Positions 1-37,420 of a stretch of 37,420 bases of DNA are shown in pieces; position 1 is the first letter of the stretch; every line of letters begins with the position of its first letter. The notes beneath the pieces were generated by a model. The model had not been told where the DNA came from and did no database searches. It was given only the letters and a program-made list of their open reading frames with translations. The translations under genes were made by a program, and so were the position numbers. Source of the DNA: Candidatus Fermentibacterota bacterium (GTDB lineage: Bacteria > Fermentibacterota > Fermentibacteria > Fermentibacterales > JCC-6); the NCBI GenBank assembly GCA_003644925.1, contig QNDS01000003.1, positions 1-37,420 of the forward strand, in the 5' to 3' direction.

Positions 1-779
1 GGTTTCTCCCGCAGCAGTTCTATCCAGCCCATAAGAGATGAGAGGGGAGTACTGATCTGATGTGCCGTTTCCCTCGCAAAACCAACCCACGAAAGCTCCT
101 TTTCCTTCTTCATTTCCATCCTGATCACGAAGAGAAAAAGGAGAACAAGTATGAGAAAGACACCGAGTTCAATATACGGAACGAGCAGGAGTTCCTTCGC
201 CAGTTCATCGGATCCGTAATGAAGATATCCAATGGTCTCTCCATAGGAATCCGTTATTGGAACCGGTGTGTTCTCCATGTCCAGCTCCTCGGCAAGCAGC
301 ATCAGCGACCGGAGACTCTCCCGGCTGATTGAGTCTGTAACTGCAATTCCGTTTACAACCTGAGGAATCATATCCGTATCGGACAGAATGGTCGTATAAT
401 CCAATCTTTCCACCAGCTCTTTGAAGAGCCTTCTGGTTCTATTGAAAAGCCGCTGCCGCTCCTCAATACCTTCAATTGATACGAAGTACCATTCATTTAC
501 AAAACCGCATTCCTGACAGAACCTGGTAATACTGGCATCAGACTCAAACGCATAAGCGGGGGTTGTTGAACCGCATCCTGCACAGACGTACACCATACCA
601 AGCTCCGCCAGCCTGCTCATGGGAACCTGTGCCCCAGCCCAGAACCATGCAATAGTTTCGTTTGCGTTTGTCCTGGTTTCCCTCAGGCGGGACACAAGAC
701 TGTAACTGTAGTAGAAAAATACCCAGACAAGAGCGATCACGACAAAGAGAGGCAATAATCGGGTTCTTACGCTCCACAT
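1..779 (-). CDS. Membrane sensor histidine kinase, N-terminal part (runs off window start)
   Basis: Not in the ORF track; translated by hand from ATG 779: MWSVRTRLLPLFVVIALVWVFFYY (TM1), extracytoplasmic domain, LVPYIELGVFLILVLLFLFVI (TM2), then HisKA H-box WVGFARETAHQISTPLSSLMGWIELLREK. No stop before the window edge. Confidence 0.88.
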   Translation of the reverse strand, partial: MWSVRTRLLPLFVVIALVWVFFYYSYSLVSRLRETRTNANETIAWFWAGAQVPMSRLAELGMVYVCAGCGSTTPAYAFESDASITRFCQECGFVNEWYFVSIEGIEERQRLFNRTRRLFKELVERLDYTTILSDTDMIPQVVNGIAVTDSISRESLRSLMLLAEELDMENTPVPITDSYGETIGYLHYGSDELAKELLLVPYIELGVFLILVLLFLFVIRMEMKKEKELSWVGFARETAHQISTPLSSLMGWIELLREK

Positions 780-780
780 A

Positions 781-1962
781 TCAGTTATCTTCCACAACAG
801 GCACTACAAAACCTGCTCCGGATATGAAAATGGGTCTGTCGCATTCCTTCTCTGTGATCCATGTTTCAACATCGTGAACAGGTTCAATACCCATTCCTTC
901 CACCAGGCTGTCAGGCAGGTCGCTTGAAAGCGCAAGTCTTATCCTTTTCCTGAGATTCTTAAGCCGGACTATGGTATGGTCACCCAGGTTGTACTGATGT
1001 TTCCCGGGGGTTATCCAGGTTTCGTCCATCGATGTGATGAAAGCCTTCTCAAGATGTTCCGCTCCGAGACCTTCCCCGCATGAACTGATAAGAAGAAGAT
1101 GACCTCCATCCTCAACGATGGAATGGCAGTTATAGATGGCCTTTTCCGACTGATAGAGATTTATATCCAGGGGTTCCCCCGGGTGAAGTATGACCACCGG
1201 GGACCTGTATGGAATGGAAACCGTAGACAGCGCCGCTGAAGCCTCAGTCGCTTTTGTGAAGGATTCCCTGCACGTACCCGAATAAAAATGTACAAGCATG
1301 CCGCGGTGAACAACGCCGTTCCCCTGCAGGATCTCCACTCTTTCCTCCAGCATGGAGAGAGCATCCATCATGTCTTCGTGTACAGGATTACCTTCGAGCC
1401 TTCCCGGCAGCGCTCCATCCAGACATGCGTGAAAATGGTTCATTACAATGGATTCCCTGGACGATACGCCCGGAAGAAAAGATTTTCTTCCTCCGGTATA
1501 TCCGGCAAAATAGTGAGGTTCGACGGAATTCGCGGCTATTACAGGATTCCCGTCGAATAGCCATGGATCCATACTGACCGGTGTACCGATTCGAGTTCTG
1601 CCGATGTAAATCATATCCTCCGAATCGCAGTCATTGTTCTTCCAATGAGCATCCGGGAAACAGCCGCCGAGCAGAGTTGATTTCTCATCCTGTGTAACCG
1701 GTCTGTGGGTTCCGGTGGCGAAAAGTATCCTTACTTTATCACCAAGAATTTTTTCCAGCGGCGCGATCATAGGAAAGGAGGGCGGCCTTGTGGCATCGTT
1801 AACCACAAGCGTTACAGCTTCGCTGCTGCCGAACCTGATAAGATCAGGCATGACATCAGTCCATACATCCTTTACCTGCTGCTCGACCAGAGGCTGCGGG
1901 GCAGCGGGTCCGGAAATCTCTATTTCCTTCAACATTTCCTGAACTCCGATCCTCCGGCTCAT
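781..1962 (-). CDS. larA: LarA-family (nickel-pincer) racemase/epimerase; substrate uncertain
   Basis: Motifs VVNDATRP, ATGTHR, EPHYFAGYTGGRKSFLPG, ESIVMNH, GNPVHEDM and NLYQSEK are typical of LarA/DUF2088. Confidence 0.8.
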   Translation of the reverse strand: MSRRIGVQEMLKEIEISGPAAPQPLVEQQVKDVWTDVMPDLIRFGSSEAVTLVVNDATRPPSFPMIAPLEKILGDKVRILFATGTHRPVTQDEKSTLLGGCFPDAHWKNNDCDSEDMIYIGRTRIGTPVSMDPWLFDGNPVIAANSVEPHYFAGYTGGRKSFLPGVSSRESIVMNHFHACLDGALPGRLEGNPVHEDMMDALSMLEERVEILQGNGVVHRGMLVHFYSGTCRESFTKATEASAALSTVSIPYRSPVVILHPGEPLDINLYQSEKAIYNCHSIVEDGGHLLLISSCGEGLGAEHLEKAFITSMDETWITPGKHQYNLGDHTIVRLKNLRKRIRLALSSDLPDSLVEGMGIEPVHDVETWITEKECDRPIFISGAGFVVPVVEDN

Positions 1963-2417
1963 TATTCCTGCAATCTCCTGCCATCCCAGACAAACTCAGT
2001 TCCGGATATATCCTGAAATCCTGTAAATGAATTAAAATCATCCTCATACCTGAATATTCCCTCTCCAGAGAGGGCGCCCTCAGAATAAGTAAATTCAAGG
2101 ACGTTGCCGGTAAGCGTTCCCTCAATGCTTCCCAGCGGATATTCACCAGTGACATTATCGGAATCAACAACTACCAGTTCCAGCTGACCCATTGTCGTAT
2201 CCCATAGCCCTTCCGGGTTCGCTGCTGCAATCACGGCTTCTTCAGTTACCTGCAATTGTTCAGACACTTCTGTTATCATGGGTTCTTCTGTAATCAGAGT
2301 ATCGGCAGTTACCTCAATGGACAGGGAATCCACTGTTTCCGGCTCCGTATCGCCGCCGCAGGATGCAAGGGTAGCCAGCAGAGCAATTTCGATCAGCACC
2401 GTTATCCAAATGCGCAT
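1962..2417 (-). CDS. Hypothetical lipoprotein
   Basis: Hydrophobic N-terminus with lipobox LASC, acidic linker, small beta-rich domain. Stop overlaps the larA start (TAATG). Confidence 0.75.
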   Translation of the reverse strand: MRIWITVLIEIALLATLASCGGDTEPETVDSLSIEVTADTLITEEPMITEVSEQLQVTEEAVIAAANPEGLWDTTMGQLELVVVDSDNVTGEYPLGSIEGTLTGNVLEFTYSEGALSGEGIFRYEDDFNSFTGFQDISGTEFVWDGRRLQE

Positions 2418-2572
2418 ATAGAAGACGTCCTCTCGGTAATTTAGCGATCCTTCAGAGAAATGATGATAAGGTCATATCCCGTACAAATGATTATAACCGC
2501 AGATACGGCTATGGACACATGGAACATAAAAATATACACTATGCTTATCCAGCTATCACAAGGAGGGTATTC

Positions 2573-4477
2573 GTGTTCAGATCCAATGGAAATAAAAGAG
2601 ACCTGCTTTTTCTCATATTGATCGGCATTCTGCTCATTCTGGCATCCACAGCTTTCGCGAGGGCTGGAGGTGGCGGGAGCTACGGCGGTTCAGGCGGAGG
2701 AGGCGGAGGCGGAGGCAGTGGAGCTGGATACATCTTCTACCTTCTTATCAGGCTTGCAATCCACAAACCACTCATAGGTGTTCCACTGTTGATCGTAGTG
2801 ATAATCCTCATGATAAAATTCGGGAAGAAGGCTAAAGGCGGATACGAAACACATACCATCACGAGGGCTGGGAAACTCAGAAGAGAACAGGAGCATCAGG
2901 AAATGCAGAACGCCCTGGATGCTCTAAAACAGAGAGATCCGGGGTTCTCGAGGGAGAAGTTTGTTCAAAAGGTGAACAGAGCTTTCATAGCAGTTCAGGA
3001 AGCCTGGTCGAATCAGGATATTTCATCTGTGAATCAGTTCATATCAGATGGAATAGATGAGCGGTTCAGCCTTCAGATCGAAATGCAGAAGGCTGAAGGA
3101 TACAGAAACAGGATGGAGAACATTACAGTTCAAAGCTCCAGAATAGTTGGTGTTTTCAGTGATTCTCACTTCGATACGATTCACGTCGAAATTATTGCCA
3201 GAGCTGACGACACTGATGTTGACGTGAAGACTGGAAAGCGTATCCGCAGGAACACCTCCGCGCCATTTACCGAGTACTGGAGTTTCCTGCGGAAACCCGG
3301 TGTCCAGACCCTTGAGGGAAAAGGTCTTGTAGAAGGAGTATGCCCGAACTGCGGAGCCCCGATTGAACTCAGTGATACCGGTAAATGTGAAAACTGTGAT
3401 TCCGTTCTCACCAGCGGTGAATATGACTGGGTGCTTGCTGAAATTACCCAATCCATGGAATGGAACCTGGTATCCGACAAATCCCTCATTCCGGGGTTTG
3501 AGAGCATGGAAGCGGTGGACCCTGGTTTCAACCTGCAGCATATCGAAGACAGAACCTCCGTGATCTTCTGGCGGCTGATAAAAACCTGGTTCTCAAACGA
3601 TGTTTCCGAAGCGAGGAAGGTTTCTCTCCCATCATTCCTCGAGGGATTCGAAAAACAGCTGTCCAACACCAGAAGCGGCACTGACTGGCTCTTTTTCAAG
3701 GACGCGGCAGTAGGCACAGTAGAAGTTCAGAATATCGTTCCCGGAACAAAGAACCGTATGGACAGGATCGAGGTTCTCGTAAAATGGTCAGGTATAAATG
3801 CAAGAAGAAATGAAGATTCAAAAGTTCGTGTAACCGGACGGAAGATCATAAGACCCCAGATATATACCCTTGTCCGCAAGCATGGCATAAGAACCGCCCT
3901 TGATCAGAGCTTCAGATCTTCTCACTGTCCGGGCTGCGGAGCACCTTACGCAGGCGGCAGTACCGGTGAATGTGAATACTGCGGAAGACCTCTGAACGAT
4001 GGAAGCCAGGATTGGGTGCTGGAATCCGTGAATCGTTTCTCCGCATCCAGGATAACTGCAAAGGCTATCGACGGCATTGAAAGAGCAGCTCTGATACCAC
4101 CAGAACTCCTTCTCGCAGCGATGGTTAAAGCAATGTACGTGGATGGTGAAGTGGATGAGAAGGAAATGAAAACCCTCTCCTCCTTCGCCCAAAGCAGGAA
4201 CATAACCGATGAACACCTGACGGAAATAATCAATACAGTGAAATCAGGGCAGGATACACTGCCGACTCCGGGCAGCCAGGCTGAAGCAAGGGAAATACTG
4301 GCAGCAATGTCGCGGATGGTACTGGCGGACGGGAGGCTGACCGGCAGCGAGAAGAACCTTCTTCAAACCTTTGGTGAATCCCAGGGACTGGTATGGGCAG
4401 ATGTGAAGCTCATTATAGCTCAGCAGAAGGCAAAACTCTACATTGAAGCGAAGAAGGTTATTAAGGAGACCAGATAG
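2573..4477 (+). CDS. Membrane protein: Gly-rich N-terminus, two Tim44-like/zinc-ribbon modules, C-terminal TerB-like domain
   Basis: AFARAGGGGSYGG after a signal-like segment; DPGF...VQEAW...FTEYWSFLRK; CPNCGAP..CENC and CPGCGAP..CEYC; TerB-like VDGEVDEKE and ADGRLTGSE. Start moved from 2519 to GTG 2573 (AGGAGG at 2561-2566). Confidence 0.75.
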   Translation: MFRSNGNKRDLLFLILIGILLILASTAFARAGGGGSYGGSGGGGGGGGSGAGYIFYLLIRLAIHKPLIGVPLLIVVIILMIKFGKKAKGGYETHTITRAGKLRREQEHQEMQNALDALKQRDPGFSREKFVQKVNRAFIAVQEAWSNQDISSVNQFISDGIDERFSLQIEMQKAEGYRNRMENITVQSSRIVGVFSDSHFDTIHVEIIARADDTDVDVKTGKRIRRNTSAPFTEYWSFLRKPGVQTLEGKGLVEGVCPNCGAPIELSDTGKCENCDSVLTSGEYDWVLAEITQSMEWNLVSDKSLIPGFESMEAVDPGFNLQHIEDRTSVIFWRLIKTWFSNDVSEARKVSLPSFLEGFEKQLSNTRSGTDWLFFKDAAVGTVEVQNIVPGTKNRMDRIEVLVKWSGINARRNEDSKVRVTGRKIIRPQIYTLVRKHGIRTALDQSFRSSHCPGCGAPYAGGSTGECEYCGRPLNDGSQDWVLESVNRFSASRITAKAIDGIERAALIPPELLLAAMVKAMYVDGEVDEKEMKTLSSFAQSRNITDEHLTEIINTVKSGQDTLPTPGSQAEAREILAAMSRMVLADGRLTGSEKNLLQTFGESQGLVWADVKLIIAQQKAKLYIEAKKVIKETR

Positions 4478-4538
4478 TCCGGAAAACACTGGTTCACCGA
4501 TCGAGGTTCTCAGAAATTTGCTGCAACAGGGAGTCAAA

Positions 4539-6023
4539 ATGAAGCTTTCCATATTGTGCATGGTCATTTTCGTGTTTTTCCATGGCATCCTGAACGCCAT
4601 ACCGGTTGATCTGATCGAGGCGGAAAATATTGCAGATGCCAGGCTTACCCGAGATGGTCGGAATCTATCTTTCGTAATAACCAGCTGCATCACCCTTGAG
4701 AATAGCCAGTATGAATCACCCCTTGCATACGTCTTCGAACTCAGTCCTGCTGGTTATGTGATAACATCTGCTGATACCGATCTGCCTCCGGTAATTGCCT
4801 ACTCGTACACCGATAACTGCACAGATGCAGAAAGTGAAAGAAGTATCCTCCTGGAAATGATAGCTATGGATATCGAACTGAGGCTGTCGTTCCTTGATGA
4901 TGCGCCACCGGAACTGCTTGGGATACATCGAGCCTGGTGGGAAGAGTATTCTACAGGAAACTATGCTCTGTTATCGGACAATCTTCTAGAGCAGTGGCCT
5001 CCTGCTGGTACAACACCAACAGAGGGATGGCTCATGGAGAACTGGACGCAGGGAGCGCCGTACAACGGTTACTGCCCGATGGATCTCATCGCAGGTTCCA
5101 GGAGTGTTGCGGGCTGCCCAGCTGTTGCCATGGCATCAATCCTGAATTTCGGGGAAACCACAAACGGTACACAGTTCAGCGATACTGACGACTATTACCA
5201 TAATTACCATGAATACTATTGGATAGACGATGATCATATTGCCCATGATTTCCCTTCCTGGCCGGAGTTGAACGTATATCTGGATTCCCTGGAAAACCGT
5301 TATTTGAACCACGAACAACTCACTAATTCTGACAAAGCAGCACTGGTTTACTCCTGCGGAGCAGCCTGCAAGCAGGTTTACACAGCATCGGTTTCAGGTA
5401 CATTCGGAGTGGATCAGGCTTACGATGCTTACCTGAAATTCAACTTCACCGACTGCAGCTTACTTAACGCATCTTCCGACAGTCTTTATGAGAAACTTTC
5501 AGCAAACATGATGACCGCAATGCCGGCGCATCTGGCGATTGTGGATGCAGTACCAGCAACGGTTGGTCATAACGTGATAGTCGATGGTTACAATACAGAC
5601 GAATTCTATCATCTGAATTTCGGCTGGGGCGGAGCCTACAACGGCTGGTATCAGTTCCCGCTGTCAGGAATGCCGTACGGTATGAATATCATAGAGGGGG
5701 TCATACTTGATATAGGCGAAGGACAGCAATCAATTGAGGGGGAGGCAATACAGGATGAGATCCCTGCTATGTTCCTATCGTGTCAGACAAATCCTGTTTC
5801 TGACCATCTGCTCATCAATCTGGAGATTCTACAGAGATGTGAGGTGAATGTATCTGTTTACAGCATCTCAGGTCATCTTCTTGAGACAGTTGCCAACAGG
5901 GAATTCTATCCCGGTTTCTGCCAGCTTGGATGGGTTCCGGAAAATACGGGGAATGGTGTGTACATTCTGGCAGCATCAGGTTCATGGGGAGTTGAAACGG
6001 CAAGATTCACAATCCTGGATTAG
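4539..6023 (+). CDS. Secreted C10 (streptopain-family) cysteine peptidase with Spi-like prodomain and T9SS/FlgD-like C-terminal domain
   Basis: WTQGAPYNGYCP, catalytic Cys in AGCPAVAMA, catalytic His in GHNVIVDGY, YHLNFGWGG; C-terminal NPV...VYSISGHLLE...NGVYIL. ATG 4539 follows GGGAG and precedes a signal peptide. Confidence 0.88.
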   Translation: MKLSILCMVIFVFFHGILNAIPVDLIEAENIADARLTRDGRNLSFVITSCITLENSQYESPLAYVFELSPAGYVITSADTDLPPVIAYSYTDNCTDAESERSILLEMIAMDIELRLSFLDDAPPELLGIHRAWWEEYSTGNYALLSDNLLEQWPPAGTTPTEGWLMENWTQGAPYNGYCPMDLIAGSRSVAGCPAVAMASILNFGETTNGTQFSDTDDYYHNYHEYYWIDDDHIAHDFPSWPELNVYLDSLENRYLNHEQLTNSDKAALVYSCGAACKQVYTASVSGTFGVDQAYDAYLKFNFTDCSLLNASSDSLYEKLSANMMTAMPAHLAIVDAVPATVGHNVIVDGYNTDEFYHLNFGWGGAYNGWYQFPLSGMPYGMNIIEGVILDIGEGQQSIEGEAIQDEIPAMFLSCQTNPVSDHLLINLEILQRCEVNVSVYSISGHLLETVANREFYPGFCQLGWVPENTGNGVYILAASGSWGVETARFTILD

Positions 6024-6051
6024 CAGAGAAGCTGGAGAGCAATCAGATTCA

Positions 6052-7407
6052 TTACTGGATATCTTCCAGGAGCTTATTCAGTTCCTTGATGTCTATCGAA
6101 AGCAGCCTTGCGGCAGCTTTTCTTGCTCCACCGCAGTACTCCAGTGTTTCTGTTACATGATCAAGAATCTTGTCATGGAGTTTCATGGGCGTGAAATCCC
6201 CTGACATTTCGCCCGGAATAATCCTCTCACGGATATAGGGAGAGAGAGAATCCTTGTTCAGTATGGAGCCGTCGGTGTTTACAACTGCGCATGCTATGAT
6301 GTTTTTCAGTTCCTGAACATTATCAGGATAACGGTACTGCATGAGAAGTTCGAGCAGTTCATCTGAGAAACCGGTAATATTCCTGCCCGTCCGTTCTACT
6401 TCCTCCTTCAGAAAATACTCGGCGAGAAGTGGTATATCATCTGTTCTATCCCTCAATGAAGGAATACGGATGGAATTCACCATAAGGTGGTAGAGAAGGT
6501 CCCTGGAGAATGATTCCCGGTATTTGGAGCTTGTCAGGTCATGTGTGGAAGCAACTATGAACCTCACATCACATCCCATAATCTCAGTGGAATTGTCTCT
6601 GTAGTACTCGTTTGTCTGTATGACCCGCTTCAGCCTGACCTGAACGGGCAGGCTCATATTCTCAATATTATCGATGAAGAGTGTGCCGCCCGAAGCGGTT
6701 TCAAGGAAACCTGACATCTCCTTGCTCTTCCCGCTCCAGTCCCTGACCCTGCCGAACAACTCTGACGAGAATTCCTCCGGGGAATGGGAAGCGCTGTCTA
6801 CGGCGATAAACGGTTTGTTAACCCTCGGAGACGAGTTGTGGATCGCTCTTGCAAGCGATTCCTTGCCTGTACCCCGTTCACCCCAGATGAACACACTCAG
6901 ATCCCCTTCCGCCATCTGTTCAGCCTGGTGGAAAAGGCGGATAACTGCAGTATCCTGTGTGGGGAAATGTTCGAAAGCGGCAGTATTGTCCAGATCTTCC
7001 CTGGATAAAGCCTGGGGCATCCTGCTGATCGTGCTATGAAGGGTTCCGTGCTCTATGGCATTATTAAGGACTTCCAGAAGGTGTTCATCATCAACAGGTT
7101 TTGTAAGATAATCAAAAGCACCCCTCTTCATGGTTTTAACTGCGAGGTCAACATCGTTCGCTCCAGTCAGTATCACAACAGGGATGTCAATATTTTTCGT
7201 ACTCATCATCCCCAGTATATCCATGCCTGTGACATTGGGCATATCGAGATCCAGCATTATCACATCAAAATATTCTTCCTCAAGGAGTTCTTCGACCTGT
7301 CTTGAATCGTTGATCACTGTAGTTTCAAATATCTCCGTCTGCATAAGGAACACCATGAAATAATTGGTTACGGCAACATCATCATCGACAATGAGTATCT
7401 TCTTCAA
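6052..7407 (-). CDS. NtrC-family response regulator (REC-AAA+-HTH) with degenerate sigma54-activator motifs
   Basis: REC (IVDDD, LDLDMP, KP), Walker A GERGTGKE, C-terminal Fis-like HTH; GAFTGA absent. TTG start overlaps the kinase stop. Confidence 0.88.
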   Translation of the reverse strand: MKKILIVDDDVAVTNYFMVFLMQTEIFETTVINDSRQVEELLEEEYFDVIMLDLDMPNVTGMDILGMMSTKNIDIPVVILTGANDVDLAVKTMKRGAFDYLTKPVDDEHLLEVLNNAIEHGTLHSTISRMPQALSREDLDNTAAFEHFPTQDTAVIRLFHQAEQMAEGDLSVFIWGERGTGKESLARAIHNSSPRVNKPFIAVDSASHSPEEFSSELFGRVRDWSGKSKEMSGFLETASGGTLFIDNIENMSLPVQVRLKRVIQTNEYYRDNSTEIMGCDVRFIVASTHDLTSSKYRESFSRDLLYHLMVNSIRIPSLRDRTDDIPLLAEYFLKEEVERTGRNITGFSDELLELLMQYRYPDNVQELKNIIACAVVNTDGSILNKDSLSPYIRERIIPGEMSGDFTPMKLHDKILDHVTETLEYCGGARKAAARLLSIDIKELNKLLEDIQ

Positions 7408-9395
7408 TTGCTCACCTTCTCTACTGCTGCATCCTCGCCTGTTGGAATCCTGACCGTGAATTTAGTTCCGGCCCCAGGGATGCTGCTGACTGAAATATTC
7501 CCGCTGTGCTCCTCTGCTATCCGGAAGGCTATTGCAAGACCAAGGCCTGTACCTCCCTTTGCCCTTTTTGTTGTGAAGAACGGATCGAATATCTGTCTCT
7601 GTGTTTTCTCATCCATACCTTTTCCGTTATCCTCTATTTCTATCACAACAATATTGCTCTGATCCATGTACGTTCGGACAGTAATAAAACCTTTTTTGTC
7701 ATCAGGGATCGCCTGCGCGGCATTCACTATGAGATTAATGAAGATCTGTTCAATCTTCTGCGAATTACCTGTGAATTTGGCCAGGTCATTTCCCAGTTCA
7801 AGAACTATCTCCGCGTGCTTGTGCACCTCATTTTTGACCAGCCTTGTTGTAGCCTCAAGAAGTGTATTTACATCAACAGTATCAACCAGAAGGCCCTCAT
7901 CTTTTCTTGCAAAGCCCCTCAGTCCTTCCACAATTCCCTTTATGCGTTCGGAACCGTGAGCCATATCATCAACCAGGGTCATGATATGCTCGCGGAAGAA
8001 ATCGTACTTGAGGCGGGCGATCTTCAGGTCCGGATGATCTTCCTGGTACGTATCAACAATGGGCAGCATATCAGTTATCGCTTGTCTGATGATCTTGATA
8101 TTACCCCTTATGAACTGATTCGGATTGTTTATCTCATGACCGATGCCGCTGACCAATTGTCCAAGTGAAGCCAGTTTGTCCGCCTGTTGCAACTGCTGTT
8201 CGTAGGTCTTCTCAAGGGTGACATCTCTATAAAACTCAAGTATTCCATCGACTTCCTCCTCCTGATTATATACGGGGAGAGTATGGACTTCCATGAACTT
8301 GTCCCCATCCCTTATAGTAATAGTTATAGGAGTCTTTTCACGCTTGATCTTACCGAGTCTGCAGTCTCTGCAAGGTGTATCACGATTAAAATAGGTTCTG
8401 TAGCATTTATCACCAGGCTCAATATCTTCCTGATTGCTCATGACCACATTTCTGTTCAGATCGATAAGCATTACCTCACCTGGGATAACCTTGAACATGG
8501 TCTCGAGGCGGTGCCTAGTTTCGTCCCAGCTTCTGTTGACCCTGTCCAGGTAGGAATCGGCTGTACTGAGTTTCTGTTTCTGTTCATCCAGGTCCTTTTC
8601 CCGCTCATTGATCTGTGCTTCAAGTTCCAGAAGGCGACTGTTCAGCCCATCCTCTTCCTGACGTTTGAGAAGCATCCTTTCGGCAAGTTCCTTGCGCTCC
8701 AGCGCAACACTCAGCATTCTTCCGATTTCGTTGAGCATTTTCTGCTCTTCGGGAAGATGCTCGTGAGTCCCGCTGATATAACCCACTCTTATCTCACCCT
8801 TATACTCACCGCTGAAAGTCAGATCTACGCTGATATAATCATCTTCAGATGGCTTCTGACCGTATTCTTCTCCCTGAAATATGGAGTAGACAACAGCTTC
8901 GTCAGGTGATCGCATGCCGCGAGAAAGGTATTCCGGCAGTTTTGTGAAAAACTCCTTGATAGAGGCTGATACTTCTATCCATTCGGCAACTGTGTAGAGA
9001 CAGGAGAGCTCCTTAACGCGTTCTTCCTTCTCCGAGTCACTGATCCTTCTCAGGGCATCTACCTGGACACCGAAGAAAAGGTAAATTCCCCCATGAACGC
9101 TCTCGACATACCCGACTTTCATCGGTATGGGAGTTGATCTGTTCACCTGTGCTGCAAAAAGTGCAATAACGCCCCTGGCTCCGTCATGCACTTTTTCCAT
9201 GGCATTTCGGAATGACTGAAGGGATTCAAGGTCAAGAACATCTGCAAGATGCATCTCGGATTCTTCGCAGTTCGCAGGAGAACAGGTCCGTTTAAGCAGC
9301 GGACTCACGTAAATCGTTTTCTCATTCGCGTCAGCCACCAGCAGAAAGTCAAAGCTGCTCTCAATGAGTGTATACAGGTTTTCAAGGCGGATCAT
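7404..9395 (-). CDS. Cytoplasmic PAS-domain NtrB-like sensor histidine kinase
   Basis: H-box GIGHEINNP, N-box NLIVNA, DNGKGM, FDPFFTTK, GTGLGL; PAS-like domains and a coiled coil; no TM helix seen. Confidence 0.92.
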   Translation of the reverse strand: MIRLENLYTLIESSFDFLLVADANEKTIYVSPLLKRTCSPANCEESEMHLADVLDLESLQSFRNAMEKVHDGARGVIALFAAQVNRSTPIPMKVGYVESVHGGIYLFFGVQVDALRRISDSEKEERVKELSCLYTVAEWIEVSASIKEFFTKLPEYLSRGMRSPDEAVVYSIFQGEEYGQKPSEDDYISVDLTFSGEYKGEIRVGYISGTHEHLPEEQKMLNEIGRMLSVALERKELAERMLLKRQEEDGLNSRLLELEAQINEREKDLDEQKQKLSTADSYLDRVNRSWDETRHRLETMFKVIPGEVMLIDLNRNVVMSNQEDIEPGDKCYRTYFNRDTPCRDCRLGKIKREKTPITITIRDGDKFMEVHTLPVYNQEEEVDGILEFYRDVTLEKTYEQQLQQADKLASLGQLVSGIGHEINNPNQFIRGNIKIIRQAITDMLPIVDTYQEDHPDLKIARLKYDFFREHIMTLVDDMAHGSERIKGIVEGLRGFARKDEGLLVDTVDVNTLLEATTRLVKNEVHKHAEIVLELGNDLAKFTGNSQKIEQIFINLIVNAAQAIPDDKKGFITVRTYMDQSNIVVIEIEDNGKGMDEKTQRQIFDPFFTTKRAKGGTGLGLAIAFRIAEEHSGNISVSSIPGAGTKFTVRIPTGEDAAVEKVSN

Positions 9396-9531
9396 CAGTA
9401 TTTCCCTTCAAAAAGGACATTCGCAGATTCCTGTAATTCAGGTGATTAGATGTGGAATCGGGGCATTGCCGCCAAGAACCGGATTCACTGGAATAGCTGC
9501 TGCAGATACATAGTGATTCCTGATGTTCAGA

Positions 9532-10017
9532 TCAGAAAAGATACGAACTGGTCACTCCAATCCAAAGGCCATCGAAGTCTATGATGTTGAATTTTGCCGA
9601 TAAGTCTGCAGTGCCGGTAAACAGGCTGAAGTCCTTGCCAAGTGAAATGTAAGCTCCCGGATAGGTTCCGTTCCAGACTGCGGTGAACTCATCATCAATT
9701 ACCATGGTCGCCTCAATCGCATAAACGGCTCCCCCTGCCCCGAATCTCAGACCGATCAAGCTGCGTGAAGCTCCGAGAGTAAGAGGTACTATTGAATATT
9801 CAAACCCCCTCGAAGAATCCGGATCAATTCTCAGCTCGCTGAACTGAAGTTCGCAGTCAATATCAGCGAAAGAGAGGCCGTACCTTGCTTTAACACCAAA
9901 GAGAAAACTCGTTTTCCACGGATCTCCCTCGTCCTGGACAGGAACGAAGGCTCCCATTGCAGGTCCTATCTCGAATGACATTAAGAAGACAAGAATTGGT
10001 AGAATAGAAAATGACAT
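9532..10017 (-). CDS. Hypothetical exported protein, possible small outer-membrane beta-barrel
   Basis: Hydrophobic N-terminus, alternating amphipathic strands, C-terminal YxF. Confidence 0.55.
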   Translation of the reverse strand: MSFSILPILVFLMSFEIGPAMGAFVPVQDEGDPWKTSFLFGVKARYGLSFADIDCELQFSELRIDPDSSRGFEYSIVPLTLGASRSLIGLRFGAGGAVYAIEATMVIDDEFTAVWNGTYPGAYISLGKDFSLFTGTADLSAKFNIIDFDGLWIGVTSSYLF

Positions 10018-10041
10018 GAAATTGCTCCCATCTATTAATTA

Positions 10042-11271
10042 CTATATCCTGAAGAGTATCTTTTCGCTGTTGAACATCCTCAGTGTCAGGTATATCAGAA
10101 TCGCTGATAATACGATACTGGACATACACGCCGTTGTGATACTGCTCCAGCTTGCACCCTGTATGAATATTTCCTTGAGAACAAGCAGAGAATTGATGAT
10201 GGGAGTCGATAGCATCCACTTTGGAGGCACATCTCCGGTCTGCATGGTTGCCATTCCCATTATCATGACAACGAAGTAAACCGGCATGATCATTCCCTGA
10301 CCCTCTTTTGCATTTCTCGCGAAAGTTGATACGATAAGAACCATGCTGGCCACAAGAACAGCCAGAGGGATGATAACGATAGCGAACTGGAGTATATGAA
10401 GTGTGCTCATACTGTAGCTCGAGATGGCTGCGCCCGATGCACCGAACATCCCCATAAAATATTTCGACCCGATGATGAGGCCTATTACTGAGCTTGCCGC
10501 TCCGACAATTGCGGCTATCATCACAGACATCATCTTGCCGATAACTATCGAAAGTCTGCTGACCTGATTAACCAGTGTCACGGCAAGAGTTCCCCTCTCC
10601 TTCTCACCGGCAACCGTATCAAGCCCTACTTTCATAGAATTTACAAAGAGGTAGATAATTATGAAGAAGGGAAGGAGAATACTGATTATCTTCCCTATCA
10701 CACTGCCTTCCTTAGCAAGATCGTACTGCATTGGAACTTCGTTTAAAGTGAATACTGTGAGTATCTCCTCCGAGAGGTCCCGCTCAAGGATTCTCTCTCT
10801 GACTATATCTCCATTGAGCGAAGCCATAACTTGACTGATCCTGCTGTAAGCGTGCTGTGAGTAATCTGCGGTGGAATTGAAATAGACACCAATATCGAAA
10901 GTGCTGCACCCGGCCAGGCTTTCATGTAAATTATCCGGCATTACAATTAGGAGTTCCTTTTCCTTCTCGGTTATGGCCAGTTTTATGGCATCAACCTCGC
11001 TTAACTGCACTATCTCAAGTTCAGTGTTGATCGATGATATTGCCTCTATGAAAGGACCCATAACAGTTTCGTTACCGATTCCTTCGTAAATGCAGATAGT
11101 CGATCTGAATGAAGTGATGTCAGAATCCCTGGATGCACCCATTTTTGCCATTACCGAGTACATCACTGGAAGCATGAGAAGAGGCAGGAGCACCAGCATG
11201 GCCAGCGTACGTCTGTCTGTGAAAATTCGCCTGAGTTCCTTTTTCAGAATGATGAAGCTGTCACTGAGCAT
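10042..11271 (-). CDS. ABC-2 permease, NatB-like (Na+ efflux type)
   Basis: KKELRRIFTDRRTL, AGEKERGTL, ARNAKEGQ; one TM, a large loop, then multiple TMs. Confidence 0.85.
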   Translation of the reverse strand: MLSDSFIILKKELRRIFTDRRTLAMLVLLPLLMLPVMYSVMAKMGASRDSDITSFRSTICIYEGIGNETVMGPFIEAISSINTELEIVQLSEVDAIKLAITEKEKELLIVMPDNLHESLAGCSTFDIGVYFNSTADYSQHAYSRISQVMASLNGDIVRERILERDLSEEILTVFTLNEVPMQYDLAKEGSVIGKIISILLPFFIIIYLFVNSMKVGLDTVAGEKERGTLAVTLVNQVSRLSIVIGKMMSVMIAAIVGAASSVIGLIIGSKYFMGMFGASGAAISSYSMSTLHILQFAIVIIPLAVLVASMVLIVSTFARNAKEGQGMIMPVYFVVMIMGMATMQTGDVPPKWMLSTPIINSLLVLKEIFIQGASWSSITTACMSSIVLSAILIYLTLRMFNSEKILFRI

Positions 11272-12031
11272 GGCTCACCTCCCCCTCCGAATCCGGGAGA
11301 ATGTAACCGAAGAATACATCCTCAAGGCTGTCCGAGGAATTGTTCTCAAGAATGTCCTTAAGAGAACCAATCTCTTTCAATTCACCCTCAACCAGTATCC
11401 CGAATCTGTCACATATCTTTTCCGCTACATTCATAATGTGAGTGGATATCACGATCGTTTTTCCCGCCTGTGCATACTTCGTGAGAAAATCGGTCACCGA
11501 TTTTGACGTGATCACATCAAGACCGTTGGTCGGCTCATCGAAAATGATGACCTCAGGATCATGAATAAGGCTTATGGCGATGGCCGTCTTCTGCTTCATG
11601 CCAGTGGAAAGCTTGTCTATCTTCTTATGAATAAAATCCGACATCTGCAGCTCGTTGAAGAGGTAATCTTTCCGTAACTGTATATCATCCTTGTTCATCT
11701 TGTTTAGAGCACCGAAATAATCCATCATGTAATCAGGAGTAAAAAATCCATCCAGTTTCATGTCCGAAGTAAGGAAACCAATTCTGGACCTAATGGCTTT
11801 CTCATCATCCAGCACACTGTACTGGTCGATAAATACATTGCCGCTGGTGGGTTTTATCAGGGTGGATATGCATCTAAGTGTAGTGGTTTTGCCGGCACCG
11901 TTGGGGCCGAGAAGTCCGAAGATCTCGCCCGGGCTGCATTCAAACGAAACGTCCTTGACCGCTTCAACGGTCTCTGTGGCATGTTTTTTCCTGTTCCTGT
12001 ACACTTTGCGAAGATTTTCAACCCTTAGCAA
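11261..12031 (-). CDS. ABC ATP-binding protein, NatA-like
   Basis: GPNGAGKTT, LSTGMKQK, IFDEPTNGLD, STH. Confidence 0.9.
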   Translation of the reverse strand: MLRVENLRKVYRNRKKHATETVEAVKDVSFECSPGEIFGLLGPNGAGKTTTLRCISTLIKPTSGNVFIDQYSVLDDEKAIRSRIGFLTSDMKLDGFFTPDYMMDYFGALNKMNKDDIQLRKDYLFNELQMSDFIHKKIDKLSTGMKQKTAIAISLIHDPEVIIFDEPTNGLDVITSKSVTDFLTKYAQAGKTIVISTHIMNVAEKICDRFGILVEGELKEIGSLKDILENNSSDSLEDVFFGYILPDSEGEVSHAQ

Positions 12032-12129
12032 TTCATCCCCCTTTGTTACTGCCCTGAGAAAGTTTGAATACTGAATAATAGGAACGAAGACGTTTTAATG
12101 CAAACTAGCAAATAAAATAACCATAATTA

Positions 12130-12168
12130 GGGACGGAGGTAATTAGAATTTTCAATTACCTCCGTCCC
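12130..12168. repeat. REP-like palindrome, copy 1
   Basis: GGGACGGAGGTAATT-agaattttc-AATTACCTCCGTCCC (15-bp perfect stem). Confidence 0.92.
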
Positions 12169-12181
12169 CAATCAATAGTCC

Positions 12182-12211
12182 TTGACAAATCAGAATATTA
12201 TACTATACATA
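12182..12211 (+). promoter_or_regulatory. Putative sigma70 promoter of RAYT
   Basis: Perfect TTGACA at 12182-12187; -10 candidates TATACA or TACATA at 16 or 18 bp; no RBS before ATG 12220 (possibly leaderless). Confidence 0.45.
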
Positions 12212-12219
12212 TGTTTAGT

Positions 12220-12903
12220 ATGGCAAGAATAGCAAGAACAGTAGTACCGGGAATTCCTCATCACATTGTACAGCGGGGAAACAGAAATCAGAATGTGTTC
12301 TTTTCCAACTCCGACAGGCTCAGATACCTCTACCATCTTAAAAAGATTTCATATGAGTACGGAGTTTCTTTTCTTTCATACTGCCTTATGGACAATCATG
12401 TTCATCTGATTGCAATTCCAGAAAAGGATGATTCGTTCTCACTATGCTTCAGAAAAGCTCATTCGATCTACTCAAGGCATATCAACTCACAGTTCGACTG
12501 GCGTGGACACCTATGGCAGAACCGGTTTCATTCAAGCCCCCTTGGCCCTTCATACCTCTACAATGCGATTCGTTACGTCGAACAGAATCCTGTACGTGCT
12601 GGAATAGTCAGGAATGCATGGGACTACAGGTGGTCAAGTGCAGGTTTTCACGTTGAAATAGTACTTTCTGATCCTCTAGTTCAATTAGACAGTAGCCTGA
12701 ACTCCATTGTAGATGATTGGCGAGCATATCTTTCAATAAATCCGGATACCCTTCATTTATTAGAATTACGCAAAGCTGCTAAAAGAAACAGGCCAGTAGG
12801 CAAAAAACAGTTCATGAAAGAGATGAAAGACAGATTTGGTATTCCTCTTATTGCTCGAAAACCCGGCAGGCGTAACGAAGAAATTGAAAAGGGACGGAGG
12901 TAA
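12220..12903 (+). CDS. REP-associated tyrosine transposase (RAYT; IS200/IS605 Y1 HUH superfamily)
   Basis: MARIAR...PHHIVQRGN, HUH motif YCLMDNHVHL, GHLWQNRF, catalytic Tyr in RYVEQNPVRAG, YRWSS. Stop codon lies inside REP copy 2. Alternative start 12211. Confidence 0.92.
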   Translation: MARIARTVVPGIPHHIVQRGNRNQNVFFSNSDRLRYLYHLKKISYEYGVSFLSYCLMDNHVHLIAIPEKDDSFSLCFRKAHSIYSRHINSQFDWRGHLWQNRFHSSPLGPSYLYNAIRYVEQNPVRAGIVRNAWDYRWSSAGFHVEIVLSDPLVQLDSSLNSIVDDWRAYLSINPDTLHLLELRKAAKRNRPVGKKQFMKEMKDRFGIPLIARKPGRRNEEIEKGRR

Positions 12904-12929
12904 TTGAATTTTTCAATTACCTCCGTCCC
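12891..12929. repeat. REP-like palindrome, copy 2
   Basis: GGGACGGAGGTAATTGAA-ttt-TTCAATTACCTCCGTCCC (18-bp perfect stem), between the convergent stops of RAYT and the oxidoreductase. Confidence 0.92.
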
Positions 12930-12935
12930 TAATTA

Positions 12936-15900
12936 CTAAATTACGCGGAAGCGTTCGGTACCTATTTCAAGTATTTCCTTGCGGTACTCCTGGGAATGTG
13001 TCATCGGTGGCTGGATCGAAGCCGCCCTGGCATCGGCCGAAACGGAAATAAGCATTCCCCTGCCATCCCAGTTCCTCTCCTCCCCGGTATTCCAGTAGAA
13101 CCGTGCAAGATCTCCGAGTTTATCTCTTACAATACTATCAATACTCTCAACTGACGCATCAATACCGAATGCTCCTGCCAGAGCTTCAAGAACTTCCACA
13201 CCGGTTTTCCCCGACGGCGGTGCTACCGCTTTGGCGTACTCGATCAGGTTTCCTTCGAAGTTGCACCTTGATCCGGGAGTCTCAAGAAAAGTTGAACCCG
13301 GAAGTGTAACATCAGCGAACCTGGTTGTTTCGGTATCGGTCCAGTCCATGGCAGCAATGAAATCAGTATTACGGAACCAGGAACCCGGTCTGTTGTACTC
13401 CAACGGGTTCTCACCGATTATCAGCGCCGCTCTGATCGTACCTGCCTCAAGAATCTGCCACAGTTCCTGGCTTGTTGAAGCTCCGGGCAGCTTCTCGGCT
13501 GGAGCTGATCTACCAGGCAGGAATGCAGGATCGGCTCCCATTACCTCAAGACCTGCGCTGTTCGCAATCAGCCTGGGAAGAAGCACATCTGAAACCTTAC
13601 CCGCTTCTCTAAGCAGCAGGACCAGATCGGCGAATATTTCCATGTCATCCGGCGACGAACCCTGTGCTCTATCCGGACTGTGAATGAAAACAACATTTTC
13701 CGAATGACGGATAAGTTCAGCCGTTTCGTAAATATCTGATTCCTCCGCACCGGATCTGGCAGCTGATAATTCTACGGAAACCTCCCTGTTCAGAAGGAAC
13801 TCTTTGCCTCCGTCAATGTCTGCCGGAGAGACATCTCCATCATCTATGAGAACCTGCATAACAGCATTCCAGAAGATCGATGCCCTGCCTCTCATTGGAT
13901 CTACAGCAAGGGCTGCAAGGTGCTGATCCATAGAGTCAAGAGCTGAGTTCGAAACAATGAGCTTCGCCCCCTCCTTGACAGCCTGGATAACATCCACTGC
14001 AAGTATCAGATGATCAGATTGAAGGGATGTATTGTTGCAGATGATCAGATCAGCGTTTTCAAGACAGCTTCTGTCTGATGTGGAAGACGTGAAGCCGAAA
14101 GCAGGATCAAGGACACCGCTGCGCCCTCCGCCTGAGAGTATTGCGAGTGAGCCAATGTTGTTCGTCCCTATACCCTCCCTTGCAATTCTGCCTGCAAGGT
14201 AGAGTTCTTCATTTGTAAGTTCGGGGGATACGAAAACTGCAACGCTTTCGGGACCATGCTCATCGGCCACCTGCTTCAAAGATTCTACTATTCTTTCATT
14301 CGCCACCTCGAAACTCACCGGGCTGTAGGAATAGCCATCTTTCGCTGTTGGGCCTGTGAACCTTTTCTGCTTAATAAAATACTCCTGTCCGAACCGGCCG
14401 TATCTGCACAGATATTCTCCCGGTATTCCAGGCGATGCTATGAAATACCTTCCCTCACCAAAGGATCTTACGAGAATCTCACAGCCGAGCGAGCAGAAAC
14501 CGCAGTGAGTTTTTACATCTTCAGTTTCAAGACAGGCTCTTCCGGAGAAGGGGAATTTCACTGTAAGAGCTCCCGTCGGACAGGCATCAATACAGTTACC
14601 GCAGCTCACGCAGCTTGTTGAGACGAGAGGATCATTCATGGCAGGGCGCATTTCCGTTCTGAAACCCCTGCCGACAAATCCGATGGCAGAAACCGGCAGC
14701 ACTCTCGCGCATGTCCTGATGCATCTTGCGCAGAGAACGCACTTGTTAGGATCGTAGGAGATATACGGATGGCGGTCATCAACCTTGTGCTTTCGCACAT
14801 AACCCTTGAAATGCTCCATATCCACGCCGTATTCCTCACCGTAAAGCCTCAGGTCGCAGTCATCGAACCTCACGCAGCCGCATGACAGGCAGCGGTCGCA
14901 TTCATGCTCATTATCCTCGGGTTCAAAACCAGTTGCCACTTCAAGGAAGTTATTACGTCTGTCGTCCACATCTATCTGATGAACTTCGTGACGAGGTGAT
15001 TCTTTTATATCACCAAGCTCTGCTTTCCCGGGTTTTGACCAGAATTCCTTGTTGACAACGAAGGGATTTGGTTCAAGTTCCTCATTCAGAAGCCAGGCTT
15101 TTATTGCTTTTGCGGCTTTCTGCCCGTCTCTGATAGCATCGATGGCAACAGTGGGTCCATCATCAGCAGCATCTCCCCCTGCAAATACACCCTCAATATT
15201 GGTTTTCATTGTGTTTGCATCGATGACGTAGGTGTTCCACCTGGTAAGATCAAGCTCACCTTCATCTGTATCTACAAGACCGTCGAGAACGGTATTCTGA
15301 CCGATGGCAGAAATAGCAAGATCGCAGGGAAGATCGAATTCGGCACCCTCAATCGGGACCGGGCGACGTCTTCCGGAATCATCAGGCTCACCGAGCTTCA
15401 TCCTCTGGCAATGAAGGGCACTGATCATGCCGTTCTTCTTAATAATCCCAGTTGGAGCAGCCAGCTCCATTATTTCTATGCCCTCTTCCAGGCAATCTTC
15501 GATCTCCATCTTATCGGCAGGCATTTCAGCTTTAGTTCTCCTGTAGAGAACGATAACCTTATCAGCATTAAGCCTCCACGCCATCCGGGCGGCATCCATA
15601 GCGGTATTACCTCCGCCGACAACAACCACTGTCCCAGAGAGCAACGCGGGATCATCAGCTTTTTCAACAAGAAAATCTGCACCGGTTACTACGCCCTCTG
15701 TATCGAATTCACCTTCAACCCGCATGGCTTTTCCAGTCCAGGCTCCCGGACCAACAAAGACAGCGTCATGTTTTTCCCTCAGCTCCTCAAGGGTCACATC
15801 TTGTCCAACACGAACACCGCATCTGATCTCCGCACCTGTACGGCAGATATATTCAACCTCCCTGTCGAGTATCTCATCGGGAAGCCTGTATTCCGGAATA

Positions 15901-16601
15901 CCGTAACGCAGCATTCCACCGGTACGTTCTTTGGCTTCGTAAATAACAGGTTTTATCCCGCTTTTCCCCAGGAACCATGCAGCTGTGAGGCCTGCTGGTC
16001 CTGAGCCAATGATCGCAACAGTTTTTCCCGTATCAGGGGCACATTCAGGTACTGTATCGTACGCTTCCGGTGAATCGGAAACGAACCTTTTGATGTTGTT
16101 AATAGCGACGGGAGCATCTATATCCATTCTCCTGCACTCGTCCTCGCACTTGCGAACACAGACACGTGCACACATGGCTGGAAGCGGGTTCTTCTCGCGA
16201 ATGAGATCAACCGCCTTCTGATACTGCCCCATTGCGGATAGAGCTATGTATCCCTGAGCGTCAACACCTGCCGGGCAACCCTCCATACAGGGGGATATGC
16301 AATCCGCGTAATGATTGGAAAGCAGAAGTTCCAGAGCAGTTTTCCGGGATGCAAGGATTCTTTCGTTCCTTGTTTCGATCTCCATATCCTGCGCAATGCG
16401 CGTGGCGCATGCTGGAACCAGGTTACCTCTGCCCTTAACCTGCACAACACATACAAAACAGGAGCCGTACGGCTCCAGCTCCGGTGAGTGGCACAGGGTT
16501 GGGATACTGTCCAATCCATTCTCATGGACCACCTCAAGAATAGTCTTTCCTGGAGTGGCCTCGATCTCCTTACCGTTGATCTTTAATCTGATCTTATCCA
16601 T
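12936..16601 (-). CDS. Large subunit of a Bfu-family complex, StnC-like: [2Fe-2S] + GltD/NfnB-like FAD-NADP domain + [4Fe-4S] clusters + molybdopterin-oxidoreductase fold
   Basis: PTLC..GSCFVC..PAC; SPCMEGCP, CARVCVRKCEDEC; GSGPAG, GGMLRYGIPEYRL, GGGNTAMD, YRR, FAGGD; CVLCARCIRTC, CVSCGNCIDACP; CGFCSLGC..LC. No Mo-ligating Cys/Sec after GTNNI; no H-cluster motifs. Confidence 0.8.
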   Translation of the reverse strand: MDKIRLKINGKEIEATPGKTILEVVHENGLDSIPTLCHSPELEPYGSCFVCVVQVKGRGNLVPACATRIAQDMEIETRNERILASRKTALELLLSNHYADCISPCMEGCPAGVDAQGYIALSAMGQYQKAVDLIREKNPLPAMCARVCVRKCEDECRRMDIDAPVAINNIKRFVSDSPEAYDTVPECAPDTGKTVAIIGSGPAGLTAAWFLGKSGIKPVIYEAKERTGGMLRYGIPEYRLPDEILDREVEYICRTGAEIRCGVRVGQDVTLEELREKHDAVFVGPGAWTGKAMRVEGEFDTEGVVTGADFLVEKADDPALLSGTVVVVGGGNTAMDAARMAWRLNADKVIVLYRRTKAEMPADKMEIEDCLEEGIEIMELAAPTGIIKKNGMISALHCQRMKLGEPDDSGRRRPVPIEGAEFDLPCDLAISAIGQNTVLDGLVDTDEGELDLTRWNTYVIDANTMKTNIEGVFAGGDAADDGPTVAIDAIRDGQKAAKAIKAWLLNEELEPNPFVVNKEFWSKPGKAELGDIKESPRHEVHQIDVDDRRNNFLEVATGFEPEDNEHECDRCLSCGCVRFDDCDLRLYGEEYGVDMEHFKGYVRKHKVDDRHPYISYDPNKCVLCARCIRTCARVLPVSAIGFVGRGFRTEMRPAMNDPLVSTSCVSCGNCIDACPTGALTVKFPFSGRACLETEDVKTHCGFCSLGCEILVRSFGEGRYFIASPGIPGEYLCRYGRFGQEYFIKQKRFTGPTAKDGYSYSPVSFEVANERIVESLKQVADEHGPESVAVFVSPELTNEELYLAGRIAREGIGTNNIGSLAILSGGGRSGVLDPAFGFTSSTSDRSCLENADLIICNNTSLQSDHLILAVDVIQAVKEGAKLIVSNSALDSMDQHLAALAVDPMRGRASIFWNAVMQVLIDDGDVSPADIDGGKEFLLNREVSVELSAARSGAEESDIYETAELIRHSENVVFIHSPDRAQGSSPDDMEIFADLVLLLREAGKVSDVLLPRLIANSAGLEVMGADPAFLPGRSAPAEKLPGASTSQELWQILEAGTIRAALIIGENPLEYNRPGSWFRNTDFIAAMDWTDTETTRFADVTLPGSTFLETPGSRCNFEGNLIEYAKAVAPPSGKTGVEVLEALAGAFGIDASVESIDSIVRDKLGDLARFYWNTGEERNWDGRGMLISVSADARAASIQPPMTHSQEYRKEILEIGTERFRVI

Positions 16602-16610
16602 TGGCCGCTC

Positions 16611-18392
16611 CTACCTTGTAATTACTGCGCCGAAGTTGCAGCTTGTCATACACTTGCCACAATTAACGCAGGCTTCGATGTTAATCACGTGAACTTCTTT
16701 TACTTTGCCTGAAATGGCATCTACCGGACAGTTCTTAGCACAGAGAGTACACCCAACACACTTATCCGGGATGATATAGAATTCTACAAGCGCCTGGCAT
16801 TCACCGGCGGGACACTTCTTCTCGTGAATATGAGCATTATACTCGTCAAGGTAGTAGCGGATCGTTGTCTGTACCGGGTTAGGAGCGGTCTGTCCCAATC
16901 CGCATAGACTTGCTTCCTTTATCTGGATAGACAGCTGCTCGAGTTTTTCAATGTCCTCCGGCTCACCCTCTCCCCGGGTCAGTCTTTCCAGGATCTCAAG
17001 CATTCTCAGGGTCCCAATCCTGCAGAAAGTACATTTACCGCAGGATTCCTTCTGTGTGAAATCAAGGAAAAATCTTGCTATTTCAACCATGCATATATCC
17101 TCATCCATAACAACCATGCCGCCGGAGCCCATGATAGCGCCGGTGGCGGGGATGGATTCGAAATCCACGGGAGTATCCTTCATAGAAGCGGGGATGCAGC
17201 CTCCTGAGGGTCCGCCCATCTGAACAGCTTTGAATTCCTTCCCTTCCTTGATCCCTCCACCTATCTTGAAAACGAGATCCTCGATTGTTGTACCCATTGG
17301 AACTTCAGCCAGTCCTCCATGAACCACTTTCCCGGCCAGCGCGAATACCTTGGTTCCGGGACTTTTTTCTGTTCCGAAGGCTGTATAGGCTTCAGCACCA
17401 TTGCATATTATCCAGGGTACGTTCGCAAAGGTCTCAACATTGTTATTATTGGTAGGTTTCTGCCACAGACCCTTCTCCGCAGGAAATGGCGGGCGTATAC
17501 GGGGCATCCCGCGTTCTCCTTCGATAGATGCAAACAATGCGGTTTCTTCTCCGCAGACGAAAGCTCCCGCGCCCTGCTTTATCTTCAGGTCGAAATCGAA
17601 TCCGCTGCCGATGATATTCGTTCCAAGGTACCCCCGCTGTCTGGCCTCCGCAATGGCTATTTCCAGCCTGTGAATAGCCAGAGGATACTCGGCTCTGCAA
17701 TAGATATATCCGAATGTTGCTCCTATAGCCTTTGCGCAGATTATCATCCCTTCAAGGATCGCGTGGGGATCGCCCTCAAGAACCGACCTGTCCATGAACG
17801 CTCCGGGATCACCTTCATCAGCGTTGCAGACAACATATTTCTGATCTCCCTCATTCGCTGCAGCGAAGGACCACTTCAGACCTGTAGGGAATCCCGCTCC
17901 TCCGCGTCCGCGCAGCCCCGAGTCCTTGATGGTCTGGATTATCTCCGAAGGGGTCATTTCAGTAAGAGCTTTCCTAACTCCCTGATAACCTCCAGCGTTC
18001 TCGTAGTCTTCTATCGATTCGGGATCTATCGTACCGCAGTTGCGAAGTACGATTCTCTCCTGAAGATCAAGGAAATCAGACTCAGAACCGCAGGTGCTCC
18101 CATCAGGCCAGCAGGCATAAACAAGATTATCATCATCAATTACTTCGTTACCAAGAATGTGCTTACTGAAGATCTCCTCTGCAGATTCGGGGGTTACTCC
18201 GCCGTAGAATACTCTACTGTCCCCTTCTCTCACTTCAACCAGCGGCTCTCTGTAGCACATACCTATGCAGCCTGTTCTTGTAAGCATGCAAACATCAGGG
18301 TTAGCTGCTGCGAGTACAGAAAGTTTGTCGTAAGCCGCCTGAGCGCCGGCGGATAAACCGCAAGTACCCATTCCTACCACTATTTTCTTCAT
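16611..18392 (-). CDS. NuoF/HydB-like FMN/NADH subunit (BfuB/StnB type)
   Basis: Thioredoxin-like FeS N-domain (GTCG, TGCIGMC), GRGGAGFPTG, CNADEGDPGAFMD, GAGAFVCGEETAL, SCGKCTFCR, SLCGLG, H...KCPAGEC, C-terminal 2x[4Fe-4S]. Confidence 0.9.
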   Translation of the reverse strand: MKKIVVGMGTCGLSAGAQAAYDKLSVLAAANPDVCMLTRTGCIGMCYREPLVEVREGDSRVFYGGVTPESAEEIFSKHILGNEVIDDDNLVYACWPDGSTCGSESDFLDLQERIVLRNCGTIDPESIEDYENAGGYQGVRKALTEMTPSEIIQTIKDSGLRGRGGAGFPTGLKWSFAAANEGDQKYVVCNADEGDPGAFMDRSVLEGDPHAILEGMIICAKAIGATFGYIYCRAEYPLAIHRLEIAIAEARQRGYLGTNIIGSGFDFDLKIKQGAGAFVCGEETALFASIEGERGMPRIRPPFPAEKGLWQKPTNNNNVETFANVPWIICNGAEAYTAFGTEKSPGTKVFALAGKVVHGGLAEVPMGTTIEDLVFKIGGGIKEGKEFKAVQMGGPSGGCIPASMKDTPVDFESIPATGAIMGSGGMVVMDEDICMVEIARFFLDFTQKESCGKCTFCRIGTLRMLEILERLTRGEGEPEDIEKLEQLSIQIKEASLCGLGQTAPNPVQTTIRYYLDEYNAHIHEKKCPAGECQALVEFYIIPDKCVGCTLCAKNCPVDAISGKVKEVHVINIEACVNCGKCMTSCNFGAVITR

Positions 18393-18442
18393 TCATTGCT
18401 CCAGACATTTTTCACAAAAGGACAGTTCGTATGATTATCAGA

Positions 18443-18961
18443 TCAGATACCCTCTGCAGTTACTGCGATTGAATCGGTATTTGCATCGGCCATCTTTCTG
18501 TAATTGCGAAGGATCTTCCGAACAGAGGCGGGTGTAAGGCTGCCGTGTGTATCGTCGTTGATCATTATGACAGGTGCAAGTGAACAACACCCTATACATG
18601 CCACAGTATTGAGAGTGAACAATCCATCTTCAGTAGTACCGTCCACTTCGATACCCAGCTCATCTTCGACCGTTTCCCTTATCAGTTTTGCCCCCGAAAC
18701 ATGGCAGGCCGTTCCCGCACATACACGGATAACGTATTTACCCATGGGCTGCAGCCTGAACTGGCTGTAGAATGTAATGACTCCGTATATATCGGATTCA
18801 GGTATGGCTGTTACGCCGGCTATATAGTTTATTGCGCGCCTTGGAATGTACCCGAAATGTTCCTGGGCAGACTGAAGAAGGGGTATAAGCTCTCCGGGAG
18901 CTCCATTATATCTCCACAGTCTGTAGTTGAAATTCTCCTGTTTTGCAGCCGTTTTCATCAC
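18443..18961 (-). CDS. NuoE/HydC-like [2Fe-2S] subunit (BfuC/StnA type)
   Basis: GVITFYSQF, VCAGTACH, VACIGCCSLAP. Confidence 0.9.
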   Translation of the reverse strand: MMKTAAKQENFNYRLWRYNGAPGELIPLLQSAQEHFGYIPRRAINYIAGVTAIPESDIYGVITFYSQFRLQPMGKYVIRVCAGTACHVSGAKLIRETVEDELGIEVDGTTEDGLFTLNTVACIGCCSLAPVIMINDDTHGSLTPASVRKILRNYRKMADANTDSIAVTAEGI

Positions 18962-19058
18962 TCCCTTCTCGCACCTTTCTTTGTATATCAGGTGCAGGAT
19001 TCAGTGCGAACAACATGGTTGCACCGCTCCTGTGAAAGTAAGAAGTTCTTCAGTAAAA

Positions 19059-20045
19059 TCAGTCTTCGATCAGCTTTATGACTTTTGCTTCCCGAACCCT
19101 GAGTACACCATCTATCTGATTAAGTTTCTGAATTATCCGAGGTGTTTTTCCCATAGCTCCGTGACCAGTGATCATTCCTACCAGTTTTGAACCGTTTTCT
19201 ATCACATCGCAGAAAACCACCTCATCGATAAAGAACACAGTGGTGAATATCTGCTGTATAGCGCCGGGGTCGATATCAACGATTATGTAGCTCATGGTTC
19301 CAGGCTGCCTTCTGGCATCGGCCTGAGCATCATGTTTTACAGCATGCTGATATGTCTCTATGAACTGATCAACATCTCTATCGAGTTTCGGGCGCTCAAT
19401 CTGGGACATGGAGACAACTTCGATGCCATCCATACTCTTGATCCTGCTGAATATTTCCTGTATTTCAGATGTGGAAGAAGCCTGCACCAGCAGTATGATA
19501 TCGAAATCTCCTCTGACGGCGTCACATGACTGAATACCATTCATCTTGTACAGGGAATCGTAGATTTCCATGCTTCTGTCCGGTTCTGTTATCTTCACTG
19601 TGAGATAGCCGCTTACCGATTCCCTCATACCATCATCGGCGGCTTCTTCTGGAACTTCCGTATCGGTCTTCCCGGGTGAGAGTTCTTCCAGCGCATCAAC
19701 AAGCTCAGATATCTCGAAAGGCTTGTCAAGATATCCGGTATTGTGCTCCGAGAGCGCGGTAAGCATCAATCTTTCATCCCCGAAACCTGTTATTACTAGA
19801 ACGGGAAGGTCGGGATACTGGTTCTTTATGACCTTCAGTATCTTGAGCCCATCAATATCCGGCATGAATATGTCGGTGATAAGATAATCGTAGGCTAGTC
19901 CTTTTTCCCTGGCCTGGTTCAGTTCATGAATCGCGGAAATGCCGTCCGGACAGGCAACTGCAGTGTAATCCTCCTGAGTGAGACCTATAGTGAGATTTCG
20001 GCGGATCTCTGCCTCGTCATCGATAATTAATACGCGGCCTTTCAA
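19059..20045 (-). CDS. Response regulator: REC domain plus two Lrp/AsnC ligand-binding (RAM)-like domains, no HTH
   Basis: IIDDE, TDIFMP, ITGFG, DKPF; then GYLTVK...CDAVRGDFDIILLV...IKSMDGI and SYIIVDI...LNQIDGV. Confidence 0.8.
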   Translation of the reverse strand: MKGRVLIIDDEAEIRRNLTIGLTQEDYTAVACPDGISAIHELNQAREKGLAYDYLITDIFMPDIDGLKILKVIKNQYPDLPVLVITGFGDERLMLTALSEHNTGYLDKPFEISELVDALEELSPGKTDTEVPEEAADDGMRESVSGYLTVKITEPDRSMEIYDSLYKMNGIQSCDAVRGDFDIILLVQASSTSEIQEIFSRIKSMDGIEVVSMSQIERPKLDRDVDQFIETYQHAVKHDAQADARRQPGTMSYIIVDIDPGAIQQIFTTVFFIDEVVFCDVIENGSKLVGMITGHGAMGKTPRIIQKLNQIDGVLRVREAKVIKLIED

Positions 20046-20131
20046 TTGATGCCTCCTCTATTCAGCTTGATTTTTCTAGGAATGGTGGAACGCTACGTTC
20101 CGCCTGCTTAAAAGTCAAGAACACCACCTTT

Positions 20132-21595
20132 TCAGTGAACTTCCGCTCTGCACAGATCCAGGGCACTGTCCAGATCCACCCATCGCCCCGAACTTAGATA
20201 CAGGTTCATTGCTCTGGCAGCCCTTCTTCCATGCCCCATAGCCAGTATGACGGTGGCTGCGCCAAGAACAATATCTCCCCCGGCGAAAACACCGGGTACC
20301 GAAGTCTGACCGGTTATCTCGTTAACCACGATACCACCCCATCTGGTCACTTCAAGATCGGGAAAACAGTTGGGTACAAGCGGATTGGGGCTGTTCCCTA
20401 TGGCGACAATCAATGCATCGGTATTCTCGATGAATTCACTTCCCTCGATCGGAACCGGTCGTCTTCTTCCCGAAGAGTCGGGTTCCCCAAGCTCCATCTT
20501 TATGACCTCTGCACCCTTGATCCATCCTCTATCGTCGCCAACAAGACGCACAGGATTCTGCAGAAGGTGGAATTCAACTCCTTCTTCCTTCGCATGATGG
20601 ATCTCCTCCAGCCTTGCAGGCATCTGTTCCTCTGCCCTCCTGTAAACGATAAGCGATCTTTCAGCTCCCATTCGGAGAGCGGTTCGGGCGCAGTCCATTG
20701 CAACGTTTCCACCGCCAACAGTAATGACTTTCTTACCTTTTACTATGGGTGTGTCAGCCTTCGGAAAATCGTAGGCTTTCATCAGGTTCGCCCGGGTGAG
20801 ATACTCGTTGGCCGAGAGAACCCCCAGAAGGTTTTCTCCATCGACTCTCATAAATCTTGGAAGACCCGCACCGGTTCCGACAAACACCGCATCAAAATCA
20901 TCAACGATCTGCCTTACCGGTATGGTCTTCCCTATCACATAATCGTACCGGAATTCCACGCCAATCTTCTCCAGGTAGTCTACCTCATACTGCACTATTT
21001 TCTTGGGCAGCCTGAACTCCGGAATTCCGTAGACCAGAACACCCCCGGCTTTGTGAAGCGCTTCGAAAACTATCACCTCATGCCCGAACTTGATCAGATC
21101 TCCAGCCACGGTTAGGCCGGCAGGACCTGCACCGATGATCGCAACCCTTTTTCCTGAAGGTTTCAGCGAGGGAGGCTGCTCGAACTCGCCCTGTTCCCGG
21201 TCCCAGTCGGCGATGAACCGTTCGAGCTTGCCTATCATCACCGATTCGCAGGGATTCTTCCTGACCTTGCCGATAGTGCAGAACAGCTGACACTGCTCTT
21301 CCTGAGGACATACCCTTCCGCACATGGCGGGAAGAAGGTTCCTCTCCTTCATCTTCCTGGCAGCGCCCTTGAAGTCCCCAACTTCGATGAGCAATATGAA
21401 ACCGGGGATATCGATACCCACAGGGCAGCCTTCAATGCAGAAAGCCGTTTTACACTGAATGCATCTTTTAGCCTCCAGCATAGCCATTTCGGGAGTATAT
21501 CCAAGGGGTACTTCTTCGAGGTTTTTTACCCGCACCTTCGGATCCTGTTCGGGCATAACAACGGGCGGGATCTTCATTCTTTCTTTGGCGTTCAT
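20132..21595 (-). CDS. nfnB: NfnB/SudA (NfnL) large subunit of NADH-dependent reduced ferredoxin:NADP+ oxidoreductase
   Basis: EAKRCIQCK..CIEGCPV, CGRVCPQEEQC, GAGPAG, YGIPEFRLP, GGGNVAMD, VYRR, AGGDIVLGAATVILAM; coupled to nfnA with a 4-nt overlap. Confidence 0.9.
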   Translation of the reverse strand: MNAKERMKIPPVVMPEQDPKVRVKNLEEVPLGYTPEMAMLEAKRCIQCKTAFCIEGCPVGIDIPGFILLIEVGDFKGAARKMKERNLLPAMCGRVCPQEEQCQLFCTIGKVRKNPCESVMIGKLERFIADWDREQGEFEQPPSLKPSGKRVAIIGAGPAGLTVAGDLIKFGHEVIVFEALHKAGGVLVYGIPEFRLPKKIVQYEVDYLEKIGVEFRYDYVIGKTIPVRQIVDDFDAVFVGTGAGLPRFMRVDGENLLGVLSANEYLTRANLMKAYDFPKADTPIVKGKKVITVGGGNVAMDCARTALRMGAERSLIVYRRAEEQMPARLEEIHHAKEEGVEFHLLQNPVRLVGDDRGWIKGAEVIKMELGEPDSSGRRRPVPIEGSEFIENTDALIVAIGNSPNPLVPNCFPDLEVTRWGGIVVNEITGQTSVPGVFAGGDIVLGAATVILAMGHGRRAARAMNLYLSSGRWVDLDSALDLCRAEVH

Positions 21596-22458
21596 CGTGA
21601 ACCCCCTTCGGACATACTGTCAAGTCTGCAGCCTGCATGGGCGGAATAACCTTCAAGCGCTTCCTTCTCTTCGGATCTGTAAGTGGCAAGGCGCGCCATG
21701 AGTTCATCAAAGTCAACCTTGTGCCCATCGAACTCAGGTCCGTCAATACAGGCGAACTTCACTTCATCACCAACGGTTACCCTGCAGCAACCGCACATCC
21801 CTGTTCCATCGACCATGATCGGGTTAAGGCTGACAATTGTTGGAATACCTAACTTCTCTGTCAGGATACAGACGAATTTCATCATGATCGGTGGTCCCAT
21901 GGCGATACATTGCTCGAATTTCTCGCCTTTATCCACGAGATCCCGGATAGCATCGGTCACGAGGCCCTTCTGGCCTTCCGTACCGTCATCCGTGGTTATT
22001 ATCAGTTCATCACTTGCTTCTCTCATTAAGTCGGTAAGTATGATCAGATTGGCAGATCTTGCTCCAAGGATACTGGTGACATGGTTACCTATATCTTTCA
22101 TTGCTCTTGCAACAGGATACAGAGGGGCGATACCAATACCTCCCCCGACGCAAAGAACCCTGCCGACTTTCTCAATCTCCGTGGGTTCGCCCAGAGGGCC
22201 TGTAAGTGTCGGGATGGAATCACCCTTCCTCATCTGAGCCATCTGCAGGGTTGTTTTACCGACTGCCTGGATGATAAGGGTAATGCTTCCCTCATCGGTA
22301 TCAACATCGGCTATTGTTATTGGAATTCTCTCTCCGTTTTCATTGATCCGCACAATAACGAACTGACCGGGTTTTCTGTATCTGGCGATATCGGGTGCCC
22401 GGAATTTGTACAGGTAGATATCAGGTCCAAGTTTTTCCTTGTGCAGGAGCTGGTACAT
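21592..22458 (-). CDS. nfnA: NfnA/SudB (NfnS) small subunit, ferredoxin-NADP reductase family
   Basis: PGQFV, ERIPITI, GPLG, GGGIGIAP, GPPIMMK, NPIMVDGTGMCGCCRV..ACIDGPEFD. Confidence 0.9.
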   Translation of the reverse strand: MYQLLHKEKLGPDIYLYKFRAPDIARYRKPGQFVIVRINENGERIPITIADVDTDEGSITLIIQAVGKTTLQMAQMRKGDSIPTLTGPLGEPTEIEKVGRVLCVGGGIGIAPLYPVARAMKDIGNHVTSILGARSANLIILTDLMREASDELIITTDDGTEGQKGLVTDAIRDLVDKGEKFEQCIAMGPPIMMKFVCILTEKLGIPTIVSLNPIMVDGTGMCGCCRVTVGDEVKFACIDGPEFDGHKVDFDELMARLATYRSEEKEALEGYSAHAGCRLDSMSEGGSR

Positions 22459-22556
22459 ATGTATCCTCCATTAATACTGCTGAATTCTATTCATGAAGAC
22501 GAGTAATTCAATAATATTGCTGATAATCGACTGCTAATTTCGCTAACAGTCACGGC

Positions 22557-22585
22557 ACAATATCCATGCTGAATATCCCGGTCAA
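22557..22585 (-). promoter_or_regulatory. Putative sigma70 promoter for the nfnAB-regulator-stn cluster
   Basis: Minus strand TTGACC-17 bp-TATTGT. Confidence 0.5.
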
Positions 22586-22617
22586 GTAGTCTATTTCAAA
22601 TCCATCAATATCAGTAC

Positions 22618-22647
22618 TTGACGAAGCACACTATCAATCACTAAAGT
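22618..22647 (+). promoter_or_regulatory. Putative sigma70 promoter for gdhA
   Basis: TTGACG-18 bp-TAAAGT, overlapped by the inverted repeat CAGTACTT/AAGTACTG. Confidence 0.45.
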
Positions 22648-22741
22648 ACTGGTTCGAAGTGACCTGTTTGAATGTTAATGTAACGGAAATATCATGTTTC
22701 TTTGTTCTTAACTCTTTACCCTCGAAGGGAGGGACGGGCAT

Positions 22742-24094
22742 ATGCTCGAAGAACTTTACCAGAAGGTTGTAGAGAAGGACCCGGCTCAGCCTGAGTTTCA
22801 TCAGGCTGTACAGGAAGTCCTCGAGTCACTCGAGGTAGTCCTCGAGAAGCATCCGGAGTACCGCAAGGCAAGAATCCCGGAAAGAATTGTTGAACCGGAA
22901 CGTGTGATCATGTTCAGGGTTCCCTGGGTTGACGATGATGGAGATATCCATGTTAACCGTGGTTTCAGGATTGAAATGAACAGCGCCATAGGGCCATACA
23001 AGGGCGGCCTCCGTTTTCACCCCTCGGTGAACCTTGGCATCCTGAAGTTCCTTGCTTTCGAGCAGGTTTTCAAGAACGCGCTTACAACCATCCCAATGGG
23101 CGGCGGCAAAGGCGGATCTGACTTTGACCCCAAAGGCAAATCCGACCTTGAAGTCATGCGCTTCTGCCAGAGTTTCATGTCCGAACTTTTCCGTCACATC
23201 GGTCCGAGCACCGATGTACCCGCCGGTGATATCGGTGTCGGCGGAAGAGAGATCGGTTACCTCTTCGGTCAGTACAAGAAACTGAGAAACGAATGGAGCG
23301 GAGTTCTCACAGGTAAGGGTCTTCAGTACGGTGGAAGCCTCATAAGACCCGAAGCAACAGGTTACGGCGCTGTATATTTCGGTGAAGAAATGCTCAAGAC
23401 ACGCGGAGACAGTTACGATGGTAAGATATGCCTCGTTTCCGGCGCAGGAAACGTTGCGCAGTACACCACAGAGAAGATCATCGAACTCGGCGGTAAGGTA
23501 GTCACACTCTCAGATTCCGGCGGTTACATTTACGATGAAGATGGTGTTGGCACGGAGAAACTTGCCTTCGTCATGGACCTCAAGAACAACCGCAGGGGCA
23601 GGATCAGCGAATACGCTGAGAAATACCGCAGCGCTCAGTACTTCGCAATTGACCCTGAACTTGACTACAATCCGCTCTGGAACCACAAGGCAGATTGCGC
23701 CTTCCCGAGTGCCACCCAGAACGAGATCAATGCCAAGGATGCACAGAATCTAATCAACAACGGCGTCTTCCTCGTCTCCGAGGGAGCCAACATGCCGACA
23801 GTTCCAGATGGTGTTAACATCTTTATCCAGCATAAAATCCTCTACGGTCCCGGTAAAGCCGCAAACGCTGGCGGCGTATCAACCTCCGGGCTTGAAATGG
23901 CACAGAACGCCACTTTCTCAAGCTGGAGCCGTAAGGAAGTCGATACAAAGCTTCATAACATCATGATCAGCATTCACGCCCAGGCCAGAGCTGCTGCTGA
24001 AATGTACGGAGAACCGGACAACTACGTTCTCGGTGCCAATGCAGCCGGTTTCAGCAAGGTTGCGGATGCCATGATAGCTCAGGGTGTTGTGTAG
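22742..24094 (+). CDS. gdhA: Glutamate dehydrogenase, probably NADP-specific
   Basis: GPYKGGLRFHP, MGGGKGGSDFDP, DVPAGDIGVG, RPEATGYG, SGAGNVA, EGANMP, KAANAGGV; RBS GGAGGG. Confidence 0.96.
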   Translation: MLEELYQKVVEKDPAQPEFHQAVQEVLESLEVVLEKHPEYRKARIPERIVEPERVIMFRVPWVDDDGDIHVNRGFRIEMNSAIGPYKGGLRFHPSVNLGILKFLAFEQVFKNALTTIPMGGGKGGSDFDPKGKSDLEVMRFCQSFMSELFRHIGPSTDVPAGDIGVGGREIGYLFGQYKKLRNEWSGVLTGKGLQYGGSLIRPEATGYGAVYFGEEMLKTRGDSYDGKICLVSGAGNVAQYTTEKIIELGGKVVTLSDSGGYIYDEDGVGTEKLAFVMDLKNNRRGRISEYAEKYRSAQYFAIDPELDYNPLWNHKADCAFPSATQNEINAKDAQNLINNGVFLVSEGANMPTVPDGVNIFIQHKILYGPGKAANAGGVSTSGLEMAQNATFSSWSRKEVDTKLHNIMISIHAQARAAAEMYGEPDNYVLGANAAGFSKVADAMIAQGVV

Positions 24095-24119
24095 GAATAC
24101 TCCTGCAATAGAGTTCGAG

Positions 24120-24151
24120 AAAAGGCCCCCGGCTGAGCCGGGGGTCTTTTT
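24120..24151. terminator. Intrinsic terminator after gdhA, probably bidirectional
   Basis: AAAAGGCCCCCGGC-tga-GCCGGGGGTCTTTTT. Confidence 0.88.
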
Positions 24152-24386
24152 CAACACCACAAACTGGTTTCCACTATACCATGTACGGTGTGTGATTCCT
24201 CTGTAATGAGTTCTTGAACAGCAACCACTCTTTGTATTCACAGTAATGGCAAGTTACTAATATTGAAACTCCCTGATATGTGGACTCTACATAGTCATTG
24301 TTCGCTTCAAAAATGGCTCAAAGTAATAGCGTTGCATAATGTTGCACTATGATGTATATATGCAATGCTGAAGTGGAGGTGATACA

Positions 24387-24605
24387 ATGGCTACAGCTGT
24401 ACGGATTTCTGAAAAGCTTATGCGAGAGGCTAAGTTAATGAGTTCCGTCGACAGTCGATCTGCAACTGGTCAGATCGAGCATTGGGCCAGGATTGGGAAA
24501 TGTGCAGAGGAAAATCCGAATCTTACTTACAGTCTGATTAAGGACATTCTGATCGGTCTAGAGGAATTAGATCACGATGATTCCCTTGTGTATAAGTTCG
24601 GATAG
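24387..24605 (+). CDS. ParD-like type II antitoxin (cassette 1)
   Basis: MATAVRIS...RSATGQIEHWARIG; RBS GGAGGTG; directly upstream of the toxin. Confidence 0.85.
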   Translation: MATAVRISEKLMREAKLMSSVDSRSATGQIEHWARIGKCAEENPNLTYSLIKDILIGLEELDHDDSLVYKFG

Positions 24606-24611
24606 CAGTCT

Positions 24612-24899
24612 ATGAAGGTTGTCCAATCCCGGTCATTCGCGAAGAGAGCCAAACGATTTCAGAAACAGGAAAAGCAAGTTCTTGATAAGCAAGTTCGTGC
24701 AATCTTGAATAATCCGAAAATCGGCCAGGAAAAGCGCGGTGAGTTACGAGGCGTTTTCGTACACAAATTCAAAATACATACTACTCAATACCTCCTTGCC
24801 TACCGTATCAAGGAAAAGGAGATCCTGGAGCTCATAATGATTGGACCTCATGAAAATTACTATAGGGATCTGGAGAAATACGCCAAGGACAGTAAATAA
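24612..24899 (+). CDS. RelE/ParE-family type II toxin (cassette 1)
   Basis: 95 aa, basic; NPKIGQEKRGEL..VHKFK..YLLAY..GPHENYYRDL. Confidence 0.87.
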   Translation: MKVVQSRSFAKRAKRFQKQEKQVLDKQVRAILNNPKIGQEKRGELRGVFVHKFKIHTTQYLLAYRIKEKEILELIMIGPHENYYRDLEKYAKDSK

Positions 24900-24901
24900 T
24901 G

Positions 24902-24976
24902 AGCGAACAATCAGTTTCAGCTGAATGTCAACACCGTTTTGGCTTAACATCCATCTGCTGAACTGAAACGTTATGA
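24902..24976 (+). repeat. attC site 1 (75 bp)
   Basis: R'' AGCGAAC, L'' arm CAGTTTCAGCTGA, L' arm TCTGCTGAACTG (extra base on the left arm), R' GTTATGA. Confidence 0.85.
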
Positions 24977-25536
24977 AAGATATTATGAATAAGGAAATTA
25001 ATATTTCTAAAGAAGCATCACTTTGTTATATAGAGCAATTGCACGCAAAAGAATTGTTTGAATTAACGGATATAAACAGGGAATACCTTAAGCAATGGCT
25101 TCCCTGGTTAGATTATGTCAAGAGTGAAAGTGACACACTCAAGTTTATAAAAAAAGCAATTGCTCAAAATGAAAACTCCTTGGGACCTACATTTGTAATT
25201 TTATACAAAAATAGGATTGGTGGAGTGATTGGGTATCATCCATTTGATAATTTAAATAAAATTGGGGAGATCGGCTATTGGCTTTCACAAAGTTTACAAG
25301 GCAAAGGCATAATTACGTTATCTTGTAAAGCACTTATAAAATTAGGCTTTGAAATGTACAGATTAAATCGAATACAAATTCCGGCTGCCGAAAATAATGG
25401 CAGGAGTAGGTTAGTGCCTGAACGGCTAGGCTTTAAGTATGAAGGTATGATTCGTGAAAGAGAATTTCTATATGGAAAATATGTAAATCATGCGATGTAT
25501 TCTATTCTAAAGAGTGAATATTCAGAAAACTCATAA
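24973..25536 (+). CDS. GNAT N-acetyltransferase, RimJ/RimL family (cassette 2)
   Basis: NREYLKQWLPW, EIGYWL..QGKGI, NGRSRLVPERLGFKYEG. Stop TAA lies in the attC R'' box. Alternative start 24985. Confidence 0.9.
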   Translation: MKDIMNKEINISKEASLCYIEQLHAKELFELTDINREYLKQWLPWLDYVKSESDTLKFIKKAIAQNENSLGPTFVILYKNRIGGVIGYHPFDNLNKIGEIGYWLSQSLQGKGIITLSCKALIKLGFEMYRLNRIQIPAAENNGRSRLVPERLGFKYEGMIREREFLYGKYVNHAMYSILKSEYSENS

Positions 25537-25591
25537 CAATGCCAGCCAGTCGGACACTCGTACCTCGTGCAGCTGATGGCAAACGTTATGT
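25531..25591 (+). repeat. attC site 2 (61 bp)
   Basis: R'' TCATAAC, GCCAGCCAGTCGGAC...GTGCAGCTGATGGC, R' GTTATGT. Confidence 0.85.
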
Positions 25592-25615
25592 GTAAATACA
25601 GAAACGGATTGGAGA

Positions 25616-26464
25616 ATGTTTAAACAACTTGAAGAAATAAACTCACGTCCTTCCCCCTTTCAATTCTACACAGCAGATGAGCTGTGGACTGATGAGTATA
25701 CGTCAAAGAAAATGCTTGAGTATCACTTGAATGAATCGAATGACCTTTCATCACGAAATAAAGATTTTATTGAACGGTCTGCAGACTGGATAATTTCTCA
25801 TTTCGGAGTGGATGCAAATACGAGGATTGCTGATTTTGGCTGCGGGCCGGGTCTATATACAACGTTGTTTGCAGAGACAAATGCTGATGTTACCGGGATT
25901 GATTTTTCTGAGCGGTCTATTCGGTATGCAAGGGAAGTTGCTGATCAAAAAGGATTGGACATCAGCTATTTCCAGCAAAACTATCTGGAGTTTGAGACAG
26001 AAGAGAAATTTGATCTGATTACAATGATTTTTTGTGATTATTGCGCATTGAGCCCGTCGCAAAGAAAGACACTGCTTGGCAAGTTTCGCAAATTCCTGAA
26101 GTCCGGCGGCTCAATTCTGCTTGATGTACATTCGTTGAATACTTTCAATAACAGAGAGGTGTCAGCTACGTGCGAACGCAACCAGCTCAACAATTTTTGG
26201 GCTCCTGGAGATTACTACGGATTTCTGAACACATTCAAATATGACAAAGAAAAAGTAACACTCGACAAATACACGATAATCGAAGAATCACGAACTCGTG
26301 TTGTGTATAACTGGCTGCAGTATTTCAGTCGGGAATCACTCAGGGAAGAGTTTGAGGAGAATGGTTTTAAGGCTGAAGAGTTCTATTCTGATGTTGCAGG
26401 CGCAGCCATTTCTCCGGAATCTTCTGACATTGCTATTGTTGCAAAGGAATCCAATGACACATAA
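25616..26464 (+). CDS. Class I SAM-dependent methyltransferase (cassette 3)
   Basis: IADFGCGPG, TGIDFS, FDLI, LKSGG; stop TAA in a degenerate R'' box. Confidence 0.9.
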   Translation: MFKQLEEINSRPSPFQFYTADELWTDEYTSKKMLEYHLNESNDLSSRNKDFIERSADWIISHFGVDANTRIADFGCGPGLYTTLFAETNADVTGIDFSERSIRYAREVADQKGLDISYFQQNYLEFETEEKFDLITMIFCDYCALSPSQRKTLLGKFRKFLKSGGSILLDVHSLNTFNNREVSATCERNQLNNFWAPGDYYGFLNTFKYDKEKVTLDKYTIIEESRTRVVYNWLQYFSRESLREEFEENGFKAEEFYSDVAGAAISPESSDIAIVAKESNDT

Positions 26465-26481
26465 TAACCGTATAGTTGGTA
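26459..26481 (+). repeat. Collapsed attC remnant
   Basis: ACATAAT (expected ACATAAC), then 9 bp, then GTTGGTA core; no L arms. Confidence 0.5.
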
Positions 26482-26488
26482 CACATAT

Positions 26489-26938
26489 ATGAATATACCT
26501 TCAACAATATCAATACTTAATGGCGCATTTGCCTCTGATGGCGGCTCTATCAGTCTGCTTTTATCAGATCCTCTCGGTCATAAGCATAATGTACTTTTAT
26601 CACAACATCTTCTGCCACCCGGCGGATACCCTGGAGAACGTTTATCTGGTCGGCTTTTCTTCGACGGATCGCTCGTTGAAATAAGGTCTGTGGATGAGCT
26701 GACTATTATTTCCGCTTTGAAAAAGGCAAACATCGAAACCCCGACTCCTGTAAAGAGTCGCTTAAACCCCATCGACACCGCACAACCTGGAATGATCGTT
26801 GGAGACGATATTAGAGACTACTACTCTAAAATTGCAGAAGGTCCGGAAGCGGCACTGCGGCATCTTGTGTGTGAGCTTATAGGCTATGTCGAGTCCCAGG
26901 AGTATGTCACATATGCCAGGAGCCATGAGAAGAAATGA
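26489..26938 (+). CDS. Hypothetical protein, probable cassette 4
   Basis: 149-aa ORF starting 8 bp after the GTTGGTA core; no recognisable family; no downstream attC found. Confidence 0.65.
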   Translation: MNIPSTISILNGAFASDGGSISLLLSDPLGHKHNVLLSQHLLPPGGYPGERLSGRLFFDGSLVEIRSVDELTIISALKKANIETPTPVKSRLNPIDTAQPGMIVGDDIRDYYSKIAEGPEAALRHLVCELIGYVESQEYVTYARSHEKK

Positions 26939-27013
26939 AATCTGTAAGTTAATCGAAAAATAGAACTGTATTCTATTAAACTCAGGACCTTCGGGGATCA
27001 GGCGGGGTCTTTT

Positions 27014-30010
27014 TCACGTAAGCTGTATAGTTCCAATTCTGGCTTTGGTGTTGATCAGGATACGTAGAGGTCTATAGAGATGGATATACCTCAGGTATTT
27101 CGTCTCCTCCATAGCGGTGTGACTCTCAAGGAAATCGTAATCAAGATAATCTTCACCTTTCCTTTTCAGCGTGAAGTAACCGATTCCAAGAGAGGTGATG
27201 TTCTGGAAGAAATGCGTCCCCTGTGAAGGTTCCACATCCATATCCGGAAGGGGAGTTTCCACAATGCAGCCCACTGAAGATATCTGGTTCCATCGGACCG
27301 GTATTCCAAGCCAGCTGTCCGAACTTCCCCATCTCCCGGGACCTATCAGAAGCGACTGACGTCTGAGGTGTCTTATCTTCCGATTCAGCTGCTCGATCTC
27401 ATCTGCTATCTCAGTTGTCTGACTCCTGTCGAACTTTCTGGAAGATACGTAGATTATGTCCCTGATGTCCTCTATGAATCCGTGGCCCAGGACCTGGTGT
27501 GATATGCAGACAGCATTCTCTTCGTCGATGTCTTCCACTTCCGGCAGCACTCCCGCTGTAGATCCCATCGGTCTGATCTGAAGAAAGCCGAATTCATTGG
27601 ATTTTCCCGTTGAAATGTCTTGCAGATTCACAGCGAATTCGATTTCAATATCACTTGAAAATGCAACCTTGCCTACTTTGAGAAGGTGCTTCAGGAGCGG
27701 TGCAAGTGGAAAATACTCACCCTTAAGCACTCCAGCCATTGTGACAAGCTTCGCACCAGGCCTGAAAGTACCGTCAATTATCATGTCATTGTCTGCAGAG
27801 TAAACAGAGCCAACCGGAGCAAGGGTCCCGTCCTCCTGAGCCCTCTGCAGATCAAGGGTCACCAGGTGCATATCCCGGCCGGGATCATCAGCATTCACAC
27901 TGGCATCCCCCGAAAGATCCAGAGCAAGAAATTCACGCTGAGAGTTTCTCAGATACTCATCAGTTGAGGAGAACTGGTACAGTCTACCGGGAGACTCGGG
28001 TGAGAATCTTACACATTTACCTCCGTCTACAACCGTGCCGCCGAGGCCAAGGGCAACCGAAGCGACACCGCATTCCTCACTCATGCCGTCGAGGGGATAG
28101 AAATTGTACGATTTTGCTACTCCGGCAAAGTTCGGATAGAACGAATCTCCATGTTCTCTGGCTACAATCTGCTGTATAACCACTGCCATTTTTTCTTCCT
28201 CAAGACGGTTAGGTGTGGTTTCTATGTATGCAACCGATTCACTGTAATATGTGGATGCATATACCAGTTTGATTGCGCCGAGAAGGTGCGATAAACGAAC
28301 ATCAATATCAGGGCTGTTGTTAGGAAGCATGTAAGTGCTGTAGATACCGGCAAAAGGGTAGGAGGGACTGTCTTCGAGAAGACTGGAGGATCGTACAGCG
28401 AGAGGATATCTGACTTCCTCAAGAAAAGCAAGCAGCATTCCTCTTACATCAGCCGGAATGGATGCGTCCAGAAAGGCCCCGGCAATTGCTCTGTCCCTCT
28501 TAGTACTGGAGCTATTGTCAGAATCATCGCCACTGAAAGCCAGTTCGGTAAGTCCGGGATTCTCCATGAACCGGTCAAAAACCTCTGTAGTCACAACTGC
28601 GGTTGGAGGAACAAAGATATTTACATCGGGGAATTCATCATTGATACTGTAGATGTTCAGAAGAGCATTTATAAAAGCAAGTCCACGTCCCTTCCCACCA
28701 AGAGAGCCTGAACCTATTTTCACAAACTCCGTGTCGTAATCAAACGTCTCACTTGAGAATTCCTCAACCTGGCCTGCCCTGTACCTATCCATCCATTGCT
28801 TCAGGGATGAAAGCAGATAGGAACGAAGATCTCCAGTAGTTTCGAAATCCTCAACTTTCTGAGGCCTCAGGGCGCGGGCAAGGTCGAATTCGGTCCTGGC
28901 CATCAGCCATGTGGAGAAATCATTCCTCTCTGCATGGTAGAACAGGCACTCATCGGACACTTTCTTCAATGCCAGTCTCAATTCTCTGAGATCTCCGGCC
29001 CTGGCCTCTTCATAGCCATCGGGATTTCTGAATACGAAATCACCGAAACCGAGATAATCCCTCATGAACTCCCTCAGATCCGCCAGGAGAGTAGGTGAGT
29101 TTTTGTTAATGAATGCCGCTCCCATTCTGTTGGCTATTTTCCTGTTGATCTCTTCTGCAGACTGGAATAGAATCGGGCATTCCGGGTCGTTCGACAGTAT
29201 CTCTTCCGCAAGCTGGAAACCGGCACGGGGGTATTCAACACCATCTTTCTCGAATCTCACATCAAGTATCATTCCCAGTATATGATCCTTGAAAAGCCTG
29301 TATAGTTCAATAGCTTCCTCGTAATTGCTTGCATGCAGAATCTTGGGTCTCGCCCGCATCCGCATGAGTTTTTGCATCTGGTTCACACCGTCAGTCATTA
29401 ATGCCTGTGTCTGCTGCATAAGCTCGGTATACAGCATGGGGAGATAGGAGGAACAGAATCTTATGGAATCTTCAACCAGAATTATGCATTTGACCCCTGC
29501 AACGCGGGAATCATGCTCGGCATTCATCCTGTCCTCAATGGATTTGATGATGGCGAGGAACAGCCTTGCGTCTCCCTGCCATACAAAAGCCTGCCCGCTG
29601 GATTCCAGCCTGCCCTCATCCATCAGAATTTTGAGGTCACGTCCGGTATACGCAAGAACCACAAATGGAATGCCAGGCGCCGCCTCGGCAACAGCCGCAC
29701 CCAGTTCATCACATTGCATCGAACCTATGCTGAGCATCGAAATAACCAGATCGAAGCTCTCCTGTTCAAGACGCTGCAATGCTTCCTCACCGGTTGATAC
29801 CCGTACGATGCGCGGAGCGTATCTGAGATTGAGGTGAAGGTACTCGGAGAACAGCACTTCGGTGAATTTGCCGTCCTCTTCCAGCGTATATGAATCATAC
29901 AAGCTTGAGACGAGAAGAATGTTCCTGATCCGTCTGGACATCAGCGTGTAGAAAGGTATAGCTTCAGATCCGCGTCTTCCTACTATTTCATCGAGCTTTC
30001 TGTCCCTCAT
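27014..30010 (-). CDS. REC-like domains fused to a PEP synthase/PPDK N-terminal (ATP-grasp) domain; function unknown
   Basis: Two REC-like segments (NILLVSS..FDLVISM; IILVEDS..MILDVRF), HAERNDFSTWL, GSLGGKGRGL, PLAVRSSSLLED..FAGIYSTY, MAVVIQQ, ALGLG..VVDG, EIEFAV, FLQIRP, SQGTHFFQN. Start set to ATG 30010 (AAGGAA upstream); the track uses 30058. Confidence 0.82.
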   Translation of the reverse strand: MRDRKLDEIVGRRGSEAIPFYTLMSRRIRNILLVSSLYDSYTLEEDGKFTEVLFSEYLHLNLRYAPRIVRVSTGEEALQRLEQESFDLVISMLSIGSMQCDELGAAVAEAAPGIPFVVLAYTGRDLKILMDEGRLESSGQAFVWQGDARLFLAIIKSIEDRMNAEHDSRVAGVKCIILVEDSIRFCSSYLPMLYTELMQQTQALMTDGVNQMQKLMRMRARPKILHASNYEEAIELYRLFKDHILGMILDVRFEKDGVEYPRAGFQLAEEILSNDPECPILFQSAEEINRKIANRMGAAFINKNSPTLLADLREFMRDYLGFGDFVFRNPDGYEEARAGDLRELRLALKKVSDECLFYHAERNDFSTWLMARTEFDLARALRPQKVEDFETTGDLRSYLLSSLKQWMDRYRAGQVEEFSSETFDYDTEFVKIGSGSLGGKGRGLAFINALLNIYSINDEFPDVNIFVPPTAVVTTEVFDRFMENPGLTELAFSGDDSDNSSSTKRDRAIAGAFLDASIPADVRGMLLAFLEEVRYPLAVRSSSLLEDSPSYPFAGIYSTYMLPNNSPDIDVRLSHLLGAIKLVYASTYYSESVAYIETTPNRLEEEKMAVVIQQIVAREHGDSFYPNFAGVAKSYNFYPLDGMSEECGVASVALGLGGTVVDGGKCVRFSPESPGRLYQFSSTDEYLRNSQREFLALDLSGDASVNADDPGRDMHLVTLDLQRAQEDGTLAPVGSVYSADNDMIIDGTFRPGAKLVTMAGVLKGEYFPLAPLLKHLLKVGKVAFSSDIEIEFAVNLQDISTGKSNEFGFLQIRPMGSTAGVLPEVEDIDEENAVCISHQVLGHGFIEDIRDIIYVSSRKFDRSQTTEIADEIEQLNRKIRHLRRQSLLIGPGRWGSSDSWLGIPVRWNQISSVGCIVETPLPDMDVEPSQGTHFFQNITSLGIGYFTLKRKGEDYLDYDFLESHTAMEETKYLRYIHLYRPLRILINTKARIGTIQLT

Positions 30011-30060
30011 CGGCTTTCCTTTGATCTGAGCAAGACAGCATGCAGGTATTTCCGGCATTG

Positions 30061-30099
30061 GGGACGGAGGTAATTAGAATATTCAATTACCTCCGTCCC
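30061..30099. repeat. REP-like palindrome, copy 3 (solo, no transposase)
   Basis: GGGACGGAGGTAATT-agaatattc-AATTACCTCCGTCCC; 38/39 identical to copy 1. Confidence 0.92.
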
Positions 30100-30189
30100 T
30101 TTTCAGGAATATACCCACAATATCCTGATACAGGCACAACATCCACTCGATAATCCTGATCTGGACACACCAAAATCCATAGGTATATT

Positions 30190-30216
30190 ACCAATAATTA
30201 TTGGTGTTGCACCAAT
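30190..30216. promoter_or_regulatory. Putative operator with three ACCAAT half-sites
   Basis: ACCAAT-aatt-ATTGGT-gttgc-ACCAAT: two overlapping inverted repeats 20 bp upstream of the AbrB-like gene. Confidence 0.5.
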
Positions 30217-30236
30217 GTATCATAGACGGAGGAGAA

Positions 30237-30449
30237 ATGCAGATCGATCTTGATAACGTTGCGTATATCGGAGAAACGTCGGTAACAATCCGGAAAAGCA
30301 GGCGCCGGATCACAATACCAAAGGAGATCGTTGAAAAACTGCGTATTTCCGACGGTGACAGAATTCGCTGGGTTCTCTTCAATGATGAAAGATTATGCAT
30401 CTCGAAAGTAAAACCATCCTCTGCGTCGGATAAGCTGGGACATGGATAG
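30237..30449 (+). CDS. AbrB/MazE/SpoVT-family DNA-binding protein
   Basis: RITIPKEIVEKLRISDGDRIRW; ATG 30237 after GGAGGAG. Confidence 0.75.
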   Translation: MQIDLDNVAYIGETSVTIRKSRRRITIPKEIVEKLRISDGDRIRWVLFNDERLCISKVKPSSASDKLGHG

Positions 30450-30457
30450 CCTGAATA

Positions 30458-31276
30458 ATGGATCCTGTTCTATCATTCCTGATATTGTTCATTATCGCCT
30501 TCACCAGTGAGTTCGTGGACTCTTCCCTGGGTATGGGTTACGGAACAACACTGACACCGATTCTGATAATAATGGGATACAACCCGCTTGTGGTCGTACC
30601 CGCAATACTCACTTCAGAACTCATTACCGGAAGCCTTGCCGCCTTTATGCATCACCGTGCCGGGAACGTACATTTTGATTTCAGGAACGATCCCGATCAC
30701 AAACTTATTAAGAAAATGAAATTACTCGGTTACATTCCCAGATCCAATGCCTCGAAAATTGCTCTTGTTCTTGCTGTATGCAGCCTTGCAGGCGCAGTCA
30801 TTGCTGTTTTCGTGGCCATTAATATTCCAAGGACATACCTTAAGGTGTTCATCGGCGTGATGGTCCTTTCAATGGGCATTTTAATCCTGCTGAAAAGAAA
30901 TTCAAGACCGCGATTTTCATGGAAAAAAATCGTAGGACTCGGAGTTCTGGCAGCCTTCAACAAGGGATTGTCCGGGGGTGGTTATGGCCCTCTGGTTACT
31001 TCAGGGCAGATCCTTTCGGGAGTTGACACGAAGAGTTCAGTTGCGATTACATCACTGGCCGAAGGCTTCACCTGCCTTGTGGGAGTATGCACTTTCCTTC
31101 TGCTTGGAACGGAATTTGACTGGACAATTACACTCGCCCTTCTTGCAGGAGCTGTAGCTTCTGTTCCGCTTTCAACCAGGGTTGTTAAGAAACTGAAAGT
31201 AAAGAATTTCACACTCATCGTTGGAACAGCCACGGTTATACTGGGGATATTTACTTTGTATAAGGTTGTTTTCTAG
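30458..31276 (+). CDS. TauE/SafE (TSUP) family sulfur-compound exporter
   Basis: VDSSLGMGYG..TPIL, repeated in NKGLSGGGYGP; about 8 TM helices. Confidence 0.87.
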   Translation: MDPVLSFLILFIIAFTSEFVDSSLGMGYGTTLTPILIIMGYNPLVVVPAILTSELITGSLAAFMHHRAGNVHFDFRNDPDHKLIKKMKLLGYIPRSNASKIALVLAVCSLAGAVIAVFVAINIPRTYLKVFIGVMVLSMGILILLKRNSRPRFSWKKIVGLGVLAAFNKGLSGGGYGPLVTSGQILSGVDTKSSVAITSLAEGFTCLVGVCTFLLLGTEFDWTITLALLAGAVASVPLSTRVVKKLKVKNFTLIVGTATVILGIFTLYKVVF

Positions 31277-31304
31277 AAAAGCGGATTCAGCCCGCAGACG
31301 TTGA

Positions 31305-32717
31305 TTATTCCCTTCGAAGAAGCGAAGACAGGAATGCTCTGATGTCATGAAACAGGCCCATGAAACCCCTGAGTTTATAGTGCTTTTTAAGAAGAGACGG
31401 AATCCGGGAGAAGGGCTTTTTCAGAAGAAAATTCCTGCCGATGGTGCCCTGTGCCCAGTCTCTGAGATTTATCAGTTCCCTGTCGGTGAAATCTGTCAAA
31501 TTCACAAGAAGGCTATCAGCACTGTTCATTTTTGTCAGGAATTTCTCTACGTCCGGAATTCTACCCTGTTCAATGGCCATATTATAGATAGCGGTTCCCG
31601 GGTATGGAGTTACAAACAACATTGGAGCGGTAATGTCAGCCTGTCTGCAGAACTCCACGGTCCTGGCCACAGAGTCGCGCGTCTCTCCGAACATTCCAAT
31701 TATGAAACTCCCGTCAGCGTGGATCCCAACTGACTCCGTCAGTTTGATGGCATCGAGACACTGCTGTGCTGTAACTCCCCTTTTCATCCTTTTGAGCATA
31801 TCATCGCAGCCGGATTCGATCCCGTATGAGATCCAGTCGCATCCTGCATCTTTCATCGAACGCAGCATCTCTCTGTCAACGGTATTCACTCTGCCCAGAC
31901 AGGACCACCTCAGGTCCGGCAGTTCTTCCTTCATGAGGTCACATATCTTCATCACGAAATCTCTGTCGCTTGTGAAAAGGTCATCTGGAAAACCGGAGTA
32001 TCTGATATCGTAACGGTTAACCAGTTCCTTCAACTCCGCGACAATTGATTCGGGAGACCTTCTTCTTACATTCCGTCCATAGATTCTGTAACAGTACACA
32101 CAGTTAAATGGACAGCCCCTGCTGGCAAGCACCTCCATATGACGCACTTTATTCTGGCGGTGATCCAGACTTGATACGTAGTTCTCCACAGGAAAGAGAT
32201 CCCAGGCCGGCCAGGGAATTGAATCCAGATTCTGAATCATATCCCGCGGCGGCGATGTCTTCATGGAGCCCTCATCATCAAGCCACGCGATCCCCAGAAC
32301 GGAATGCCAGTCAGAGCCCTCTTCCAGCGATTTCATTAATTCAACAGATGTGATCTCACCCTCCCCCAGAACCACACAGTCCAATCCGCAGGACTTCAGG
32401 TAAATCCCGGGAACGGTTGTGGCGCCGCTGTTACCCGCCAGCATGAAAACCCCAGGAAGCTCTTGACGTAATCTGTCTGCAAGCTGCTTCACGAATCGGA
32501 ATCTTGTTACCATTCCACCAAAGGCTACTACGCGGGGTGACGAATCCAGAACACGCTTAACAGCTTCTGATACCGAGAAGTTATCACCCTCCATATCGAC
32601 AACTGTTACTTCATGTCCCGCTTCAAGAAGACAAGCTGCTACATACGCCAGACCAAACGGGAAATAACGGGAATGATCTCCCTCGCCGAAACTGGGATAA
32701 ACAAGTGTGATCTTCAT
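31305..32717 (-). CDS. Cobalamin-binding-domain radical SAM enzyme
   Basis: PFGLAYVAA, GEGE, SRGCPFNCVYC (CxxxCxxC), GIESG, FIIG, PYPGT. Confidence 0.92.
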   Translation of the reverse strand: MKITLVYPSFGEGDHSRYFPFGLAYVAACLLEAGHEVTVVDMEGDNFSVSEAVKRVLDSSPRVVAFGGMVTRFRFVKQLADRLRQELPGVFMLAGNSGATTVPGIYLKSCGLDCVVLGEGEITSVELMKSLEEGSDWHSVLGIAWLDDEGSMKTSPPRDMIQNLDSIPWPAWDLFPVENYVSSLDHRQNKVRHMEVLASRGCPFNCVYCYRIYGRNVRRRSPESIVAELKELVNRYDIRYSGFPDDLFTSDRDFVMKICDLMKEELPDLRWSCLGRVNTVDREMLRSMKDAGCDWISYGIESGCDDMLKRMKRGVTAQQCLDAIKLTESVGIHADGSFIIGMFGETRDSVARTVEFCRQADITAPMLFVTPYPGTAIYNMAIEQGRIPDVEKFLTKMNSADSLLVNLTDFTDRELINLRDWAQGTIGRNFLLKKPFSRIPSLLKKHYKLRGFMGLFHDIRAFLSSLLRRE

Positions 32718-32846
32718 TTTTGGTTAATCTCCCCCCCGCAAGATCTGTCTGGCAATAATCGCATATTACGCGATGAAGGTCAAAGCCTGTTATATGCTGT
32801 TATCTGCGTCCGGGGAAATGCTGCAGGTGTTTGGGCCTGCGAATAC

Positions 32847-33314
32847 TCAGCTGATGGAAGCTACTGGAATACGGGTGAGGGACTCTGAAGTGCAACCAGT
32901 ATAGAACCCTTCCTGGAAAGGAATCGGCGCATGGTTTGAAATGCTGCCCCATTGTGTTATCCGGCGAACGCAGTCATCCCGGAAGCCTGACAATCCGTTA
33001 TAGGCCAGACGGATGCGCTGAAGATCTTTTCCGCTGCAGCGGCCTGTTTCAAGACACAAGTCAATCATACAGAACAGTTCCTCTGCGATGAGTGATACCG
33101 AATAGCCTGCACTGTCGAGAAGAAGCTCCAGATCGGTTTCTTCCCATAATCCTGATACTTCCCGGAGTTTATCCGGAATAACGTGCCGCCTGTAATATGC
33201 AAGGCATTCAAATGGGGAATCGAACATTTCATCCGTGTATTCATTGTACCGGCTGTTCTCAAGAGTATCAGACCCTGCAAAGGAATGATGCCTTACGAAG
33301 AAACTTTTTTTCAT
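32847..33314 (-). CDS. Hypothetical protein
   Basis: 155-aa ORF with RBS AAGGAGG and an upstream TTGACA; no family recognised. Confidence 0.6.
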   Translation of the reverse strand: MKKSFFVRHHSFAGSDTLENSRYNEYTDEMFDSPFECLAYYRRHVIPDKLREVSGLWEETDLELLLDSAGYSVSLIAEELFCMIDLCLETGRCSGKDLQRIRLAYNGLSGFRDDCVRRITQWGSISNHAPIPFQEGFYTGCTSESLTRIPVASIS

Positions 33315-33498
33315 GCTGCCTCCTTCTCAATTATTCCTATAGGTAAACATATGTATACATAGCGAGATGTCAAGCAGACATTCGGAATACTTATCGGAGT
33401 GCCTTGACATTTACATTGATTCGCTGTTAATTATTCACAGGCAATTGTTAAGCAGCGATCAATATCACTTCTGCTGCAAAACGAATGGAGGTATTTCT

Positions 33499-33747
33499 AT
33501 GAAATTCCTGGTAACAATGCCGAAGCTCTCGCCAGATGAGATAGACAGATCCTGAGCAAAGGTCATTGAAGCTTCCGGTGGAAGCGGAATGGCCATGGAC
33601 CGGGCATATACGAACCGGGATGAAGGATTTGTCTGCTGCTGCTGGAACGCTCCCTCCCTCGACAGTCTTAAAGGACTTTTTGAAAAAGCCGATGCTCCCT
33701 TCGATAAGATGGAGCCGGTTACGGAGCACTTAGCAGCTGCATGGTGA
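33499..33747 (+). CDS. DUF4242 (SCO4226-like) small protein with in-frame TGA at codon 19; putative selenoprotein
   Basis: GGAGG RBS (33487-33491), ATG 33499. Readthrough gives MKFLVTMPKLSPDEIDRS-U-AKVIEASGGSGMAMDRAYTNRDEGFVCCCWNAPSLDSLKGLFEKADAPFDKMEPVTEHLAAAW; the C-terminal half fits the DUF4242 pattern. TTGACA at 33404 upstream and a hairpin downstream. Confidence 0.7.
33561..33594 (+). promoter_or_regulatory. Putative bacterial SECIS element
   Basis: GGTCATT-gaa-GCTTCC-ggt-GGAAGC-gg-AATGGCC: lower stem, internal loop, 6-bp upper stem and a GGU apical loop separated from the TGA (33553-33555) by 21 nt. Confidence 0.65.
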
Positions 33748-33762
33748 TTGCTGTCCTTCATG

Positions 33763-33793
33763 ATAGAGCCCGTCTTCAACAGGCGGGCTCTAT
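33763..33793. terminator. Hairpin between convergent genes, probable terminator
   Basis: ATAGAGCCCGTCT-tcaac-AGGCGGGCTCTAT; weak U-tract. Confidence 0.6.
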
Positions 33794-34533
33794 TCCCATA
33801 TGAAGTATTTTGCGGCAAAAGCGAAACCTGCTACCGTGACGCCGCACAGGACTAATATCTGAACGGGATACTCCCACAGATGCCCGCCGAGCCATAGCCC
33901 CTGCAGCAGCTCAATCACATGAGTAAGGGGAAGAATCTGTGAGAAGGATTTCAGGAAAGATGGGAGCATTTCCCTTGGAAGGGCAGCTCCGGAAAGAAAC
34001 AGCATTGGAAAATACATGACATTGGAAATTATCATAGCGCTTCGGGCAGTGGGGGCCAGGCTGGCCGGAATGAATCCCAATGCGGAAATAGAGAGAGTGG
34101 ACAGAACAAATGCAAAAAATACTTCGGGAATATTGCCGTAAAAACGCATTCCAAAAACAATCACTCCAGCCGCAAGGAGAAGGAGCATCCCCAAAACCGT
34201 AATTATGAATAGTGAAGATAACTCCGCTGTGAGAACCAGAAGGGGAGAAATCGGAGCAGATTTGAACCTCCTTAAAATTCCCTTCTCCCTGTAGGCTGCG
34301 ATGCTTGTTGTAAGACCCGAGATTCCGGTGGTTAAGATCACTATCCCTATGAAAGCGGGAACGGCGAAATCTATGTATCCGAAATTTTCACCCGGAAATG
34401 GGTCATTACCCCAGATACTTCCGAACAGCATCATAAGCAGCAGCGGGAATATCAGTGTAAAGAAGAAGCCTGATGGTTCCCTCAGGTAAAGGACAAACTC
34501 CATTCGTGTCAGGTTGAAATACCGCTTAAACAT
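33790..34533 (-). CDS. ABC-2 type exporter permease
   Basis: LREP..FFTLIFP, YREKGILRR, PMLFLSGA, ILPLTH; six TMs. Confidence 0.9.
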   Translation of the reverse strand: MFKRYFNLTRMEFVLYLREPSGFFFTLIFPLLLMMLFGSIWGNDPFPGENFGYIDFAVPAFIGIVILTTGISGLTTSIAAYREKGILRRFKSAPISPLLVLTAELSSLFIITVLGMLLLLAAGVIVFGMRFYGNIPEVFFAFVLSTLSISALGFIPASLAPTARSAMIISNVMYFPMLFLSGAALPREMLPSFLKSFSQILPLTHVIELLQGLWLGGHLWEYPVQILVLCGVTVAGFAFAAKYFIWE

Positions 34534-34534
34534 A

Positions 34535-35452
34535 TCAGTCGTTTATCTCTTTTCCGGTCAGTTTCAGGAAAACATCCTCCAGAGTGGATTTCTCTGTATG
34601 AAAGTCCCCCAGTTCAATCTCTCTGTTTACAAGCAGCTTCACGATTTCAACTACTGCCGAACTGTCCTGTACATGTGCTATGGTTTTTCCACCATCCCTG
34701 AAGACCTTAACCACTCCGGTTATCGATTCCAACTCACTCTCATTAAAGCTTTCGGGAATTCCCATGATAACACTGAGGGCGGCGGCATGGGACCTGATAA
34801 GTGATTCGGGAGTATCCATGGCTACGATCTTCCCATTATCGATTATGGCGACCCGGTCACAGAGCTTCTCAGCCTCATCCATATAATGAGTGGAGAGGAA
34901 AACGGTTTTGCCGTCGTCCCTCAACCCTCTGACAAGATCCCACATCGAACGTCTTGAGCGGGGATCAAGACCGCTCGTCAGTTCATCAAAAAATACTATT
35001 TCAGGATCACCGACAAGGGACAGCGCTACGAAGAGCCTTTTCTTCTGCCCCCCTGACAGGGCTGAGAAATGCGACTCCTTCTTATCCGACAATCCCAATC
35101 TTGCGAGGATCCCGGAAGTATCAGCAGGATTCCCGTAAAAGCACGAGAAAAGATCAATTGCTTCCCATACTTTCATTCTATCGGGAAGTTCGGATTCCTG
35201 CTGCTGGATGCCTACCTTTTCCAGGAGAGCCTTTCGCTGCCTTAGGGGATCAAAGCCCAATACGCTGATGAATCCCGAATCGGGTTTGCGCATGCTTACG
35301 ATGCAGTCCATGGTTGTGGTTTTACCAGCGCCATTGGGTCCTACAATGCCGAAGATCTCCCCCCTCGATACGCAAAGGGAGATGCCATCGACGGCATGCA
35401 CCTCGCCATAGCATTTTTTCAGATCTTCGACACGAACAACTACTTCAGGCAG
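34535..35452 (-). CDS. ABC exporter ATP-binding protein (DrrA-like); probable non-canonical CTG start
   Basis: GPNGAGKTT, LSGGQKKR, FFDELTSGLD, STH, TLEDVFL. The frame extends upstream of GTG 35401 through the conserved first strand PEVVVRVEDLKKCYG. Confidence 0.88.
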   Translation of the reverse strand: MPEVVVRVEDLKKCYGEVHAVDGISLCVSRGEIFGIVGPNGAGKTTTMDCIVSMRKPDSGFISVLGFDPLRQRKALLEKVGIQQQESELPDRMKVWEAIDLFSCFYGNPADTSGILARLGLSDKKESHFSALSGGQKKRLFVALSLVGDPEIVFFDELTSGLDPRSRRSMWDLVRGLRDDGKTVFLSTHYMDEAEKLCDRVAIIDNGKIVAMDTPESLIRSHAAALSVIMGIPESFNESELESITGVVKVFRDGGKTIAHVQDSSAVVEIVKLLVNREIELGDFHTEKSTLEDVFLKLTGKEIND

Positions 35453-35472
35453 GATGACCTCAATTCTCCTGT

Positions 35473-36984
35473 TCAGTTCAGGACTGTTACCGTTTTCTTA
35501 AGCTCCAGCGAGCCGTTGGACAGGACAACGAAGAACACTCCGGAATTCCACGATGACACATCAACTGTCTCCTCACCGCTGAGTTCAGCAGACCATACGA
35601 GCCGGCCGGAAAGATCATAGATCCCGCAGTTCCACTCTCCCTGCGGCGGGGTGAGAACCATTACGCTTTCCAGAGGGTTCTGCATGACTATATTTCCGGC
35701 AAATCCTACCGGAGGGTTTTCTCCACAGGATGTTCCGACTGCGGAGAGGAAAGCCCAGGCATGATATGGCTGGCTCTGCTGGTCCTGCAGACCCGCCAGT
35801 ACAATGGGTGAAGGAGAAATTGTTTCCATATAAATTGTGCTTACGTTGTAAACTCTTTCAGTAAAAGGCTGCTCCCAGATCAGATCCCCGCTCAGTGCAT
35901 CAACAAGTGTTATCTTTCTTCCGTTGATGCTTCCTCCAACGATGCATGGAACCCATGCCCCCGCGGTGTAGACTGAATCAGCCCAGGCTACACTCCAGGT
36001 ATTCGAACCTGTGGCGTAACTCCATAGGGTAACTCCGGTGGCTCCATCGAGACAGATCGTTCCCGCATTGTCCCCGGCAACAGCGATCTCTGCAATTCCA
36101 TCCCCATTTATATCTGGTCCCCCTTCAACATCAAGAAGCATTCCTCCGAGATCTCTTGCCCACAGCGAATCACCGCCAAGGCTGTAACACTGCACTTCTC
36201 CGCTGAAAGAACTGCTGACCATCCAGGGAACGGTATCCTCACGATCAACAGCCGATACGCACATGACATCTCCGCCGCCGTTCCTGTTCCATATAAGAGA
36301 GCCGTCTGCACCATCTACCAGTTCCAGTGTGAAGTCTGTGTAGGAGTTTCCTCCTATTCCAAGGTATATCTCCTGTACACCGTCACCCGTTACATCAGGT
36401 ACGGCAAGTACATCCTCAACGGCATCCACCGTGGTTCTGGTCCAGAGGGTATCCCCGGTAGCACCGTTCAAGCAGGCTGCAGCGGATGTGTTGGCACCCC
36501 CCGTAGAACCGAACCCCCCGAGAAGCTCCGGAAGGTTATCGCCGGTCTGATCTTCCATCAGACAGCAGCTGTAACCCCATCCGGCTCCGGTGGACATGTT
36601 CTCATATGCGCTCCACAACCATATAAGGGATCCGTCTATCCCGGAAATCAGTATCAGGCATCTTCCCGGAGGGGCATAACCGCCCGGTGTGGCCATCAGA
36701 ATATCTCCGTAACCGTCTCCATTCATGTCCGGCACTCCTGCAAGGCCCTCATCCTGGTAAATGCCGTTGTACTGATCACTGGTCCAGAGGGTATCCCCTG
36801 AAGCACCTGAAAGGCACCACAGAGTAGGCTCATCATCAAAGTAGTTTAAACCGCTGGCCACATCCGGAACACCATCACCGTCTATATCGCCGATATCAAC
36901 CGTTGAATAAACACCGCCGCTTGTAACGTTCGCCCACAGTGTATCCGGCGCACTTGCAGTAAGAATCAGTATCATTAATATCAT
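35473..36984 (-). CDS. Secreted FG-GAP/PQQ-like beta-propeller protein with T9SS/FlgD-like C-terminal domain
   Basis: Repeats DIDGDGVPD, DMNGDGYGD, DQTGDNLPE, DVTGDGVQE, DINGDGIAE alternating with CLxGxxGDTLW; C-terminal NP...IYDLSGRLV...SGVFFV. Confidence 0.8.
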   Translation of the reverse strand: MILMILILTASAPDTLWANVTSGGVYSTVDIGDIDGDGVPDVASGLNYFDDEPTLWCLSGASGDTLWTSDQYNGIYQDEGLAGVPDMNGDGYGDILMATPGGYAPPGRCLILISGIDGSLIWLWSAYENMSTGAGWGYSCCLMEDQTGDNLPELLGGFGSTGGANTSAAACLNGATGDTLWTRTTVDAVEDVLAVPDVTGDGVQEIYLGIGGNSYTDFTLELVDGADGSLIWNRNGGGDVMCVSAVDREDTVPWMVSSSFSGEVQCYSLGGDSLWARDLGGMLLDVEGGPDINGDGIAEIAVAGDNAGTICLDGATGVTLWSYATGSNTWSVAWADSVYTAGAWVPCIVGGSINGRKITLVDALSGDLIWEQPFTERVYNVSTIYMETISPSPIVLAGLQDQQSQPYHAWAFLSAVGTSCGENPPVGFAGNIVMQNPLESVMVLTPPQGEWNCGIYDLSGRLVWSAELSGEETVDVSSWNSGVFFVVLSNGSLELKKTVTVLN

Positions 36985-37022
36985 TATCGATCATCTCCTT
37001 GCACGATAGGGACGTATCCTGC

Positions 37023-37420
37023 TTATAATCCAGTGTTTTCCAGAAAGAGGAGTAATGCTGCAAGAATCAGGCAGCCGGGTATCACCACCAGCCATGGATT
37101 GACATTTAAAATCTCCGGGATGGTCTTTGTCCCGAAATCACCCTTCTGAAGAATACCGCGTCTCAGTCTTGGATAGAGACCGGCATACAGGCCGGATCCT
37201 ATCAGAATGCCCGCCACTCCTCCCAGCAGCGCATCCAGGGCGCCTGTTCCAACGGCTCCGGATACCGTCCCGGGACAGTAGCCGAGAGTCGCGAAACCGA
37301 CACCGAAGATAAGACCGCCGACCGCTGATGATCCGAGTGATCCGGGTTTAGGATGAAGTTTGACAAGACCGGCGCTTTTCAGAGCGTAAATTCCCAGCGA
37401 ACCGGTGATAACTGCTGACA
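37023..37420 (-). CDS. YeeE/YedE-family sulfur/selenium-compound transporter, C-terminal part (start beyond window)
   Basis: Hand translation: SAVITGSLGIYAL...GGLIFGVGFATLGYCPGTVSGAVGTGALDA; GYCPGT is the family motif. Confidence 0.85.
   Translation of the reverse strand, partial: SAVITGSLGIYALKSAGLVKLHPKPGSLGSSAVGGLIFGVGFATLGYCPGTVSGAVGTGALDALLGGVAGILIGSGLYAGLYPRLRRGILQKGDFGTKTIPEILNVNPWLVVIPGCLILAALLLFLENTGL

Follow-up and report, generated by a model that had tools for sequence, protein, structure and literature searches.

Does the UGA codon that interrupts a short reading frame in this DNA end a peptide, or is it read as selenocysteine within a gene that annotation has overlooked? The codon lies in the window, the whole stretch of 37,420 nucleotides from a Candidatus Fermentibacterota bacterium that was analysed, for which a preliminary description had proposed a hidden gene with an in-frame UGA followed by a SECIS-like hairpin. 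This proposal is strongly supported: every computational refutation test named with it was run and none refuted it, and, judged from comparative sequence data, positions 33499-33747 very probably hold a working gene whose 82-residue product is a selenoprotein and a distant relative within the SCO4226-like family. Because the recoding mechanism is textbook, the gene represents an addition to a known class and not a new principle, and it would add a selenoprotein family within the ferredoxin-like fold of the SCO4226-like proteins, where the searched literature describes no use of selenocysteine.

A reading frame interrupted at codon 19

Direct reading of the sequence confirmed the layout described earlier, in which a Shine-Dalgarno motif GGAGG (33487-33491, + strand) lies 7 nt ahead of an ATG at 33499, an in-frame TGA occupies codon 19 (33553-33555, + strand), and 63 further sense codons are followed by a terminal TGA at 33745-33747. 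The full coding sequence (33499-33747, + strand), delimited by this reading, by orthologue alignments that begin at residue 1 and by a match to PF14026, thus comprises 82 codons including that of Sec19, plus the terminal TGA. Its 82-residue readthrough product also contains the distal CCC cluster noted before, at residues 46-48 (33634-33642, + strand), of which Cys47 is invariant in the wider family. In all 15 first-round orthologues the upstream sequence has a GGAGG/GGGAGG-type motif ahead of the start codon, and orthologous proteins are 77-86 residues long.

In place of this gene, gene callers report a 52-aa ORF that starts at Met31 (33589-33747, + strand, in the ORF list). The GenBank cluster members MCK5065076.1 and NOQ23681.1 are likewise named as 52-aa 'hypothetical protein', and 31 of the 58 matches in a profile search are short ORFs that start only after column 19. 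A word-index protein search returned a single relative, which is truncated. What the databases record is only the truncated tail of an overlooked selenoprotein gene. This exposes a systematic annotation error, in which callers produce either the 52-aa fragment or, through use of code 4, a version mistranslated with Trp, and a curated model could mend annotation across many sediment and cold-seep bacteria.

Comparison with relatives, the main check proposed in the preliminary description, showed TGA at the identical codon in 50/50 distinct orthologues (19 from Fermentibacterota genomes plus 31 metagenome sequences), which come from independent assemblies and share 50-93% identity. Every full-length match keeps this codon, both in one search (14 other genomes) and in a phylum-wide search (18 genomes). 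The terminal stops of the same 50 sequences are mixed (TGA 19, TAG 16, TAA 14 and one off the contig end), and the stop at codon 19 is never TAA or TAG. The protein is conserved before and after the TGA; among the conserved residues before it, L4 is written with three synonymous codons and P8 with four, codons 20-30 change in the manner of coding sequence (V22 is kept while its third base varies), and no other disruption of the frame was seen in the gene. The gene is present in 20 of 70 Fermentibacterota genomes in the phylum search, and a locus search with one alignment (A1) returned matches in Fermentibacterota only.

As would be expected from the earlier proposal, other homologues carry Cys where these sequences carry TGA: six distinct homologue DNA sequences have TGC or TGT at this position (L109-L114), as do four full-length database proteins at the residue level (P0005, P0013, P0014 and P0025). 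The S-C motif proposed earlier for DUF4242 proteins fits only loosely, as the residue before the Cys in these homologues is A, T or N. Trp in relatives, which would have pointed to a simple nonsense mutation, appears at position 19 in three database proteins (P0003, P0006 and P0021); the DNA check covered P0003 (the same sequence as L070) and found TGA there, so the Trp of P0003 is a code-4 mistranslation on a short contig. Sequencing error is likewise not indicated, since 33553-33555 is free of variants in one independently assembled DNA contig and in three contigs from RNA libraries; the latter, which cannot prove transcription, lack cover over 33300-33529 and beyond 33750.

A hairpin behind the UGA and the selenium machinery of the host

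Folding confirmed the two-stem hairpin reported directly 3' of the UGA, with its GGU apical loop 21 nt from the codon. The whole SECIS-type structure, placed by folding and covariation, spans 33561-33594 (+ strand), with a lower stem that pairs 33561-33567 with 33588-33594. Its core, a bSECIS-type element supported by folding and by comparison of 50 sequences, occupies 33571-33585 (+ strand) and corresponds to codons 25-29 (A-S-G-G-S), where a 6-bp apical stem GCUUCC/GGAAGC (33571-33576 with 33580-33585) closes a loop at 33577-33579 that begins 21 nt after the UGA. Single-sequence folding of 60 nt is unremarkable (-18.1 kcal/mol, z -1.42, with 18 of 200 shuffles folding as well), while the 33-nt hairpin core gives -14.1 kcal/mol and z -3.04, and it is the comparative evidence, not the single-sequence energy, that places the hairpin beyond chance.

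Of the 300 cells that the six core pairs give in the 50 sequences, 295 hold standard pairs, and two double compensatory changes (in L086 and L108) and four wobbles occur; when a seventh pair is included, the paired share of cells is 92.6%, compared with 27-63% for slid controls, and the covariation score was reached by none of 500 shuffles. Synonymous sites in the stem are frozen (GCT in 49/50, TCC in 42/50, GGA in 49/50 and AGC in 47/50), whereas the loop codon takes nine forms. The hairpin, whose conservation had been proposed as a check, is therefore kept with covariation in the orthologues that bear TGA, and it is absent from the Cys-form homologues, in which only 41% of cells are paired. 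For 15 Fermentibacterota sequences, pairing in the lower stem amounts to 79%, and one of its pairs (col15-col36), formed by two synonymous third positions, covaries (UA in seven, CG in six, UG in one and unpaired in one); in folds of the metagenome subfamily, outside Fermentibacterota, this stem is not conserved.

The published bSECIS model, as given in a recent review (PMC13188914), combines a loop of 3-9 nt, a stem of 4-16 bp, a G in the first two loop positions, a spacing of 16-37 nt and an MFE of at most -7.5 kcal/mol. The hairpin agrees with all four of its criteria, as do 49 of the 50 sequences, the exception being the TGA-bearing L071, in which two of six stem pairs are broken and the loop lacks an early G. 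In comparison with the canonical bacterial SECIS element (the Zhang and Gladyshev consensus model, taken from the Fig. 2 legend of PMC13188914), the hairpin is alike in lying inside the coding sequence directly 3' of the UGA, with a 3-nt apical loop that starts with GG or GU, an upper stem of 6-7 bp and a 21-nt spacing. It differs in being very small, and in having a stem that hardly varies within or between two subfamilies and also encodes the conserved peptide A-S-G-G-S. An Rfam search returned no family that matches it.

The preliminary description had also named the selenocysteine genes to look for, and selA, selB, selC and selD are all present in the genome. The tRNA-Sec scores 75 bits and is called SeC(tca) by ARAGORN, selA was found with 511 bits, and selB is split into two pieces (131.9 and 173.2 bits, both under the whole-protein cut-off) that lie at the ends of contigs in a fragmented genome bin (492 contigs, 86.6% complete, 7% contamination). 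Across the phylum, selA occurs in 67 of 70 genomes and in 46 of 46 of good quality. The selD gene itself contains an in-frame TGA and encodes a selenocysteine-containing protein, with a GGC triloop hairpin 22 nt after the codon, so the two genes of this genome share an in-frame TGA and a short triloop hairpin of the same loop type and spacing, and both hairpins are presumably read by the same SelB. They differ in that selD encodes an unrelated protein of known function and has a bulged stem. TGA is also the commonest stop of the genome, ending 528 of 1196 long ORFs, and therefore has not been reassigned.

In the decoding pathway proposed for this gene, the ribosome would start at the ATG behind GGAGG, SelB-GTP carrying Sec-tRNA(Sec) would bind the hairpin of codons 25-29 (6 bp, GGU loop) at UGA19, and selenocysteine would be inserted instead of termination, so that translation could continue to the real stop.

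Other explanations of the interrupted frame have to account for the same observations. One holds that the locus makes two products, an 18-codon upstream ORF that ends at the TGA and the 52-aa protein from Met31, with the hairpin serving as a translational coupling or attenuation element; gene callers everywhere choose the Met31 ORF, a purine-rich GGUGGAAGCGGA stretch lies ahead of Met31, and the RNA-library contigs reach only 4-23 nt upstream of the TGA. However, the first 30 residues show homology with the N-terminal strand and helix of uninterrupted Cys-form and distant DUF4242 proteins, the 52-aa form would miss β1 and α1 of the fold, and codons 20-30 behave as coding sequence. A coupling element also fits poorly with an upstream stop that is always TGA and with a hairpin that vanishes exactly where the codon is Cys, so we reject this explanation as very unlikely.

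A single in-frame stop in a small ORF and a fragmented bin could be expected of a pseudogene, a recent nonsense mutation or an assembly or sequencing error. This explanation is contradicted by the recurrence of the TGA in 50 distinct sequences, which were assembled independently and are 50-93% identical, by the otherwise undisturbed frame and by the matching DNA and RNA-library contigs at 33553-33555, and it is rejected as having almost no probability. It is just as hard to credit that TGA is read as Trp or Gly (codes 4 or 25), or by near-cognate readthrough independent of a SECIS element. The three database proteins with Trp would favour such a reading, yet the one traced to DNA has TGA, its Trp reflecting the caller's choice of code; moreover, TGA is the commonest stop in the genome and also ends the selenoprotein gene, and a complete selenocysteine machinery is present together with a SECIS-type hairpin, so reassignment of TGA is rejected as well.

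Protein family, neighbouring genes and possible functions

The selenoprotein matches PF14026 (SCO4226-like, formerly DUF4242) with E 6.5e-5 and 23.5 bits, so the DUF4242-like identity proposed earlier is real while lying below the gathering cut-off of 28.5. All 25 relatives in the alignment match the same model at E <= 0.01 (best 5e-24), and the protein is accordingly filed as a distant PF14026 relative and not as a threshold-passing member. Against NCBIfam NF033706, the SCO4226 nickel-binding equivalog, it scores 19.5, under a 125-bit cut-off. Among 25 selenocysteine, Cys and distant DUF4242 sequences, Cys47 is the only invariant column. A second subfamily of relatives is of the CCW-x-APD type.

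When a profile built from selenocysteine forms only was compared with the PDB, 4oi3 (SCO4226) was the sole match (E 0.0053), and a broader profile matched it with E 2.5e-14; in both, U19 aligns with His23 of SCO4226 and C47 with Cys51. In the SCO4226 paper (PMC4186839), the nickel ligands are His23 (a Ni-2 ligand), Asp43, Ser46, Glu74 and His76, positions that our alignment maps to Sec19, Asn39, Glu42, Lys70 and Glu72. The Streptomyces coelicolor protein (PDB 4OI3/4OI6) is similar in its length of about 80 residues and in the invariant Cys, but it has His where the window protein has selenocysteine, it lacks the CCC cluster, and the residues that bind Ni-1 in it are replaced in the window protein.

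The same paper describes a dimer with a ferredoxin-like fold in which residues 50 and 52 face the dimer core, so that residue 51 faces the helices. By analogy, the selenoprotein would adopt the dimeric ferredoxin-like fold of its family, of β-α-β-β-α-β order and with a swapped C-terminal strand, placing Sec19 on the sheet-facing side of helix α1, at the position of His23, next to the invariant Cys47 on strand β3, and with Cys46 and Cys48 pointing into the dimer interface. From this fold topology and the published description of SCO4226, we infer that Sec19 and Cys47 are close together and may form a selenol-thiol redox centre or one that binds soft metals or chalcogens, in line with the Sec/CCC redox or metal pair put forward earlier as a possibility. 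In a domain of unknown function, position 19 and the invariant Cys47 stand out as the likely active site.

The preliminary description did not know DUF4242 as an established selenoprotein family, and this holds for the sources covered: no SCO4226-family selenoprotein is recorded in the main texts searched, and the family is not among the 119 prokaryotic selenoprotein families catalogued in 2026 (PMC13188914). In that catalogue, the small predicted selenoproteins of NF041239 (CC/Se motif) and NF041197 (Dual CXXC motif) are similar in being short, with one selenocysteine and Cys homologues, and in having predicted redox or metal roles that are known only computationally. They belong to another fold family, and selenocysteine here lies outside a UxxC or CxxU motif, with its likely partner Cys 28 residues away; in an NCBIfam scan at E <= 1, the window protein matched neither model.

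Neighbouring genes offer a testable lead on function, although mainly outside the window. Of the two transporters reported nearby, the TauE gene was confirmed at 30458-31276, and YeeE/YedE was not found among the seven larger ORFs scanned between 27.0 and 37.0 kb. The neighbours in the window comprise an ABC-2 transporter, a radical SAM gene, TauE and a 155-aa ORF without a family assignment; they say nothing about the function of the selenoprotein, and the selD/FtrB/DCCP context found elsewhere is absent at this locus. Among 32 distinct metagenome genes, seen within 1.5-kb flanks, selD lies directly upstream in eight, an FtrB-like gene downstream in seven and DCCP/HGD-D in five; close relatives are included, so the selD-linked loci represent about three lineages and not eight independent events. 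Two genomes of the genus to which the window belongs have a cluster of HGD-D, HGD-D, activase and the selenoprotein gene, and beyond the genus conservation of neighbours within Fermentibacterota is weak.

The clusters seen in other lineages, of selD, the gene, ftrB-like and double-cubane reductase or with HGD-D and activase upstream, suggest on genomic context that the selenoprotein may be a small carrier, of redox equivalents or of selenium/sulfur, that low-potential iron-sulfur reductases service. It is possible, though less likely than not, that this genuine selenoprotein is only a metal-binding or buffering protein like SCO4226, with selenocysteine as a soft-metal ligand and no role as redox carrier or in selenium metabolism, and that its adjacency to selD reflects the common clustering of selenoprotein genes. 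Alignment of selenocysteine with the Ni-2 ligand His23 is consistent with such a role, as are the several predicted metal-binding selenoprotein families and the frequent sharing of operons by selenoprotein genes described in the 2026 review (PMC13188914), and the ABC-type exporter that adjoins the gene in 5 of 14 mapped Fermentibacterota loci, the window's included. However, the Ni-1 residues Asp43, Ser46 and His76 are replaced by Asn39, Glu42 and Glu72, SCO4226 itself binds nickel weakly through surface His residues according to its description, and the recurrence of FtrB-like and double-cubane reductase genes beside members of two distant subfamilies speaks for redox chemistry.

A more specific form of the carrier proposal, which we regard as improbable, would make the selenoprotein a dedicated relay of selenium (or of sulfane sulfur/selenium) to SelD. 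The chalcogen, carried by Sec19 and Cys47 as a selenenyl-sulfide or perselenide, would be passed on to SelD, and the carrier would be recycled by the FtrB-like [4Fe-4S] disulfide reductase, itself fed by the ATP-driven double-cubane reductase. If true, the selenoprotein would belong to the long-sought physiological system that supplies selenophosphate synthetase with selenium in anaerobes.

Signals flanking the gene

The TTGACA noted upstream is present as a -35-like hexamer at 33404-33409 (+ strand, by sequence reading), and a σ70 consensus scan found no matching -10 element and no promoter-like site on the + strand at this hexamer. A scan of the + strand for terminators returned nothing, and the downstream hairpin at 33762-33794, which has no T-run, was not scored as terminator-like. 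The hairpin reported there was nevertheless confirmed by folding as a strong structure, a perfect 14-bp stem between the selenoprotein gene and the convergent ABC-2 permease gene (-23.2 kcal/mol, z -4.86, with none of 200 shuffles as stable), and it is possibly a terminator shared by the two convergent genes.

An in-frame TGA and a hairpin in a DUF4242-like gene

On the forward strand of the window, a Shine-Dalgarno motif GGAGG (33487-33491) is followed 7 nt on by an ATG (33499) that opens a reading frame with a TGA at codon 19 (33553-33555); 63 more sense codons lead from there to the closing TGA (33745-33747). Read through, 33499-33747 encodes an 82-aa DUF4242-like protein with a Cys46-Cys47-Cys48 cluster, and ordinary ORF calling yields only a 52-aa ORF from Met31 (33589-33747, + strand), a candidate selenoprotein fragment that GenBank names a hypothetical protein. 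A two-stem hairpin is possible in the RNA, beginning eight nt past the TGA, and its apical part, GCUUCC-GGU-GGAAGC (33571-33585, + strand), places the loop 21 nt past the UGA. The preliminary description of this gene and hairpin thus proved accurate on direct reading. Taken alone, this sequence does not fold in an unusual way (60 nt, z -1.42; 33-nt core, z -3.04), so the case for the gene must rest on comparison. From the comparisons that follow, we regard it as highly probable that this gene encodes a selenoprotein, and the family to which it belongs is a genuine, widely conserved selenoprotein family that uses the canonical recoding mechanism.

Conservation of the TGA, its hairpin and the recoding machinery

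A six-frame, stop-tolerant search found the gene in 14 of 60 related genomes, at 93% down to 51% identity and with exactly one TGA in each full-length match. The 15 extracted loci all share the codon position of the TGA and have a Shine-Dalgarno motif and start codon upstream, and residues are conserved on either side of it (MKxLVTMPK...I.R[SA]U..V..ASGGSGM.M[DE]RAY.N..EG...CCCW.APS). Across the phylum Fermentibacterota (Candidatus Fermentibacteria, Aegiribacteria and Sabulitectum, by record titles and cluster names), 20 of 70 genomes had a match, again with one TGA per full-length match. A metagenome scan with a second, more distant subfamily returned 48 loci, two of them spurious; the homologous codon was TGA in 39 (31 distinct 60-nt segments) and TGC or TGT in seven (six distinct). 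This is the pattern of TGA in relatives and Cys in other homologues that the preliminary description had looked to for a new selenoprotein. The internal stop is TGA in 50/50 distinct TGA-bearing genes, and their terminal stops are TGA (19), TAG (16) and TAA (14), with one gene running off its contig.

A profile search over 1.84 billion representative proteins gave 58 hits, of which 31 are short ORFs that begin at profile positions 21-48, just past the stop, and seven are full-length, with Cys in column 19 of four and Trp in three (P0003, P0006 and P0021). All three Trp forms derive from contigs of 601-1457 nt in public protein collections. P0003 is the one for which DNA was recovered; in its 99% identical counterpart the codon is TGA, and its Trp is therefore an artefact that arose when a gene caller translated a short contig with code 4. 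Code-4 gene calling on short contigs can thus disguise selenoproteins as Trp proteins. Some longer proteins, P0040, P0043 and P0046 (210-250 aa) and P0037 (1440 aa), matched the profile at two to four places along their length, which suggests tandem or fused DUF4242-like domains.

The TGA does not reflect a local assembly error or a reassigned codon. One independent DNA run gave contigs over the entire stretch, and contigs from three RNA libraries, from as many studies, extend over about 33530-33750; no difference at 33553-33555 is listed for any of them, which excludes a local assembly error. Since RNA libraries can contain DNA, their contigs do no more than hint at expression. TGA ends 528 of 1196 long ORFs in the window's genome and is therefore a normal stop codon there.

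The preliminary description asked for a search for selA, selB, selC and selD, and all were found in this genome: a tRNA-Sec (75 bits; ARAGORN SeC, anticodon tca), selA (511 bits), selB in two pieces and selD. One contig ends with selA and the start of selB, and the rest of selB opens another (loci L015, L010 and L009; C119:7035-8665 and C94:8780-10324), so the sel operon is broken by assembly, not absent. The selD gene (C19:21849-22775, - strand) is itself a selenoprotein gene, with an in-frame TGA in the motif ...CAG-U-AGKL... and, 22 nt past it, a short GGC-triloop hairpin similar to that of the candidate gene. Within the phylum, selA is present in 67/70 genomes, in 46/46 of good quality and in every genome bearing the candidate gene.

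The hairpin, proposed earlier as SECIS-like, shows all four features of published bSECIS elements (PMC13188914, section 5 and Fig. 2 legend) and is conserved, with covariation, in TGA-bearing orthologues. In the 15 first-round sequences, four invariant apical-stem residues each use a single codon (GCT, TCC, GGA, AGC; 15/15), a choice whose multiplied codon frequencies in long ORFs of the window's genome come to 0.0038, whereas all other invariant multi-codon residues use two to four codons. A lower-stem pair of two synonymous third positions covaries in the same set (UA 7, CG 6, UG 1, unpaired 1); this lower stem is confined to Fermentibacterota. Among all 50 TGA-bearing sequences, the six core pairs show standard pairing in 295 of 300 cells, with four wobbles and two double compensatory changes, U-A to C-G (L086) and U-A to G-C (L108), each in a single sequence. 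The seventh, closing pair also covaries (UA 14, CG 11, UG 3, GC 1, unpaired 21), and the loop codon takes nine forms, with G then G or U in 48. Overall 92.6% of cells are paired, versus 27-63% with partners slid, and the observed covariation score was reached by 0/500 shuffles. The same columns are merely 41% paired in six Cys-codon homologues. One of the 50 TGA-bearing sequences, L071, did not fit the bSECIS model.

Protein family and predicted site

The window protein matches Pfam PF14026 (SCO4226-like, formerly DUF4242) at E 6.5e-5, under the gathering score. The same family is matched by 25/25 aligned relatives, whether Sec, Cys or distant forms. A profile of Sec forms alone had one match in the PDB, the Streptomyces coelicolor nickel protein SCO4226 (4oi3, E 0.0053), and in both Sec-form and broader-profile alignments Sec19 falls at His23 and Cys47 at Cys51. 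SCO4226 is described as a ferredoxin-like dimer in which His23 ligates Ni-2 and Tyr50 and Leu52 face the dimer core (PMC4186839), so residue 51 should face the helices. By analogy of fold topology, Sec19, on the I15-U19-V22/I23 face of helix alpha1, would adjoin Cys47, and Cys46 and Cys48 would line the dimer interface. Sec19 and Cys47 might constitute a redox or metal centre, to which we would give slightly less than even chances. A SCO4226-type nickel protein was rejected because the Ni-1 ligands are not conserved in the alignment and the window protein falls outside the NCBIfam SCO4226 equivalog; NCBIfam release 20.0 held no matching model beyond two weak hits.

The family is so far uncatalogued; a supplementary table may already list it. 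Full-text searches found no link of DUF4242 to selenoproteins, or of SCO4226 or Fermentibacter to selenocysteine, and titles and abstracts on DUF4242, PF14026, nickel responsive protein or SCO4226-like included none on selenoproteins. PF14026, DUF4242 and SCO4226 have no entry among the 119 families and subfamilies in Table 1 of a 2026 review (PMC13188914), and a term search of the deep-Sep and BSepDB papers returned no mention.

Genomic context

The neighbors in the window are uninformative: a convergent ABC-2 transporter pair, a 155-aa ORF, a B12-binding radical SAM gene, TauE and a protein with a pyruvate phosphate dikinase N-terminal (PPDK_N) domain. TauE is present as described earlier, but the YeeE/YedE transporter named with it was not found among these genes. 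The 155-aa ORF (32847-33314, - strand), divergent from the selenoprotein gene and without a Pfam or NCBIfam family, is conserved in one related genome (G020) and has a longer 215-aa form in another (G011).

Two genomes of the window's genus carry a same-strand cluster (G014:C139, 6357-10842; G023:C122, 3772-8254) of HGD-D (371 aa), a double HGD-D fusion (865 aa), an acyl-CoA dehydratase-type activase (260 aa) and, last, the selenoprotein gene; the activase precedes it in a third genome, and the HGD-D/activase cluster is absent at the locus in the window's genome and G020. Among 32 distinct metagenome genes, a Sec-containing selD lies directly upstream of eight (seven same strand, one divergent), an all-Cys FtrB-like gene (CPC...CPC...CxC motifs) downstream of seven and a double-cubane-type reductase gene (NF040772/HGD-D) downstream of five. 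Together, within 1.5-kb flanks, these form a recurring cluster of selD, selenoprotein, FtrB-like and reductase genes (L087, L089, L096, L097/L098 and L100; also L081, L083 and L079), and the linked loci, many being close relatives, represent about three lineages. This linkage is suggestive, not proof, of a redox or selenium-handling role, because operons are often common to several selenoprotein genes (PMC13188914, section 9).

Elsewhere in the window, a 1221-aa ORF (12936-16601, - strand) joins 2Fe-2S, GltD-like pyridine-nucleotide oxidoreductase, 4Fe-4S and molybdopterin-oxidoreductase domains and adjoins a NuoF-like gene (16611-18392), and the two look like a putative molybdoenzyme complex linked to formate or NAD(P)H. 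A 503-aa FG-GAP/beta-propeller protein (35473-36984, - strand) carries a Por_Secre_tail (type IX secretion C-terminal sorting) domain, which fits an FCB-group-like cell envelope in Fermentibacterota.
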